The translations under genes and the position numbers were made by a program. Below the pieces are notes generated by a model. That model was not told where the DNA came from and searched no databases. It was given only the letters and a program-made list of their open reading frames with translations. From an uncultured Acidobacteriota bacterium (GTDB lineage Bacteria > Acidobacteriota > UBA6911): DNA of 64,000 nt. The stretch covers positions 416,001 to 480,000 of the forward strand of contig CAWEJX010000001.1 in NCBI GenBank assembly GCA_963809485.1. Direction: 5' to 3'. This document shows, in pieces, positions 1-64,000 of this stretch. Positions within the stretch are counted from its first letter, which is position 1. Each line of letters starts with the position of its first letter.

Positions 1-1
1 A

Positions 2-916
2 AAATTTTGCCGATCCGCGCAAATCGACATCGTTCAAACCTTCTTCACAGATTCAAACATTATAGGAACCATCGGCAGCCGCCTGTCAAACAAACGGCCC
101 GCTGTTGTATCAAGCCGACGCAATATCGGCTATTGGCAAAGACCCCGCGATATAAGGATTCTTCGGTTGCTGCGGCACTGGACCAATTTCTACCTGGGCA
201 ACTCCCAAGCCGCGATCCGGTCCGCCATCGAAATCGAGCGTATTGCGAAGGAAAAAACCCACGTTATATATAACGGCATCGATCTTGAGGAATTCCAGCG
301 CATGGATCCGGCCCTGCGCCGGCTTCAACGGGAAAAATGGAATATATCAGAATCTCATATTCTTATAGGAGCGATTGCCAATTTGCGCACGGTAAAAAAT
401 ATCAGCCTTCTGATTGATGCAGCCGCCCGCCTGATTCCCAAATTTCCTCAATTGCGTTTCGTCGTCGTAGGCGATGGTCCCGAGCGCAAGAATCTGGAGC
501 AACAAATAGGCAACCTGGGGCTGAATAACCGGTTTCACCTGACTGGAGCGGCCAAAGATGTGATTGCATGGCTTGCGGCTTTTGACATTGCGGTGCTACC
601 GTCTTCTTCGGAGAGCTTTTCAAATTCACTGCTCGAATATATGGCTGCGCGTTTGCCGATTGTGGCAAGTGATGTGGGCGGCAACAGCGAAGCCATCACT
701 CACAATCTTGAGGGCTTTCTATGCCCGCCTGGAGACTCGGAAGGACTCGCCAAGGCCATAGGCAAGCTGTTGAATGATCCCGGATTAGCCCGAAGGTTTG
801 CGGACTCAGGATACCGGAAGGCATGCCGACTATTCAGCTTTCCTATATGCATTGAAAACCATGAAAAGTTTTACAGAGCGGTAATCTCAGGTATTCCCTG
901 CTCATCAGGCTCATAG
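2..916 (+). CDS. Glycosyltransferase family 4 (5' partial, runs off window edge)
   Basis: Frame is open from base 2; GT-B motifs VIYNGID, FVVVGDG, ESFSNSLLEYMAA. Confidence 0.9.
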   Translation, partial: KFCRSAQIDIVQTFFTDSNIIGTIGSRLSNKRPAVVSSRRNIGYWQRPRDIRILRLLRHWTNFYLGNSQAAIRSAIEIERIAKEKTHVIYNGIDLEEFQRMDPALRRLQREKWNISESHILIGAIANLRTVKNISLLIDAAARLIPKFPQLRFVVVGDGPERKNLEQQIGNLGLNNRFHLTGAAKDVIAWLAAFDIAVLPSSSESFSNSLLEYMAARLPIVASDVGGNSEAITHNLEGFLCPPGDSEGLAKAIGKLLNDPGLARRFADSGYRKACRLFSFPICIENHEKFYRAVISGIPCSSGS

Positions 917-992
917 TCTCAGATTCTAGTGTCTCTGTGTTTTGCGGAACTCAATAATTGGTTCTAACTGATCGCAGGCATAGGCTTCCAAA

Positions 993-2354
993 ATGAATAT
1001 CTCTTCCTCAGTGATCCGGAATGTAATTGCGCCCATGTGGGCTTGGCATGAGCGGTCTCCTTACCTGCGAATATGCACAAGCCTGAAGAAAAACGAGCAC
1101 ATAAGTGCGTCGGAGCGCACGAACACACAATGGATGAAACTGATTAGCTTGGTGCGCCATGCCTGGGATCATTGCCCCTTTTATCGAGATCGGATGAGAG
1201 AGGCTGGATTCCAACCCGAGGATTTGCGGAACTGGGATGATTTCCGGCGCTTCCCCATACTTGCCAAACAGGATATCGCGGACAATACTCCGGAGATGAT
1301 CTCACAGGTCTCGAACCGGGCCCGACTTATTCCGAGAAAGACATCAGGATCTACCGGAGTATCCCTTCATTTTTATGTGGATGAAGACGAGGTTCAGTTC
1401 AAACGCGGCGTGCAAATATACAGGGATAGCTGGACAGGATGGCGCATAGGCGACTGGAGCGCGCTTGTTTGGGGCAATCCAGAATATACACGGAGCTTTA
1501 GGGGACGGTTCAGGAACCGGTTCCTAAGCCGCTGCTTCTCGCTTGATACTCTGAAAATGGATAAAACCATGATGGGCAGCTTTGCCAACGAGATCTTTCG
1601 CCGAAAACCGAGCCTCCTTTTCGGTCATGCTCATTCACTCTACCTTCTGGCAAAATTTTGGGAGGACAGCGGGCTGCCCGAATTCCGGTTTCGCGGTATT
1701 ATAAGCACCGCAATGGTCCTTCACGAGCATGAGCGCCAGAAATGCGAGTCGGTTTTTAGATCCAGGATTTTTGATCGTTACGGATGCGAGGAAGTTAGCC
1801 TGATTGCCAGCGAATGCGAAGCGCATGAAGGGCTACATGTTAACACGGACTCTCTGATAGTGGAGGTGATCAAAGACGGCCAGTCAGCCCGAACGGGAGA
1901 AAGCGGCCGCGTCATTGTCACGGATCTCTGCAACCTTGCAATGCCATTCATACGATACGAAGTCGGCGATACCGCGATACCTTCCGACAGAGCCTGCTCT
2001 TGCGGCCGAAATTATCCACTCCTGGAAAGGATCACGGGACGGGTTGCCGATTATCTTCGAACACCTGAAGGAGACTGGATTTCCGGCATTTCCCTAACCG
2101 AAAATTTTGCCACCCTCATCCCCGGTCTGCACCAGATACAGATCGTTCAGGAGGAAATGGATTTTCTGCGACTCAGGATAGTCCGCGGGCGCCTTTTCGA
2201 CCACTCCAGTGTTGAACTGATAGAAAAGCTGGTACGCCAAAGGTTTGGTTCCCGCATGCGGTTTATCACGGAATTCGTTGATTCCATCCAGCCGGAAAGA
2301 TCGGGCAAATACCGCTTTTCCATTTACAGGGTAGGATCCTCCGGGCCTGCTTGA
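993..2354 (+). CDS. Phenylacetate-CoA ligase / CapK-like adenylate-forming enzyme
   Basis: ANL motifs TSGSTG, YGCEE, RYEVGD, SGKYR. Confidence 0.85.
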   Translation: MNISSSVIRNVIAPMWAWHERSPYLRICTSLKKNEHISASERTNTQWMKLISLVRHAWDHCPFYRDRMREAGFQPEDLRNWDDFRRFPILAKQDIADNTPEMISQVSNRARLIPRKTSGSTGVSLHFYVDEDEVQFKRGVQIYRDSWTGWRIGDWSALVWGNPEYTRSFRGRFRNRFLSRCFSLDTLKMDKTMMGSFANEIFRRKPSLLFGHAHSLYLLAKFWEDSGLPEFRFRGIISTAMVLHEHERQKCESVFRSRIFDRYGCEEVSLIASECEAHEGLHVNTDSLIVEVIKDGQSARTGESGRVIVTDLCNLAMPFIRYEVGDTAIPSDRACSCGRNYPLLERITGRVADYLRTPEGDWISGISLTENFATLIPGLHQIQIVQEEMDFLRLRIVRGRLFDHSSVELIEKLVRQRFGSRMRFITEFVDSIQPERSGKYRFSIYRVGSSGPA

Positions 2355-2644
2355 CGCCCGCTTGATGCGCCACAGGCGAAGCAGTCCACGATGAGAGCAT
2401 TTCAGTCAAAGCTGGCGGAATTATGCCTATCGAAAAATGGAAACCCGAAAATGCTTCGTGGCGACAATAAGGACCGCCCATCCCAATTTTGTGCCCAGCG
2501 TCACCAATCATAGGAGTCTTTTTAATTAAAATCCCTTTTATCGCCGATAGAATCAAAGGGCGCGAAGATTCGACATATTCCGGCGAAGGGAATGAATCTG
2601 GATTAGGGCCATTGCGCATCTTCTGGGTCGGAGGAAAACATACA

Positions 2645-4888
2645 GTGATAAGCCAACAAAAAAGCATTCGTACCGTCTTCAGCTTTTCCGGTAAAATATT
2701 TCTCGCTCTCATTCCGGTTATAGCTGCGTTCAGTCTGCTTCTTCCCCTGAATTTGTTTGCGCAGACCGTGGTGATCGACTCCAAGTGGCTTGATTCCCGT
2801 CAGCCTCCCTATAAACTGACGGGGGCTGGAAGTGTCTATCAACTTTCGACGGATGTTGCCACAGCGGGAACCGCCTTCCTTTTTTCGGACACCGGTATTG
2901 TTTTTGATTTGGGAGGGCACACCATCACCTATGCCAATTTGGATTTCACCGGCATTTCGAATCCTGGGTTTGAGCTGGCCGCCGCCGGAAACCCCACAGT
3001 GCCTGAGGGCTGGGATCTCAGGGGCGCCCCCCATGCGCAGCGCCAGCATTACCTGGAGAAGTTATTTTATGATGATTATTCACTTCGAATGGAAAATCCG
3101 GCGGGTGACGCCTTTTCTGAGGAGTTTGCAGTATCACCCGAAGTCTACCTTCCCGCAGCAGGCCGCTATGCGGCCGTTGCCCAGGTAAAAGGAAGCCCCT
3201 ATAAAGCGGTCAGGGTGACGCTGGCGATTGACGGGATTTCCGCAACTCCGGACAACCTTATAAGCAATATGCCTATGGTCTATCAGGCAACTGATATGAG
3301 CATTGGGATCATCGCGGAATTTGCTGTTAATTTTCCATGCAGTGTTCGCGTGCGGGTGATTTTGGGCACGACCGACCCTGCGGTATCAACATCCGCGGAT
3401 ATTGATGAAGTCGATGTGCGTCCCATAGGAATGAATGGTATTGCACTGGATGGATATAATAAGTCGCTTGCTGAAATCCGAAACGGCACGATCCGCGAAG
3501 GTCGGTCCCGGGCAATTTACTCTCACGCCCTCCATAGGACCGGCGCCCGCATGATCCATGATCTCACCATTGTAACCAATGGAATCAACAGTATGAATAT
3601 TTCGGAAATGTGGGCAGGCGGCATCAAAATCTACAACAATCATCTCGAGGCTTTGGGCAAACTTCCGCTGCACAGGCACTACCCATTCTCCATGATTGAT
3701 CTGTCACGAACAACTGGCGGGAATGAAATTTTCGGGAATACCCTGCTCCATGGGCCTCACGTCGGCATCAACCACGGCAACGCCTCCTCCAAAGGCGACA
3801 ATCCGAACCGAAGTCAGATACATGACAACAAGATTCAGACGCGCATCGTGGCAACGAATGGTTTCGCGATTACAACAGGAAGCAATGTGGATGTATTTTC
3901 CAATACAATCCAGCCATTCCAGGGCCACGGGATCGGTCTTGGCACCGGCAGCAATAACGTCAGGATCTATGATAATCTGATCGAGCCTCGAACCTGGCCA
4001 TGCAGCGAATACTCATCCTACAACTATCCGAACTCTTCGCATGGTATCCGAATAAAAACTTACGGCAGCGGGAATCTTCGAGATGTAGAGATTTATAACA
4101 ATCGAATTATCGGGCGAACCATCCCGCAGAGATCCAACTGCTATACGGAAATCTCGGGCATTACGAACTACATCACCGATTCCGACCCTTCCGCAGCTCC
4201 AAATCCGGAAAATATTTCCATACACGACAACAGCGTGCAGGTCTATACGGACAATTACCTGCAGCAACATGCCATTGCCTATAAGGTTGCGCCCTATGGT
4301 TCCGTTACACGCAATACCTTTGGCAGCAACCACATAATAATTGAAATGTCCGACAGTGACGCTGGCGCCGGAGTGAATACCAAACTCGTTTCAAATACCC
4401 TTGAGAAGCTAGCCAGTCCCAGTGGTTTTCACACCCTGCGTTTTGGTTACAACCGGCCTTATGGGAATACACTGCTCGACACTAGTCTTTTGGGTGGAGC
4501 GGACATCAAAGACGTATTCCACACGAGGAGCTATACTACCGCCACCGACTTGAATGTTTCGTGGTTCCTAACGGTCAATGTTCGGAATCCGACAGGCACA
4601 CCCATTAAGGGGGCTACTGTTTCGGCAAGAGATAAAAACGGCACATTGGTAGGGACACTCAGTACGGATGAAACAGGTAGGGCAACCCTCGAGTTGAAAC
4701 AATATACATATTATTACGATAAAGCTGGAAGGTACGATTTCTTTTCGCCGTATCAAATAATAGTGTCCGCTCCTGGATTTGCAGCTTCCAAACAAACGGT
4801 AACGGTGGATAGATCTGTTGAATTCCCTGTCACACTTGGAAGTGGAGTTTCAAGGCCGGTTTCTCCCACAAATTTGCGATTCCCCTGA
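2645..4888 (+). CDS. Secreted right-handed beta-helix protein (putative polysaccharide lyase/hydrolase) with C-terminal carboxypeptidase-regulatory-like domain
   Basis: GTG start after GGAGG; signal-like segment ending LFAQ; repeated IYNNxI/IHDNxI beta-helix rungs; PIKGATV..TDETG motif. Confidence 0.7.
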   Translation: MISQQKSIRTVFSFSGKIFLALIPVIAAFSLLLPLNLFAQTVVIDSKWLDSRQPPYKLTGAGSVYQLSTDVATAGTAFLFSDTGIVFDLGGHTITYANLDFTGISNPGFELAAAGNPTVPEGWDLRGAPHAQRQHYLEKLFYDDYSLRMENPAGDAFSEEFAVSPEVYLPAAGRYAAVAQVKGSPYKAVRVTLAIDGISATPDNLISNMPMVYQATDMSIGIIAEFAVNFPCSVRVRVILGTTDPAVSTSADIDEVDVRPIGMNGIALDGYNKSLAEIRNGTIREGRSRAIYSHALHRTGARMIHDLTIVTNGINSMNISEMWAGGIKIYNNHLEALGKLPLHRHYPFSMIDLSRTTGGNEIFGNTLLHGPHVGINHGNASSKGDNPNRSQIHDNKIQTRIVATNGFAITTGSNVDVFSNTIQPFQGHGIGLGTGSNNVRIYDNLIEPRTWPCSEYSSYNYPNSSHGIRIKTYGSGNLRDVEIYNNRIIGRTIPQRSNCYTEISGITNYITDSDPSAAPNPENISIHDNSVQVYTDNYLQQHAIAYKVAPYGSVTRNTFGSNHIIIEMSDSDAGAGVNTKLVSNTLEKLASPSGFHTLRFGYNRPYGNTLLDTSLLGGADIKDVFHTRSYTTATDLNVSWFLTVNVRNPTGTPIKGATVSARDKNGTLVGTLSTDETGRATLELKQYTYYYDKAGRYDFFSPYQIIVSAPGFAASKQTVTVDRSVEFPVTLGSGVSRPVSPTNLRFP

Positions 4889-5255
4889 ATAGCAGCGAAT
4901 TTATCGATCCTGTAAATAGGAACGCGCGCATCATTGGATCCCTGCTCCGGCCTATGCCAATGAGGCTGCAGACATACAAGGATTGAATACCTGGGAATGC
5001 CAGGATTCCATGGGAGATTTTCCCGCTTTCCATGCACGCTGTGAGCATTCAGAGCTTGAGATGATTCATCCCTGGCAACCGTATGCAGTGTTTTCCCTTT
5101 GCGCTCCGGGAAGACTGCAACCGGCATTGTCCGATTCCCAATGATTCCATGCCCATTCCCGTTGAGCCTGCTTCTGAAAAAGCTTGGGCTCCCGCATTCG
5201 ATTCGATTCCCTGAGGGCAGCCTATTCTATGAGGACTGATTCGGAAGAAACGATT

Positions 5256-6563
5256 ATGGCGGTGCCGGAGAATAAGTCCGCAAGCCTAATGTTTGCACTT
5301 ATTTGCGGATATTTATTCCTGTATATTGAGCGACCCTGGGAAGTTTGGGTTTGGCTGGCTCCGTTTCATATCGAGCGAGCCTATATGATGGTGGCATTAG
5401 CGATCTTCGCCCTGTGGCGCGGAAAAGAAATAAGGTGGGGATTTCACCCTTTCTGGATTGCGATCTTTTTGCTGCTTCACTATGCTCTCGCCCCCTTTGC
5501 ATTCTCGGCTAAGGATGCCCTACTGCAGGGATATGAATATTTTAAAATGGCAGTTTTTTATTTCCTGATGATCTGGAGCATTAAGAGTGAATTGGAACTT
5601 CGAAAGCTGGTCCAGGCCTTCGTTGGCATCTTGGGATTCTACATGCTCCATTCTTTCAGAGAATATCTGTTAGGCCGCCATGTATATCGCATGGGTATCA
5701 CGCGCATGATTGGGGTTGATCAATTCGCGAATGATCCCAATACTTTTGGCGGTACTCTGATTTTTTCTTTGCCCTTTCTATTTGCCTTGTTCAGGACCGA
5801 AGACAGGGCTTTCCTAAAGCTGATTTACGTGGCTTATGGCGTCCTTGCAGTAGCCTGTCTTGTCCTTACAGGGTCCCGTTCCGGATTTGTAATACTGGCG
5901 CTCTTCCTCCTGTTGGACCAGATGAGGAGGAAGGGCAAGAATAGGTATTTGATGCTTGTTGCCGTGATTTTGATCGGGCTGGCCGTCTGGAATTTCATGC
6001 CTGAAGAAAAAAAGCTGCGCTTCGAGACGATCTGGAATCCCGAAGTTGGCCCAGCCAATGCAGAGGAGTCTGCTGAAGGACGAATCGCGGGATTTAAGGC
6101 TGGCATGCAAATGCTCGCGGATCAACCATTGACGGGAATCGGGGCAGGCGGAAAGAACTTCATGAATTACCGCTCAGCGAAGGGCGATGGATTCGCGATA
6201 CAGGCCCACAACCTCGCTGGAGAATTATTGGGTACCATGGGATTGTTGGGAGGAGTTGCTTTTCTTTGTCAGGTAATTGTGGTATGGAGGATGGCAGGAG
6301 AGGCAATGAAAGCAAATCCGCACTCCAATTCCCCCCCAGATTCGTACGTGCCCCAACTCTGCCTCGCATGTCGCCAGGACCTAATTCTGTTAGTCTGCAG
6401 CGGACTTTTCGGACACAATCTTTATCGGGCAAATTGGCTTTGGATTGGCGCGTGGAGTTTTCTCTGCAGGAGATTTGTCAGGATGCGTGCTGACAAGTTG
6501 ATATCCCAAAAACCAGCCAATGGTGCAGGTCTCCAGCCTGCGCATGAGTCTGCCCGAACCTAG
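5256..6563 (+). CDS. O-antigen ligase / Wzy-like polymerase
   Basis: Multi-TM protein; DPN, LTGSRSG, PLTGIG, AHN motifs; start uncertain (5229 or 5256). Confidence 0.8.
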   Translation: MAVPENKSASLMFALICGYLFLYIERPWEVWVWLAPFHIERAYMMVALAIFALWRGKEIRWGFHPFWIAIFLLLHYALAPFAFSAKDALLQGYEYFKMAVFYFLMIWSIKSELELRKLVQAFVGILGFYMLHSFREYLLGRHVYRMGITRMIGVDQFANDPNTFGGTLIFSLPFLFALFRTEDRAFLKLIYVAYGVLAVACLVLTGSRSGFVILALFLLLDQMRRKGKNRYLMLVAVILIGLAVWNFMPEEKKLRFETIWNPEVGPANAEESAEGRIAGFKAGMQMLADQPLTGIGAGGKNFMNYRSAKGDGFAIQAHNLAGELLGTMGLLGGVAFLCQVIVVWRMAGEAMKANPHSNSPPDSYVPQLCLACRQDLILLVCSGLFGHNLYRANWLWIGAWSFLCRRFVRMRADKLISQKPANGAGLQPAHESART

Positions 6564-6600
6564 CAGGCGGGACTGCTTCCGTCCGGCCAGCTTCAAATCC

Positions 6601-8148
6601 ATGAAAAAATACCTCTTCATCAATTCAGCATCCAGCACTTTGGCATTCCTGCTAAACGTGGCTGTTGTATTTGTGATGAGCCCTATTATCGTTCGCCAGC
6701 TGGGCAATACCGGATATGGCATTTGGGACCTGCTCCTGAGCTTTTGCGGTTACCTGGGTCTCCTGGAACTGGGCATCGGTCCGGCAATAATACGGTTTGT
6801 GGCAAAAAGCGCAACCCTTGAAGAAAAGCAGGAGACTCAACAGATCTTTGTAACCTCGGCAACCACATTATCGCTCATGGGACTGGCCTGCTTGGCTGTG
6901 CTGTCGCTCATTTCATTGAACCCACATCGAATTTTCAACACCTCTCCCCAGCAAAACCCTTATATGCCGGCGCTGTGCATTTTGGCAGGCGCCAATTTGT
7001 TTGTACAGTTCGCAGGCACCTCATCTGTCGCCTGTCTTATGGGCCTACAGCAGCATTACCGAATCAACCTGTTGCGGATGGCATTGGGTGTGCTTTCTGC
7101 AATAGCCACATGGGCGGCGTTGACTCGATGGGGCGGTGATGGAATACTGTGGTTAAGCGCCATTCTGCTGGCCGGCAACGTATTTCAATATACGATTTTC
7201 TCTTCATGGGCGATTCGAAACATCGGGGCCACCGGCTTATCCTTGAAGCTCTTTTCAAAAAAAAAGCTAAAGCAAATGTTTTTGTTCGGGATCAACAGTT
7301 CTCTAATCATGCTATCGGATCGCATACAACGGCAGAGCGTACCCTTTGTAATCGGCCACACCATGGGTGTTGCAAACATTGTCTTCTATTCTATCCCTGC
7401 CAGGATTACTGAATATGGCCTCAGCTTGCTTTCATCCGTAGGGCTCCCAATAACCCCTTTACTAAGCGCTGTGGATGCGAAAGACGGGCTGAAAGCCACA
7501 CGACAAGCATGGATTGAAACAGGGAGATGGCTGCAAATCCTTCAAATGCTTATTGCTTTGGGGGTGGGATTTCTGGGGACCAGCTTCATTGGGATATGGA
7601 TGGGGACTCAATATGCTGAGAGGGGGAAATGGGTCGTCCTGTGCATTTCCGGAGCCATGTTTGTAGGAGGTCTTGCCCCAAATTCCGCCAGGCTTCTGGT
7701 AGCATTGGGAAGGCATGGGGAAGTCGCAATGAAACTGGTCGTCATATCCTTGATAGCCATTTTTACGGCGATCATGCTGGCACCTCGAACGGGGCTTCCG
7801 GGAATCGCGGCAGCCATATCGCTGGCCAACATGGCAAACTTCATTGTATGCTGGCGCAAATCCTGCAACTGTCTCGACATCTCAACCGGCAAATATCTGA
7901 AAGACACTCTCGTCGCGATGGGCCCTCCAACGGTAATATTTGCAATAATTGCTTTCCTGTTAGGCGCGACTGCGGAACCGAACACCTATCCAAGGCTGAT
8001 CCTGAATGCGGCGGCCGCCTCTGCAGGCTATTTGGCCGCAGCTTGGTTTTCTGCAATCGGCTTAAAGGATCGCCGAGCTATGGGTGCCAGACTTGTCCGT
8101 CTCATCCATCAGCGGAGAATCAGGCAAAGTCCGCAACGAATCCTGTGA
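6601..8148 (+). CDS. wzx: Oligosaccharide flippase (Wzx family)
   Basis: Many TM helices; LGxxGYGIW and LELGIGPAIIRF motifs. Confidence 0.85.
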   Translation: MKKYLFINSASSTLAFLLNVAVVFVMSPIIVRQLGNTGYGIWDLLLSFCGYLGLLELGIGPAIIRFVAKSATLEEKQETQQIFVTSATTLSLMGLACLAVLSLISLNPHRIFNTSPQQNPYMPALCILAGANLFVQFAGTSSVACLMGLQQHYRINLLRMALGVLSAIATWAALTRWGGDGILWLSAILLAGNVFQYTIFSSWAIRNIGATGLSLKLFSKKKLKQMFLFGINSSLIMLSDRIQRQSVPFVIGHTMGVANIVFYSIPARITEYGLSLLSSVGLPITPLLSAVDAKDGLKATRQAWIETGRWLQILQMLIALGVGFLGTSFIGIWMGTQYAERGKWVVLCISGAMFVGGLAPNSARLLVALGRHGEVAMKLVVISLIAIFTAIMLAPRTGLPGIAAAISLANMANFIVCWRKSCNCLDISTGKYLKDTLVAMGPPTVIFAIIAFLLGATAEPNTYPRLILNAAAASAGYLAAAWFSAIGLKDRRAMGARLVRLIHQRRIRQSPQRIL

Positions 8149-8149
8149 A

Positions 8150-9085
8150 ATGAACTATGCCATGAAGGTGGATGTAATTATTCCCACATACAACAGCGCA
8201 CCATGGCTGGGTGATGCCATTGAATCCGTCCTGACTCAAGCCTTTCGGCCCGAACGGATTATTGTGGTGGATGACTGTTCGTCGGATGATACCGATTCCG
8301 TGCTTGCCCATTTTAGAGATAAAATACATTTGGTTAGACATGATGCCAATCGCGGCCTGCCTGCAGCAAGAAACACCGGCATCCGTGCAGCAACATCCGA
8401 TCTCATTGCCTTCCTGGACGCGGATGATGTATGGACAAGCAACAAACTGCAGGAGCAGGTCCTGGAATTTGCCGGTGATGATCCGCCCGGTCTCTCCTAT
8501 ACGAGCCTTATCGACTGTGATATGCAGCTGCAGCCCCTGCAATCCCCTCGGCGTTTTAAGGAAAGGAAGCGTGAAAGGGTGTTTGAGGAGCTGTTTATGC
8601 GGGCTTTCCCAATCCCGCCAAGCACTGTAATTGTTAGGAGGTGCGTATTTGAATCATGTGGACTATTCGACGAAAGCATGCTAAAGGCCCAAGACTACGA
8701 ATGCTGGCTGCGCATAGCAATGAAATATACCGTTTCCTGCCTTCCTAAAGCGCTATGCCTCAGGAGAAGCAATCCCTATTCCATCTCCGCAAGAAGCACC
8801 AGTGAAAAGGACGCATATTATGCTTTCAGGGTTTTTGAGCTTTGCGAGGTTGCCGCGGCACGGGCAGGAATTCAGCTGCCCATGAATGTTTCTGATCGCA
8901 AGATATTATTCTTGCGGCGGCGACACAGGGATTCGGTCCTATGGGGGAATAGAGATGGAGAGGCTTTTTATAGACAGAAACTGCTGGAAGCCTGTGCCTA
9001 TGACTGGAGATGCCGGATCAACTCCGCCATTTCGCGAATCAGAGTAATCCTTCCGCGCATTTCAGGCTTATATGCCTGCAATTAG
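8150..9085 (+). CDS. Glycosyltransferase family 2
   Basis: VIIPTYN, VVDDCS, FLDADD, QDY motifs. Confidence 0.9.
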   Translation: MNYAMKVDVIIPTYNSAPWLGDAIESVLTQAFRPERIIVVDDCSSDDTDSVLAHFRDKIHLVRHDANRGLPAARNTGIRAATSDLIAFLDADDVWTSNKLQEQVLEFAGDDPPGLSYTSLIDCDMQLQPLQSPRRFKERKRERVFEELFMRAFPIPPSTVIVRRCVFESCGLFDESMLKAQDYECWLRIAMKYTVSCLPKALCLRRSNPYSISARSTSEKDAYYAFRVFELCEVAAARAGIQLPMNVSDRKILFLRRRHRDSVLWGNRDGEAFYRQKLLEACAYDWRCRINSAISRIRVILPRISGLYACN

Positions 9086-9353
9086 ATTGGCGCGCAGGAC
9101 CATGGTCCAGCCATTGGAGCCGCAGACCAAATTTTGTAAATGACAATGCTCATGGAACCTATGGAATTCAACGGCGTCTTGTTTCAATGTTGACATGAAG
9201 AGACTGAGGACATTTTGTATGGCTGTTGGGGATGCAAATTTTCATGGGCATCAGTTTGATCCGTCTTTGCAGGGTTAACGGAATGGACGTCTCATGTCAT
9301 AATTCCCACGTGGCAAATATCTCAGTTCGAAAACCAGCAAGGGAGTGTCTCAT

Positions 9354-9941
9354 ATGAAAACCATGTTGCTTTTCCTTCTAGCGGCTGTATTTTCTGCAGG
9401 CTTAAATGCAGGTTTTTCATCGACTCAGACACCTGCTGATCCGCCTGCCCAAGACCAGGATTTTATCATCGGGCTCGAAGATGTCCTGTCGATCAATGTA
9501 TGGAAGGATCCGGAACTATCTGCCCGAGAGATTGTTGTCCGTCCCGACGGCAAAATCAGCTTGCCGCTGGCCGGCGATGTCCTGGCAAATGGATTGACGG
9601 TCAAACAACTGCAGGATTCGATTGCACATAAACTAAAAGATTACATTACGACACCTATCGTCACCGTGACGGTGGTAAAGATTTTCAGTCAATCCGTATC
9701 GGTCGTTGGCCAGGTGCTCAAACCGGGCGTTTTTTCCCTGGGGGCTCCCATGACGGTTATGGAACTGCTGGCCAGGGCAGGGGGGCTTACGCTTGATGCG
9801 AAACCTAAGAAAATCAAGATTCTGCGAAAAGACCAAGGTAAAACCATAACGCTGCCCTTCAATTATAACGATATAGTTAATGGCAGGGATCTACAACAGA
9901 ACATACTCCTTATGAATGGCGATGTAGTGGTAGTACCATAG
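9354..9941 (+). CDS. wza: Polysaccharide biosynthesis/export protein (Wza-like, short)
   Basis: VRPDGKISLPL, VVGQVxKPG SLBB motif, GDVVVVP end. Confidence 0.85.
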   Translation: MKTMLLFLLAAVFSAGLNAGFSSTQTPADPPAQDQDFIIGLEDVLSINVWKDPELSAREIVVRPDGKISLPLAGDVLANGLTVKQLQDSIAHKLKDYITTPIVTVTVVKIFSQSVSVVGQVLKPGVFSLGAPMTVMELLARAGGLTLDAKPKKIKILRKDQGKTITLPFNYNDIVNGRDLQQNILLMNGDVVVVP

Positions 9942-9969
9942 AGGGATACAATAGATATCCGGAGACGGG

Positions 9970-11496
9970 ATGAAAGACTTCAGGCTTTTAGAACCTCTTG
10001 ATTACCTCAAGATTCCATGGAAGCGGCGGTGGTATTTCCTCGCGGCCATGATCTGTGTGATCGCTGGAGTATTAATCTTTGCATGGTTTAGGCCCAACAT
10101 CTACCGGTCCGAGACTCGAATCGTCGTGGAATCAGCGACTCTTCTCGACGATCCTCTCTCACCTGCTACAACCAGGGACAGAACAGAGGAGCGAGTAAAT
10201 TCGATTCGGCAGCTGCTGGAAAGCCGCAAGATTCTGGGCAGAATCATCGACGAGTTCCGTGCCAGAGCTGCCGATACCAGTCTCCCGCTGGAGGATGCTC
10301 TGAAAAATATTCGTCGCCGTCTTGAAGTTTCAAAAGCTATTGGCGGTACGTTCTCGATGGCCTACAGCGACTCTGATCCTCAGGTAGCGAGGGATATCAC
10401 GCAGCGTTTGGCGAACCTCCTTATCCAGGAAAACCAGTTGGCACAGCGAAACAAAGCTTTGGACAAAGATCAATTCATGGAACAGGAATTGAGACAGGCA
10501 GAGATGGAATTAGTTGCCATCGATGACAGAATCAAGCAGTTCAAAGCAAGCCATCTTGGCGAGCTGCCCGAACAGGCTACTGCCAATATGAATGCGCTCA
10601 ATAGCCTTCATAATCAGCTCATCGCTGTCGATAATGCCCTGGATAGAGCCAGAGATCAGCAAAAAACCGTAGAGTTCCGTGTACAGGAACAGCGCAGGAT
10701 GGTTACTTTGGCAAAAAGCATCACGCCCAAGGAAAAACCTGTCCCGTTGGAGCCCCGGGGCCAGAAATCGCCTCTGCCGTATGAGTCGCTACTGGCTTCA
10801 AAGCGTGCTCAGCTGGCTGAAGCATCCGCAAGGTTTACACCCAAACATCCGGATGTAATAAGGCTCGCCAATGAGGTTGCAGATTTGGAACGGCAGGTCG
10901 CAAAGAGCCGTAGTGACGATGCAGAGGGAGGTCCATCCAAAATGGACATGCCGCAAACGGCATCAGGTGGTCAGCCGGAGATGGAGACAAACGATGAACC
11001 CCGCATATCCGATATGGAAATCAATGCGGAAGCGGAGATAGCCCAGGCCAAATACGAGCTGGATATGCTAGGCAAAACAATTTCCAGGAGGGAGAAAGAA
11101 CGCGAAGATATCCTGAAGAGCATTAGCGTTTATCAAAACCGACTAAACCTCGCCCCGGCTCTGGAACAGGAATTGCTGGCATTGACCCGAGAGCACGAAA
11201 CCAAGAAACAGCAGGTAGCTAACCTGGGAACGCGCAAATTCAACTCGCAAATGGCAGCCAATGCTCTGGCCGACAAAAAGAACGATACTTACCGAATCCT
11301 CGATGAAGCAAGTCTGCCGGAGCGGCCTTTATTCCCAACAAGGTTGCACATCATTTTGATGGGTATCGCGGCAAGCCTGCTCGTCGGATTCGCCGCAGCC
11401 TTTGTGAGAGAATACTTCGAGTCGTCGCTGGCCAATGAGGAAGAGGCCGCAGCCGTGCTGAATTTGCCGGTTCTGGCGAGCATACCAGAAATATAA
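9970..11496 (+). CDS. Polysaccharide chain-length determinant (GumC/Wzc transmembrane activator)
   Basis: Two TM helices flanking a long coiled coil; HPDV motif; LPVLASIP end. Confidence 0.85.
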   Translation: MKDFRLLEPLDYLKIPWKRRWYFLAAMICVIAGVLIFAWFRPNIYRSETRIVVESATLLDDPLSPATTRDRTEERVNSIRQLLESRKILGRIIDEFRARAADTSLPLEDALKNIRRRLEVSKAIGGTFSMAYSDSDPQVARDITQRLANLLIQENQLAQRNKALDKDQFMEQELRQAEMELVAIDDRIKQFKASHLGELPEQATANMNALNSLHNQLIAVDNALDRARDQQKTVEFRVQEQRRMVTLAKSITPKEKPVPLEPRGQKSPLPYESLLASKRAQLAEASARFTPKHPDVIRLANEVADLERQVAKSRSDDAEGGPSKMDMPQTASGGQPEMETNDEPRISDMEINAEAEIAQAKYELDMLGKTISRREKEREDILKSISVYQNRLNLAPALEQELLALTREHETKKQQVANLGTRKFNSQMAANALADKKNDTYRILDEASLPERPLFPTRLHIILMGIAASLLVGFAAAFVREYFESSLANEEEAAAVLNLPVLASIPEI

Positions 11497-11557
11497 TGAG
11501 CTCCCATGCCAGATCCGGCCGGCAAATGTCCGGAATCGGGACTAAGGAACAGGAAAA

Positions 11558-12427
11558 ATGAGCGAATTATTCAAGTGGCTGAGCAAAGCCGAAGCAAAAA
11601 GCCCGGGGATTCAGCAGGCCCAGGTGCTGAAGGGTGATTTTCGTGCAGCCGCAGCCTATGAGCCAGAATCATCCCTGGACATTGCTCCCGTCCAGGCGGC
11701 TTTGCCCAGCTGGACAAAATTTAATCTGGACATCGCGGATCCTAAGATCAAAGCCGTACTCGACCCTCAAACCCTGCCGGGAGAGCAGTTCCGTTTTCTT
11801 CGCACCCGCCTGGCTCAATTGCAGCATAAACAGGGGTTAAAAAATCTGCTGGTAACCAGCAGCGTTCCCGGAGAAGGAAAAACATTCATTTCCTGCTGCC
11901 TTGCGGGAATACTCGCCCAGGAGCCAGGCAAAAGGGTGCTCCTCGTTGACGCTGATTTCCACAGGCCAAGAACAGCCCAGAACCTTGGAATTGAGATTGG
12001 GAACGAGCTCCCCGGATTATCCCAAGTCCTTCAGGGCTCTCACAAACTGGAAGATGTTTTGCTTTGTTCCTCCAACAATGACTTTTTCTACCTTCCAGCC
12101 GGTCCAACTCCAGGAAATCCGTCAGAGTTGCTGGCGTCCTTCAACCTTGAGCGGGTCACTCAGGAAATGTCAGCCCTTTTCGATTGGATCATAATTGACT
12201 CACCGCCTGTGCTCACCATTGCAGACTCGATAAGAATGGCAACTCTCTGCGATTCCGTGCTCATGGTAGTTCTTGCCAATAAATCTCCTTCAAAGCTAAT
12301 CCAGAAAGCAATTCAGATGCTTGGGAAAAGCCATATTTGCGGAATTGTCTTAAACAGGGTGCCGGCCACACGCTCTTCTCACTACTATTACCATTACTAC
12401 ACGGAAAACGGTTACAGGGTGAAATAG
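11558..12427 (+). CDS. CpsD/CapB-family tyrosine autokinase
   Basis: Walker A GEGKT, VDAD, IIDSPP and C-terminal Tyr cluster HYYYHYY. Confidence 0.92.
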   Translation: MSELFKWLSKAEAKSPGIQQAQVLKGDFRAAAAYEPESSLDIAPVQAALPSWTKFNLDIADPKIKAVLDPQTLPGEQFRFLRTRLAQLQHKQGLKNLLVTSSVPGEGKTFISCCLAGILAQEPGKRVLLVDADFHRPRTAQNLGIEIGNELPGLSQVLQGSHKLEDVLLCSSNNDFFYLPAGPTPGNPSELLASFNLERVTQEMSALFDWIIIDSPPVLTIADSIRMATLCDSVLMVVLANKSPSKLIQKAIQMLGKSHICGIVLNRVPATRSSHYYYHYYTENGYRVK

Positions 12428-12511
12428 AACGTATGCCTGTTCCGCGGAATAGAACATAAAAACGGCAAGACCAAAAAGATATTTCCAGCAGTCGGCAGGG
12501 GATAGCGAAAA

Positions 12512-13810
12512 ATGAAGATTGGCAGACTTAAAATGATGCTGGCGGCCTTCTGCATGGTTTGGCCGTTATTGGATGCGGAAGCGCAAACAGAACAACAGAC
12601 CCGAGAGCCCTCCAAAGGTTTTAGTCAACAAGAGCCCGAGCCTAGCATCAGTCGAAGACTTTCGAGCAGTGCCGCCAGGGATAGGAGAAATAAATACGGA
12701 TTTTCGCTGGGAATTCTTGGAATATATGACAGCAATCTGTTCGGCAGCAGCCCCAAAGAAGGACTGTGGGCCGTCGCTCCTTCGCCACGGGCTTATATAA
12801 ATCTGGGGTCGCGCAAATCTCTGCTGCATCTCGATTACCGGCTGCTCTATCGCCTTTATCCTTCACGACGGGACCTGGATGGTGCCAACCATGAAGGCTC
12901 CTTCGAATACGCCTACAAAATATCAAGGCGCACCTCTTTTTCCCTCACGGATTACGTGCGGTCAGGCCCAAACGACATCCTCTCATTTACGGGAGAAGGA
13001 CTTATTCCAGGAAATCCGGACTACCAGCAGGTATTTTTCGACTCTCAGCACACGCTAAACAATACGTTAGCCAGCAGGCTGACTTATCGGCCGACGCCCA
13101 AGCACAATCTTCAGATTTCCGGATATTACCAGGCTTACCGATATCGTGATGATCCGACTCAAGATACAGACTCAGTCCAAGCCTCGTTTACCGAAGAATA
13201 CCGATTCTCGAAGCGATGGTCGCTTGTAGGAGAAATAGCCAATGAGTGGATTGAATCGGCCGAAGAATCAAGAGACGGGACAATCCAGCGCTTTAGAGGA
13301 GGACTGGCATTTCGACCTGGGCAAAATTGGAAATTGGAGGCCAGAGCTGGTGCCGAGCGAGTGGATAGGGATTTCGCAAACGGTTATGAACCGAGCTATG
13401 AAGTTGGACTTACCAGGGAAACCAAGCTAAATAGGCTCGATATTCGTTACAGCAGGGAATCGAGATTCCAAATCGGGCTGCCCGATCTCAACCGTTATCA
13501 CAGATTTACGGGATATTTTGACCAACGCCTAAGCTCACAAATTTCCCTGCACTTGCTTTCCAGATATTATCGCACTGAAACCAGCACATATGGTGATGTG
13601 GAAACGCTGGGGGGAGGAGCCGGATTCGATTTTGCGCTGCACCGAAGCCTCGTTGCTTCAGTTTTTGGACATTACGTTTACCAGCGGTCCGGTTCGCCCA
13701 TTTCCAGTCAATATTTAAACTCAGACCGATATATGTTTATCGGGGGGCTAACCTATATATTCCCGTCAGCCCGGCGAGAGCGTGATGCTCCGGTGAGCTG
13801 GGGACGCTAA
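12512..13810 (+). CDS. Outer-membrane beta-barrel protein of EPS locus
   Basis: Signal peptide; YDSN motif; alternating aromatic beta strands; position after the kinase gene. Confidence 0.7.
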   Translation: MKIGRLKMMLAAFCMVWPLLDAEAQTEQQTREPSKGFSQQEPEPSISRRLSSSAARDRRNKYGFSLGILGIYDSNLFGSSPKEGLWAVAPSPRAYINLGSRKSLLHLDYRLLYRLYPSRRDLDGANHEGSFEYAYKISRRTSFSLTDYVRSGPNDILSFTGEGLIPGNPDYQQVFFDSQHTLNNTLASRLTYRPTPKHNLQISGYYQAYRYRDDPTQDTDSVQASFTEEYRFSKRWSLVGEIANEWIESAEESRDGTIQRFRGGLAFRPGQNWKLEARAGAERVDRDFANGYEPSYEVGLTRETKLNRLDIRYSRESRFQIGLPDLNRYHRFTGYFDQRLSSQISLHLLSRYYRTETSTYGDVETLGGGAGFDFALHRSLVASVFGHYVYQRSGSPISSQYLNSDRYMFIGGLTYIFPSARRERDAPVSWGR

Positions 13811-14024
13811 GCTCCGGTGGGCTTGGCTCAACATGGCCCGATAGCCTGTCTCATCATTGCCCTAACAGATAAAATTACAGCCTGAATGTTTTGTGCTTCA
13901 AAGCCTCCAATAGACACGCAAATCTCGCGCCGACATCCCATGAATCATCTCTCCTGCCAAGAGTTGCAGATAAGAGTTATGTAGCTCGCGTTTGTGTTTC
14001 AAAAATCCGCATTCAACAGACAGG

Positions 14025-14143
14025 TGTCGTGATACTTTACACATTTGCTTCAGGCTACTTAAGTATCAATTAATCAACAATTTGCACCAATTTTTTTGCG
14101 AAGATCTCTGATGATTATTGCAGCATTGTAAAAGAAGCTTACA
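14025..14143 (+). promoter_or_regulatory. Two TGT-N11-ACA enhancer boxes (PEP-CTERM box type) with an intervening IHF-consensus site
   Basis: TGTCGTGATACTTTACA 14025-14041; TGTAAAAGAAGCTTACA 14127-14143; AATCAACAATTTG 14072-14084. Confidence 0.65.
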
Positions 14144-14253
14144 GCCTCGGGATACTTACGGAAGCCGAGTTGTTATGACATCCACTCAAAGTACAGCGCT
14201 AAATGCAAATAAATCAGCTATTAAGCGCAGATCTTCAGGTTGCGTTCAGTAAC

Positions 14254-14268
14254 TGGCATGGATATTGC
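14254..14268 (+). promoter_or_regulatory. Sigma-54 -24/-12 promoter
   Basis: TGGCATGGATATTGC with GG-N10-GC spacing, 65 bp before the PEP-CTERM gene. Confidence 0.8.
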
Positions 14269-14333
14269 GTTATTTTGGCCAGAAGGCGGCAAAAATGAGA
14301 AATCTTAGATCTTGCAATAAAGGAGTGAATATC

Positions 14334-15041
14334 ATGATTAAAAAGCTTGGATCCGTGACATTGATACTGCTGGCTGTGGTTTTTGTCGCATCCTATGCGA
14401 AAGCGGATTCGTTCGGAGTTGGAGACTTTATTGCCCATACCGGCAATAATGCGGTTGCTCCTGGCGGAGTTACGGGCGGAGAACACCTAATTAGTCCAAC
14501 GCCTCCCTATTACGTCAATTTAAGCACCGCGATCTCGACTTTCTGCGTTTCTCTCGAAGAAGATGCGGCATCCACCATGTATATCGGCGACATTACAACG
14601 TTCATCGGCCCCGACAATAAGGCTCTAACGCCAGAGGTGGCCTACTTGTACACACAATTCAGGAATGGCTCCCTTGACGGATATGATTTTGACGGGCCGA
14701 CACGTCCTGAAACTGCAGAGGCGCTCCAGTTTGCCATCTGGTATCTTCTGGATGAATTGACCTGGGGCAGCGTAATAGACCATTCAAATGAAACTATCGT
14801 TCAGCATTTTCTGGATGTTGCAGATGCAGCAATCATTTCTGGGGAATGGGCTGGCTTAGGGAATGTCCGCGTTTTGAATCTTTATCGTCAATCGGATTTC
14901 GGACAAACACCCTATGACCCTGCTTATTATGACACCAGAGCCCAGGACCTGCTGACGATCGTTCCGGAGCCTACATCCCTCCTGCTGTTGGGAACCGGTA
15001 TCGCATTGCTCGCGGGATTTGCGCGTTACAGGAAAAGCTAG
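14334..15041 (+). CDS. PEP-CTERM sorting-domain protein, possible thioester domain
   Basis: AAGGAG RBS; signal peptide; VPEPTSLLLLGTG-TM-RYRK; TFCV and LQFAIW motifs. Confidence 0.9.
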   Translation: MIKKLGSVTLILLAVVFVASYAKADSFGVGDFIAHTGNNAVAPGGVTGGEHLISPTPPYYVNLSTAISTFCVSLEEDAASTMYIGDITTFIGPDNKALTPEVAYLYTQFRNGSLDGYDFDGPTRPETAEALQFAIWYLLDELTWGSVIDHSNETIVQHFLDVADAAIISGEWAGLGNVRVLNLYRQSDFGQTPYDPAYYDTRAQDLLTIVPEPTSLLLLGTGIALLAGFARYRKS

Positions 15042-15073
15042 TTTGCGCTATATCCCATATTTATAAACCAAAG

Positions 15074-15105
15074 GCCCAATCCCTATTGAGGATTGGGCTT
15101 TTTTT
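15074..15105 (+). terminator. Rho-independent terminator
   Basis: GCCCAATCC-loop-GGATTGGGC followed by T7. Confidence 0.85.
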
Positions 15106-15528
15106 CCCCCCAGGCTTCCCTTCACCAGCAAGTCCTCAGCTTTCGTCTACGTATTCCGGAGAAGAATCTCAAGCAACGATCCCAGAAGGCTGATTGTGTA
15201 GCATGGTCGGACACTGTATTCGGCAAAGCCAAAGGCCGCTCTCGAATCTTAACTGCTATTCTCTTTGATCAATTCGAAAATTTCCGGGGGGGGGGGAACC
15301 CACAAACCGCGATGCTGATATGGAGATACAACTGTCCCCGGATTCTTCGCAACGGTTTTCCACGATTCGCTTACCAGGTCCATCCCGTTTTCCATGCAGC
15401 GCTCGCAGGACAGGGATTTATAGTTTGAGGCAATGGATAATGACGTTCGCCGCTTCTACCAATATAGCGAATCACACAATATTCTCATGGCAGTTTAAGG
15501 TGTTATAGAATCTCACCTGGCCAGATCC

Positions 15529-16566
15529 ATGACAGATGAATTGCCCCGATTGACCGTTGTCATTCCAGCGTGCAACGAAGGACGCTACATCTCCAGGACA
15601 ATCCAGTATCTTTTAAATCAGGACTACCCTTCCGACCGGTTCGAATTGCTGGTCGGGATTGCGGACTCGACTGATCAAACTGAGGAAGTGGTAAAAAAGA
15701 TAGCCGCCGGCGAGTCCAGGGTAAAATGGTTCCACAATCCATATAGGTTGTCTTCGGGCGCCCGAACGCTGGGGGCACAAATGGCAGCCGGTGAAATAAT
15801 CATTTTTATTGACGGACACGTCTATATCGACAACAGGCAATTGTTCCGCAATACGGTCCGTCTCATGAGGGAAAAACACGTTTCTGTCTTGAGTCGGCCG
15901 CAACTGCTGGATACGCCCGACAACAGCTTTCTGCAAAGGGCGATCTCCCTGGCACGCGGTTCAGCGCTGGGGCATGCGAGGGACTCGACCATATATCTAA
16001 AAAGTGAAGGATATGTCTCGCCTACCAGCTCGGGGGGCAGCTATTGCAGGCAAGTGTTCGAAAAAGTGGGATATTTTGACCTATCCTTTGATGCTTGCGA
16101 GGATGTCGATTTTAATTATCGCTGCGGCAAAGCCGGCTTCCGATCCTACATCTCGCAGGACCTTGCCGTTTATTATTATCCCCGTTCCTCCCTACGGTCG
16201 CTCTTCCGGCAGATGGTGCGCTATGGTGCGGGACGTTACGGGTTGGCCCGCAAGCACCCCGGCACTCTCTCCTTTGGCGCCCTGATCCCCTTTTTTTTGA
16301 CTGCGGGTCTGCCGTTTCTTGGAATGCTTTGCCTTATCTGGCCGATGCTGCTGTTTCCCCTGGGCTTTCTGGCCGTCATGTATGCTCTTTTAGTCCTGCT
16401 ATTTTCGCTTTCATTGGCTGCCGGGCACGGCTGGGCGTTTCTTCCTGCACTTTGTGCAATCTTTCCGGCAATCCACTTGGGACTCGGCTGGGGTTTCATG
16501 AGGCAGCTCTGCGCTTCCTTGTTTAAACCTGGCAAAATAAAAGCCATTTTAGGGACCGTTGCCTGA
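15529..16566 (+). CDS. Glycosyltransferase family 2 (ExoA-like, C-terminal TM helices)
   Basis: VVIPACNE, FIDGH, CEDVDFNYR, YYPR motifs. Confidence 0.85.
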   Translation: MTDELPRLTVVIPACNEGRYISRTIQYLLNQDYPSDRFELLVGIADSTDQTEEVVKKIAAGESRVKWFHNPYRLSSGARTLGAQMAAGEIIIFIDGHVYIDNRQLFRNTVRLMREKHVSVLSRPQLLDTPDNSFLQRAISLARGSALGHARDSTIYLKSEGYVSPTSSGGSYCRQVFEKVGYFDLSFDACEDVDFNYRCGKAGFRSYISQDLAVYYYPRSSLRSLFRQMVRYGAGRYGLARKHPGTLSFGALIPFFLTAGLPFLGMLCLIWPMLLFPLGFLAVMYALLVLLFSLSLAAGHGWAFLPALCAIFPAIHLGLGWGFMRQLCASLFKPGKIKAILGTVA

Positions 16567-16832
16567 TCCTTTGATCCCAACTGCCCGAAGAAAAATCCGG
16601 CTGTTTTCTGATGTTCCTTCCGCGATCCGACCCAAAGGTGACTTCCTATAAGTCAGACAAGCCACCCGAAGCAAGGCAGATGGTCTATACCGTTGCCCTC
16701 CCATTTGCTTTGGAATCCGATTTAGCATAAATTGCCCGATCGGATGAGAGAGGCGCCGGTGAATTTTCTTACAGTTGTCTCTGCATTGTTACGATAGTAG
16801 ATTTGAGGCGAAACGCGAGAAGAAAGCCGATT

Positions 16833-17693
16833 ATGCTGAATGCTTTGACCGTTGATGTTGAGGAATATTTCCAGGTTGAAGCATTTGCTGAAAGGATTGC
16901 GCAGAGCTCATGGGGATCCTTTGAGTCGCGTATCGAGCGGAATGTGGATCGCATCCTCCACCTTTTCAACACTCACAACGTTACTGCCACGTTCTTCATA
17001 TTGGGGTGGGTGGCTGAAAATTTCCCGGGCCTGGTGCGATCGATCGCGGATGCCGGTCACGAAATCGGCTGCCACGGTTTCAACCACAGCCGCATACACC
17101 GGATGCCTCCCGAAAATTTTCGTCAGGATATCCGTAAAGCCCGGCAGCTTCTCACGGACATCGCCAAGAAGCCCGTTGCCTGTTACCGAGCGCCGAGCTT
17201 TTCAATAACAGAATCCACAATCTGGGCCCTGGATATTCTTGCCGAAGAAGGATTCGGGATCGACTCCTCAATCTTTCCAATAAGGCACGACCTTTACGGA
17301 ATTCCCGATGGAGAGCGGTTTCCGCACTGGAAAACCAGTCCAGGAGGATACCGGCTCTTCGAGTTCCCCCCTTCGACAATCCGCCGGGCTAATAACAATT
17401 GGGGAGTCGGAGGCGGCGGGTACCTGCGGTTTGCACCCTATGTTTTTACCCGCTGGGCGATCCGCCAGATCAATGAGCAGGATCGGCAGCCGGCCATGGT
17501 ATATTTTCATCCCTGGGAACTGGATCCCGGCCAGCCCAGAATCCCGGCCCCAATGCGCTCCCGGTTACGCCACTACACAAACTTGAGCGGCATGCAGAAC
17601 AAGGTCGAGCGTCTTCTGAAAGATTTCCGGTTCCAGACAGTATCCGCAGTCAGCAGCCTGTCGCAAGCTTTTCAATCCAGCCAAATTCGATAA
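16833..17693 (+). CDS. PEP-CTERM/XrtA-system polysaccharide deacetylase
   Basis: NALTVDVEEYFQV, HEIGCHG, YRAPSFS, GGGGYLR, YFHPWE motifs. Confidence 0.92.
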   Translation: MLNALTVDVEEYFQVEAFAERIAQSSWGSFESRIERNVDRILHLFNTHNVTATFFILGWVAENFPGLVRSIADAGHEIGCHGFNHSRIHRMPPENFRQDIRKARQLLTDIAKKPVACYRAPSFSITESTIWALDILAEEGFGIDSSIFPIRHDLYGIPDGERFPHWKTSPGGYRLFEFPPSTIRRANNNWGVGGGGYLRFAPYVFTRWAIRQINEQDRQPAMVYFHPWELDPGQPRIPAPMRSRLRHYTNLSGMQNKVERLLKDFRFQTVSAVSSLSQAFQSSQIR

Positions 17694-17951
17694 TCAAATC
17701 CATTTTTTACCGAACAATGCGGACCTTAAGAAGAAAAGTGTCCGATCCGGTGTTTCATCCTCCCACGGCCGGCAATAAATGAATTTGAGCTCGGATTGCC
17801 CGGGCCTTTTGGTTCTGATCCGCCGCGACTTCAAAGCCGGCGCACCCACATTGTCATCCATGGGGATGCTTTGGGGGGAAATTACTCCAAAACTGCGCTA
17901 TAATTTGGGAAAGATTTCAATCCGCGATCAAACAGTTTGGAGGTGACAAGT

Positions 17952-18611
17952 ATGGCCATAAAATCCGGTTCCATATTGGCACTTGCCATTTGTGTGTTTG
18001 TTGCCGGTGTACCCGTTGCAGTTGCCGACAGCATTCCCCACCTCGTCTGGTTTCCTGAAAACCACCCTTGGGCCACGGGATCCTATGGTTCCATGAACCA
18101 GATCGGAGGGGGTAAACTAGACAGAGAAACTCTGGTGACAGGCGAATTCAGTCTGGAAGGAACGGACCATCCCGCTGTAATCAGCTGGAAATATTGGGCA
18201 TACGGTGATTTCTGGGCAGGAAGCGGCTATAATCCCTGGGAGCGTGCCCAACTTGAATGGAAAGGTGCCGGTCTGATTTTATCGATTGATCCAGAAGAAT
18301 TCTGGATCGAAACCGACCCTCTCTTGCTGTGGACTCTGGATGAAATCTCCGGTGGATTGTCTTCCCCTGATTCCTGGCAGGATTTCCATGTGGAACCCCG
18401 TGAGGTTTATTTCACCATTCAGCCGGGATTTCGCTATGTGATGTTCCAGTACAACTGGTCCAAATTGAACTTTTGGGATCTCGGACATAGCCATGCTACG
18501 CTTGAGAGCAGCATCGAGCTGGTGCCCGAACCCCCCGTCTTCTTCCTCTTTGGCACCGGTCTTGCGTTAGTAGGATGGCTGGCATGGCGCAGGCGGGGCA
18601 GGAATTCATAA
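17952..18611 (+). CDS. PEP-CTERM sorting-domain protein
   Basis: GGAGGTG RBS; signal peptide; VPEP-TM-WRRR C-terminus. Confidence 0.85.
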   Translation: MAIKSGSILALAICVFVAGVPVAVADSIPHLVWFPENHPWATGSYGSMNQIGGGKLDRETLVTGEFSLEGTDHPAVISWKYWAYGDFWAGSGYNPWERAQLEWKGAGLILSIDPEEFWIETDPLLLWTLDEISGGLSSPDSWQDFHVEPREVYFTIQPGFRYVMFQYNWSKLNFWDLGHSHATLESSIELVPEPPVFFLFGTGLALVGWLAWRRRGRNS

Positions 18612-19001
18612 AAGCCATGCATTATCTAAAGCCTAAGTTCGGTTCAATGCTGAGGGAAGCTTTTTGTTTCTCCTGATATGCAAAAAGCTTGCGAAGGCTA
18701 CTTGCGGAATCCGGTCCTTCATGACCCCACGATCTAATCGGGACCGATGCTGGAAGGAGCAATTGCTGCGGCAGTTGGGGCTATTAGGCTCTTAACAGAA
18801 ACATCAAATTAGCATTGCTCTGAATCGGGCAAGGCACACCAGTGGCAAAGCTGTTCCATCCCATGGAGCAGCCTTGCCACCGCATTTCGACGACCAGATA
18901 TCAAATTCCCCGAATGGCATTCGGCAGTCTTGTGCTCTTTACCGGCGCCACTTTGACCATTCATTCGGGATTGGGTGAACAAGGAGTCAATTACCAAAAG
19001 T

Positions 19002-20211
19002 TTATTTCTGCTCCTTCGCCAATCGCTGCACAATCTCCTCGAGCATGACAATGCGCGCATCCAATTTGGCAATTTCGATGTCTTTAGTAGAAATGGCTTT
19101 CTCCTGTTGCACCGTGTAAAGAGTCAGTTCCTCGATTTTCTCCAGAAGCTTCAGCTGGAACTCACTTACATTCAGACCCTTGCTCTTTACCTCGTCGGCA
19201 GAGGGGATATTCGGCAGATGCTTCTCCTTAGCGATGAATTTCTCAAGTTCATCAATACGCATCAGCCTGTAACCCGGATCAAAAACATAGTCGGGCACAT
19301 AGGAACCCGAGATCCGTCCAGATGAGGTCTCCGTCTATCTGGACATCCCCGGCAACATGCAGAAGCGATTGCGGCGCGGTGGTTCCGATACCGACATTGC
19401 CGGTATTTAGGATGGACACTCTTTCCGAAGTGAGATCGCGGTCCAGGAATGCAAAGCGGCCATTTTGGCCGGTATCGGTGGCAACGAAAGCAATTGCACC
19501 ATATTCGACCTGGCTTCCGCCAACCCTTCCTCGGAATTGGACCTTGCCAAGATAGTCACCCGCTATTATATCTGCGGCAGGCCGAGCCCTTTCCAATAGA
19601 AATGTCGGCGCGAATGTGCGCGTGAAAGGATCGCTAGTGCCATAATATCTTCGCAATCTAGCTACCGCTTGAGTGCCTTCAACCGTCAGTTGCCGGTCTG
19701 GATTTGTGACACCGATCCCGACATTTGTCTCTGCCGTGGCGCCATTGATGCCATTGACTCCTCCGAGGACAAGGCTGTTGCTTCGGGTAACCTGCGAAAA
19801 CAAGCCAATCGCCGTGGCGTTGGTGATCCCGGCTGCGCCGTTGGTTGAAGCACCCAAAAAAGTATTGCCATGTTCCACGGTATTGGAGTAGCCGGAGGCC
19901 CAGCCGATAAACAAGTTATAGCCGCCTGTGGTGTTGAAAAGGCCGGCAGACTCTCCAAAAAATGAATTGGCAGAACCACCTGTATTGTAGTTGCCAGCAC
20001 CCGAGCCGAAAAATGAGTTTGCATCGCCACTTGTGTTGCCGCCGGCGTTGGCCCCAAAGAAGGAATTGCTGGTTCCATCATTCCCATCTCCGGCGTTATT
20101 ACCGAATGAAGTTATATCGGCAGTCTGAATCTCAGTCGCCTGAACCATCCCTGCGCCGGAAACCACTAGAAACATCGCAAAGACAATCACCGAAAACCAT
20201 AGGTGTTTCAT
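19002..20211 (-). pseudogene. Secreted tail-fibre-like repeat protein with C-terminal PDYVF/coiled-coil chaperone-type domain, split by one frameshift near 19305
   Basis: Signal peptide, NSFFGxxAG repeats and GNVGIGT motif in one frame; PDYVF..HLPNIPSA..LLEKIEELTLY in the adjacent frame. Confidence 0.75.
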
Positions 20212-20672
20212 TTATGCATTCCTCCAATTGATTAAGAGTCTCATTGTCAAACCTGAACCGCGAATACATTTCGTTCTCGAATGCCAATCCGCATCCGATG
20301 AAGATTTGAGGGCTCGCTGATTATAGCAGAGTTTAAACTACTAATAATCCACTGCCAAGGAGAAGGGGCATCCATCCAGTTCCGCTTCAACCGCCGTCTT
20401 CTATTGAGAGCGACGAAGACGGGGACAAAACCGTGCCGCATCGCTGGATAAAGGTTGCCTCTGTTCATGGACAGAAGCATGCAGGACCGCGAGGGCAAAA
20501 ACCTGCCCAAAGACCGGTCTCATGGAAATTAGCAGCGAAAAGCGCGCGACTGAAGTCTGCAGACAATCCGCTCCCAATAATACATATCGTAACTGCAAAT
20601 TGTATAGATTACACAAAAGGGATATTATTGGCGAAATCTTTGGATTCAAGGCGGTTAGCGGTGCTGGAAGTC

Positions 20673-21893
20673 ATGAAACCGGAAGAGCCGCAGTCGATAG
20701 CAGGACAAGATCAGTCTGATCCAGGCGAGTCTCTTCCTCATACCATTGCAATAGATGTCACATCCTGCCTTGCCAGCAACACAGGAGTTGGCGTTAGCAT
20801 TTCGGAATTGGTGAATGCATTAATTTCAGCTTCCGAAACTGACAAGCTCAAATTGTGTGCCGTTTCGATCAAGAGAAACGCCGCTTCGTTGCTGCAAAAA
20901 AGATTCCCTCACAGCTCCGTCTGCGTCAGGCCCTTTCCATTGAAACTCCTGGCGCCGATGGTCGACCGAAGCAACTTGCTTAAGGCTGAGATAATTTTTC
21001 AGGATGCGGACGTGTTTCACGCCGGGGCCTTCCTGGTTCCAGCCAGCAAAAAAACTGCAATCGTGGCGACCATTCACGACATCACCCCAATCCTATTTCC
21101 GGACTATCACCTGCCCAGCAATCTTTATACTGTTCGGCAACTCACCCGCCGATGTGAGCGGGCAGACCTCGTCATTGTTCCTTCACACAGTACCCGCAAA
21201 GATCTGGAGCAGTTCGGGATTGTTCCACCCCAGAAAGTGCGAGTGATTCCGCTCGCGGCGGATGCGGCATTCAGGCCGTCCATAGAACGGCCCTCGAAGC
21301 TGTTGCCGGATCTTGATGTGGATTGCAGCTACCTATTGACCGTGGGAGCTTTGGAGCCGCGCAAAAACCTTCCCCGCCTCTTCGAGGCATTCAGGCTGCT
21401 CAAGGACCGCTATCATATTCCACACAAACTGGTTGTTGCAGGGCCCGGCGGCTGGAAAAACCAGGATGTTTTTCAAAGTGTCCGCCGCTTGGATCTTTCC
21501 GATGCTATAGTATTTGCCGGATACGTACCGCGCGAAGTTCTGGGTTCGCTATACCGCCATGCCGCGATGCTGGTTTATCCTTCCCTGTACGAGGGATTCG
21601 GCTTGCCGCCGCTGGAAGCCATGGCATCCGGATGCCCCGTTGCGGTATCAAACACTAGTTCTCTTCCGGAAGTGGTCGGGGAGGCAGGCATTTACTTTGA
21701 TCCCCTTAATATTGAAGAGATCGCACGGGCAATTCATCAGGTCCTGAGTTCGAGTGAGTTGCGCGCAAGGCTGGTTCAATCGGGGCTTGCACAAAACGCA
21801 AAATTTTCCTGGAGAAAAACCGCTGAATCCACGCGTCGAGCCTATAAAGAAGCTCACGCCCTTCGGCAACAAAGGCGCATATCCCATGCATAG
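20673..21893 (+). CDS. Glycosyltransferase family 4
   Basis: [23 protein letters not shown] motifs; start uncertain. Confidence 0.9.
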
Positions 21894-22456
21894 CCGGGAT
21901 TTCTTGCGGGATTCCTGGGTAAGCAGTGAATCTGAGCATGGCTGTTCGGGTTAGTCGTCGCAGGTTTCCGGTTGAAGGTTGCAGGTTTCAGTCATGAAGC
22001 CTTCAATCGAGAGCATGCATGCCCATATGCGGCTGCAGTAGGCAAGCTGATGGAAAAATGGGTGCCTAAAACTTTTAAATCCAGTTATGCAAATCACCCT
22101 ATTCGGGAGGCATAGAGCAATTATTACCTTGCGGATAGAGGCACATCCCCGTTAAAAAGCAGCCAGGGACTGGATGCGCAGGGATCGGGATGCGAAGAGA
22201 CATTCGTGAAAATAGGGTTGGTTTGGATTACACTGTGGCTTTGCGGACGGTGGTTTCCAAGGGACCATAACCCGGGGCGGTGCTGTCGAGCATAAATATG
22301 CGCAGCACAGAAACAGCCGGCCCAGGAACCATAAGGTTCAGAATAGCGGTACGCCCGTGCCAATCCAGCGCACCGACGGAGTGTCGTTCGCCTAAAGTAA
22401 TCTGGCGGCGTTTTTCGCTGCAAACGGGTCAACTCTTGGCTCATCAAATTCGAGTT

Positions 22457-23260
22457 TTGATAAAGAGCTTTTGGGAATTTCTCCTGACGCTGTATTATCG
22501 ACGTTTCCTCATAATAGAGATGGCGAAACGCGATATCGCGCAGAATCAGATCGGCACATTTCTCGGATTTTTCTGGACTTTCATCAATCCGCTTATTCTC
22601 ATTTGCATACTCTGGCTAGTCTTCAGCGTTGGGTTCAAGACGCCCACTCATAGCGGAGTAGCCTTTGTTGTCTGGCTTACCACCGGGCTCATTGTATGGA
22701 ATGCATTTGCCGAAATCCTGAATGGAGCAACACCTGCTATTCGGAACAATCCACATCTCGTGAAGAAGGTACTCTTCCCCCTCAGCATCCTTGCAGTCGT
22801 TAAGATGGTGGCCGCGCTCCTGGTCCACCTGGTGTTCCTGCTCATCCTCATCGCCTTGATCCTGGGTCACGGATTGCCGGCAAGCATCTGCTGGCTTCAG
22901 GCAGTATATTATCTCACAGCCATGCTGGTGCTCGCACTCGGCCTCAGCTGGATGACTTCCGCCTTATCCGTATTTGTTCGCGATGTCGGGCAGATTGTAT
23001 CGGTGCTTCTGCAACTCGGCTTCTGGGCTACGCCGATCTTCTGGAATCTTGAAATGATGCCGGATCGAGTTCGGCTATTGCTGAAGCTGAATCCGATGTA
23101 TTACGTGGTTCAGGGATACCGCGATTCATTCCTGCATTTTGTTCCCTTTTGGCACCACCCTGTTCTTACCCTGTACTTCTGGCTCGTGACAATGGCGCTT
23201 TTCATTTTGGGAGCGATCGTTTTTCAGCGGCTGAAGCCAAGCTTTGCGGATGTACTCTAG
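22457..23260 (+). CDS. wzm: ABC-2 polysaccharide exporter permease (Wzm)
   Basis: LGFFWTFINP, LVKKVLFP, RDVGQ, WATPIFW, LNP, FADVL motifs; start uncertain. Confidence 0.9.
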   Translation: MIKSFWEFLLTLYYRRFLIIEMAKRDIAQNQIGTFLGFFWTFINPLILICILWLVFSVGFKTPTHSGVAFVVWLTTGLIVWNAFAEILNGATPAIRNNPHLVKKVLFPLSILAVVKMVAALLVHLVFLLILIALILGHGLPASICWLQAVYYLTAMLVLALGLSWMTSALSVFVRDVGQIVSVLLQLGFWATPIFWNLEMMPDRVRLLLKLNPMYYVVQGYRDSFLHFVPFWHHPVLTLYFWLVTMALFILGAIVFQRLKPSFADVL

Positions 23261-23484
23261 AGAATGACAACCGGGTGCCCCTAAAAACCGTCGTCGCATG
23301 AGCGTGAAACAGCAGGCATGCCCGGATGCGCAGCCTTGGGAACAACCCATGGAAAATGAAGTATTGGGATATCGGGCGAATCGCCTTAAGATAAAGCATC
23401 TCCAGCAGATATGGAGAGTTGCTTCCGTTCGGATTACGAGCTGTGTGATAAACAGTCTCCGCAAGGAAAGGAGTTTTCGCAGGA

Positions 23485-25346
23485 ATGAGGCGGCTTGCGT
23501 CGGTTGAGGAGTTGCGCTCGCAGCGCTTTTGTTCATTCATGGCCCGTGTCCATGGATTTGCCCGTATCCAGGGCCTCCGTGTCCACACCGATTGCTCGAA
23601 AGCCTGGGAGTATCCATGGACCTGGCAATACCTCCGAGAACTTCCCTTCGAAGGACTTAGGATACTCGATATCGGCTCCGGCCTCTCCCCGATGCCGTGG
23701 TTTTTCGCGTCTCTTGGCGCTAGCGTAACCATGGTTGAAGCAGATCCTGCCTATGAGGCCAGATGGCGCGCGCTGAGAGAAGGAAACGCGTTCAATGTGA
23801 ATTGGCATGTCGCTAACGGGCCGGAACTTCCAGTAGCGTCGGATACCTTCGATCTGGCAACCTCCTACTCGGTGATTGAACATATCGGCGACAGAGAAAC
23901 AGCCATCGAGGAGGCAATCCGGATCCTCAAGCCGGGCGGACTTCTCTGCTTCACTTTCGATATCTGCGAGCCATCGCGCGGAATGAGCCTCCCGGAGTTG
24001 AACGGGCAGGCATTTGACATGGAATCTTTCGACCGTCTGGTCTGGCGCAGGGCCGACCTCGAACCTCTTTATCCGCCAGCGCAGTGGAATGACAAAGATA
24101 TTGAAGGATTCCTGGAATGGCATCGCGCCATTGCGGCGCCGCAATAATTATGTTGTGGGAGCAGCCGTCCTGCGAAAGAAGAAAATTCCCATTCGATCCA
24201 AAACAAAGGGAACGATCCGCGTACATCAGCTTGATACTGGACTGGGCGCCGGCAATACGGGAGACGACGCGATGTTCCTTGCCGCAGTCGAGCATTTGCC
24301 GGCCGATTTCAATTTAACTACGGAAGTTCATGCGCTATCAAGAACCAGGACGCTGCCGCAGGGCGTGCGCTACATTTAATGGACGACAAACCTGCAGTGG
24401 AGGAAAGCATCCGTCAAGCTCAATTGGTTCTAATAATGGGCGATACGCCCATCATGGACGCGTGGGGATTGGAATGGCCTTTGCTGTCAAACGCACCGAA
24501 GCTCGAGATTTTGCCACCATCTGGGCAAGCCGGTTCACGCGGTCGGAATCGGAGTCGACCGGCTCGAAACGGAAGGCGAGCGCATTTTTCGTGAATTTTA
24601 TTCTCCCATCGCCTCCTGGTCGGTGCGCTCGGAATCTTGCAGACGCGCATTGCAGGAGATGGGAGTCGCCGATGATAGAATCCACGTCGGGGCGGACTGG
24701 GCCTGGCTCCTGAACTGTCCAATCGACAAGCAGTGGGCAGCGGAGTGGCTGAGCCTGTGCGGCGTCGCAGACGGGAAGACTGAATATCGGCGTCAATGTG
24801 GTCAACGAAATGTGGAGTGGCAATCGGGAAAGGAAAAAAGCCTGTGCATCTTTGCTTGACCGGCTGATTGAGAAACACGACGCACAGGAATCTTTTCTTC
24901 TGTAACGAGTCGCGGCCCGGAGCATATTTCGACCGGGCGGCCTCCGATGGAGGTACGGCGGCTATGAATCATCCGTCCTTTCTTCTGCCTGATCGGTTTT
25001 ACATGCCCTCCGAGACAATCTCACTAATATGCCGTCCATGCAGCTGACGATCAGCCAGCGTTATCATTTCACGCTTTTTTCAGTCCTTGCCGGTGTCTAT
25101 CCGATTTCGATTCAGCGAGGCCAGAAAATGCGTTCGCTAAATGAAGATCTTGGCCTTCCCTTCGTTGGAAACATGGAATACCTTGAAGCAGCCGGCATCG
25201 AGCATGAAATCGAGGCCCTGCTGGTTAGTGCCGAATCAAAGCTTGAGCCCTTGCGATTGCGCAAACAACAGCTCAAAAAGCGTGCCGCCGGCAATTTTTC
25301 GCTGGTAGGATATCCGCATGCGGAAGTTTTGCCGGAAAGATTCTGA
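23485..25346 (+). pseudogene. SAM methyltransferase - polysaccharide pyruvyltransferase-like fusion broken by multiple frameshifts
   Basis: ILDIGSG and SVIEH methyltransferase motifs; GNTGDDAM, VGIGVD, SVRSESC, GADWAW and ISQRYH fragments in successive frames. Confidence 0.7.
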
Positions 25347-25760
25347 GGAATCGGGATTTGGCAATGACACAGGTCCAGGGTATTTAGCGGCCACGGTGAA
25401 TGCTCCCGTGGTTACAGTCAGCAGGATCGGAAACTGCCCGGCGTGCGTTCGCGGAGGCAAAAACCCCATTGCATTCTCCCGCGAAGCGCCCTGGATCGGC
25501 TATGCATAGGCGGGGCTTGGGATTTTGATGCGAAAATAGGAAGTGTACCGCTGGCGACGCAGAAGGCTTTGGACCGAATGATCGAATTACCTGAGGTTAC
25601 TACGGGGTGAATTTGCTGGATATGCAATTTGCGGCTAAAAGCCGTTTTGTGTTCCCAGGAATCAGGCTTAAAAGCATAATCCGGTGGATCTCCTGCAGAA
25701 TAAAAAACCCACGTTGCTCGAAGCTTAAGTTAACATTATGGCTTTGCGCGGAAGATCAAG

Positions 25761-26663
25761 ATGCGGGAATTGAAGCATCCCGATGTAACGATTGTGACTC
25801 CCTCCTATAACCAGGGAGCCTTTATAGAGGAGACGATTCTCAGTGTCCTGAGCCAGGAGGGTGTGAGCATCGAATATAGGGTCATGGATGGAGGATCCAC
25901 AGACGGCACAATAAGGATTCTGGAGAAATACGCTGGCCGCCTGGAGTACGTTTCGGAAAAAGACAAAGGGCAGGCCGACGGTATAAACAAGGGGCTACAA
26001 AACCTGAGCGGCAGGATATTCGCCTATATTAATTCGGACGATATCTATCTTCCCGGCGCAGTAGCCAAGGCGGTTCATTATCTCGATGCTCATCCCGAAA
26101 TGGCTATAGTCTACGGCGAGGGATATCATATGGACGCTCAGGGCAGGTTTCTGGAGCGCTATGGCACCGAACCATTTGATTTCCGCCGACTTGCGGAAAT
26201 CTGCTTTATATGTCAGCCAACGGTATTCATTCGCCGCGAAATGCTTTCTGCCATCGGCTATTTTGATGCGAGTCTTCAATACTGCCTGGATTACGACTAC
26301 TGGATCCGTGTCGGCAAGCGTTTCTCTATCGGCTACATCCCCGAGTATCTGGCAGCTTCGAGACTTCATTCCGGCACCAAGACGCTCACCAAACGCGTCG
26401 AGGTCCACGAAGAATCCCTGCTCACGATCAAGCATCATTACGGGCACGTGCCTGGGCGCTGGATAGCAGCCTGGGCGCATGCTTGGCTGGGGAGGCGCCT
26501 CTCCAGAGAAGGCTGGGTAAAGGAGCGGGCCTTCTGGGTTCTCGTGCGTCTCGTTTTCCTCGCGAAATACATCTCCGTCAACCGAAATGTGCCGATCGAC
26601 GATTTCATCAAGCAACTGAGGCGCAAAAACTTTTGGCATTCAGACACCACTGGAGCGGCATAA
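25761..26663 (+). CDS. Glycosyltransferase family 2
   Basis: IVTPSYNQ, DGGSTD, INSDD, DYDYWIR motifs. Confidence 0.92.
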   Translation: MRELKHPDVTIVTPSYNQGAFIEETILSVLSQEGVSIEYRVMDGGSTDGTIRILEKYAGRLEYVSEKDKGQADGINKGLQNLSGRIFAYINSDDIYLPGAVAKAVHYLDAHPEMAIVYGEGYHMDAQGRFLERYGTEPFDFRRLAEICFICQPTVFIRREMLSAIGYFDASLQYCLDYDYWIRVGKRFSIGYIPEYLAASRLHSGTKTLTKRVEVHEESLLTIKHHYGHVPGRWIAAWAHAWLGRRLSREGWVKERAFWVLVRLVFLAKYISVNRNVPIDDFIKQLRRKNFWHSDTTGAA

Positions 26664-26978
26664 AACAACCGGTGAGGATCGCCCTGGATGTCAGTTTGGT
26701 AATTCGATAGTTAAGGGGATGTCACCTTTCATTTATTGTTGCCGGCGGACGATGATATTATTTTCACCGGCGCCGGCTTCCGGCCGGCTTCAAAACTGAT
26801 GTCATGGTGAGGCTGACATTCACGGCTCGACCATGCCAATAAGCATTGGGTATGGGTGGCGCGAATCGCTTCCGAAAAACATGAATGTGACTTTGGCTAA
26901 TGATCCGCACAGTCTATCGAGGCCAGATACGGTAAAGGCTGATATCAATGAATGATTGTCCCGTGGTGGTATCGCGCA

Positions 26979-27376
26979 GTCAGGTACCTCCGGCAAAGCC
27001 GGAGGCTTGATAGATTTGAACCGCTCAAAGCGGTTGGAGGAGTTACCCCGGTCTTGAACGCTGACTTACGCGGGCAAAAGCCGATGAGGCGCTTCCGATC
27101 CCCGCAGCGGCCAGCGCTCCGCGCTGGACAGTTTTCTGCGGCGGCACTGTGGCAAGCGCCGTGCGGCAAGGAGATGAAGGGTATGAGAAACCGGGCGTTT
27201 GCCACAGTGCCGCCGCAGAAAACTCCATCGGAAGCGCCTCATCGGCTTTTGCTCGCCGACCCTCGACGAACAAATCGGCGTTTGTCAGCGCTTTTGTCAG
27301 CGTTTCTCAGCGTTTCAAATTACGGAACTGTCAAACTCTTTGAGTCCCCCGGCAGAGCCGAGGGTTTACCAATGGA
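26979..27376 (-). mobile_element. Non-autonomous IS200/IS605-type element with fold-back interior, copy 1
   Basis: Subterminal hairpins CCTCCGGC-AAA-GCCGGAGG and CCCCGGC-AGA-GCCGAGG; four copies in window; no target duplication; no transposase. Confidence 0.8.
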
Positions 27377-27412
27377 ATTACTGATGAATGCAGCATTTCT
27401 GATAGTGAATGA

Positions 27413-29065
27413 ATGACTATTAAAGATAAAGAAGCAATTGATTTCGCAAAATGCCGCAACGTGCTGATTCCCCGCCTGGATACTTTTGGCGACATTGTGT
27501 TGCTGCAGGGATTTATTGCTGCGCTGCTCGAATATCTTCCTGAAGCCCGGATTACACTCCTGGTACGCCAGGGATACGAGCAACTGGCTTCCATGTTTCC
27601 CGGGCGTTTGCTTTGGAAAACCACACGGATTCATCCATACCGGAAGCCGTACGATTATCAGGAGATAAAATCATTTCTGGAGGAACTGAAAAAGGAGTCT
27701 TACGACCTTCTGTTGACCACAACCTATAACCGCACCTGGCCGGACGACTTGCTGGCCCTGGCATTAGCGGATTCACAGCGGGTGGCCATCGGCGACCCGC
27801 AACCCATTTCTCCCGATGCAGCGGAGGTTTGGGCAAAGTATGGCGGTATCCCCAATGAAGGACACTATGATTTATGGGTTCCCGTGGAAGGAAGGATCCA
27901 CGAGACAGAAAAATATCAGTCATTGTGGAGTAAAATCGCCCCTGGAAGCAAATCTATCCCGCAGCCGCATTTGATTATTCCGCAAGAGGAAAGCAACCGG
28001 GCAAGCGATGTAATTGCCCGTGCCGGCCTTAAAGAAGGAGAATTTGTTTTCTGTTTCCCGGCCGGCGTCGCCAATATCAAAACCAAGGTATGGCCGGCGA
28101 ACAACTACGCCGAGGTCATCTATCGCCTCGAAAAAAATCATTCCTTGCGATCCCTTGTCGCGGGTCATGTGTCGGAAAAAAGCATAGTCGATGAAGTGGT
28201 TGGACTTGCCAGAAAGCTTGGGGCGAATGCGGCTGGATGGTTGGGCACCGACGGCAACATTTCTCTTGCTGGGGCATTGGCGGATAAATCCCTCTTTTAT
28301 TTTGGAAATGATACGAGTTTGATGCATATGGCCGCAGCACTGAAGAAACCCGTGGTAGCCATATTCGGAGGTGGAACATGGCCAAGGTTTTTGCCGGCAG
28401 CAAAAATCAGTCGTGTATTCACAACGTCAATGCCGTGCTTTTATTGCATGTGGAATTGCATTTTTGACCGGCCATTTTGCATCAATTGGGTAAAGGTGGA
28501 TATTGTCGAGAAAGAAATGGCCGTTGTATTGGAGGAAATACACACCGGGAACGGAACTGGCAAAGTATTGCAGCAGCATCCCGATAGTCTGCAGTCGATA
28601 CAAATTCTTGAAAAGTCCGTGGAATGCCTCATGGCGGAAAAAGATAAGCTAAAAATCAGTGAAGCGGACCGGGCGGCGCGGCTGGAGGTGATCCACGGGC
28701 AGCAGAATGCCTTGGACAGTCTGCGCCAGCAGCTGGAGGCGTCGGAAGCCGATCGGGCGGCGCGGCTGGAGGTGATCCACGGGCAGCAGAATGCCTTGGA
28801 CAGTCTGCGCCAGCAGCTGGAGGCATCGGAAGCCGATCGAGCAGCGCGGCTGGAGGTGATCCACGGGCAGCAGGAAGCGCTGGACAGCTTGCGCCAGCAG
28901 CTGGAAACCTCCGAAGCAGACCGAGCGGCACGGCTGGAGGCGATCCGGGAGAAGGATGAACAACTGATAAAAGCCAGCGATGAATACAAGCGACTCCGTG
29001 AAGGCTATTCCTATAGGATCGGCCATTTGATTTTATGGCCGCTAAAAAAAATATTGAATAAGTAG
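27413..29065 (+). CDS. Glycosyltransferase family 9 with C-terminal repeat coiled coil
   Basis: RLDTFGDIVL, KVWP, GNDTSLMHMAAA motifs; C-terminal YSYRIG..WPLKK. Confidence 0.85.
   Translation: MTIKDKEAIDFAKCRNVLIPRLDTFGDIVLLQGFIAALLEYLPEARITLLVRQGYEQLASMFPGRLLWKTTRIHPYRKPYDYQEIKSFLEELKKESYDLLLTTTYNRTWPDDLLALALADSQRVAIGDPQPISPDAAEVWAKYGGIPNEGHYDLWVPVEGRIHETEKYQSLWSKIAPGSKSIPQPHLIIPQEESNRASDVIARAGLKEGEFVFCFPAGVANIKTKVWPANNYAEVIYRLEKNHSLRSLVAGHVSEKSIVDEVVGLARKLGANAAGWLGTDGNISLAGALADKSLFYFGNDTSLMHMAAALKKPVVAIFGGGTWPRFLPAAKISRVFTTSMPCFYCMWNCIFDRPFCINWVKVDIVEKEMAVVLEEIHTGNGTGKVLQQHPDSLQSIQILEKSVECLMAEKDKLKISEADRAARLEVIHGQQNALDSLRQQLEASEADRAARLEVIHGQQNALDSLRQQLEASEADRAARLEVIHGQQEALDSLRQQLETSEADRAARLEAIREKDEQLIKASDEYKRLREGYSYRIGHLILWPLKKILNK
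28658..28945 (+). repeat. 84-bp coding tandem repeat, about 3.4 units
   Basis: Units start at 28658, 28742, 28826 and 28910; encode SEADRAARLEVIHGQQxALDSLRQQLEx. Confidence 0.95.
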
Positions 29066-29150
29066 CAAATATATCGCCGCTGCATTGGAGTCTACCTCGG
29101 TATTATTTGGCAGAGCGGAAATCGCGATATGATAATAAAAAGGATCCCCT

Positions 29151-30266
29151 ATGTACTGTTTCACCTCCATTATCAATAATTACCTCCCCAAGGCACGGAT
29201 CCTCGCCACTTCCCTGAAAATTTTTCATCCGGATTGGAAGTTTGTCCTGGTTGTTTGCGAACCATTGCATGAATCCGTCCAATTGCAGCATGAACCCTTC
29301 GATCAAATCATTACTCTTTCAGACCTGGACATTCCGGATTTGGAAAGCTGGATATTCAAGCATAACGTGATGGAAATCTGCACCGCCGTGAAAGGTCCGG
29401 CGGCTGCCCATATTGCGGCAAATACCAAAACCGACAAGCTGATTTACTTTGATCCGGACATAGCAATCTTCGACAGCCTGAGCAATATTTCGTCGCAGCT
29501 GGACATCTCTCCCATCATTTTGACACCCCATCAAACCAGACCAGAAATCAGTCTAAGCGATGTCTACAGCAATGAAGTCTGCTTCCTGAAACATGGCTCG
29601 TTTAACCTGGGATTTTTTGCCGTCCGCTGCGAAGGACAAGGCTGGGACTTTCTCAACTGGTATCGCGACCGCTTATTGGAATTTTGTTATATAGATCCCA
29701 ATCAGGGATTGTACACCGATCAGCGCTGGTGCGATCTTGCTCCTATATTATTCGACCAGCTTCATATCGATCGCGACCCCTCTTGCAACGTAGCCCGTTG
29801 GAACGTGTCCCAGCGCCGTCTGTCCAAACATGACTCCCAGAAATATCTGGTGGATGGAACCCTGCTGAAGTTCTTCCATTTTAGCGGCTTCGATTCAGGA
29901 CAAGGCGAGAAAGAAATAGGCAGATATGCAACGAAAGACGACTGTGTATTCGAGCTTTGGGATTGGTATGGGAAACAACTGGAGAAGCACGGACAGTCCG
30001 GCTTCGAAAAAATGGAATGGAAATATGATCGGTTTGACGATGGAAGGGAAATTACCCGGGAGATGAGATTATGCTATCGGGAAAGGAAGGATCTCCAGGA
30101 AGCCTTCCCCTTTCCATTCGGCAGCAACAGTAAATATGGATCCTTTAGCGACTGGTATGCCAAAAACGGGAACGCAATCTACGACGGTCCCGGGTGGCGG
30201 CAGAATGTTCATCGGTTTGTTGACAGATTCATCGATGGGATCAACAACATGCGCCGGCGCAACTGA
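29151..30266 (+). CDS. Putative glycosyltransferase (GT-A fold)
   Basis: NYLPKA, CTAVK, YFDPD, LTPH, DQRW, FHFSG motifs. Confidence 0.75.
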   Translation: MYCFTSIINNYLPKARILATSLKIFHPDWKFVLVVCEPLHESVQLQHEPFDQIITLSDLDIPDLESWIFKHNVMEICTAVKGPAAAHIAANTKTDKLIYFDPDIAIFDSLSNISSQLDISPIILTPHQTRPEISLSDVYSNEVCFLKHGSFNLGFFAVRCEGQGWDFLNWYRDRLLEFCYIDPNQGLYTDQRWCDLAPILFDQLHIDRDPSCNVARWNVSQRRLSKHDSQKYLVDGTLLKFFHFSGFDSGQGEKEIGRYATKDDCVFELWDWYGKQLEKHGQSGFEKMEWKYDRFDDGREITREMRLCYRERKDLQEAFPFPFGSNSKYGSFSDWYAKNGNAIYDGPGWRQNVHRFVDRFIDGINNMRRRN

Positions 30267-30452
30267 TATTTTGCCCATGCAAAAATCAGGGAGACTTCCT
30301 CGCAAATCATTGGCGGCATGCTTTGCGGATATTGACCGGAAGACGGCTGGATCGAGGATTGAAAAGGCCATAGGGTTCAGCAAATCGCCTGCCCTGCCGC
30401 AAGAATGCATATTGTTGCCTATCGCGACCATGAGGGAGCCCTAACCCGAAAT

Positions 30453-31295
30453 ATGGCAAGTTCTCCCGCAATCTCCATCATTACGCCAACCCTGAATGCA
30501 GCTGCAACCATTAGCACAGTTCTGCAGAGCGTGTCGGAACAGTCCTATAAGCGCATCGAGCACCTTGTCGTGGATGGCAGATCCACGGACGCGACTTCTG
30601 AAATAGTTAGCAGGTATTCGCCTCGATCAGGAAACATCCGGTTTATTCAGGAAAAAGACAGAGGCCTTTATGATGCATTGAACAAGGGCATTTTGGCCAG
30701 TTCGGGGGACTATTTGTTTTTCCTCGGGGGTGACGATGCCTTCCATGACCCCGAGGTGCTGGCGGATTTAGTGGCGAAGCGCGCATTTGAGGAAAACAAA
30801 GTGGTTTACGGCAATGTATTGGTCGTCGGAGATACCGGTTGGGCAAAGGATGGTCAGATCTACGACGGTTCCTTTTCCAGGGAAAAGCTGATCAGAAAGA
30901 ATATCTGCCATCAGGCAATATTCTATCCCCGGGCGGTATTTACGCGGCTTGGGCTGTACAACATCAGGTACGCCATAAATGCAGACTGGGACATGAATTG
31001 GAGATGCTGGGCGCAAGAGGGTTTTAGCTATGTAGACCGGATCATCACCATTTTCAATGCGGGAGGTCTTTCGACCGGTGCCGTCGATGAAGCATTCAAA
31101 AGCGATTATCTCAGGTTGCTCAAGCTCTATTTTGATCTCACTCCTGAAGAGCTCATTCGTGCCGGTGAGGAATCGCCCTGGGGAGACCTGAATTCTGAAA
31201 TGAGCATAACCCCGGCGCGGACGGCCCTGGGCTTCGTCAGAAGGGTTGCACAATACCCCGCCAAATTCATCAGGGCCAGAAGAAAAGGCTTCTGA
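30453..31295 (+). CDS. Glycosyltransferase family 2 (WcaE-like)
   Basis: ISIITPTLN, DRGLYDALNKG, LGGDD, HQA motifs. Confidence 0.88.
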   Translation: MASSPAISIITPTLNAAATISTVLQSVSEQSYKRIEHLVVDGRSTDATSEIVSRYSPRSGNIRFIQEKDRGLYDALNKGILASSGDYLFFLGGDDAFHDPEVLADLVAKRAFEENKVVYGNVLVVGDTGWAKDGQIYDGSFSREKLIRKNICHQAIFYPRAVFTRLGLYNIRYAINADWDMNWRCWAQEGFSYVDRIITIFNAGGLSTGAVDEAFKSDYLRLLKLYFDLTPEELIRAGEESPWGDLNSEMSITPARTALGFVRRVAQYPAKFIRARRKGF

Positions 31296-31627
31296 TCCGG
31301 TCGGCTCGATATGTCGATCCGGCTATGGTCAGGTAATAGGGCACGATTGTCTGGGCCATGGGGGCCGCAGTTATGGTATAGCTCGATTTTTCCCGTTCTT
31401 CGGAAGCATTCTCCGGGGATTCCGCCGCTTCTGATTTGCGCCGGAACCGATTCAGCGCAGAAACTTATCCGACAACTCCATGCGCATCTCAGAAAGGTCG
31501 TCGGCGGCTGTCTTTTTTCTTGCGGCCCGGGGAGAGTCGTGGAAAAATGTGGCAGGTCCATGGCAAAATTTGTGGTCGGATTTTGGGGAACGCATGGATA
31601 TCTGCTTGCCAATGAAGGGCTTAATTA

Positions 31628-33616
31628 ATGGCATTGCCGGCGCCTGAGTTTCATAAAAGCGAATCCCGAATAGATATCTCCATTATTATCGTCAATTACA
31701 ACGTCAAGGACTTCCTTCTGCAGTGCCTGCGCTCGATCGATCCGGCGACGCGCGACCTTTCCTGCGAAGTAATCATCGTGGACAATTGTTCACCCGATGG
31801 TTCGGTGAGCTATCTTCAACCCCTGTTCCCGCACGTTCAGTTCCTCAGCCTGAAAGAGAACGTGGGCTTTGGGCGGGCGAACAACCTTGCACTGGAAAAG
31901 GCCCGCGGGGAGTACATTCTATTCCTGAATCCCGACACGCTGCTTGAGGAGCGCACCCTCCAGGCAATGGTTGCCTACATGCGCGGTCATTCCGACGTGG
32001 GCATGTGCGGTTGCAGGGTATTGAATCCCGATGGCACCCTCCAGCTGGCATGCAGGCGTTCTTACCCCACGCCGTGGGCCTCATTCTGCAAGATATCCGG
32101 CTTGCAAAGCCTCTTCCCCAGGTCCCGGCTATTCGCTCAATACAACCAGACGTTCCGCCCCGAGGACGAGACCTATTTCGTGGACGCCATCAGCGGCTCC
32201 TTCATGTTTGCCCGTGCTTCGGCACTGAATCAATCCGGCGGCTTCGATCCGGACTTTTTCATGTACGGCGAGGACCTCGATCTTTGCTATCGCATCAGCC
32301 GGGCCGGATGGAAGATCGCGTATGTGCCAGAAACATCGGTCATTCATTATAAGGGCGCCAGCACCCGACGCAGCTATCTGAACAGGATAGGAATCTTCTA
32401 CAATGCGATGGAACTCTTCGCCCGCAAGCATCACAGCAGCTCCGCACTGGTGCTGCTTTTCCTGCGCTTCGGCATCGCCTTGCGTTCGTGGCTCGCTTAC
32501 GCCAACCGCCACCGACGTTCGCTGTTCGTTTTGCTGTGCGACCTGGCCGGTATCAACGCAGCCTTGCTGATCGCAACAAAGCTGCGCTTCGGGTCTTTTT
32601 TCGGGTTTCCGCCTTACGCGTATCCGACAGTGTTCATCGTGCTTTCGGCGGTGACGCTTCTTTCCATGCTGAGCACAGGCGAGTATTTCGAGTCCAATCC
32701 CTCGCTCAGGAGGGCCTTTGCCGGACTCATGCTGAATTTTTTCCTTCTCACCGCCCTCACCTACTTCTTTAACAATTTTGCTTTCAGCCGTGTCGTGCTG
32801 CTAATGCTGATCTCGTTCGGCATCCTTTTCACCGGGCTCATCCGGATCCTGATGGCCATCTACGACAGATCGATGGGAAAGGAATCCGACCGGCGCATCG
32901 CCGTCGTGGGAACCAACGGAGCGGCCGAACGGATTGTCCGCGCTCTACAAACGGCCGAAACTCGCAATGCCGACCTCGTTGGGATTGTTACCCGCTCAGA
33001 AACAGACAGGGGCACGATGTTTGAGATCCCCATAATCGGATCTATCGCTCATCTGCCCCAATTGATCGAGCAGCATCGCCTTGACGAAATCATCATCACG
33101 GATGAGTCGATTCCACGCAACGACGTGATGGGACTTATTAAACGGGCATCGGGGCGCTCGGCGCGTTTCCATGTCGCGCTCGACTACGAAGATATCGTCA
33201 CATCCCGGATCATCAATGAAGTGGCTGGAATTGAACCTACTTTGCCGCCCTATAATCTGATGCGGGTGCGCTATCGGATTGCCAAAAGGCTTTTTGACAT
33301 CGGGGCGTCCCTGTTTCTGCTGACTTTAGGGCTCCCGCTGGCAGGTTTCCTTGTCCATGATTTCTTCCCGGCGCTCAGGAAGCTGTGCGGCGCAATCACG
33401 GGCAAATATAGTATTGTAGGACTGTACCCTTTGGATGAGCAAAAGCCATCCATGGGCAGGATCGGCTTCACGGGGCTTGCCCATATCAGCAAACCTTCAA
33501 GACTTTCACCCCAGGTCATCCGCGAGCTGAACGAATACTACATTCAGCATTACACGCTGACTTTGGATTTTGACATCCTTTTGAAAAGCCTTTTCCGCAA
33601 GAGATACGACGACTGA
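31628..33616 (+). CDS. GT2 (WbbL-like) fused to WcaJ-like membrane/Rossmann region and a degenerate sugar-transferase domain
   Basis: IIVNYN, LNPDT, FMYGEDLD; TM block; IAVVG; KRLFD..SIVG..GFTGL. Confidence 0.8.
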   Translation: MALPAPEFHKSESRIDISIIIVNYNVKDFLLQCLRSIDPATRDLSCEVIIVDNCSPDGSVSYLQPLFPHVQFLSLKENVGFGRANNLALEKARGEYILFLNPDTLLEERTLQAMVAYMRGHSDVGMCGCRVLNPDGTLQLACRRSYPTPWASFCKISGLQSLFPRSRLFAQYNQTFRPEDETYFVDAISGSFMFARASALNQSGGFDPDFFMYGEDLDLCYRISRAGWKIAYVPETSVIHYKGASTRRSYLNRIGIFYNAMELFARKHHSSSALVLLFLRFGIALRSWLAYANRHRRSLFVLLCDLAGINAALLIATKLRFGSFFGFPPYAYPTVFIVLSAVTLLSMLSTGEYFESNPSLRRAFAGLMLNFFLLTALTYFFNNFAFSRVVLLMLISFGILFTGLIRILMAIYDRSMGKESDRRIAVVGTNGAAERIVRALQTAETRNADLVGIVTRSETDRGTMFEIPIIGSIAHLPQLIEQHRLDEIIITDESIPRNDVMGLIKRASGRSARFHVALDYEDIVTSRIINEVAGIEPTLPPYNLMRVRYRIAKRLFDIGASLFLLTLGLPLAGFLVHDFFPALRKLCGAITGKYSIVGLYPLDEQKPSMGRIGFTGLAHISKPSRLSPQVIRELNEYYIQHYTLTLDFDILLKSLFRKRYDD

Positions 33617-33630
33617 AACCGCTCTCCGGC

Positions 33631-34626
33631 CTATTTCCCGGCCAGCCGGGTCCTGAGCCACTTTCGATCCAGAATACGGTCTATTTCCGCACAGGACACC
33701 GTTCTCTGCGTCTGGATCTTCCGGCGCTTCCGCAGCACGCGCCGAATATTTTTCAAAAAGTCGAATTTGCCCGCCAGATAACCTGCCAGGCGTCCCTTTG
33801 CCCCGAAATAGAGCAATGCCAGGATTGCGTTGAGCAAATGGGAGGGAAGATATTTCCACACCAGCCGCCCGGGCATGTTTTTGAAATAGACATATTCGAC
33901 ATTCCTTTGGCCATAAAACACATGAGAACGGCTGAATTTCCCGATTGAGGCGTTAAGTCTGTGATAAACGACCGCGTTCGGCGCGTAAAGGCATGTCCAT
34001 CCCCGCAACTGCGCCCGGAAGCTGAGATCGCTGTCTTCGGAGAGAAGGAAGAAATCCTCATCGAAAAGCCCGATTTCGGCAAGCATCGAGCGTCGCAAAA
34101 GCATTGCGCAGCCCGAGGCGCCGAAAACAGACCCGGCAGACGCGAAGCTGCCGCAAGACACCAGGTGCCCGCGCTTGTATCCAACTCCAACGGTCGTCAT
34201 GCCGTCGCCGGCGCTGTCGAGCCTCTCGCGGTCGCTGTAAAGCAAAACTCTGGAAGCGACAATTCCCACACGGGAATCATGGGCGGCAGCCAGCAGGTGC
34301 TCTGCCCAATGATAATCGGCGACGGCATCATTATTGAGAAGGGCCACGAACTCGCCCGAAGACGCCTCTATACCCCGATTGTTGCCGGCGGCGAATCCAC
34401 GGTTTTCGGATAGTGCGAGGAGGCGGACTTTCGGGAACCGGCTTCGAACCAGATCGAGAGAACCATCGGTAGAACCATTGTCGACCAGCAATATCTCAAG
34501 GCCGTCTAGGCTCTGATGGGATAGGGATTCGAGGCATTCGGGAAGCAGCTGTTCGCCATTCCAGTTGACCACAATCGCAGTGAAAGCCGCCATTATGTTC
34601 CTGCCGCGCTTTTGCTCCTCCGGCAT
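33631..34626 (-). CDS. Glycosyltransferase family 2
   Basis: IVVNWNG, VDNGSTD, LLNNDA, EDSDL motifs; start may be 34594. Confidence 0.9.
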   Translation of the reverse strand: MPEEQKRGRNIMAAFTAIVVNWNGEQLLPECLESLSHQSLDGLEILLVDNGSTDGSLDLVRSRFPKVRLLALSENRGFAAGNNRGIEASSGEFVALLNNDAVADYHWAEHLLAAAHDSRVGIVASRVLLYSDRERLDSAGDGMTTVGVGYKRGHLVSCGSFASAGSVFGASGCAMLLRRSMLAEIGLFDEDFFLLSEDSDLSFRAQLRGWTCLYAPNAVVYHRLNASIGKFSRSHVFYGQRNVEYVYFKNMPGRLVWKYLPSHLLNAILALLYFGAKGRLAGYLAGKFDFLKNIRRVLRKRRKIQTQRTVSCAEIDRILDRKWLRTRLAGK

Positions 34627-34678
34627 GCTGAATCACCAAAAACCGGACAGAACCGACGCAATTACGAATTGAACGAAT

Positions 34679-35824
34679 TTATATGCCTCCGGTCGACCTG
34701 CCGCCGGCAAGGCGCTGATAAATGAACAGGGTCTGCTCGGCCGTCCTGCGCCATGGGAACTGTTCTGCCCTCTGAACCCCGGCTTCAGAATGCCGGGAGG
34801 CCATATCGTGGTTCTCGAGGATCCCGGCCATCGCATCGGCGATCGATTGAACATCGGCCGGGTCGACAAGGACCGCTGCCTCTCCCGCAACCTCTTCACA
34901 TGCAGTTCCGCGGCCGACAATAACCGGACAGCCGCAGGCCATGGCCTCGAGCACTCCGAGGCCGAATCCTTCATAAAAGGAGGGGAATACGAAGCCCCTG
35001 GCGAGGCTGTAAAACAAAGCAAGGTCTTCTTCCGGAACATAACCTAAAATGCGAACATACTGGTTTTGAGGAGAGTCTGTCTGGCTCGAGGCAACCGGCT
35101 CCAGAGTCCGGCCGATCAGAACGAGCTCAAGCCCGTCGGGCTTCCGCTTCCTCACCACGTGAAAGGCTTCAACAATGCGCTCGATGTTCCGCCGGCGGTG
35201 GATATCGCCGACAAAAAGAAGAAAATTGCCGCCCAATCCATATTTACGCTTCAGGTTCTCAAGCGGCTGCGGCTGGCTGACCATTCTGTACTTGCGCCGG
35301 TCAACTCCCAAAGGAATCACACTTATCTTTTCCTGTGGAATACCATAAACGCGCATGATTTCGCGCCTTGAGAATTCGGAAACAGTCAAAATGCAATCCG
35401 CGCTTCGGGCCGAGAGACGGTACCAGGCTTTTCGCAAGGTGCCGCTGCGATAGGGGTACCATTCCGGGTGGGCAGCATAGGAAATATCGTGAATGGTAAC
35501 GACGGATGGCCGGGGAAGCCATAACGGAATCGTGTATCCCGGCGAATGAAAGACATCGAAGACACTCTTTTTAAGCCCTCGAACCAGTGAAATATTGGTC
35601 CAGATGAAATTGTTGCCTGAAAAAGAGGGAATTCGAAGCACGTGAACACGCTCGCCACTGATCTTTGCTTCAATGGGAATATCCTGATTGATGGCGAGCA
35701 AAATCCTGAGGGACGGGTCCAGCAAAAGCAGTTGCTCCAGGAGATTGGACGTATAAATACCAATGCCTGTCCGTTCCCCACGCAAGCTCCTTCCATCCAC
35801 AGCCACTCGAGCCGGCAAGGCCAT
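34679..35824 (-). CDS. Glycosyltransferase family 4
   Basis: RTGIG, TIHD, EGFGLGVLEAMACG motifs. Confidence 0.9.
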   Translation of the reverse strand: MALPARVAVDGRSLRGERTGIGIYTSNLLEQLLLLDPSLRILLAINQDIPIEAKISGERVHVLRIPSFSGNNFIWTNISLVRGLKKSVFDVFHSPGYTIPLWLPRPSVVTIHDISYAAHPEWYPYRSGTLRKAWYRLSARSADCILTVSEFSRREIMRVYGIPQEKISVIPLGVDRRKYRMVSQPQPLENLKRKYGLGGNFLLFVGDIHRRRNIERIVEAFHVVRKRKPDGLELVLIGRTLEPVASSQTDSPQNQYVRILGYVPEEDLALFYSLARGFVFPSFYEGFGLGVLEAMACGCPVIVGRGTACEEVAGEAAVLVDPADVQSIADAMAGILENHDMASRHSEAGVQRAEQFPWRRTAEQTLFIYQRLAGGRSTGGI

Positions 35825-35910
35825 TGAAAAACCCTACAATACGAAGACGCGTTACGCAATCTCCGAATACAGCATTGGGCAATTGCCAGGCCATTCCTCC
35901 ATCCCATTTT

Positions 35911-36308
35911 GTCAGGTACCTTCGGCAAAGCCGGAGGCTTGAAAGATTTAAACCGCTCAAAGCGGTTGGACTAGTTACGCCGGTCTTGAACGCTGACTTA
36001 TGCGGGCAAAAGCCGATGAGGCGCTTCCGATCCCAGCAGGGGCCAGCGCTCCGCGCTGGACAGTTTTCTGCGGCGGCACCGTGGAAAGCGCCGTGCGGCA
36101 AGGAGATAAAGGGTATGAGAAACCGGGCGCTTGCCACAGTGCCGCCGCCGAAAACTCCATCGGAAGCGCCTCATCGGCTTTTGCTCGCCGACTTTCGCCG
36201 AACAAATCGACGTTTGTCAGCGCTTTTATCAGCGTTTCTCAGCGTTTCAAAATACGGAGCTGTCAAACTCTTTGAGTCCCCCGGCAGAGCCGGGGGTTTA
36301 CCAATGTA
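35911..36308 (-). mobile_element. Non-autonomous IS200/IS605-type element, copy 2
   Basis: Colinear with copy 1, starting GTCA and followed by ATTA. Confidence 0.8.
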
Positions 36309-36505
36309 ATTAGTGCCCATCTTCCATATCAGCTGGGCATATTGGCGTGAAGGCGCCTGACCTTGTCTTCAATCATGAAAGGTTTTCAGATGGACCGGCC
36401 GCCCGTTTTGCAGAATCGACCGGGCCCTGGGAGTTTTGATAAAAAATCGTTTCGATACGTGTGAGGCCTCATCAACAAAACCGGCCTTCCTCAATCTTAA
36501 ACGGC

Positions 36506-36522
36506 TGTAAAATTTCCCGACA
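36506..36522 (-). promoter_or_regulatory. TGT-N11-ACA enhancer-like box
   Basis: Reverse complement is TGTCGGGAAATTTTACA, matching the boxes at 14025 and 36999. Confidence 0.5.
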
Positions 36523-36749
36523 CTTCCAAAGCTTCCGGATCATGGGGCCCTCATCGGGCTAAGTGGTTAAGGAAATCATTTATTTTCAAACAATTGCGTC
36601 ACTCATAGTCGCCGGTCTGCCCAAGCCGATCATCGATTGAAATAGCTACCCTAGTTTCTGTCGCGAAATTCGGGATTTGCGAGGAAACCGGCTTTTATAA
36701 CGGTCAATGGGATATTTGATATTACATATAAGCCGGAAATGGGAGCCGG

Positions 36750-36927
36750 GCCGCGTAGCGGCCAGCTGAATTTGGCCAGGCCTTTTAAGTCCTGGATCTA
36801 AAGGAGTTAGATTTTCCGTCGCGTAGCGACGGTTGAATTTCAGGCGTCGCTACGCGACGCGCTGTTCTCAATACCATGGCTCCCGGCCTTGAAAGGCCGG
36901 GCTAAAATCATATTGCCGCTACGCGGC
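36750..36927. repeat. Nested palindromic REP/REPIN-like element
   Basis: Outer GCCGCGTAGCGGC..GCCGCTACGCGGC; inner CGTCGCGTAGCGACG..CGTCGCTACGCGACG. Confidence 0.75.
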
Positions 36928-36998
36928 TCAACCCAGTTTCGCGACAGAAACTACCCTAATATTACTGCCATTTTCATTGCCGCCGGGATTATCCCTCG

Positions 36999-37149
36999 TG
37001 TCGGATTTCCTTACACTTTCGCTTGGATCCCTCATTACCAAATGGAGAATTTTGTGATACCTATAAAATCTAATATATTCATTTTATTGGCTTTACATCG
37101 TATTACGCTGTTCTTTGGCTTGATTGCTTCACAATGGACTGGATATTGC
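36999..37149 (+). promoter_or_regulatory. Enhancer box plus sigma-54-like promoter
   Basis: TGTCGGATTTCCTTACA 36999-37015; TGGACTGGATATTGC 37135-37149 (GG-N10-GC). Confidence 0.65.
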
Positions 37150-37187
37150 ATTAATCAGGGTGCAACTGATTCAGAAAGGAATTCGAT

Positions 37188-37748
37188 ATGGGAAAGAACA
37201 TTGGATACATTTTAGTGGCATTCATAATGGTGGTCGGGGCCGCGTACAATGTGAACGCCGACACCATTTATATCACTCCAGCAACCACCTCCCAATGGAC
37301 TGGCGCAGAAACCTCACAAGCTGAGATAAATGATGCGATTGCAGCCATATGCCCCTATGACTCATGTGGCGAGGTCTACAAGGCTACTCCCGGCGACGAC
37401 GATCAAGGTGCATTTGACGCCTCCTACGATACCCTGTTCGATAGCGATAGTGAGGCCGGAGCCGGCTCGGTCGCCTATATCGGTGGTGCCTACATCGACG
37501 ATCCCAGCTTCCTGCTGATCAAGGACGGCAACCACGAACCGGCCTGGTACTTGTTCGATATATCCGGCTGGAGCGGAATGGATACAATAGAGTTCAGAGG
37601 CTTTTGGCCCGACGGAGGATCCATATCGCACGTTACTATTTATGATGGCGGTCCCGGTAGCGGCGAAAACCCAATTCCGGAACCAACATCTCTGCTACTG
37701 ATAGGAACCGGCCTTGTTGGCCTGGTATTATGGCGGCGCAGGTCTTAA
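37188..37748 (+). CDS. PEP-CTERM sorting-domain protein
   Basis: Signal peptide; KDG and ISHVTIY motifs; IPEPTSLLLIGTG-TM-RRRS. Confidence 0.92.
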   Translation: MGKNIGYILVAFIMVVGAAYNVNADTIYITPATTSQWTGAETSQAEINDAIAAICPYDSCGEVYKATPGDDDQGAFDASYDTLFDSDSEAGAGSVAYIGGAYIDDPSFLLIKDGNHEPAWYLFDISGWSGMDTIEFRGFWPDGGSISHVTIYDGGPGSGENPIPEPTSLLLIGTGLVGLVLWRRRS

Positions 37749-37782
37749 GGACACAGAAAGCATATTTCATACCGGTAATATG

Positions 37783-37812
37783 AAAAAGGCCACTTGAAAA
37801 GTGGCCTTTTTT
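37783..37812 (+). terminator. Rho-independent terminator
   Basis: AAAAAGGCCACTT-GAA-AAGTGGCCTTTTTT. Confidence 0.88.
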
Positions 37813-37964
37813 ATTGCCCCTTCCCTTCCTGAAAGCGTCGCAGGATAAAAGGTGTGATAAAAATCACCCAAGTTATTATTTATTCAGGCATTTGCTGTAA
37901 AATGCAGGCTTAACGGCGGAAGCGATAGAGGGCGGGGCATTTCCATTCAAAAGGAGGGGCGTCA

Positions 37965-38885
37965 GTGAAGATTCTGGTCACAGGCGGAGCAGGCTTTATA
38001 GGTTCCAATATTGTGGACGCATTTCTATCGGCCGGCCATGAGATATGTGTGGTCGACGACCTGTCCACCGGCTTTCGCCGGAATGTGAACGCGGACGCCC
38101 GCCTGCATGAAGTGGACATACGGAGCGCCCGGCTGGCAGAAGTCTTTAGAAATGAAAAGCCCGATATCGTTTGCCATCAAGCCGCGCGTGCCAATGTGCG
38201 CGAGTCGTTCGAGAAGCCGCTTCTTTACGCAGATGTCAACATACTGGGCTCCTTGAATGTCCTGGAGTGCTGCCGGCAGCTGGGCATCCGGAAGATAATC
38301 TATGCCTGCACCGGAGGCGCCGTGTATGGGGAACCGCAGCAGCTCCCGGTCACGGAGGATCATCCGGTCAATCCGCTTGATCCCTATGGCGCCAGCAAGC
38401 ACCATGTCGAGCACTACCTGCATCTTTACATGGCCAACTTCGGCATTCCCTTCACCTCGCTTCGCTATCCCAACGTATACGGCCTCAGGCAGGATTCCCA
38501 AGGGGAGGCGGGCGTGGTAGCCATATTCTCCGCACAAATGCTGAGTGGCAGCCGGACGGTGATCAACGGATCCGGAGACCAGGAGCGCGATTTTGTATAT
38601 GTTTCGGATATAGCACGGGCAAACATTCTGGCCCTGGACCGTGGCGACGGCGAAATTGTAAATATCGGCAGCGGCGTTGGCACTTCCGTCAACACGATAT
38701 TTACAACGCTGGCCAGGCTTACGGATTATCAGGGAGAGGTCGTTCACGGGCCTGCCAAGAAGGGTGAAGTTTACAGGATCTACCTCAATGCCGATAAAGC
38801 CCGGCACATACTCGGCTGGACTCCGATGATGGCACTAGAAGAAGGGCTTGCCTCCACTGTCGACTATTTCCGGAAAATCAAATGA
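37965..38885 (+). CDS. NAD-dependent epimerase (UDP-glucose 4-epimerase family)
   Basis: TGGAGFIG, YGASK, RYPNVYG, RDFVYV motifs. Confidence 0.92.
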   Translation: MKILVTGGAGFIGSNIVDAFLSAGHEICVVDDLSTGFRRNVNADARLHEVDIRSARLAEVFRNEKPDIVCHQAARANVRESFEKPLLYADVNILGSLNVLECCRQLGIRKIIYACTGGAVYGEPQQLPVTEDHPVNPLDPYGASKHHVEHYLHLYMANFGIPFTSLRYPNVYGLRQDSQGEAGVVAIFSAQMLSGSRTVINGSGDQERDFVYVSDIARANILALDRGDGEIVNIGSGVGTSVNTIFTTLARLTDYQGEVVHGPAKKGEVYRIYLNADKARHILGWTPMMALEEGLASTVDYFRKIK

Positions 38886-39066
38886 GGCCCGGCAGCTTGG
38901 TATGATGCGCGGCCGCGAAGCTTGGGCACGAGCCGTTACGCGCGTCTGCTCAGCTGCAGCAGGTATCTTCTGGAAAGCTTGAAGTCCCGCCGCGTTCTAC
39001 CGGCCGCACTCACTGCCGCAGAGTTGCACAGAGGGAAAGGTTCGGATTAGCGCGCTCCGGAAAGGA

Positions 39067-39726
39067 TTACCAGAAATAATAAGCAGAGCGGGCAATAACC
39101 CAAAGGCTCAGAAGTAAATTGGTGACTGCGTGGGCCATGATGGCGTCGCCTAGACGATCCTTGCGGCAAACCAAACCCTGGTAGGCAAACGCGCACAGGA
39201 TTCCCGGCAGCCATTCGTAGTGGCTGATCCCGAACACAACTCCGGCAACAAGGAATGCCTTCAGATTGAAAGCTCCCAAGGATATCTTCGCAAAGTCTGA
39301 TTGAATGATATAACGATAGAGGAAGGATCGATAGAAGACCTCCTCCAACATCGGAACCACAAGGGACGAACCTATGACACGCACTCCCAGGAAAATCAGG
39401 GCCAGAGTGCTGCCATTGCCATATGTTTGGCCGGGATCAAAGCTTCCCGGACGCCGGGCAACCATCGGATAAAGGCCGTCCAATCCTGTCCAGACCAGAA
39501 AAACGACGCCCCCTACGACAATCGCTTCCCAGGAGAACTTCCACCTCATTTCCCTGACGTGCGGCCAGACTAAACAGATCAGCCAGGCACCGACTATTGT
39601 TTTGATAGCATATATCCAGTATTGAGAAGTATCGCCAAGACGGCCCTGGAACAGAGTCAGAGCGGCAAAGACGGCAAAGGGGACCACACGCGCAAGTACG
39701 GGGGAGGATCGTATTTTGTTGAGCAT
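39067..39726 (-). CDS. CAAX prenyl protease-related protein of PEP-CTERM systems
   Basis: LEEVFYRSFL, FGISH, AHAVTN motifs; multi-TM. Confidence 0.88.
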   Translation of the reverse strand: MLNKIRSSPVLARVVPFAVFAALTLFQGRLGDTSQYWIYAIKTIVGAWLICLVWPHVREMRWKFSWEAIVVGGVVFLVWTGLDGLYPMVARRPGSFDPGQTYGNGSTLALIFLGVRVIGSSLVVPMLEEVFYRSFLYRYIIQSDFAKISLGAFNLKAFLVAGVVFGISHYEWLPGILCAFAYQGLVCRKDRLGDAIMAHAVTNLLLSLWVIARSAYYFW

Positions 39727-39827
39727 AAGGAGCCTTCAGTCTAACCTTAGAGCATATCGGCAGCAACCGGGAAAGACTCAGTGAAGTTCAGGGAAAATTC
39801 GCCGATTTAGTTGCAGTGGAGGGAACC

Positions 39828-41201
39828 ATGTTCTTGAAACGCATCGCATGCATTGGCGCCGGATACGTGGGCGGGCCGACCATGGCGGTTATCGCCATGA
39901 AATGCCCGCAATATAAAGTCAATGTCGTGGACATCAGCGAGGCCCGCATCCGAGCCTGGCAGACAGAGGACCTGCCCATCTACGAGCCGGGATTGCTCGA
40001 TGTGGTGAAAGCGGCGCGCGGACGGAACCTGTTTTTCTCTACCGATATCCGTGCCGCCATTCGCGAATCCGAAATAATCTTTGTCTCGGTCAATACCCCG
40101 ACGAAGACTTTCGGCGAAGGCGCCGGCAAGGCCGCCGATCTTCAGTATTGGGAGAAAGTCGCCCGTGAGATCCTGCACGAGTCGACATCCGCGAAAATCG
40201 TCATCGAAAAAAGCACACTGCCGGTCAAAACCGCGCAAACTATGGAGAATATTCTCAACGCCAACGGGAGGAAAGTTCCGTTCGAGGTGATTTCAAATCC
40301 CGAGTTTTTGGCTGAAGGCACGGCGGTCAAGGACCTTCTGGAGCCCGATCGAGTCCTGATCGGGTCGCGCGAGACGCCGACTGGGCTTAAAGCGCGGCAG
40401 GACGTTGTGGACATCTACGCGAATTGGGTGCCGCTGGAACGGATCCTTACCAGCAATGTCTGGAGCGCCGAACTGTCCAAGCTGGTTGCCAACGCTTTCC
40501 TTGCACAGCGGATCTCCTCAATAAACAGCATTTCGGCGCTGTGTGAAAAAACCGACGCCAGCGTGCTGGAAGTCTCCCGCGCCGTAGGCATGGACTCGCG
40601 CATCGGCAGCCGCTTTCTCAATGCGAGCGTCGGATTCGGCGGATCGTGCTTCAAGAAAGATATCCTGAACCTGGTCTACATCTGCGAGTATTACGGACTT
40701 GAGGAACCTGCCCGATACTGGGAATCGGTGCTCACGATGAATGAGTACCAGGAATCGCGCTTCGTCCGCAAAATGATACGAGAAATGTTCAACACCATCG
40801 TTGGGAAGCGGATCGCCCTCTTCGGATTTGCATTCAAGGCCGACACAAGCGACACGCGGGAATCGCCTGCGATCTACATTGCGCGCAAACTGATGGAGGA
40901 GAAAGCCTGCGTGGCGATCACGGACCCAAAGGCGCTGGAGAACGCGCGGATCGACCTTGCAGGGTGCGAGGAGAATCTAGATTTGGTCGAGGATCCATAC
41001 GAGGCAGCACGCGGGGCTCATGGAATCGCGGTGATGACAGAATGGGCGCTGTACCGTTCGCTGGATTGGGAGAAAATCTACAGATCGATGGAGAAGCCGG
41101 CATTCCTGTTCGACGGCCGCAACCTGCTCGACCACGAGAGGCTTTTCGAAATCGGATTCAATGTCTACCCGCTGGGAAAATCACCCCTTAAGCATTTTTA
41201 G
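39828..41201 (+). CDS. ugd: UDP-glucose 6-dehydrogenase
   Basis: GAGYVGGPT, SNPEFLAEG, GFGGSCF, FDGRN motifs. Confidence 0.93.
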   Translation: MFLKRIACIGAGYVGGPTMAVIAMKCPQYKVNVVDISEARIRAWQTEDLPIYEPGLLDVVKAARGRNLFFSTDIRAAIRESEIIFVSVNTPTKTFGEGAGKAADLQYWEKVAREILHESTSAKIVIEKSTLPVKTAQTMENILNANGRKVPFEVISNPEFLAEGTAVKDLLEPDRVLIGSRETPTGLKARQDVVDIYANWVPLERILTSNVWSAELSKLVANAFLAQRISSINSISALCEKTDASVLEVSRAVGMDSRIGSRFLNASVGFGGSCFKKDILNLVYICEYYGLEEPARYWESVLTMNEYQESRFVRKMIREMFNTIVGKRIALFGFAFKADTSDTRESPAIYIARKLMEEKACVAITDPKALENARIDLAGCEENLDLVEDPYEAARGAHGIAVMTEWALYRSLDWEKIYRSMEKPAFLFDGRNLLDHERLFEIGFNVYPLGKSPLKHF

Positions 41202-41248
41202 GCTGCGAATCTCATGCCTGGGGCGGTCCTGAAATACGCGCCTGGAAA

Positions 41249-42535
41249 TCAGGCTTTCCAGACCTGACCCGGCCTGGTCCGGATTTTGGACATGGCGTTG
41301 CGCGCATCCACGATGCAATCCGCGTATTCCGCCAGCTCGCTGTAATTCACGGCCGTATGCTGGGTTGAAATCAAAACCACATCGAAGCTGCCCAATACTT
41401 CCCTGGTCCAGGCCACCGATTGGGTCCCTGCCCAGTGCCCGAATTCACGGGAAGGGCGTATCACCGGGATATGGGGATCGTAGTAGCTCACCTGAACCCC
41501 GCGCCTGGTCAACAGATCCATCAGCACATAACTGGGTGATTCGCGATCGTCGTCTACGTCTGCCTTGTATGCAATACCCAGGACCAGCACTTTGGATCCT
41601 TTCAGAGATTTGCGCCGGTCATTCAATGCGTCGGCAACCCTGTTGACCACATACTGCGGCATGGAGGTGTTGATCTCACCGGCCAGCTCAATAAAGCGGG
41701 TATGCTGGCCGTATTCACGTGCTTTCCAGGTAAGATAAAAAGGATCGATCGGGATGCAGTGTCCTCCCAAGCCGGGCCCGGGATAAAACGGCATGAAACC
41801 AAATGGCTTTGTCTTCGCCGAATTGATGACTTCCCAAACGTCTATTCCCATGGCCTCGTAGACGACCTTCAGTTCATTCACGAGAGCGATATTGACGGCT
41901 CTAAAGGTGTTTTCCAGAAGCTTGGTGGCTTCCGCAGCGCGGCAGGAGGATACGGGAACGATTGTCTTTATGGCTCTGCCGTACAGATCAACGGCCTTTT
42001 TCAGACAATCGGGCGTGTAACCTCCGACAACCTTGGGAATCAGGGCAACCTTGCTATCGGGATTACCGGGGTCCTCTCTTTCCGGGGAGAACGCCAGATG
42101 GAAGTCTTTGCCGGCTTTCATGCCGGATCCGGCTTCGAGCACTTCGCGCAAATCTTCATCCGTGGTGCCTGGATATGTAGTCGACTCGAGGACTACAAGG
42201 CACCCTTTGGCCAAGTGAGGAGCAATGGACCTCCCGGTATCGATGATAAAGCTGATATCGGGCTCCCGATTCTTGTTCAGCGGCGTCGGCACGCAGATAA
42301 TTACGGCTTCAGTTTCTTTGACCCGGGAAAAGTCGGTGGAGGCCTTGAACGCACCCGCGCTCACGGCTGCGGCGATATCCGCCGGCTCGATGTGTTTTAT
42401 GTAACTCTTGCCGGCGCTGAGCGCTTCCACTTTCTGTTTGTCCACGTCCAGCCCCAATACGTTTACGCCGGCACGGGCGAACTGCAGAGACAGGGGCAAT
42501 CCAACATATCCAAGTCCAACGACCGATATCTTCAT
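41249..42535 (-). CDS. Nucleotide-sugar dehydrogenase (UDP-GlcNAc 6-dehydrogenase WbpA/WecC family)
   Basis: GLGYVG, ESTTYPG, SPER, GGHCIPIDP motifs. Confidence 0.9.
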   Translation of the reverse strand: MKISVVGLGYVGLPLSLQFARAGVNVLGLDVDKQKVEALSAGKSYIKHIEPADIAAAVSAGAFKASTDFSRVKETEAVIICVPTPLNKNREPDISFIIDTGRSIAPHLAKGCLVVLESTTYPGTTDEDLREVLEAGSGMKAGKDFHLAFSPEREDPGNPDSKVALIPKVVGGYTPDCLKKAVDLYGRAIKTIVPVSSCRAAEATKLLENTFRAVNIALVNELKVVYEAMGIDVWEVINSAKTKPFGFMPFYPGPGLGGHCIPIDPFYLTWKAREYGQHTRFIELAGEINTSMPQYVVNRVADALNDRRKSLKGSKVLVLGIAYKADVDDDRESPSYVLMDLLTRRGVQVSYYDPHIPVIRPSREFGHWAGTQSVAWTREVLGSFDVVLISTQHTAVNYSELAEYADCIVDARNAMSKIRTRPGQVWKA

Positions 42536-42680
42536 GCGCTGTTCCTTTCCGCTGTGGCTTTGATGCGCGCAAACTCTCGAAAGCAAGTCCAACCTCAGAC
42601 TCTATCGGCACAAAATGCAAAAACAATGCGCCACAGATAGCACAAATTGCTTAGAAAACCATACAACTTTATGCAGCAAG

Positions 42681-42698
42681 AGCCGCCCGAAGGCGGCT
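42681..42698 (-). terminator. cUUCGg hairpin, possible terminator or stabiliser
   Basis: Minus strand AGCCGCC-TTCG-GGCGGCT right after the stop at 42701; weak U tract. Confidence 0.45.
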
Positions 42699-43171
42699 AT
42701 TTATGATAGGAACGGTTCCCTTGCTGCCCGATTGCCGGAATCCAGCAGGAACATCTGCAAACCCGACGCGATTTCGTAGAGGGCATCAAACTGCCAGCCG
42801 TCCGCATCCATGCAAAATTCTTCCAGCCGCTCGATCGCTTTCTGCGGTTGCTCGGGAACAACAAAAGATAGCGGCGGATTTTGTTCCAAGACTGTACGGC
42901 TGTTGTCAAGATACTGGTAGAGACTCTCTTAACCAGAACTGCAAATCGACTGAGGGCACCAACTCCGTTTGAGCCTGACAAGCAAAGCAACGGTTGCTGC
43001 TGTATTGCTTACCAGGCATCAAATCGGAGCGGTTCTGTGTACTGGCATGGCTATTCGAGTTTAAAGGCAAAAATGCGTTATTTTGTATGCGCAATTATTT
43101 CATATACTACATATTGTGCAATGTAAAGCAATTTCTACAGATTCGATGACTTTTTTGCAGAAGTGGAGCGT

Positions 43172-44170
43172 TTACTGCGCCAATCCCCTGTAAACCATTA
43201 GGAAGAGAACACAAAGCAGCAAAACAGCCGGAACCACATAAGGAATGCATCTTCTCATCCAGCCGGGAGAGAGCCGCAGACCGGTGTCCTGTCTACCCTG
43301 CAGGCCCAGGGCGGCCCTGCGAACCATGCCCCGAGTGATCACAAACGACCGCTCGGTGTAGCCGATCAGAAGCGCCCGGTCGCAAATCAGGTTGATAAGG
43401 CGAGGATATCCCCTGGAATACCGCCATATGGCCCCGAACGCCCCGGCTCCAAAGCGCAATCTGGGAGCGCCGCCCCCAACGGCCAGTCGGTGACGGATGT
43501 ATCTCTCGGTATCATCGCGCGAGAGGGTTTTGGTTTCAAAGCGAACGGAAATTCTTTGATTCAGCTGGCGCAGGGCCGGGGATTTGAGTTTGCGGTCCAG
43601 TTCCAGCTGGCCTACGAAGATGATCTGCAATAGCTTTTTTTTTGCGGTTTCGAGGTTCGACAGCAGGCGCAGCTGCTCCAGCAGGGTCATGGAAATGTTT
43701 TGCGCTTCATCGATTATGAGCACTGTAAATACATTTTCCTCAGCCCTCTGAGCCAAAAACTTGTTGAGCTGGTCGAGGAGCTGCTTCTTGTTCATTCCCT
43801 GCGTCCAGGTGGTATCGAAGACATCCATGGATGCTTTTTCTTCACCGGCGCCCGCCGCGTCCGACGGCCCGTCCGGATGAATCCCCAGGTCCTGCAGGAT
43901 CGACCTCAGGATGTCCGTTTCGGAAAGCATCGGATTTTGAATCAGTGCAGTGCGGATGTCGTTTCTTTGCAGCCTTTCCAGAAGGGCCCAGCATAGCGTT
44001 GTTTTGCCCGTGCCCACATCTCCAACGATTACGGCGAAGCCCTCCCGACGCTCGATGCCATAGAGGATGTGATCAAGGGCTTCCTTGCTCCTTTTGTTGA
44101 GGAAAAGAAACGCCGGGTCCGGCGTAAGATTGAAAGCTTGCTCCTTCAGGCCGTAATATTTTTCATACAT
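43172..44170 (-). CDS. ExeA-like AAA ATPase
   Basis: FNLTPDP, GDVGTGKT, IIDEAQ, GQLEL, GYPRLIN motifs. Confidence 0.9.
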   Translation of the reverse strand: MYEKYYGLKEQAFNLTPDPAFLFLNKRSKEALDHILYGIERREGFAVIVGDVGTGKTTLCWALLERLQRNDIRTALIQNPMLSETDILRSILQDLGIHPDGPSDAAGAGEEKASMDVFDTTWTQGMNKKQLLDQLNKFLAQRAEENVFTVLIIDEAQNISMTLLEQLRLLSNLETAKKKLLQIIFVGQLELDRKLKSPALRQLNQRISVRFETKTLSRDDTERYIRHRLAVGGGAPRLRFGAGAFGAIWRYSRGYPRLINLICDRALLIGYTERSFVITRGMVRRAALGLQGRQDTGLRLSPGWMRRCIPYVVPAVLLLCVLFLMVYRGLAQ

Positions 44171-44273
44171 ACGAATGCCCTTATCGGCATTTTTAGGGCA
44201 TGCCGATAAGATTAGGTGTAATTAGATACAGAGTCTCGGAGGATCCGGGCTCTAAGGATGGTATGATGCCGAT

Positions 44274-46055
44274 ATGCGAATCCATATTCCTTTGCTGTGC
44301 CTTCTGCTGAGCTCGCCGGTTTTTGCCCAAACGGCTGAGAATGTGCTGCTGGTTATCAACGAGTCCAGCGCCATATCCATGGAGGCCGGGGTGTATTACG
44401 CGAAAAAGCGAAGCATTCCCCAATCCAATATACTAAGGATCAACACGGCAGCAGACGAAAGCATCTCCCGGGAAAATTTCCAGCGGCAGATCGACGCGCC
44501 CATTGCTGCATGGCTGACGCGCAGTTCCGCCCACGACCGTGTTCTGTATATCGTTCTGACCAAGGGTGTTCCACTCCGTATCTCCGGTTCTTCCGGAAAA
44601 GAAGCAACCACAGCCAGCGTCGATTCCGAGCTGGCGCTTTTGTATCGGAGAATATTGGGGCAGGCGATACCGTTAGCCGGGCCTGTCAAAAATCCGTATT
44701 TTCTTAACGACGGCCCCATGGCCCAGGCGAAGCTGTTCAATCATGACGATCAGGATATCTACCTTGTCAGCCGGCTGGACGGATACAATATCGCGGACAT
44801 CCGCGGCCTGATCGATCGTGGCGCTGCGCCCTCCAGACAGGGCAAAATCCTCCTCGACGCGAAAGGCTCCTCCGATGATAAAGGCGGCGCCTGGCTGCAG
44901 AGTGCTGCAGATCTTTTGAGCAAAATGGGATTCAAGGACCGGGTCGTTTTCGAAAGCACGGAGAAAGTGCTGACCGACAAAAAGCAGGTGCTGGGCTATT
45001 ATTCCTGGGGCTCGAATGATCCGGCAATCCGGCAGAGGCATTTCGGATTACAGTTTGTTCCCGGAGCCCTTGCAGGCATGTTTGTCAGCTCGGACGGCAG
45101 GACTTTTGCCGAATCGTCCGATAACTGGAAGATCGCCGAATCGGGAGTCCCTCAGTCGCTGGCTGCAGACCTCATACGGGAAGGTGTTACCGGCATTGCA
45201 GGCCATGTCTCCGAACCCTATCTCGAAGCGACAATACGCCCCGACATCCTGTTTCCGGCCTACCTGTCCGGATTTAACCTGATCGAATCCTATTACCTGG
45301 CCATGCCCTATCTAAGCTGGCAAACAGTGGTGGTTGGAGACCCGCTTTGCGCACCTTTTCGCGCGAGGTCTCTTGCCGCACAGGAAATCGATAGAGGACT
45401 GGATCCGGAAACGGGGTTGCCGGTCCGCTACAGCGAAAGGAAGCTGAGCGCTCTCTCCGCCGCAGCCTCCAAGCAGCCCGGCGTGTCCCCGGACATGATC
45501 AAGCTGATCCTGCGAGCGGAAGCGCGCATGGCAAGACAGGATACGGCCGGGGCACGCCAGGCGCTCGAGGAGGTCACCGCTCGGAACGATCGGCTGCCCG
45601 GGCCGCAACTCCTGCTGGCAACCTTGTACGAGTCGGCTCAGGAATACGATAAAGCCATTGAACGATACCGCCTTCTGGTTGAAATCGCGCCTGAAAATCC
45701 GATGATCCTCAACAACCTGGCCTACGCGCTTGCGGTACGAAAAAACAACATTCCGGAAGCGATTCCACTGGCAGAAAAGGCATACAGCCTGGCCAAGGGG
45801 AATCCGAGCATTGCGGATACACTGGGATGGACCTATCATCTGTCCGGGCAGGATGACAAAGCACTTAAGCTTCTCGAGGAAGCAGCCCGGGCAGCGGGCC
45901 AAAAAGCCGACATTCACCTGCACTTAGCCATAGTGAGTGCGGCCACAGGCAACAAGCTTGCCGCCGAGGCAGCGCTTCGGCGTGCGCTGGAAATCGATCC
46001 CGGTATGGAACAGCGGGAGGAAGTGAAGCAGCTGAAGGCCAGCCTGAAAAAATAG
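44274..46055 (+). CDS. TIGR03790-like secreted protein with C-terminal TPRs
   Basis: SVDSEL, LVSRLDG, GHVSEPYL, GDPL motifs; LNNLAY/DTLGW TPRs. Confidence 0.8.
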   Translation: MRIHIPLLCLLLSSPVFAQTAENVLLVINESSAISMEAGVYYAKKRSIPQSNILRINTAADESISRENFQRQIDAPIAAWLTRSSAHDRVLYIVLTKGVPLRISGSSGKEATTASVDSELALLYRRILGQAIPLAGPVKNPYFLNDGPMAQAKLFNHDDQDIYLVSRLDGYNIADIRGLIDRGAAPSRQGKILLDAKGSSDDKGGAWLQSAADLLSKMGFKDRVVFESTEKVLTDKKQVLGYYSWGSNDPAIRQRHFGLQFVPGALAGMFVSSDGRTFAESSDNWKIAESGVPQSLAADLIREGVTGIAGHVSEPYLEATIRPDILFPAYLSGFNLIESYYLAMPYLSWQTVVVGDPLCAPFRARSLAAQEIDRGLDPETGLPVRYSERKLSALSAAASKQPGVSPDMIKLILRAEARMARQDTAGARQALEEVTARNDRLPGPQLLLATLYESAQEYDKAIERYRLLVEIAPENPMILNNLAYALAVRKNNIPEAIPLAEKAYSLAKGNPSIADTLGWTYHLSGQDDKALKLLEEAARAAGQKADIHLHLAIVSAATGNKLAAEAALRRALEIDPGMEQREEVKQLKASLKK

Positions 46056-46158
46056 CGCATTCCACAGGTTAGACAGGAAGTCCTATCTCTGCAGGATTGG
46101 AGGCAAATTTAAAGGGCGTGGCGGGAACTGCGTCTTTTATATCTGAAGGGCCCTTCAT

Positions 46159-47385
46159 ATGAAATACGTCATTTTTCTTGGCGACGGCATGGCCGACTAC
46201 CCGATTCCTGAATTAAACGGGAAAACCCCTTTGATGGTAGCGAATAAACCGGGGATGGATTGGATTGCCCGGGAAGGACGCACCGGCCTGTTCCGGACGA
46301 TAAGCCCGGGAATGCCGACCGGATCCGCCATAGCCAATCTCTCCGTGCTGGGCTACGACGCAGCCGAGCTTTTTCAGGGCACAGAAGGGAGAGGGGTTCT
46401 GGAAGCTGCAAGCCTGGGCATCCCGCTTGGGGAAAGCGACCTGGCTATGCGGGTCAACCTGATCTGCATTGAAGAGGGCAGGATCCGCAGTCACTCCGCA
46501 GGACACATCTCCAACGAGGAAGCCCACGCCCTGATCCGGGAAGCCCAAGTTCATTTTGGAAACTGGGATCTCCGGCTATATCCCGGCCTCAGCTACCGGC
46601 ATGTCCTGGTTCTGCCAAATGGGGAATTCAGGCTCGAGTGTTTTCCGCCCCATGATCACGTAGGCGCACCCTGGCGGGAGCTGGCGATCCGGCCCATGGC
46701 TCCCGGAGGAGAAAAAACGGCGGATTTGTTAAACCGCATGGTCGAAGAATCCCAGGTGTTTCTGGAAAATCATCCCGTCAATCGGAAGCGGCGAGAGAAT
46801 GGGAAGCAGCCTGCCAACTCGCTCTGGCCCTGGGCGCCCGGGAAAAAGCCCCACATGAGGACTCTCCAGGAACGGTTTGGCATTCGGGGAGCGGCCATCA
46901 CAGCCGTGGATTTGATCAAAGGGCTGGCCATTTACGCCGGTATGGAACCGATCACCGTCCCGGGGGCTACGGGGCTTTATGACACGAACTTCGAGGGAAA
47001 GGCAGATGCCGCCATCGCGGCGCTGGAAAAAGTTGATTTTGTTTACATCCATGTGGAAGCCGCCGACGAAGCCGGCCATGAACGGGATCTGCGTTTGAAG
47101 ATCCGCTGTATTGAGGACCTGGACCGCCGCCTGATACAGCGCGTCCTCGAGGGGCTGGAGAAAAAGGGCTGGGAAAGCACCGTCGCGGTGCTTCCGGACC
47201 ATCCAACCCCGATTGCCCAGGGAAACCACACGCGCGAGCCCGTGCCTGTGGCCATCCGATTCCCTCACCTCCCGGGTGACTCGGTCACCTGCTTCGACGA
47301 AGACAGCGTGAAAAACGGCTCTCTTGGATTGATGGAAGGCTCCGGATTTATCGAGGCTTTTTTTGCACAGGCAGGCAAGCCCTAA
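46159..47385 (+). CDS. apgM: Cofactor-independent phosphoglycerate mutase family (ApgM)
   Basis: GDGMAD, GSAIANL, HVEAADEAGH, PDHPTP motifs. Confidence 0.88.
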   Translation: MKYVIFLGDGMADYPIPELNGKTPLMVANKPGMDWIAREGRTGLFRTISPGMPTGSAIANLSVLGYDAAELFQGTEGRGVLEAASLGIPLGESDLAMRVNLICIEEGRIRSHSAGHISNEEAHALIREAQVHFGNWDLRLYPGLSYRHVLVLPNGEFRLECFPPHDHVGAPWRELAIRPMAPGGEKTADLLNRMVEESQVFLENHPVNRKRRENGKQPANSLWPWAPGKKPHMRTLQERFGIRGAAITAVDLIKGLAIYAGMEPITVPGATGLYDTNFEGKADAAIAALEKVDFVYIHVEAADEAGHERDLRLKIRCIEDLDRRLIQRVLEGLEKKGWESTVAVLPDHPTPIAQGNHTREPVPVAIRFPHLPGDSVTCFDEDSVKNGSLGLMEGSGFIEAFFAQAGKP

Positions 47386-47400
47386 TGCATGGGCGGGAGC

Positions 47401-47712
47401 TCAGAACAAAGGCTCAACGACGAGGCCGGCGTTATCGGCCTTCAGAAGCCGCGTCCGCGCGGAAATGCCGCGCGCCCTGAAAATATCCGAGATGCGCGCC
47501 CCGATTTCCACTTCATGGGAATCCGCAAAGGCGATTACGGTCGGGCTTGCGCCCGACAGCGCCACGCCCAGCAAACCTTCGCAATCTTCCACCGCAAGCA
47601 CTTCCTTCAGGCTGGGAAGCAATTGGACACGGTAGGATTGATGCAGGCGATCGGACATCGCCTCACGGAGCAAGCCCGGAATCAGCTTTGTTCCGGTCTG
47701 CGTCCCATGCAT
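47401..47712 (-). pseudogene. thrB: C-terminal fragment of homoserine kinase
   Basis: AMSDRLHQSYR and LSGASPTV motifs; N-terminal GHMP domain absent. Confidence 0.7.
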
Positions 47713-48026
47713 GATTTCACTGCATCAGGATAAAATGCCTTCTAACATAAAAAGCACAAAAATCGAAAATGAATCTCGGCCTTCATTTATGTTTTGGTGT
47801 TTGAAAAATGAGGCGGAGACGAGCGACTGGAAAGATAATTTATGCGGATTCAGCCCAATTACCGGATCGGGTCGCAGGTTTCTATTCCGGCCGGGTTTTC
47901 ACCCAGCCGGAATAGCCATCCTTTCATCAGCCACCGATCTGATAGGAAGCCTGTGGTAAGTCCATGCCCTGCTGTCCCGGGAACACTTGCGCCCCTCTGC
48001 CTTGCGACGCGGAGGAGCACAGCCGT

Positions 48027-48980
48027 TTAGCCGGGCGGCAACTGTCCCATCGCCGGCATCGGGTCCTTCGGCCGGGCTACTCTCGCGAATTCGAATCCGC
48101 TTGCGATTATGGGGCTGAGAGTACCGCCCGCCAGGACCGTATACCGGAGGCATAGCCCGCCGAACAGCCCAAGCAAAGCAGCCAGTACCGCTGTTATTCC
48201 ATGCCCACCCTGGAGTTCCAGGAAGAAGGGAATTACAAGCCCGCACGCTATGACACCCAGCCAAAACACCGGCGCAACGGCGCCGGTCAGGATGCGTTTT
48301 GCCGAATACCTCGACTCGATTGTCCTGTAGGCGTTGTACAGAAAGACTATCAGGACAAACATTTCAAGAGCCTCGATGATAAGATCGACATTCGCCAACA
48401 GCGTAAGCTGCGCCGCTTCGACCCCCAGGCTTTGGCCGATCAGCATGATGGCCATGATGCCTGTCGACACGGCGGAGACAAAGAACAGGACCGGGAGAAG
48501 AGCCGTTCGCCAAAGAGAAATGGGCTGGCTGTATCCCAGCAGGAGTCCTGTATAGATCACCGTGAGGAACGCGAAAATAGAGCCGAGGATGCCTATGAGA
48601 TGGCGGGCGGACTCATTCTCGGCCAGCGGGCCGGGAAAGGGCCAGATCCACCATGCCGTGTGGATTGCGGCGAAGATCATGAAAAACACGATGATGATCG
48701 TTCCCCGCGCGATCCAGGAGGTCTTCGGTTTCATCCAGACTCTCCAGGAATTGATCGGCGTGCCCAGGTCGGCGAGCAGAAACAGGGTCCCTATGAGGAC
48801 ACAGGGCATTCCCAGAAAGACCCCGATCTTGGACACGGTCATCCAGGCCGCGCCGCCGGCCAAATCAGCTACAACACCCGCCAGGTAAGCTCCGCCGCCG
48901 ACACCGGCTAGAAACAGATATGCGGCAATCAACCAGCGCCACTCAACTTGAACCTGGCCTTCCAATTTTACTGATCCCAT
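48027..48980 (-). CDS. nrfD: NrfD/PsrC-family membrane anchor
   Basis: WxWLIAAYLFLAG, DLG.P, SWIARG, YTG motifs. Confidence 0.88.
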   Translation of the reverse strand: MGSVKLEGQVQVEWRWLIAAYLFLAGVGGGAYLAGVVADLAGGAAWMTVSKIGVFLGMPCVLIGTLFLLADLGTPINSWRVWMKPKTSWIARGTIIIVFFMIFAAIHTAWWIWPFPGPLAENESARHLIGILGSIFAFLTVIYTGLLLGYSQPISLWRTALLPVLFFVSAVSTGIMAIMLIGQSLGVEAAQLTLLANVDLIIEALEMFVLIVFLYNAYRTIESRYSAKRILTGAVAPVFWLGVIACGLVIPFFLELQGGHGITAVLAALLGLFGGLCLRYTVLAGGTLSPIIASGFEFARVARPKDPMPAMGQLPPG

Positions 48981-49031
48981 TGAATTCTCCTATCCTCAAC
49001 TGTGCCCGAAATCCGGGAGCTCTAGAGTGAA

Positions 49032-49658
49032 CTACCTCGGGGGCAGATAATAAACTTTGGGCTCGGTGCCGACCTCAGGACGCAGGACGAAACCGCGTTT
49101 TGTCTTGATGAGATAGGAAATCTCGCTTTCAGGATCGTCGAGATCGCCAAAAACCCGCGCCTTGGCAGGACATACCTGAACGCACGCGGGCTCTCTCCCT
49201 TCAGCCCGGCGGTCGATGCAGAAATCGCATTTGGTCGACACGCCCACGCCGCTTTTCGATTCCCAATACTGCCGGGTATGCTGCTCATACTCGCTAAGAG
49301 GAAGCCCTTCGGGGAAATAGCTCTTCCACTCCCGGACCGAATAGCGGGCGCCGTAGGGGCACGCCATCATGCAGTACTTGCAGCCGATGCACTTGTTCTT
49401 GTCTATGCGGACGATTCCGTCCTCGGTCTGATACGTGGCGCCCGTCGGGCAGACTTTCATGCAATCCGGCTCTTCGCATTGATTGCAGAGCACCGGCAAC
49501 GCCTGCCGGACGGAATTCGGGTAAACACCCATTTCTCCTCTGAGAACCCGGCTCCAAAAAACATCGGGCGGAGTCCGGTTTGCCTGTTTGCATCCCAGCA
49601 CACAGGAGTAGCAGCCATAGCATCTTTTGAGGTCAATGACCATTCCATAACGTGCCAT
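49032..49658 (-). CDS. 4Fe-4S dicluster electron-transfer subunit (DmsB/PsrB-like)
   Basis: Four Cys motifs (CYGCYSC, CNQC..C..CP, CIGCKYC..CP, KCDFC..C..CP). Confidence 0.92.
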   Translation of the reverse strand: MARYGMVIDLKRCYGCYSCVLGCKQANRTPPDVFWSRVLRGEMGVYPNSVRQALPVLCNQCEEPDCMKVCPTGATYQTEDGIVRIDKNKCIGCKYCMMACPYGARYSVREWKSYFPEGLPLSEYEQHTRQYWESKSGVGVSTKCDFCIDRRAEGREPACVQVCPAKARVFGDLDDPESEISYLIKTKRGFVLRPEVGTEPKVYYLPPR

Positions 49659-49720
49659 ATTCAACTCCAGTTATAAGTGTCCAGTGTCAGCGGCCATCTG
49701 TTCGCCAGGTTATACTTTTC

Positions 49721-52396
49721 TCAATTCGCCTTGTAAACCTTCACGCGGACACAGATGTCCTGGTTCAATGTCAGCGGATCCGTGTGCGCCGCATCCATCA
49801 TGACAAGATCGTTGAAGAATGTTCCCTTGCCTTTCGCGATCGGCATGAAATTACCCCAGTGGCCGCCTATGGCCGCGATGGCAATGTGGTGCGGTTCAAT
49901 ACCCTCGCTGAGCGAGACCCAGCCCGGAACCCGTTTGCCTTCCGGGTTCTCCACCCACACTTTGTCACCGTCTTTTATCCCTTTTTCCTCGGCGGTTTTC
50001 ATGTGCATCTGGATTCCATAGATATTGGGGTCTTCCTGCGTGATTTCGTCCAGATAAGGATTTTGCTGAGTCATGGAGTTGCATTGCGTGACCGGGCGCC
50101 AGTAGAAAGCGTTCATGTCGTACTCCGGCTTTTCCTTCGAGTGCGTCGGGCAGGGATACCAGTCAGCCAGCGCTTTGAAAACAGACCAGTTCAGATCAAA
50201 GTACTTCTTCGCGTTGTATTGCTCGCAGATTTTGGCTATCTGCTCGCCGGCGTCGATGAAGTATTCGAAATAGACCGGCACCCTGGAGGGATTAAACCAT
50301 TTCCAGTAAACGTCTTCCTTACGTTTCGGCCAATTGAACGTGCCTTTTTTGCGGACATGCTCAAGTCCGTGCTCCGGCCCGAACCGGTCTTTGAGGAGCC
50401 GATCAACGATTTCCGGCCACGTATGCTCGACGCTGCCGTCCTCGCACAGTTTGTACTCCGGGCTCATCGCCCCGCCGTAACGGATCACCACCATGTCGTT
50501 TAATGCTTTGTAATACTTGGGGAGGATGCCGAGCCGCTTGCAGATGTCCATCATGACCACGTTGAAATCCCGCCGCTCGTACAACGGCTCGATCACCGGC
50601 TGCCGGATGGTCCACCCCCAGTCATCTTCGCCTTGAGGGTGGGAGAAAGTGGACGGGAAGCTCACTGCGGGAGTGTACCGCTCGAGGTAGCAGGCATCCG
50701 GCAGGACGATATCCGCTACCGCTTCCTCAAACTCCGAGATATACAGCTGGAAAGAAAAGATGAAGTTGAACTTCTTCAGGAAATTCTCGGTCACAATCTC
50801 CGCATTTCCCATAGTCATGACCGAATTGGACCCGAAATTGATCATGACGTCCGGCCGGTAATTAACCTTGAACTGGTCCAGCATCTCGAACCAATGCGGG
50901 CTCATGATGGTAAAGGCATTATAGATGGACGTCGGGAACATGTCATGCAGGTCGAGCCGTTGCGGCTGCTTGGGCACTCGCAGCGGGTATGGCACGTGGT
51001 CGTATACCCAGGCCTTGGCCATAAGCAGCCCGTCGTCATCCGGATATGGGATCTGATAGGGCTTTCCGGTTTTTTTATAGCCGTCGGTAACTGCCGCGCC
51101 CAAGCCCATCGCGCCGCCGTAGGTATCGGCTGCACCCAGGATGTGGTTGATCATGTCGATGGAAAGGCAAGTCCATCCGGAGTTAACATGGCCCTGAGAG
51201 CCGCGGAAGAAGTGCGCCGCGATAGGCCGCTTGGGTATCTTTTTCGGGCCCTGCTCTGTCTGAATGGTGACCGTGGCGCCGATTTCTGCGCAATCAACAA
51301 TTTCCCTGGCCAGGCGTCTTATGGTTGCCGCCGGTATCCAGGTGATTTCTTCCACGTATTCCGGGGAATACTTTTTCACGTGCTCCTTGAGCAACTCGAA
51401 AGCGGGACGGCACTTCGTGCCGTCGACATCGTATTCGCCCGTCAGAGCCACATCATGGGCTTTATCCTCATACTGAACCCTCGTCACAGACGGGTCGTTG
51501 TGAACCTTGGGGCATTTATCAACGAGATTCCAAACCATGGGCTTGTTTGTCGCCTTATCCCGCATGTAACGGCCGTCCGAAGGGCGAATCAGATAGGGTG
51601 CGTTCGTTTTATATTTCAGATATTCGTCGTCCCAGACGCCCAGTTCGTTCAGGAACATATTTACGAAGCCCAGGGCAAGCGCACCATCCGTTCCGACACG
51701 GATCGGAACCCACTCATGAGCCTTGGAGGCTTGCGGGCTCTGCATGGGATCAAACGTTATGGTCCGGGCTCCGCGCGCACGCGCATCGGCCGCCTGTATT
51801 GCGTTCTGAACTGCGGTATGCCCAGCCCCGTGACCTTTGGAGCAGCCGAAATTCAGGGGCAGGCTGCAGTGCGCAAAATCGGGAATGATCGACCACGCAA
51901 CATGCATGATGCCGTTCATGAAATGCGCGCCGTTGCCGCAGTGAAGCCCTCCGCCGGATACCCAGTAATTGGGAGTCCCGAAAGCCTTGTTGAATGCCGT
52001 AACCGCGTATCGGATCTCGGATGCCGCCGTGGTTGTGGCCTGGAAATATGCGCCCCGCGAATCCCTTGCCTGGCATTCCTTCAGTTTTTTGACAATCGTG
52101 TCGAGCGCCTCTTCCCAACTGATACGAACGAACTTTGGGTCGACACCGAGGCCCTTTTGCGGATTGGTTCGTTTGAGAGGGTAGTTCACCCGATACGGAT
52201 CGTAAAGCAGGTGAGTCCCCGCAAGACCCTTGACGCAGATTTTGCCGCGCCCTGTTGGAGCATCCGGGTTTCCCTCAATCTCCGTCACAACGCCGTTCTG
52301 CCGCCGGGCTTTGATGCCGCACATGCAGTAGCACTGACCGCAACAGGTGGGGATCCAGACATCCTCCTGGACTTTGGATGCTGTGGTAGTCGCCAT
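49721..52396 (-). CDS. Molybdopterin (DMSO reductase family) catalytic subunit without Tat signal
   Basis: Start MATTT after GAAAGGA; CGQCYCMC FeS motif; PLKRTNP, ADIVLPD..YLER motifs; C-terminal Mo-bisPGD domain. Confidence 0.9.
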   Translation of the reverse strand: MATTTASKVQEDVWIPTCCGQCYCMCGIKARRQNGVVTEIEGNPDAPTGRGKICVKGLAGTHLLYDPYRVNYPLKRTNPQKGLGVDPKFVRISWEEALDTIVKKLKECQARDSRGAYFQATTTAASEIRYAVTAFNKAFGTPNYWVSGGGLHCGNGAHFMNGIMHVAWSIIPDFAHCSLPLNFGCSKGHGAGHTAVQNAIQAADARARGARTITFDPMQSPQASKAHEWVPIRVGTDGALALGFVNMFLNELGVWDDEYLKYKTNAPYLIRPSDGRYMRDKATNKPMVWNLVDKCPKVHNDPSVTRVQYEDKAHDVALTGEYDVDGTKCRPAFELLKEHVKKYSPEYVEEITWIPAATIRRLAREIVDCAEIGATVTIQTEQGPKKIPKRPIAAHFFRGSQGHVNSGWTCLSIDMINHILGAADTYGGAMGLGAAVTDGYKKTGKPYQIPYPDDDGLLMAKAWVYDHVPYPLRVPKQPQRLDLHDMFPTSIYNAFTIMSPHWFEMLDQFKVNYRPDVMINFGSNSVMTMGNAEIVTENFLKKFNFIFSFQLYISEFEEAVADIVLPDACYLERYTPAVSFPSTFSHPQGEDDWGWTIRQPVIEPLYERRDFNVVMMDICKRLGILPKYYKALNDMVVIRYGGAMSPEYKLCEDGSVEHTWPEIVDRLLKDRFGPEHGLEHVRKKGTFNWPKRKEDVYWKWFNPSRVPVYFEYFIDAGEQIAKICEQYNAKKYFDLNWSVFKALADWYPCPTHSKEKPEYDMNAFYWRPVTQCNSMTQQNPYLDEITQEDPNIYGIQMHMKTAEEKGIKDGDKVWVENPEGKRVPGWVSLSEGIEPHHIAIAAIGGHWGNFMPIAKGKGTFFNDLVMMDAAHTDPLTLNQDICVRVKVYKAN

Positions 52397-52502
52397 TAAG
52401 CTATCCTTTCCTGGAATCACTAACCAGAGTATGAGTTTCTGCACCGACTGGATCAGGTTGTTCAGCAAACTGCCCGCGCAACGCCTGATTCCACGTGTGC
52501 CA

Positions 52503-52531
52503 ATTATAAAAGCGCGGATTGAGGCCGTCAA
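52503..52531 (-). promoter_or_regulatory. Sigma-70 promoter of the molybdoenzyme operon
   Basis: TTGACG-17 bp-TATAAT on minus strand. Confidence 0.75.
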
Positions 52532-52676
52532 CAAGGAAAAACCGGAAAACACCCATGCCTCGCAATCCCGATAGCGACGCCCTTTTGGGGGGGGAAGGAG
52601 AGATGCCTATCGACAGTTTATATGCACGTTTAAAAATTCATTTGACTATGTATATGTCTAGGCATAGAGTCAAGGA

Positions 52677-52934
52677 ATGAGCTATCCCATCAAACTCCAG
52701 TGCATCAAACGAAAATCCGGCTGGCGGCAGTTTTATCTGAATATACCCTCGGCATTGGCCGAAGCCATCGACTGTCAAGAAGGTGAGACCTGGGCCTTCA
52801 CCCTCGTCGACCGGAAAAGGATCCTGCTGGGAAGGAGTTCGGATCCAAGAACACCTCCCTTGCTGCAAAACAGGAAGCTTGCGCCGGGCAAATCCCGGCA
52901 GGCCGGAGCCTCCCGTCGCCGCGGGTTCAAATAG
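52677..52934 (+). CDS. Small AbrB/SpoVT-like protein
   Basis: KLQ..RQFYLNIPSALAEAI..GET pattern typical of swapped-hairpin DNA binders. Confidence 0.6.
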   Translation: MSYPIKLQCIKRKSGWRQFYLNIPSALAEAIDCQEGETWAFTLVDRKRILLGRSSDPRTPPLLQNRKLAPGKSRQAGASRRRGFK

Positions 52935-53017
52935 ATTTTCGAATTGCCCCCGGTTTGCGGATCCGTTTCTGCAGTGGTATTGTGGAAAGGAAAAGGGGCC
53001 GGAAACGAGGATTTTCA

Positions 53018-53641
53018 TTGGACAAATTACCCGAAGGACCCGACTGGACGGAAATGGAGAAACGGCTGGAGCCTGAGTATGTATCCTTTTTCCAGGAATC
53101 CATGGGCATGCCGGCCGAGGTCGCAGGTGAGGTTTTCAAGGCTTTTGCCGAGGATCAGAAGGAAGCCGCCCTGAGAGAAGGAACCGACCGGCTGCCGGAA
53201 TCATTCGGCGATATTCTCCTGGAGCGGGAGCAGACCGATGAACAGGTCCGGGCTGCATTCGCCCCCAAGAGAGCCGAAGGCGTGAGCGACGAGGATATAG
53301 CCCTCTGGTGGAATATGCACGACCTGGAACGGCGGATGATATGCAAAGTCGACGAAATGAACCGGATCCTGCTCTTTGAGAAGCTCGTGCAAGGCGAAGG
53401 GGTTACCGAACTTGAAGCGGCCCGCGCCGTAGCCAGGCACTTTCCCGTCTACGGCGACCCGGCCCATCTTGTCCTGGAGACCGAGGACGACCGGCCCCTG
53501 CCCTTCGAATTGAAATGGCGCGTGAACCATTACATAGCGGAAAAAACAAAAACCGATCCCGACGGCTTCAAAGAGGAAGCGGAGGCCTCTACTTCCCTTA
53601 ATGCGCTCCTGCGCAAAGCAATCAAACAGGATGAGCTCTGA
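53018..53641 (+). CDS. Hypothetical acidic helical protein
   Basis: Long ORF with protein-like composition; start uncertain (53018 or 53054). Confidence 0.65.
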   Translation: MDKLPEGPDWTEMEKRLEPEYVSFFQESMGMPAEVAGEVFKAFAEDQKEAALREGTDRLPESFGDILLEREQTDEQVRAAFAPKRAEGVSDEDIALWWNMHDLERRMICKVDEMNRILLFEKLVQGEGVTELEAARAVARHFPVYGDPAHLVLETEDDRPLPFELKWRVNHYIAEKTKTDPDGFKEEAEASTSLNALLRKAIKQDEL

Positions 53642-53667
53642 CACGCGGAACGCTTTGATAATGGCGA

Positions 53668-54064
53668 GTTAATTACCTCCGGCAAAGCCGAAGGCTTGCA
53701 GTTGTGAACCGCTCAAAGCGGTTGGACGAGTTCCACTGGCATTAACCGCTGATATACGCGGGCAAAAGCCGATGAGGCGCTTCCGATCCCCGAAGGGACC
53801 AGCGCTCCGCGCTGGAACGTTTTCTGCGGCGGCACTGTGGCAAACGCCCTGATTTTCAAAACCTCCATCTCCTTGCCGCGCGGCGCTTGCCACAGTGCCG
53901 CCGCAGAAAACTTCATCGGAAGTGCCTCATCGGCTTTTGCTCGCTGACCCTCGCCGAATCAATCGACATTTATCAGCGCTTTTGTCAGCGTATGTCAGCG
54001 TTTCAAAATCCGGAGCTTTCAAACTCCATGAGTCGCCCGGCAGAGCCGGGGGTTTACCAATTGA
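53668..54064 (-). mobile_element. Non-autonomous IS200/IS605-type element, copy 3 (divergent, inverted loop)
   Basis: Same ends and arms as the other copies; starts GTTA, followed by ATCA. Confidence 0.8.
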
Positions 54065-54065
54065 A

Positions 54066-56228
54066 TCAGGCCTCCGCCGGCTGATGCTTTTCCGGCTCGG
54101 CGTAGCCGTTTTGGTCTACCAGCAGGATGCGCGCATCGACCACACGGGCGCCGGATCCGCTGGGAAGCACGATCAAGGGATTGATATCCATCTCGCCAAT
54201 CTCGGGAAAATCGATGACCAGTTGAGACAACCGCGTCAGGGATGTCGCAATCGCGTCGATGTCCGACGGAGGTTCGCCGCGGAAGCCCCGCAGCAGCTTG
54301 ATTCCCTTAATGCCCTCGATCATGTGCTTGGCGCTGAGCTCGCGGATCGGGGCAATGCGGAACGTGACGTCCCGGAAAACCTCCACGTAGATTCCGCCCA
54401 GTCCGAACATAAGCAGCCCGCCGAATTGAGGATCGCGTTTCATCCCCAGAATCGTCTCTTTCCCGCCGCGGACCATTTCCTGTATAAAGACGCCCCAGAT
54501 TTTGGCGCCCTGATTCGCGGCCTTGACCCGCGAAATCAGATCTCCGTAGGCGCTTTTTACATCATCTTCAGATTCCAGGTTGAGTTTTACGCCCCCTACG
54601 TCCACCTTGTGCACGATGTCGGGCGAGACGATCTTCATGGCGACCGGGAATCCTATCTCCTTGGCAGCGCGCACCGCATCGGCTTCATCTGTCACAAGGC
54701 TGGAACGCGTCATCGGCAGCCCATAGGCGCGAAGGACCGCGTGCGCTTCGGGCTCCGGCAAAAACTTTCGTCCCTCGCTCCTGGCTTTGGCCAGGATTTC
54801 CCGCACCTTGTCTGGATTCACATCGTCGAAATGCTTTACTTCGGTGCGCGGCCTGGCCCGCCACCGGGCGTACCGGGCCATGGCGCCCAGCGCCCGGGCG
54901 GCATCCTCCGGGAAGCGGTAATGCGGGATCTGGGCCTCCTCGAGAATCTTCAATGAATCCTCGATGTCTCCCGTCGCCATGTAGACGGAAAAAACCGGCT
55001 TGTCGGCAAACTTCACCTGCGTGGCAATGGTGCTGGAGGTGGCCTCAAGATTCGTCAGCATTTGCGGTACCACGATGACAATAACCCCGTCCACGCCATT
55101 ATCGGACAGGACTCCCTGCAAGGCGAGCTGGTACCTTGTCTCGTCGGCATCTCCGACCAGATCAATGGGATTGTTCAGGCTCACGGCCGGAGGCAGGTGC
55201 GACTTCAAAATAGATCGCGTCCTGGGCGTTAACTGGGAAAGCTCTAGCCCGTGGCGCACCGCGGCGTCCGTTGCCATGATTCCGGGCCCGCCCGCGTTGG
55301 TGACTATGGCGACGCGACGCCCGCGCGGTAGCGGTTGGTTGGCAAAGGCAATGCCGAACCGGAACAATTCCTCGAGAGTTTCAACACGAAGCACGCCGCA
55401 CTGAGCGAACAGCGAATCATAGACTTCATCGGAACCGGACAGCGCGCCCGTATGAGAGGCTGCCGCTTTTGCTCCCTCCATGGTTCTGCCCGATTTGACC
55501 GCCAGGATCGGCTTTTTTTCCGAGACCCGCGCCGCCAGGCTCAAAAATTCCCTGGGTTGTTCCAGGTCCTCCACGTAGAGCAGGATGACATCCGTCATCG
55601 GGTCATCCGCCAAAGCCTCCAGAACATTGTTCTCGTTGGTGTCCGCCTTATTCCCTATAGAGATAAACTTGGAGAATCCAATCTTTTCCCCAGCTGCATA
55701 TTCCAGAGCCGCAACCCCGACAGCCCCGCTTTGCGAAATGAAGGCGATCCTGCCTTGCAGGGGGAAACTGCGGGAGAAGGTGGCATTCAGGGAGATCCCG
55801 GGATCGGTGTTGATCACCCCGAAACAATTGGGCCCGACCACAGCCATTCCGTGGCTTTGCGCGATTTCCTGAAGCTGATGCTCCAGCTCGATGCCCTGCC
55901 CCCCGATTTCCTTGAAACCGGCGCTGATGACAATCGCTCCCTTGCATCCTTTGCTCCCCGCGTCCTTCAGGACTTGGGGAACCAGGCCCGCAGGGACCAG
56001 GATGACTGCGAGGTCCACATCGTCCGGCACATCCAGCACCGAGGGATAGGCCCGGACTCCCAGCACGTGTTTCGCCTTGGTGTTTACGGGATACACGCAG
56101 CCGTCGTAGCCCGCAAAGAGCAGGTTGGCAAATACGGCGCGGCCCAGGCTCTGGGGCTTTGCCGACGCGCCGATTACGGCCACGGACCGGGGTGCAAAAA
56201 TCGCTTTGAGCTGCTCTGATTTATTCAC
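54066..56228 (-). CDS. ADP-forming acyl-CoA synthetase (alpha-beta fusion, acetate-CoA ligase family)
   Basis: GPNCFG, SQSG, ASHTG phospho-His, TNAGG, NPIDL, HKVDVGGV, DINPL motifs. Confidence 0.92.
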   Translation of the reverse strand: MNKSEQLKAIFAPRSVAVIGASAKPQSLGRAVFANLLFAGYDGCVYPVNTKAKHVLGVRAYPSVLDVPDDVDLAVILVPAGLVPQVLKDAGSKGCKGAIVISAGFKEIGGQGIELEHQLQEIAQSHGMAVVGPNCFGVINTDPGISLNATFSRSFPLQGRIAFISQSGAVGVAALEYAAGEKIGFSKFISIGNKADTNENNVLEALADDPMTDVILLYVEDLEQPREFLSLAARVSEKKPILAVKSGRTMEGAKAAASHTGALSGSDEVYDSLFAQCGVLRVETLEELFRFGIAFANQPLPRGRRVAIVTNAGGPGIMATDAAVRHGLELSQLTPRTRSILKSHLPPAVSLNNPIDLVGDADETRYQLALQGVLSDNGVDGVIVIVVPQMLTNLEATSSTIATQVKFADKPVFSVYMATGDIEDSLKILEEAQIPHYRFPEDAARALGAMARYARWRARPRTEVKHFDDVNPDKVREILAKARSEGRKFLPEPEAHAVLRAYGLPMTRSSLVTDEADAVRAAKEIGFPVAMKIVSPDIVHKVDVGGVKLNLESEDDVKSAYGDLISRVKAANQGAKIWGVFIQEMVRGGKETILGMKRDPQFGGLLMFGLGGIYVEVFRDVTFRIAPIRELSAKHMIEGIKGIKLLRGFRGEPPSDIDAIATSLTRLSQLVIDFPEIGEMDINPLIVLPSGSGARVVDARILLVDQNGYAEPEKHQPAEA

Positions 56229-56721
56229 GTTTGGGAACCCTTTTTATAGGAATATTCTGGAAACTGTCGCCATTGAGACGAAACACTCCGACAGCAGGCA
56301 CGGACGGATCGACAACGGATACGATATAGGAAAGCAAATCGGGATCGGAATTCAGCGCCAGGTCCACGGCTGAAGGCTCGGCGGGCAAGAAACGATGGGA
56401 GTGGAAAACACCGACGAAAGCCTCATTGTGCAAAGCCATCCCATCGAGCACCTGTTTGACCTCCGGTGCGGAGATCACGAAACCCAGGTCGGGGTTCCGG
56501 TAGAACTCCCCATAAGACTCGAAAATGGCTTTCCATTCAGGCTCATTCCTGAGATTCGTCGAGCAAGGATAAATGCTGGTTGGGTGATAAAGATCCTTCC
56601 CGCCGACCAGGCCGAACGCTTTGTGCGGCAAGGGATGGAGGCAGGTGTGTATCAGTTCGCCGAACAATGATTCACTGATAAAGACTTCATGCCCTCCCGG
56701 CTTATCCTGTCGGACAGGCAT
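56221..56721 (-). CDS. JAB/MPN (M67) domain protein
   Basis: HSH-x7-S-x2-D motif (HSHRFLPAEPSAVD); overlaps the next start codon. Confidence 0.8.
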   Translation of the reverse strand: MPVRQDKPGGHEVFISESLFGELIHTCLHPLPHKAFGLVGGKDLYHPTSIYPCSTNLRNEPEWKAIFESYGEFYRNPDLGFVISAPEVKQVLDGMALHNEAFVGVFHSHRFLPAEPSAVDLALNSDPDLLSYIVSVVDPSVPAVGVFRLNGDSFQNIPIKRVPKRE

Positions 56722-56873
56722 TTTATTCAGGCCGTTCAAATTCTGTGTTTCTCGCAACATCAGCAAAACTATAGCAGAACGTCCGCAGGCCGCAAATGCC
56801 TTTGGAACGCGCAAGTTCCGGTACTCCCCGGCGGTTGGAAAGAATGGCAAAATCAATGGCGGCTACGCAATTC

Positions 56874-57271
56874 GTCAGGTACCTCCGGCAAAACCGTAGG
56901 CTTGAAAGATTTGAACCGCTCAAGGCGGTTGGAGGAGTTACGCCGGTCTTGAACGCTGACTTACGCGGGCAAAAGCCGATGAGGCGCTTCCGATCCCCGC
57001 AGGGGCCAGCGCTCCGCGCCGGACAGTTTTCTGCGGCGGCACTGTGGCAAGCGCCGTGCGGCAAGGAGATGAAGGGTATGAGAAACCAGGCGTTTGCCAC
57101 AGTGCCGCCGCAGAAAACTCCATCGGAAGCGCCTCATCGGCTTTTGCTCGCCGACCCTCGCCGAACAAATCGGCGTTTGTCAGCGCTTTTATCAGCGTTT
57201 CTCAGCGTTTCAAAATACGGAGCTGTCAAACTCTTTGAGTCTCTCGGCAGAGCCGGGAGTTTACCACGGTA
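56874..57271 (-). mobile_element. Non-autonomous IS200/IS605-type element, copy 4
   Basis: Colinear with copy 1; GTCA start, followed by ATTA. Confidence 0.8.
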
Positions 57272-57414
57272 ATTAAAATCCGAAGACGCTATGGGTACCC
57301 AATCCGGACATGGTCCGTTTGTCAGCGCCTTTATCTGCGCTTGCCGGCGGCACCGGACCCCGAAACGGTCCAACCCTATGAGGCTCCGGGCAATGCACGG
57401 GATTTGCCGATGAA

Positions 57415-58608
57415 TCAGAGAACACCATCGGCCTTCAGTTTGTCAATGCTGGCGGCATCGTACCCCAGCACCTCGGAAAGAACCTCAGCCGTATGCTGTC
57501 CCAGAAGAGGGGGAGGCCTGCGAATGGAAGCCTCGGCCTCGGAGTACTTCACCGGGATTCCGGCCAGTTTGATTTTCCCGGCCGTCGGATGCTCAATCTC
57601 CGCCAGCATTTTTCGATGGAGCACCTGGGGATTGCTGAAAACCTCATCCATAGTATTGATGGGGGCGCAAGGAATGGCTTCCCTGTTCAACAGTTCCACC
57701 CATTCATCACGGTTTCGGGTTTTCATAAATGGAGCCAGGATGCCGATACACTCCGTGCGGTTCTGAACCCGAAGAGGATTTGTTTTAAAGCGCGGATCCT
57801 CCGCCAGCTCCGGCCTGCCGAGCACCTTGCAGAATTTGATCCAGAGCTGATCATTTCCCACGGCAACAATCACATACTTGTCCTTGGTCTCGAATCCCTG
57901 GTAGGGAACGATAGTTTCATGGGCAGTTCCCCACCGTCTGGGAATTTCACCCGAAACCAGGTAAGAACTGGCGATATTAACCAGGGCCGAAACCTGGGTT
58001 TCCAGAAGCGACAGGTCGATCCGCTGCCCCCGGCCCGTCTTCTCCCGCGCGTAGAGGGCGGCGCAGATAGCGCCTTGCGCGGATATGCCTGTAGTCACAT
58101 CCGTTATGGCGACACCCACTTTTACCGGAGGGCCATCCGGTTCACCCGTAATTCCCATCAGCCCGCCAAGTGCAGATACGGCCAGGTCATAACCGGCACG
58201 GTTGCGATAGGGGCCATCCGGCCCGAAGCCGGTTATGGAACAGTAGATAATGCCGGGATTGATCTCACGGATAGTTTCATACCCGACTCCCAGGCCCTCG
58301 GTTGTACCCGGAGTAAAATTCTCGAGGAAAACATCCGATTTTTGAGCCAGGGATTTGATGATCCCGATGCCTTCGGGCTTCTTCATGTCGACCGTAATGC
58401 TTCGTTTATTACGGTTGACGCACAGGAAATAGGCGCTTTCGCCCGGAGCGGCGAATGGCGGCCCCCAATGCCGGGTTTCGTCCCCGACGCCCGGCCGTTC
58501 GACCTTGATGACGTCGGCACCCAGGTCTCCCAGTATCATGGAACAATAGGGGCCTGCCAGGACTCTGGAGAGATCGAGCACTCGGATACCACTCAGTAGA
58601 CCTTCCAT
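57415..58608 (-). CDS. Family III (CaiB/BaiF) CoA-transferase
   Basis: VLDLSRVLAGP, GADVIKVE, NRNKRS, ENF, LGQHT motifs. Confidence 0.93.
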   Translation of the reverse strand: MEGLLSGIRVLDLSRVLAGPYCSMILGDLGADVIKVERPGVGDETRHWGPPFAAPGESAYFLCVNRNKRSITVDMKKPEGIGIIKSLAQKSDVFLENFTPGTTEGLGVGYETIREINPGIIYCSITGFGPDGPYRNRAGYDLAVSALGGLMGITGEPDGPPVKVGVAITDVTTGISAQGAICAALYAREKTGRGQRIDLSLLETQVSALVNIASSYLVSGEIPRRWGTAHETIVPYQGFETKDKYVIVAVGNDQLWIKFCKVLGRPELAEDPRFKTNPLRVQNRTECIGILAPFMKTRNRDEWVELLNREAIPCAPINTMDEVFSNPQVLHRKMLAEIEHPTAGKIKLAGIPVKYSEAEASIRRPPPLLGQHTAEVLSEVLGYDAASIDKLKADGVL

Positions 58609-58647
58609 AAAATTTGATTCTCCAAAATTGCGGAAATGTCAAGCCTT

Positions 58648-58745
58648 GGAGTGTGGCAGCTTGCTGCCTTTAAAGCAGTTCGAGAAAAAAACCATCTGGC
58701 CCCTAACAGGGAGTGCGCAAGCAAGCCTGCACACTCCCTGTTAGG
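58648..58745. repeat. REP-like palindrome and 14-bp perfect hairpin
   Basis: GGAGTGTGGCAGCTTGCTGCC; CCTAACAGGGAGTG..CACTCCCTGTTAGG. Confidence 0.55.
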
Positions 58746-58770
58746 CGTTTCAAGGAGCTTGTAGCGCCTG

Positions 58771-59202
58771 TCAAGCCTTTTGAAAGACGTAATTCAGCTG
58801 GTCGTTGGGCAATTTGTTGGCCACCGCCTTCATTTCCATGCCGATCTTGATCTCATCCTCCGCAAGGTTTTTATCGATTCTGCCGAAGACCTTATAATTT
58901 CCGTAGTCTATCACGGCAATGCAATAGGGAAGGTCCCCTTCAAATCCCATCGGGCCAAACTGCAGCTTGCTGTAAGCCAACAGTTTGCCTTTGCCGGCAA
59001 CTTCGAACCATTCCATTTCGCTGGACAGGCACTGGAAGCAATCCGCCCTAGGTGGGAAGAACTGGAGGCCGCATTTTTTGCATTGGGTCCCCATCACTTT
59101 GCCCTGTTCCAGATAGCCGACAAAATCATTCGTCTTTGTAATAGCCGTGAAGCTCACAGTTCCAAACTTCTTGAAGCGATCGTCGACTTCCTTTTTCGCC
59201 AT
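58771..59202 (-). CDS. Zn-ribbon/OB-fold (DUF35-type) thiolase partner
   Basis: CKKCG..FPPRADC..C motif; directly follows the thiolase. Confidence 0.9.
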   Translation of the reverse strand: MAKKEVDDRFKKFGTVSFTAITKTNDFVGYLEQGKVMGTQCKKCGLQFFPPRADCFQCLSSEMEWFEVAGKGKLLAYSKLQFGPMGFEGDLPYCIAVIDYGNYKVFGRIDKNLAEDEIKIGMEMKAVANKLPNDQLNYVFQKA

Positions 59203-59203
59203 G

Positions 59204-60373
59204 TCAGGACCTCCCAAGAATAATAATGTTAGCGTAAAGACCTACGCCGCCGACGTTATGGACCAGCCCGATCTCCGGGTTTTTGACCTGCATGTCGCCC
59301 ATTTCCCCCCTGAGCTGAAGCACGATGGTCCGGACCTGAGAACCGCCCGTGGCGCCGATCGGATGCCCTTTGGACAGAAGGCCCCCATCGACGTTCACGG
59401 GGATGCTACCTTCTTTGTAAGTCTCCTTACTCTTGATGAGGTCTTTACCTTCACCCGGCCTCGCAAAACCCAGGCCTTCATACGCTATTAATTCAGAAAT
59501 TGTAAAGCAATCATGAACTTCCGCTACGTTAACATTTCCGGGCGTAATCCCCGCCATCTTATAGGCCGTTTTGCCGGCGATGTCTGCAACATCCAGGCCG
59601 GCGAAGTCTTTTCTGCCAGTCATGTTCACGGGAGCGGACGCAGAGCCTATGCCCAAGATCCAAACCGGCTTTTTACAGATCGCTTTTGCCTTTTCTTCAC
59701 TGGCAAGGATAAGACAGGAACAGCCATCCGCATTGGCGCAGCAATCTCCTACGCGAAGGGGGCTCGCGACAGGTCCGGACATGGGATTATTCGGATCCGT
59801 GAACATATCGAGAGATACTGCTTTCCGGTAAACGGCCTTTTCGTTGATCTGCCCGTAGGTAGAGGCTTTTACCCTGATGAGTGCCAGATCCTCCAGTGTC
59901 GTGCCGTACTTTTCCATATGGCCCTTGGCGAACATGGCGTAGTAAGCCGGCATCATCGTTCCAAAGGGGCTTTCCCATTGGACATCTGTTCCGCGTCCCA
60001 TTCTTTCCTGGGATTCCGCCGAGGATATCTCGGACATTTTCTGAAAACCTATGACTGCCACAATGTCGTGAAGGCCTGATTTGATGAGAGAATAAGCCAG
60101 CTTTACTCCGGTAGTGCTCGAGGAACAAAGGCTCTCGACATAAAAGGTCGGTTGTGGAGTTAGCCCGAGGTATTCTGCAAATACTCCCGATGGTGACCGC
60201 TGCTTATCGTATTCAGGCGCCGAGCAGACAATCGAGGCCTCAATGTCTTTCGCCGAAATTTGGGCATCAATCATGCAATCCTTAAAACCTTCAAAGGCCA
60301 GCTCTCGAATGGATCCGGGATAGCCCCGGACAAAGGCTGTCTGGCCTACGCCAATCACTGCCACTCTTCCCAT
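59204..60373 (-). CDS. Thiolase-family protein (SCP2-type)
   Basis: LCSSS, AEVHDCF, NVDGGLLSKGHPIGATG motifs. Confidence 0.92.
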   Translation of the reverse strand: MGRVAVIGVGQTAFVRGYPGSIRELAFEGFKDCMIDAQISAKDIEASIVCSAPEYDKQRSPSGVFAEYLGLTPQPTFYVESLCSSSTTGVKLAYSLIKSGLHDIVAVIGFQKMSEISSAESQERMGRGTDVQWESPFGTMMPAYYAMFAKGHMEKYGTTLEDLALIRVKASTYGQINEKAVYRKAVSLDMFTDPNNPMSGPVASPLRVGDCCANADGCSCLILASEEKAKAICKKPVWILGIGSASAPVNMTGRKDFAGLDVADIAGKTAYKMAGITPGNVNVAEVHDCFTISELIAYEGLGFARPGEGKDLIKSKETYKEGSIPVNVDGGLLSKGHPIGATGGSQVRTIVLQLRGEMGDMQVKNPEIGLVHNVGGVGLYANIIILGRS

Positions 60374-60492
60374 GGATTACCTCCCCTTATTGAGAAATCC
60401 TGCATTTGCGTTCAAAGGCAAATTGCTTCCCCTTTCGAAGATCCCGCTCCGCAGTCTTTTGCGCTGGGCGGAAGACTTCGTCAACGCCGGCA

Positions 60493-61236
60493 TCAGATAT
60501 ATTGCCCGCCGTCGACCTTGATCACCTCTCCCGTTATATGACGGGCTCTTTCCGTGCACAGGAACGTCACAACCCATGCGACTTCTTCCGGTTGTCCCAT
60601 TCTGCCAAGAACGATTTCGGCAAGCGCTTTCTGGCGAACATCGTCAGGGGCCTGCTTGACCATGTCGGTCTCGATCAGCCCGGGAGCGACCGCATTGCAA
60701 TTCACGCTGGACTTGGCAAGCTCGCGCGCCACAGTTTTCGTTAACCCGATGATTCCAGCCTTCGCCGCCGTGTAGTTGGCCTGTCCGAATTTGCCGCGCA
60801 AGCCGTTTATGGAGGTCACGTTGACGATCTTGCCGCTCCCCTGATCCTTGAAAATGGGAGCCACGGCGCGAATGTAATTGAAATACCCTTTGAGGTTGAT
60901 GTCCAGCGCTTCGTCCCACTGCTGCTCGGTCATTTTCCAGATCACGGCATCCCGGTTTACGCCGGCGTTGTTGACCAATATGTCGATGCGCCCCAACTCC
61001 TTTACCACGGTGGCAACCATCGTCTGGGCATCGTCGAAGTTGGCCACATCCGCCTTCACTGCCAGGCCTCGCCGGCCCATAGCGTCGATCTGCTCGCAGA
61101 TTGCCCGCGCCTCGGCATCATGCTTGCGGTAATTGATCGCCACGTTGGCGCCGTTCTTCGCAAGATCCAAAGCGCAGGCGCTTCCGATTCCGAGGCTTGC
61201 CCCGGTAACAATTGCTACTTTGCCTTCAAGTTCCAC
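60493..61236 (-). CDS. SDR oxidoreductase (FabG-like)
   Basis: TGASLGIG, NNAG, YTAAK motifs. Confidence 0.93.
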   Translation of the reverse strand: MELEGKVAIVTGASLGIGSACALDLAKNGANVAINYRKHDAEARAICEQIDAMGRRGLAVKADVANFDDAQTMVATVVKELGRIDILVNNAGVNRDAVIWKMTEQQWDEALDINLKGYFNYIRAVAPIFKDQGSGKIVNVTSINGLRGKFGQANYTAAKAGIIGLTKTVARELAKSSVNCNAVAPGLIETDMVKQAPDDVRQKALAEIVLGRMGQPEEVAWVVTFLCTERARHITGEVIKVDGGQYI

Positions 61237-61396
61237 TGTTTTATCCTCCGGAAAATGGAGCTTATGGTTAGACTGCCGGTTGATTCCCTAAACCTGGATT
61301 TACAGAAACAATGCCTCACTTATAGCTTTATTTGCCGAATAATTCCACAACCAAGAAAGAATTGAGCATCTGCAAATTCAGCTTTTGTGTATTTAT

Positions 61397-61463
61397 GGGG
61401 CGGCCGGAAGGCCGCCCGCGCAAATCCTTGAGATCCATCAACGGGCAGCCCTCCGGCCGCCCC
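61397..61463. repeat. Inverted REP-like doublet
   Basis: GGGGCGGCCGGAAGGCCGCCCG and a near reverse complement 23 bp downstream. Confidence 0.6.
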
Positions 61464-61485
61464 AAAAAAAATTCACCGGAACCGT

Positions 61486-62082
61486 TCAAGGATTTTTTGC
61501 AGGAAACGCGAGCGCTTCGGTCAGGACGTATGCAGCCTGCAGCGCCGAAGTCGGGCAAAGCGGAAAACACTCTTTGCAGTTCCAGCACTCTTGCGCGGCT
61601 ATCTCCGGAACGAAGCTGATTTCCCGTTTGGGCCCTCTTTCAACGAATCCGACGGCGTTTTTCTTCTTGACCTCAGCACAGTATCGGACACACAGTCCAC
61701 AAAGGATGCAAAATGAAGACTCTTTTTCAAAACGGTCTTTGTCCGCTCCATACAGTTGAGCCAATTTCTGCAATTCCGGGGAATCCGGAGCATGAGCCAG
61801 TTGCTCTTCCAAAAGCATCTTGCGGATTTTATCCACCTTCTCGGATCTGGTTCTCACGACCAGGCCTTTTTCTACCGGACGAACGCAGGCAGCAACCAAA
61901 CTTGTCCTGCCGCCGATTTCCACTTCCACCGTGCAAATTCGACAAGCCCCATAGGGCTCCAGTTTTTCGTGGTGACAGAGAGTAGGTATCAAAACCCCCA
62001 CACTTTGGGCGGCATCCAGAACGGTCATCTCTTCCGTTGCTTTAACTTCCCTACCATCAATCTGTAAAAGGATTTCACTCAT
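61486..62082 (-). CDS. 2Fe-2S/4Fe-4S protein, NuoG N-terminus-like (BamI-like)
   Basis: IPTLC..GACRIC..C; CILCGLC; CWNCKEC..CP. Confidence 0.88.
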   Translation of the reverse strand: MSEILLQIDGREVKATEEMTVLDAAQSVGVLIPTLCHHEKLEPYGACRICTVEVEIGGRTSLVAACVRPVEKGLVVRTRSEKVDKIRKMLLEEQLAHAPDSPELQKLAQLYGADKDRFEKESSFCILCGLCVRYCAEVKKKNAVGFVERGPKREISFVPEIAAQECWNCKECFPLCPTSALQAAYVLTEALAFPAKNP

Positions 62083-62150
62083 CTTTCCTTACCTTCTCTG
62101 GCCATGCTTCTGGCTTCTTCAGCAATAGGAGGATGTGCACCGGACCCATC

Positions 62151-63998
62151 CTAGTTCAGGTCACATCGCAGACACCTGCGCGCTTCTTTCATCGCCTCGT
62201 GCGCTGTCAGGGCAGGGACGATTTCCTCGAAGCTTCCGACCCGTCCCACCACCGGCACCTCGTTGGCGTGCACCCGCCGGGAATCCATCATCTCGTCCTC
62301 AGGCACGCTTACGGCATCGACGTGCATATACGGCTTGGTGACCTCATACTTCCGTTCCAAGGGCGCGCCATCCACCCATCGCTCGATCGACTCCGCTGCC
62401 CGCTGGCCTGCGGCAATGGCTTCGATGACCGTGTTGGGTCCGGTAACGGCGTCGCCGCCCGCGAATATGCCAGGGACGTTGGCGCCCATGGTTTCCTCGT
62501 CGGCCTTGATCGAGTCCCAGTCTGTGATCGCAAGTCCCGCGTCCTTCCTGATATAGGAGGTGTCCGGGCGTTCGCCGATCGCCGTGACCAGTGTGTCCAC
62601 TTCGACGCTGAACTCCGAGCCCTCAATGGGCACGGGGCGGCGTCTTCCGCTGGGATCAAAGTCCCCGAGCTTCATCCGGATGCAATCGACGGCCTTGATG
62701 CGCCCCTGCTCCACGTGCACCTTGATGGGATTCGCGAGGAAGTGGATCTCGATGCCCTCCTCGATCGCGGCATCGACTTCTTCCTTGAAGGCAGGCATCT
62801 CGGCACGGGTGCGTCGATAGATAAGCGTGACCTTCTCACAGCCGGGCAGTCGCCAAGCGACGCGGGCAGCGTCGACGGCGGAGTTGCCGCCGCCGACGAC
62901 GGCGACCCGCTTCCCGATTTTCTTGCCCCCATTCACGTTTACCTCTGTCAGGAACTCCATCGACTTCATGACGCCTCCGGCATCTTCGCCCGCGATGCCG
63001 AGCGGCATGCTCCGATATGCGCCGGTGGCAAGGAACACGGCCTTGTAGCCCTGCTGGGTGAGATCATCAAGGGTGAAGTCCCTGCCGAGCTTCTTGTTGC
63101 ATTGGATTTCGACGCCGGCGGCTTGGATCATCTTTACTTCCCGCTCGACCACCCGACGGGGCAGGCGGTATTGGGGGATTCCGGCCACGAGCATCCCCCC
63201 CGGTATCGGAAGCGAATCGAAAATGGTCACGCCAAAACCCCTCATGGCAAGTCGATGGCCGCAAGCAAGTCCCGCGGGGCCGGCGCCGATGACGGCGATA
63301 CGTTCCATCCGCTTCGGATGCCCGTCGCTGGTCGCGGGCTTTAAGTCCTTCTGCTCGGCATAGTCGGTGATGAACCGCTTCAGCGCGCGAATCGAGATCG
63401 GGTCTCCGCCGTCGCCGGAGCGGCACTTCCGTTCGCACGGGTGGTTGCATACCCGACCGCAGATTCCGGGCAGTGGGTTGTCCATCGAAATGGTCTTCCA
63501 CGCGGCATCGAAGTCGCCATGCGCAATCTGAGCGATGTAAACCGGCGCCTTTGTGTCAATGGGGCAGGTGTGCTGGCACGGCGACGAGATGATCGCTTTG
63601 CACACCGCTGCACTGCATCGCCTCCGTTTGATGTGCTCCTCATACTCCTTCCTGAAATGGCGGAGCGTGCTTAAAACCGGATTAGGAGCGGTCCCGCCCA
63701 AAGCACATAGTGAGGCGCCTCTGGCTGCCTCGGAGATCTCCTCCAGAAGCTCAATATCCCCCTCTTTCCCCTTCCCCTGAGTGATATTAGTCAGAATCTT
63801 AAGCATCTGCCGGATGCCTTCACGGCATGGGGTGCATTTGCCACAGGATTCATCATTAAGCAAGTTAAGAAAGTACTTGGCGACATCAACCATGCAGGTG
63901 CTTTCATCCATGACGATCATGCCACCTGAACCCATGATTGCGCCAACTTTGGCCAGTTCTTCAAAGTCGACTTTTATATCCAGGTAATCTGCAGGGAT
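62151..63998 (-). CDS. NuoF-like NADH-binding subunit fused to GltD/SudA-like flavoprotein (5' partial)
   Basis: GSGGM, ESCGKCTPCREG, SLCALG; then CGRVC..CE, GAGPAG, GGGNSAVD, YRR, RCLRC; frame open to window edge. Confidence 0.9.
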   Translation of the reverse strand: MPADYLDIKVDFEELAKVGAIMGSGGMIVMDESTCMVDVAKYFLNLLNDESCGKCTPCREGIRQMLKILTNITQGKGKEGDIELLEEISEAARGASLCALGGTAPNPVLSTLRHFRKEYEEHIKRRRCSAAVCKAIISSPCQHTCPIDTKAPVYIAQIAHGDFDAAWKTISMDNPLPGICGRVCNHPCERKCRSGDGGDPISIRALKRFITDYAEQKDLKPATSDGHPKRMERIAVIGAGPAGLACGHRLAMRGFGVTIFDSLPIPGGMLVAGIPQYRLPRRVVEREVKMIQAAGVEIQCNKKLGRDFTLDDLTQQGYKAVFLATGAYRSMPLGIAGEDAGGVMKSMEFLTEVNVNGGKKIGKRVAVVGGGNSAVDAARVAWRLPGCEKVTLIYRRTRAEMPAFKEEVDAAIEEGIEIHFLANPIKVHVEQGRIKAVDCIRMKLGDFDPSGRRRPVPIEGSEFSVEVDTLVTAIGERPDTSYIRKDAGLAITDWDSIKADEETMGANVPGIFAGGDAVTGPNTVIEAIAAGQRAAESIERWVDGAPLERKYEVTKPYMHVDAVSVPEDEMMDSRRVHANEVPVVGRVGSFEEIVPALTAHEAMKEARRCLRCDLN

Positions 63999-64000
63999 GC

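Follow-up and report, generated by a model that had tools for sequence, protein, structure and literature searches.

Four copies of a short intergenic element

The window, that is, the whole stretch of 64,000 nucleotides of DNA analysed here, contains four copies of an element of about 398 nt. They were located on the window's plus strand by MAFFT alignment, by a repeat finder and by BLASTN of copy 1 against the window, and their positions are listed in Table 1. In the BLASTN alignments of about 400 nt, copy 4 is 95.3% identical to copy 1, copy 2 follows at 94.3% and copy 3 at 83.3%; the divergence among the copies was 5-17%. Beyond these four copies, BLASTN of copy 1 found only chance matches of 16 nt in the window. 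The sole other direct-repeat family in the window is an 84-nt tandem array, which is unrelated to the element.

All four copies are intergenic, with long ORFs on both sides of every copy. The neighbouring genes differ in strand: two copies lie in sense, one in antisense and one between divergent genes. Copies 3 and 4 are the sense copies placed between co-directional genes. Copy 3 abuts the stop codon of the ORF at 54066-56228, and the TGA of this stop codon is part of the TGAT that adjoins the element. All four copies lie on one strand, for which the chance probability is 0.125. The GC skew of the window is flat or mixed and does not point to either strand as the lagging-strand template.

Table 1. 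Features of the four copies, with the structural elements of copy 1 (window positions; LE and RE are the left and the right end of the element; in the junctions, slashes separate the flanks from the element).
Feature	Position	Strand	Remark
Copy 1	26979..27376	-	minus strand is the top, tnpA-sense strand; LE at the high coordinate, RE at the low; orientation from alignment with the Leptolyngbya IS200-type element
Junction, copy 1		top	...cagTAAT / TCCATTGG...CCTGAC / tgcg
Copy 2	35911..36308	-	top-strand TAAT at 36309-36312
Junction, copy 2		top	...cacTAAT / TACATTGG...CCTGAC / aaaa
Copy 3	53668..54064	-	most divergent copy; loop inverted; top-strand TGAT at 54065-54068
Junction, copy 3		top	...gccTGAT / TCAATTGG...ATTAAC / tcgc
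Copy 4	56874..57271	-	top-strand TAAT at 57272-57275
Junction, copy 4		top	...tttTAAT / TACCGTGG...CCTGAC / gaat
TAAT 5' of LE, copy 1	27377..27380	-	presumed target/cleavage tetranucleotide, outside the element
LE subterminal hairpin, copy 1	27346..27364	-	top strand CCCTCGGCTCTGCCGGGGG; also in autonomous ISs
Three tandem repeats of about 10 nt	27281..27316		TTTnTCAGCG on the plus strand; near LE
Outer arm partner	27227..27256		pairs with 27070-27099
Inner arm partner	27194..27224		pairs with 27130-27160
Loop, 33 nt	27161..27193		inverted in copy 3 relative to copies 1, 2 and 4
Inner arm, 31 nt	27130..27160		pairs with 27194-27224
One-sided bulge, 30 nt	27100..27129		between outer and inner arms; own small hairpin at 27111-27127
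Outer arm	27070..27099		pairs with 27227-27256
Inverted CGCTGA	27059..27064		near RE; pairs with the third TCAGCG repeat at the base of the rod
RE hairpin 2, copy 1	27019..27035	-	AACCGCTTTGAGCGGTT; common to autonomous ISs; 1 of 17 columns variable in the four copies
RE subterminal hairpin 1, copy 1	26987..27005	-	top strand CCTCCGGCTTTGCCGGAGG; 8 nt from the RE tip ...CCTGAC

Ends of the element

On the window's plus strand, GTCA/GTTA opens the region in which the copies are similar, and the region closes ahead of ATTA/ATCA. Inspection of the flanks, which are unrelated to one another, revealed no flanking direct repeat at any of the four copies. A GC-rich hairpin motif, CCNCCGGCNNNGCCGGNGG, occurs seven times in the window with at most two mismatches, always within a copy, where 0.59 occurrences are expected. 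The eighth end hairpin, that is, the LE hairpin of copy 4, has three mismatches to this motif, and its stem shows one compensatory change from C-G to T-A. A second hairpin near the window-left end, AACCGCTCAAAGCGGTT, occurs four times, once per copy, against 0.03 expected.

The spacing between tip and hairpin is 12 nt at LE, counted after TAAT, and 8 nt at RE. The LE and RE hairpins resemble each other in direct, same-strand orientation and are not inverted repeats. Terminal inverted repeats are absent from the element, since the top-strand tips differ (TCCATTGGTAAA... versus ...GGTACCTGAC). TAAT adjoins LE in three of the four window copies, and TGAT in the other one.

These results confirm the four-copy element. 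The original prediction had described four intergenic copies in one orientation, and the MAFFT alignment, the repeat finder, BLASTN and the ORF positions all agree with it. The sharp edges and unrelated flanks that it reported were found again in the copy alignment and by inspection of the flanks; its statement that no target was duplicated holds as far as such inspection goes. It had also placed a GC-rich subterminal hairpin at each end, and seven of the eight end hairpins fit the motif with two mismatches or fewer.

Relatives that encode a transposase

BLASTN against plasmids returned seven records from very different bacteria. These records matched the ends of the element only, and none covered 80% or more of it. 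On plasmid pLBX of Leptolyngbya boryana, both ends of the window element flank a tnpA of 144 aa annotated as IS200/IS605, which together form an autonomous, tnpA-only IS200-type element at 3420-4056 of the plasmid (L003). Because the ends surround a tnpA there, the minus strand of the window is the top strand of the element, its right end in the window is LE and its left end is RE.

A degenerate LE pattern, scanned against genomes chosen as one for each species, matched at least 64 loci in many phyla. The loci listed include some from Thermodesulfobacteriota, Acidobacteriota, Gammaproteobacteria, Verrucomicrobiota, Planctomycetota, Synergistota and Omnitrophota. The LE hairpin is present in all 64 listed genome loci because the search pattern required it. 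With four plasmid loci, the set comprises 68 listed loci. In 36 of the 64, the contig stops within about 260 nt inside LE, as is expected for a multi-copy repeat, and the interiors are not visible at these loci. Comparison of the flanks of the 68 listed loci with the window showed no shared host DNA, and thus neither a close relative of the window nor an empty site is among them. The phage collection gave no match to the element.

By tblastn, the Leptolyngbya TnpA matched 15 of the 64 listed genome loci, 11 of them near full length and with a matching RE, and two of the four plasmid loci. That is, a near-full-length tnpA lies between matching LE and RE at no fewer than 12 loci (the 11 listed genome loci and L003). 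The ends of the tnpA-bearing elements are 82-92% identical to the window element at RE and 84-96% at LE; in an autonomous element of a Terriglobia MAG (L039), the values are 88% and 94%, respectively. Further autonomous examples were found in Methylovulum psychrotolerans (L047) and Solidesulfovibrio aerotolerans (L057). In complete relatives, RE lies 605-620 nt from LE. The TnpAs of L003 and L039, which are the two proteins scanned, belong to the Pfam family PF01797 Y1_Tnp (E values of 6.9e-41 and 1.7e-37). In the L003 protein, an HVH motif and a tail of the form YYVST...Q can be read. On a plasmid of Methylorubrum extorquens, a more distant tnpA carries the annotation 'ISMex34 family'.

The window element shares with these autonomous tnpA-only IS200-group ISs the LE hairpin, the inner segment of LE up to GACAGTTCCG, RE hairpins 1 and 2, the RE tip T(G/A)AC and the TAAT at the LE flank. 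The autonomous ISs differ from it in that they are 624-645 nt long and have a stem-loop in the 5' UTR and a tnpA of about 143 aa, neither of which the window element has. Classical enterobacterial (E. coli) IS200 shows only 92 nt of similarity to this lineage, in the tnpA coding sequence, and its ends are not shared.

The junctions of these relatives resemble those in the window. Among 67 LE instances (63 in the listed loci and 4 in the window), TAAT stands just 5' of LE in 63; TGAT or CAAT occurs only in three, and one has none of these. The outer flanks differ in all 67. The shared sequence also starts at TAAT within single genomes, namely at nine loci of Solidesulfovibrio aerotolerans and three of Syntrophorhabdaceae.

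Absence of a transposase and of coding sequence

Neither the element nor the window contains a transposase gene. The best tblastn match of TnpA in the window had an E value of 2.1, and no transposase family was matched by the 38 window ORFs searched in Pfam or the 12 searched in NCBIfam. Of a tnpA-only IS200-type IS, about 57 nt at LE and about 60 nt at RE remain in each copy; in place of tnpA, the copy has about 280 nt of non-coding, strongly self-complementary DNA. When this interior was aligned with ten autonomous relatives, the best local scores were 19-25, and the maxima of shuffled sequences averaged 21-22. The open segments in the six frames of the element matched no Pfam family.

In copies 1, 2 and 4, one reading frame stays open all along the element. 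We rejected this frame as a gene: its start lies outside the element, 5% of shuffled sequences have such an open frame, and Pfam gave no match to it. The three codon positions have similar numbers of substitutions ([9,6,8], [5,5,9] and [8,9,7]), and the ESM Atlas gave no usable match, with a low recognition value. In the protein database, 34 singleton ORFs are translations through further copies of the element, with unrelated N- and C-terminal flanks. No contig was common to the TnpA homologues and the element-ORF matches among the 120 listed of at least 7410. The loop of the element matches the ribosome-binding region of the tnpA in L039 over 11 nt (CGGCAAGGAGA), which is no more than chance would give in the number of comparisons made.

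Identity of the element and a possible mechanism of movement

The ends match those of IS200-type elements, there is no tnpA, and the interior is neither a remnant, nor a member of a Pfam or Rfam family, nor coding-like. We therefore think that the element is very likely a non-autonomous, homogeneous palindrome-associated transposable element (PATE) of the IS200 group, whose movement in trans most probably relies on a Y1 transposase and a single-stranded intermediate. The original prediction of a non-autonomous IS200/IS605-type family mobilised in trans is thus supported by the match of the ends to tnpA-bearing ISs and by the T(A/G)AT junctions, with mobilisation itself remaining inferred. Its view that the interior is not a recognisable tnpA remnant fits the failure to align with the ten relatives beyond shuffled scores and the lack of a Pfam match. 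The check that it had proposed, namely, to look for elements with the same ends that encode a Y1 transposase, gave at least the 12 loci mentioned above, with Y1_Tnp found in both TnpAs that were scanned.

The anatomy, the homology of the ends with tnpA-bearing elements, the junctions and the lack of a transposase are observed here. We infer how the element moves in trans, its chemistry on a single strand and whatever role the interior plays, and the process may be as follows. A Y1 HUH TnpA from an autonomous relative elsewhere in the genome would bind the LE and RE hairpins of the top strand when this strand is single-stranded. Its cut would follow T(A/G)AT at LE and, at RE, ...T(G/A)AC, and a single-stranded circle would be released. 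The circle would then insert again 3' of another TAAT-like tetranucleotide, with no duplication of the target.

The four copies share one interior, and the 34 database ORFs read through further copies. This suggests that amplification followed the acquisition of the interior. For the high genomic copy number that the original prediction had suggested, these 34 ORFs are indirect evidence. Since the copies differ by 5-17%, this may be an old family that has stopped moving.

A nested hairpin with an invertible loop

The interior consists of a nested hairpin of about 185 nt (copy 1 positions 92-278), in which positions 92-121 match positions 249-278 of the same copy. Its arms, bulge and loop are given in Table 1. 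The predicted fold of the interior is far more stable than those of shuffled sequences (z = -22.6 for copy 1 and -11.1 for copy 3). When the top strand of the element is folded as ssDNA, the prediction retains the hairpins of both ends along with the central rod (z = -13.5 for copy 1 and -11.2 for copy 3). The rod is symmetric, and its predicted folding is equally good on both strands.

In copy 3, the loop of this hairpin is inverted. That is, BLASTN aligned copy 1 positions 152-259 to 53912-53802 on the other strand with 89% identity. This inversion is absent from the original prediction. In the alignment, the one asymmetric base pair of the inner arm is also inverted in copy 3, which places the breakpoints of the inversion within the 31-nt inner arms. 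An inverted loop was also found in two of 15 database copies (P0012 and P0015), and all three inverted-loop copies are among the more divergent ones. Repeated flipping and a single old inversion marking off a subfamily are equally likely. In the loop there is an AAGGAG...ATG motif, and the strand on which this motif points outward depends on the orientation of the loop.

Origin and role of the interior

Among the listed loci, three in Acidobacteriota MAGs carry the same family. One of them (L059) matches positions 294-402 at 92.7% identity up to the contig end. Another (L053) has a 5'-truncated copy and a 41-nt remnant with the RE hairpin joined to the tail of LE. The third (L043) is an internally deleted mini-version of about 120 nt. 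At least six other tnpA-less families have the same ends, each with a different interior (L030, L041, L061, L004, L025/L064/L067 and L038/L045). One IS200 lineage has thus given rise repeatedly to tnpA-less families, or PATEs, with unrelated cores. In the four of these families that were folded, the interiors are predicted to be no more structured than shuffled sequences (z = +0.9, -1.8, -1.7 and +0.6). As far as this comparison with four families goes, a predicted rod is seen only in the window family.

These findings bear on how the interior arose. It might be a composite, in which a palindromic mobile repeat with inverted termini inserted without duplication into a shorter ancestral PATE, which was then amplified. 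The long inverted arms of the interior hairpin, its lack of similarity to the tnpA-bearing relatives and the different interiors of the other families, with no rod in the four that were folded, are in line with such an origin. Moreover, small repeats with inverted termini are described as inserting without duplication into the PATEs of Haloquadratum in the account of those elements (PMC3119063). However, the hairpin module was never found free-standing in the window, the 68 listed loci, or the plasmid or phage collections. In addition, RE hairpin 2, which is present in every autonomous IS seen, is absent from L043, so that this shorter form looks like a deletion derivative rather than a pre-insertion form. 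We therefore regard a composite origin as unlikely. It concerns only the source of the interior and is compatible with a PATE moved in trans.

The arms of the hairpin are the best-conserved part of the element. With the loop excluded, 7 of 114 columns are variable in the arms versus 57 of 251 elsewhere (Fisher p = 5e-5; four copies). The same trend was seen in 18 translated copies, a sample biased to copies with an open frame, in which the majority fraction is 0.93-0.99 in the arms versus 0.70-0.87 at the tips. This conservation is not explained by the known recognition by TnpA, which needs only the ends. One might suppose that a function for the host is primary and mobility secondary, so that the element acts as a structural RNA or DNA like REP/BIME sequences, through stabilising or terminating hairpins, or through protein sites at the TCAGCG repeats. 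The conserved arms would suit this idea, and so would the position of copies 3 and 4 in sense between co-directional genes, with copy 3 directly after a stop codon. Against it, the orientation of the copies to the neighbouring genes is inconsistent, and scans for sigma-70 promoters and intrinsic terminators around copies 1 and 4 gave nothing above shuffled sequences. Rfam had no match at the gathering score in the whole window, and on copy 1 it gave only spurious matches to hairpins of miRNA or snoRNA type at E values up to 10. Changes on both sides of a pair occurred in 3 of 135 predicted pairs, none of them in the long arms. The few arm changes are uncompensated, so the signal is one of sequence conservation and not of covariation. 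The L043 deletion derivative and the 41-nt remnant of L053 also indicate that the interior is readily lost. Taken comprehensively, a primary host function appears improbable.

The structured interior also calls to mind a guide RNA. PATEs often encode omega RNAs according to one account of such elements (PMC10055086), and the interior, predicted to be highly structured, could in principle be the source of such an RNA, to be used in trans by TnpB or IscB, that is, by a nuclease. However, the coding relatives listed with these ends carry tnpA only, and the 17 ORFs that adjoin LE at 12 loci without tnpA are ordinary host genes and include no TnpB or IscB. No scaffold was matched in Rfam, which may not cover all omega RNAs, and the rod folds equally well on both strands. 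It is thus very unlikely that the interior is an omega RNA.

The repeated intergenic palindromes, and the label 'REP-associated tyrosine transposase' that one source gives to some close database homologues of the related TnpA, might suggest a REPIN/REP family dependent on a RAYT, or else a classical MITE dependent on a DDE transposase; this is, nevertheless, extremely improbable, because the hairpins of the two ends have direct orientation and agree, end for end, with those of tnpA-bearing ISs, because the related TnpAs lie within multi-copy mobile elements with 67 different flanks among the instances listed whereas RAYTs are single-copy, and because the element has neither the terminal inverted repeats nor, in its flanks, the target duplication of a DDE-transposon MITE.

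Comparison with known systems

The targets of IS608 and ISDra2 are TTAC or TTGAT, and the site sequences of IS608 are TTAC and TCAA. The window element differs from these two systems in the sequences of its hairpins and in its target, TAAT, and it has no tnpB. With the IS200/IS605 family in general, it shares insertion 3' of a specific tetranucleotide that abuts LE. A cognate Y1 HUH enzyme may be represented by the Y1_Tnp genes between the same ends in other genomes, and none lies in the window. The single-strand mechanism of the IS200/IS605 family and its preference for the lagging strand have been outlined in PMC6006769. IS608 and ISDra2 are the models in which single-strand 'peel and paste' transposition has been studied. 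The window element is similar to them in that the subterminal hairpins lie on one strand, the cleavage sites (presumed in the window element) are on the 5' side of the hairpin at LE and on the 3' side of that at RE, and insertion occurs beside a tetra- or pentanucleotide; the models insert with no duplication, and the flanks of the four copies show no direct repeat (PMC6006769).

PATEs of the IS200/IS605 family were first defined in Haloquadratum walsbyi (PMC3119063), and PATE-like elements are mentioned for Geobacillus stearothermophilus (PMC10055086) and Halanaerobium hydrogeniformans (PMC7290912). The definition in Table 4 of PMC3119063 includes the lack of terminal inverted repeats, and the window element has none. 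As in that definition, palindromes lie near both termini (12 nt from the tip at LE and 8 nt at RE), and the element, at 398 nt, is too short for a transposase and encodes none (PMC3119063). Its near-terminal palindromes are also related to those of an IS200/IS605-type transposon, since both ends match at least 12 tnpA-bearing elements (PMC3119063). The layout described there has a 5' targeting oligonucleotide, a tip-to-palindrome distance that is longer at the 5' than at the 3' end, and no duplication (PMC3119063). The window element agrees in all three respects, as far as the last can be judged by inspecting the flanks of the four copies. In the terms of the same account, its copies form a 'homogeneous' family, and the 41-nt remnant of L053 corresponds to the core-deleted 'terminal-only' form of the Haloquadratum PATEs (PMC3119063).

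There are also differences from the PATEs described in that account. Their parent is of IS605/IS1341 type with tnpB, whereas that of the window element is a tnpA-only member of the IS200 group (PMC3119063). The host of the window element is bacterial, with related copies in Acidobacteriota MAGs. Its core is neither a pair of fused ends nor a gene remnant: it is a nested hairpin, which is the best-conserved part and has two loop orientations.

Compared with the REPIN/REP and RAYT systems as presented in PMC3116915 and PMC3337134, the window element is likewise a non-autonomous, hairpin-forming intergenic repeat that is presumably moved by a Y1 HUH enzyme, and it folds into a long hairpin. A REPIN, however, is made of two inverted REPs, whereas the end hairpins of the window element flank an unrelated core (PMC3116915, PMC3337134).

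A full-text search with the four hairpin strings gave no paper. In the literature searched, no title or abstract described the window family, and no experimental study of its IS lineage was found. Transposase-less derivatives of the IS200/IS605 family, that is, PATEs, are already in print; what goes beyond an ordinary PATE is the hyper-conserved hairpin core with two loop orientations.

Conclusion

In conclusion, the four intergenic repeats of the window are explained as hitch-hiking IS200-type DNA. As for the rod, we hold with low confidence that, being conserved, it most likely helps the family to propagate and favours mobilisation as a single strand. We can only guess that it could fold the single strand so that LE lies beside RE. 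Putting these points together, we speculate that the hairpin of about 185 nt, about four-fold better conserved than the ends recognised by the transposase, might be under selection as a cis-acting module and mark a separate 'structured-core' class of PATEs. The rod would set LE beside RE, or would stall the fork and so expose them, and would thereby raise mobilisation in trans; the loop would flip by recombination between the inner arms and give two heritable states. As a whole, this reading is tentative, and we consider it unlikely.

The exact boundaries, strand and target motif given here will aid annotation. ORFs that gene callers place across copies of the element are spurious, and 34 such 'hypothetical proteins' are present in the protein database. 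The ends of this IS200 lineage are nearly unchanged across many phyla. If the core does raise mobilisation, the family would offer a simple system in which to ask what, besides the end hairpins, controls single-strand transposition.

The four copies in the window

Copies 1 and 2 of the tnpA-less element lie in a block that is a large surface-polysaccharide gene cluster, and copies 3 and 4 lie in the following block of molybdopterin oxidoreductase and CoA genes. Within the former, a heptosyltransferase-like ORF of 550 aa contains an 84-nt unit repeated three times in tandem (96% and 84% identity to the reference unit), which gives a 28-aa repeat in the C-terminal part of the protein.

Of the eight end hairpins, only that at the left end (LE) of copy 4 departs from the hairpin motif at three positions. 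In this hairpin a double change preserves one stem pair (C-G to T-A), and one other pair is broken. In BLASTN, the similarity of copy 1 to the tnpA-less element at L061 does not stop at the LE tip but continues through ~18 nt of flanking sequence (...TGA.GAATGCAGC...), despite the two elements having unrelated hosts. This extension may reflect either chance or an extended target preference.

Features of the window and of the related loci
Feature	Location	Description
Surface-polysaccharide cluster	window 1-47400	many GT2/GT4 glycosyltransferases, Wzy_C, Wzz/GNVR, Poly_export, flippase, two UDP-glucose dehydrogenases
PEP-CTERM protein	window 37188-37748	within the cluster
Heptosyltransferase-like ORF	window 27413-29065	
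Tandem repeat	window 28661-28946	inside this ORF
Second gene block	window, from ~48 kb	molybdopterin oxidoreductase set; CoA-ligase, CoA-transferase and thiolase genes
LE hairpin, copy 4	window 57238-57256	
Extended flank match	window 27377-27394; L061 432-454	BLASTN
Other tnpA-less elements	L030 1739-2046; L041 1627-1939; L061 190-436; L004 3896-4062	
Other tnpA-less elements	L025, L064, L067; L038, L045	first ~240 nt inside LE
Terminal-only remnant	L053 3748-3790	
LE-broken contigs	L016, L022, L023, L026, L027, L042, L050, L051, L068	Solidesulfovibrio aerotolerans
Loop motif carriers	L057, L039, L011, L036, L054, L006, L016, L019	autonomous relatives
Complementary sites	5' UTR ~nt 78-101; RE ~nt 557-601	positions within each of these eight elements

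Relatives that share the ends

At least six further tnpA-less families among the loci listed share both the LE and the right end (RE), and their interiors are unrelated. Their hosts are Thermodesulfobacteriota, Magnetococcales, 'delta proteobacterium' MAGs and a Rhodanobacter plasmid, and one MAG carries two copies of a single family (L038 and L045).

An Acidobacteriota MAG also contains a 41-nt remnant of the 'terminal-only' kind, in which the LE tail is joined directly to the RE tip and RE hairpin (GTCAGG..CCGGAGG followed by TTTACCGATGTAAT). The remnant resembles a solo REP-like hairpin, and its sequence looks as if the two end hairpins, which are similar, had recombined with each other.

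As for the autonomous relatives, L057 of Solidesulfovibrio aerotolerans is a 635-nt contig consisting of one complete IS, and the coverage label in its title is ~380 versus ~30 on the large contigs. Besides L057, at least nine contigs of this isolate break at the LE. Taken together, these observations suggest that the autonomous element is present there at roughly a dozen copies.

In 8 of the 10 autonomous relatives, GAACCGCTCAAAG (at most one mismatch) occurs in the loop of a stem in the tnpA 5' UTR. Its exact complement, CTTTGAGCGGTTC of RE hairpin 2, the second subterminal RE hairpin, was found in nine of the ten. Such complementarity suggests that the 5' UTR loop pairs with RE hairpin 2, in mRNA or single-stranded DNA, as a conserved long-range 5'-3' contact. 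Compared with the autonomous relatives, the window element retains only the RE partner of the complementary pair.

Follow-up and report, generated by a model that had tools for sequence, protein, structure and literature searches.

The window analysed here, a stretch of 64,000 nucleotides from an uncultured Acidobacteriota bacterium, contains at positions 26978–27375 a repeat of 398 nt whose middle part, 27054–27318, folds back on itself. The repeat, which reads on the minus strand, is a whole non-autonomous element of the IS200 type. It is delimited by its repeat boundaries (126 blastn matches of at least 150 nt out of 503, together with an alignment of 90 copies) and by an empty site; in the 90-copy alignment, conservation drops sharply outside positions 26978 and 27380. 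Counted by its two non-palindromic ends, the element occupies 332 loci in the 6.0-Mb genome: both ends are present at 259 of them, the window-right end stands alone at 49 and the window-left end alone at 24. Arithmetic from the locus and length counts puts the total at about 1.4% of the genome. This count replaces an earlier one made with long blastn pieces, which gave 286 places, 4 of them artefacts of a reversed loop. Four minus-strand places at which only the inner hairpin seemed to be present were considered as stand-alone hairpins and proved to be full copies with the loop reversed.

The window itself holds four copies by the end-based count, where the first-pass annotation of this DNA had listed three. 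They all lie on the minus strand: copy 1 (26978–27380 with the flanking AATTA), copy 2 (35911–36312), copy 3 (53674–54061), which is more diverged and has its loop reversed, and copy 4 (56874–57275); copies 2 and 4 were also recovered by blastn. As for coding capacity, the two longest ORFs of the element (154 aa and 86 aa) gave a single chance-level match in Pfam at E up to 0.1. The 154-aa ORF (26952–27416, plus strand) spans the whole element without matching any Pfam family. It is almost certainly a spurious frame created by the repeat, and gene callers may annotate it about a hundred times in this genome.

The fold-back core

The core is a branched palindrome at 27070–27256, recognized from fold energies and arm pairing. 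Its arms are those already described in the first-pass annotation, and a repeat finder recovers both: the outer arm 27070–27099 pairs with 27227–27256 over 30 nt (97%), and the inner arm 27130–27160 pairs with 27194–27224 over 31 nt (97%), enclosing a loop at 27161–27193. Side hairpins lie at about 27100–27110 and at 27111–27127, the latter, also noted before, being present in the minimum-energy fold. At the base, the repeat finder joins 27057–27072 with 27289–27304 in a stem of 16 nt (81%). Three tandem 12-nt units containing TCAGCG (27278–27311) are seen by the repeat finder and in the fold, and the basal pairing proposed for these repeats was found as well: one unit pairs with an inverted GAACGCTGAC at 27056–27065 and extends the base of the stem.

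The fold of about 265 nt that had been put forward for 27054–27318 is real, and lies far beyond chance expectation. Treated as RNA, the plus strand reaches −166.3 kcal/mol, compared with −101.4 ± 5.1 for 200 shuffled sequences (z = −12.8), none of which folds as well; with DNA parameters, the minus strand gives z = −15.0, again with 0/200 shuffles as good. For the consensus of the whole element the values are −234.7 kcal/mol (plus) and −233.2 kcal/mol (minus), so the two strands fold equally well.

Ends and polarity of the element

Each end of the element carries a GC-rich subterminal hairpin. The two hairpins point the same way, and neither end is an inverted copy of the other. Homology to the ends of IS200 elements identifies the true left end (LE) at 27320–27375 on the minus strand, with its hairpin at 27346–27364, and the true right end (RE) at 26978–27037 on the same strand, with hairpins at 26987–27005 and 27019–27035. 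Over 45 nt, the reverse complement of the window-right end can be aligned with the sequence that directly precedes an IS200-type tnpA on another contig of this genome (G000:C6), and the hairpin stem carries paired changes between the two sequences; judged by eye, the closest LE is that of the IS200-type copy G007:C580, a genome outside the G000:C6 alignment. The two small RE hairpins are also found 3′ of tnpA in the IS200 copies G007:C580 and G002:C286, and in G030:C107 the 5′ half of tnpA is retained between ends of the same kinds.

PATEs (palindrome-associated transposable elements) are presented, in the accessible parts of two articles, as ORF-less derivatives of IS200/IS605-family insertion sequences (PMC7290912, PMC10055086). 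The present element has subterminal hairpins on one strand (26987–27005 and 27346–27364), no terminal inverted repeats, and ends homologous to those of elements bearing a Y1 (PF01797) tnpA (G000:C6, G007:C580, and G002:C286). It is a tnpA-less, PATE-like derivative of an IS200-type insertion sequence, and the fold does sit between ends of the IS200/IS605 type, in keeping with its first description as cargo between IS ends. The polarity then assigned was, on the other hand, inverted. The end marked by GTCA, taken at first for the start, is the tip of the RE at 26978: the homology to tnpA-bearing copies, the empty site and the replication bias (see below) identify it as RE and the window minus strand as the active one. 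The window minus strand is the top strand, on which the LE starts at 27375 and the RE terminus reads …CCTGACT.

Target site and replication-strand bias

The empty site comes from a single contig of depth 3.5, assembled from a DNA run (X1) of a related strain. It matches the window up to 26972, carries five other letters in place of 26973–26977 and resumes at 27376, with the element absent and no duplication. Since AATTA (27376–27380) is retained in this contig, it belongs to the flank and not to the element; on the top strand it is the target pentanucleotide TAATT, and the element lies directly 3′ of it with no target duplication, as judged from this one empty site. Beside the 90 aligned copies, the AATTA positions are 78–99% conserved, one of them being T/C, while the opposite flank is random. 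TAATT is also present 5′ of the LE in the IS200 copies G000:C6, G006:C43, G002:C286, and G030:C107. A second empty site was sought at orthologous loci, and the right flank (27381–28000) matched nothing in five genomes of the genus.

The orientation of the copies is strongly biased, with 77+/4− on contig C20, 0+/23− on C6 and 22+/1− on C1; on contigs other than C7 it is 90–100% one-sided. On C7, the copies are 17+/2− to the left of dnaA and 2+/12− to its right, and the switch falls between 440 and 483 kb. The sole DnaA-domain gene of the genome is located at G000:C7:454563–455039 and the cumulative GC-skew minimum of C7 at about 415 kb (the GC skew of this genome is weak); this region is probably the replication origin. 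Gene orientation fails to explain the bias of the copies, because long-ORF gene proxies on C20 show no strand bias (413+/391−). The top, active strand of the element sits on the lagging-strand template. According to the available text of PMC5027513, IS608, ISDra2 and other members of the family excise from and insert into this same template. The strand bias of the element also serves to locate the origin of replication.

Candidate transposases

Members of the IS200/IS605 family possess a Y1/HUH transposase and move by ‘peel-and-paste’ single-strand transposition. The present element would presumably be moved in trans by a Y1 TnpA. There are four PF01797 matches in the genome, none of them flanked by the ends of the element: the IS200-type copy at G000:C6, which has an in-frame TAG at the conserved PKY, a fragment, a RAYT-like gene with its own REPs, and a distant protein of 279 aa. 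These Y1 genes were considered as the cognate transposase and rejected, since none lies between element ends, and an intact cognate tnpA was not found in the assembly. In G006, a near-identical IS200 copy (G006:C43) has a 2-nt deletion in tnpA shortly before the C-terminal YI..Q motif, which we take to hold the catalytic tyrosine of IS200-type TnpA, and the tnpA of G007:C580 has TGA at a conserved W. One inactivating lesion is thus present in each of the IS200-type tnpA genes examined (G000:C6 at about 298380–299000, G006:C43, and G007:C580). The G000 and G006 copies are otherwise 98–99% identical, and their TnpA is only 46% identical to that of the G007 copy. Related IS200 copies with open tnpA frames of 153–164 aa are found in G015:C5, G045:C174 and G004:C291.

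At G000:C15:225627–225971, a 150-aa Y1 transposase gene is found inside a REP-like array (GGCCGCGTAGCGGCC…, CCCGTCGCGTGAGCGACGG). This gene resembles a RAYT accompanied by REPs of its own kind. The sequence of these REP units is unrelated to that of the element, and no element match lies within 6 kb of the gene. REP units of the same type also occur downstream of the IS200 copy in G006:C43.

Flips and deletions of the palindrome

Among the 90 long copies, the loop between the inner arms is in forward orientation in 59, reversed in 26 and unclear in 5. Mapped on a tree of the ends, loop orientation requires 6 changes, compared with 22.6 in 300 shuffles (minimum 18). The loop flip is therefore inherited, and so few changes mean that few flips happened and that both versions then spread. 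The two arm mismatches of copy 1 had been reported as G-T on the plus strand, which is correct for both, but the general plus-strand G-U bias drawn from them fails across the 90 long copies. At the outer mismatch, 86 of these copies have G-T; at the inner one, 55 have G-T, 26 A-C, 4 G-C, 4 A-T and 1 a gap; at the remaining pairs, with these two mismatches excluded, there are 29 plus-strand G-T cells vs 58 A-C cells. The 26 A-C mismatches equal in number the 26 reversed loops, which suggests, as a comparison of totals and not of individual copies, that the mismatch flips with the loop. In a set made of 29 of the best 30 loci plus one G006 copy, 0/96 pairs changed on both sides, the same as in shuffles, a count that is uninformative because the aligned copies are 97% identical. 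The rates of G>A and C>T changes show small, inconsistent differences between regions of the element.

Deletion is frequent. Two-ended copies of up to 460 nt (n = 256) comprise 102 long (at least 350 nt) and 154 short ones. The short copies form a deletion series of the long form, with junctions at the palindrome centre or at short direct repeats (about 20 copies at a GCCGA repeat, about 28 at a CCGAyCCyCGC repeat, and others), and in about 10 of them the palindrome has collapsed to the outer arms; deletion forms of 228 nt and 242 nt are among those seen. End polymorphisms are common to all length classes in similar proportions. On the tree of ends, the long or short state changes 59 times in 169 copies, vs 56.1 in shuffles; with all 256 copies there are 71 changes vs 80.4, and 5 of 300 shuffles are as low, which amounts to slight clustering. 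As these values are near the shuffle level, the deletions are recurrent and barely inherited, and the tree does carry signal, given that the loop flip is well resolved on it. Median end divergence is 9.0% in short copies vs 5.8% in long ones. Rare variants occur at rates of 0.007–0.012 in the arms, compared with 0.012–0.017 elsewhere in the element, and the copies are young, with a median of 10 differences from the consensus outside the loop.

From these patterns we infer that copies insert in the long form and afterwards lose the hairpin where they stand, short copies rarely leaving descendants. The case for spread by long copies only draws on a tree built from about 205 nt of the ends, and amplification of a few master copies would produce the same long/short pattern. 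The palindrome behaves as DNA: it flips, it suffers deletions, and it displays no strand-specific wobble.

Relatives in the genus and class

Forty-one genomes were compared, namely that of the window (G000), 24 of the genus and 16 of the class. Matches to the element are present in 15 of them, with full-length copies only in G000 and G006; the latter are about 93% identical and their palindrome is nearly unchanged. Most of the matches listed for G002, G005, G022 and G024 cover the RE hairpins, and G002 and G007 also match in other parts. The RE part alone matches in other genomes of the genus.

A sister family is found in G005 and G024. Its LE and RE are built like those of the window element, and it carries a long hairpin of unrelated sequence, the arms of which consist of ATCGGN-like hexamers. 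This hairpin lies just upstream of the RE hairpins in 4/4 complete elements examined, and its 3′ arm is visible in one partial element of G022. The sister family has 53 matches in G005, 45 in G024 and 22 in G022. The autonomous IS200 copy of G002 has no such long hairpin at that place. In a literature search, the accessible portions of the sources gave no description of IS200-derived MITEs with a long internal hairpin.

Part of the core recurs elsewhere: in G002 and G015, another family of short repeats also contains the outer-arm module with GTAAGTCAGCGT, and three base pairs of the module have both partners replaced there. IS200-type ends were not matched in this family, for which one copy was searched (G002:C54:14659–14819). 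The recurrence in a different repeat family suggests that the cargo was captured, and the three paired changes are compatible with selection that maintains pairing as well as with conversion between the arms of a DNA palindrome. G015 contains about 22 matches of this repeat family, many copies of which are without the 5′ arm.

Possible roles of the palindrome

Two alternatives had been offered for the fold, an RNA and a single-stranded DNA structure linked to transposition, and the evidence favours the second. As the best explanation overall we lean, by a slight preference, to the palindromic core of a tnpA-less IS200-type derivative functioning as a cis-acting fold of single-stranded DNA. The narrower claim, that the core acts in cis on the single-stranded top strand, we infer with a confidence not quite reaching even. 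When the lagging-strand template is exposed, the core of about 190 nt would snap into a branched hairpin, shortening the span between LE and RE. Such a hairpin may bring LE and RE together, may stall or slow lagging-strand synthesis, or may offer TnpA branched or duplex DNA to land on. Hairpin-bearing copies would then excise and spread, and hairpin-less copies would be dead ends. As far as the accessible text of PMC5027513 goes, IS608 TnpA binds branched DNA whatever the target sequence, and insertions are drawn to stalled forks. Against this mechanism stand the small number of hairpin-bearing families, only two (n = 2), and the fact that the element can be shortened just as effectively by plain deletion, which leaves no obvious benefit to a fold.

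A tentative generalization, which we consider conceivable rather than probable, is that a long internal hairpin is the cis-acting enhancer that tnpA-less IS200 derivatives need in order to spread, independently acquired in at least two families of the genus. The palindrome is unstable, yet it is kept in the spreading lineage, and the corresponding place in the sister family is occupied by another hairpin. Should such a hairpin indeed be needed in cis, this would be a new design rule for mobilizing minimal single-strand transposons, and it would be relevant to the question of why hairpins are central to REPINs and PATEs.

The main rival of a cis-acting fold is a palindrome that plays no role at all, hitch-hiking DNA in a master copy that was recently amplified and whose core is now decaying; the palindrome could have come from one of the palindromic repeats of the genus, by insertion into an IS200 remnant or by recombination with it. 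The captured look of the cargo, whose outer-arm module is shared with the G002/G015 family, agrees with this explanation, as do the loss of the palindrome from 154 of the 256 two-ended copies, the youth of the copies and the lack of covariation (0/96 pairs, among copies 97% alike). What makes it nonetheless rather unlikely is that the sister family, which is also abundant, has independently a long hairpin of unrelated sequence at this position, that short forms hardly form lineages although deletion is frequent and the tree resolves the loop flip, and that variation is lower in the arms than elsewhere in the element.

Tests of an RNA function

A structured RNA was the other alternative: the core would be transcribed as a stand-alone guide of the omega-RNA type, a long dsRNA, an sRNA or an antisense regulator. 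The fold is as good in RNA as in DNA. PATEs often encode omega-RNAs used in trans, according to the part of PMC10055086 that was available. The metatranscriptome is compatible with transcription at first sight, since contigs of the runs X18 and X20, together with X19 (probably DNA), cover the element at depths of 5–95 without its immediate flanks; one X20 contig lies further out, at 27930–28100. Coverage in the RNA runs is, however, higher at the ends than in the centre, with the same shape as in the DNA run X1, and the shares of sampled words in the runs are small (0.04–0.25). A 330-copy repeat would show through DNA carry-over where single-copy flanks would not, and the coverage therefore says nothing either way.

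The remaining evidence is adverse. In Rfam 15 (E up to 1; 25000–30000, both strands), which includes HEARO, no family came near its threshold, and the only match was the plant miRNA MIR1861 with 41.3 bits vs a gathering score of 88. The TnpB domains PF07282 and PF01385 gave 0 matches each in six-frame searches of the genome, which is 95.7% complete, while control searches found each of them in 8 of 14 genomes; PF14239 (RRXRR) likewise gave 0 matches, a weak result because its control was empty in 14 genomes as well. No sigma-70-like promoter was found in 26600–27700. Loop and mismatch orientation are free to flip, and private mismatches disfavour plus-strand wobble (29 vs 58, as above). The strand that folds better is the top one in two of the four sister hairpins, the bottom one in one and neither in the fourth, so the preference is inconsistent over the five hairpins compared.

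The geometry of the locus is also at odds with a guide RNA. In IscB loci, the RNA starts at the transposon end and the upstream flank serves as guide. This HEARO arrangement is not found at the present locus, where the GTCA end is the RE and any RNA transcribed in the plus sense would be complementary to the top strand. With the bias absent, the loop flipping, and no Rfam match, promoter or TnpB, the stand-alone guide-like RNA or long dsRNA of the first-pass annotation is unsupported; the evidence points to a DNA hairpin and not to an RNA gene, and we judge an RNA function improbable.

Least credible, to the point of being very improbable, is a host-level, REP-like role as terminators, mRNA 3′-end stabilizers, or nucleoid-protein or gyrase sites: the copies are mostly intergenic (midpoint inside a long-ORF proxy in 18/215), are found somewhat more frequently behind a gene that reads into them in the window-plus sense (132 vs 83), and one terminator-like site lies at 27111–27127, but their orientation follows replication and not genes, one such site does not exceed the shuffle level (1.6), most copies have lost the hairpin, and the family is confined to two species among the 41 genomes, with full-length copies only in G000 and G006.

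Comparison with known systems

With its hairpin-bearing LE and RE, its multiple copies and its lack of a transposase gene, the element resembles PATEs, and it is a new, very abundant representative of this known kind, derived from IS200. Unlike PATEs from tnpB-bearing elements, it derives from a tnpA-only, IS200-type sequence; unlike the omega-RNA-encoding PATEs described in the accessible text of PMC10055086, it has a branched palindrome of about 190 nt in place of tnpA. It further departs from known PATEs in its very high copy number (332 loci) and in having no intact cognate tnpA in the assembly. The element agrees with the IS200/IS605 family in inserting next to a short fixed motif that is not duplicated and in its lagging-strand orientation. 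The target of ISDra2 is TTGAT. That of IS608 is TTAC in the available part of PMC5027513, and that of the present element is TAATT. The same text describes for IS608 and ISDra2 features that are shared here, namely top-strand hairpins, a fixed target of 4–5 nt 5′ of the LE, no duplication and coupling to the lagging strand. The element differs from both in the spacing between cleavage site and hairpin, and it has neither tnpA nor tnpB inside.

REPINs, REP doublets that are moved by RAYT Y1 transposases, are likewise non-autonomous, high-copy, hairpin-forming and tied to Y1/HUH enzymes. The hairpin-forming doublet is argued to be their replicative unit and the singlets defunct remnants, in the part of PMC3116915 that was accessible, and this doublet/singlet logic, which parallels the long and short copies, is the closest conceptual parallel. 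A REPIN is one symmetric hairpin of two inverted REPs, unlike the present element, which has asymmetric direct ends and an internal hairpin; the REPs flanking the C15 RAYT are, besides, unrelated to it. With HEARO and TnpB omega-RNAs, finally, it shares a structured stretch adjoining an IS200/IS605-type end, and stand-alone copies of omega-RNAs are known, according to the accessible text of PMC10055086; it differs in having no Rfam match, no TnpB or RRXRR match in the genome, a polarity opposite to that assumed for a guide, and no strand-specific signature. A candidate new structured RNA is in this way replaced by the annotation of a very abundant IS200-derived element with a TAATT target, a defined polarity and a strand bias.

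Rearranged copies

Paired isolated ends were also searched for an autonomous copy, and the only pair within 4 kb was rejected as such because it encloses ordinary genes. At that place, G000:C15:51991–55172, two partial ends in the same orientation surround 3 kb that encode a TPR protein and a sugar kinase, and these ends probably stem from two separate, decayed copies instead of a composite element. At G006:C20:33400–34350, an insert of about 250 nt of other sequence separates the RE tip from the remainder of the element, and this insert, which starts with a second RE-like hairpin, may represent a nested or rearranged copy.
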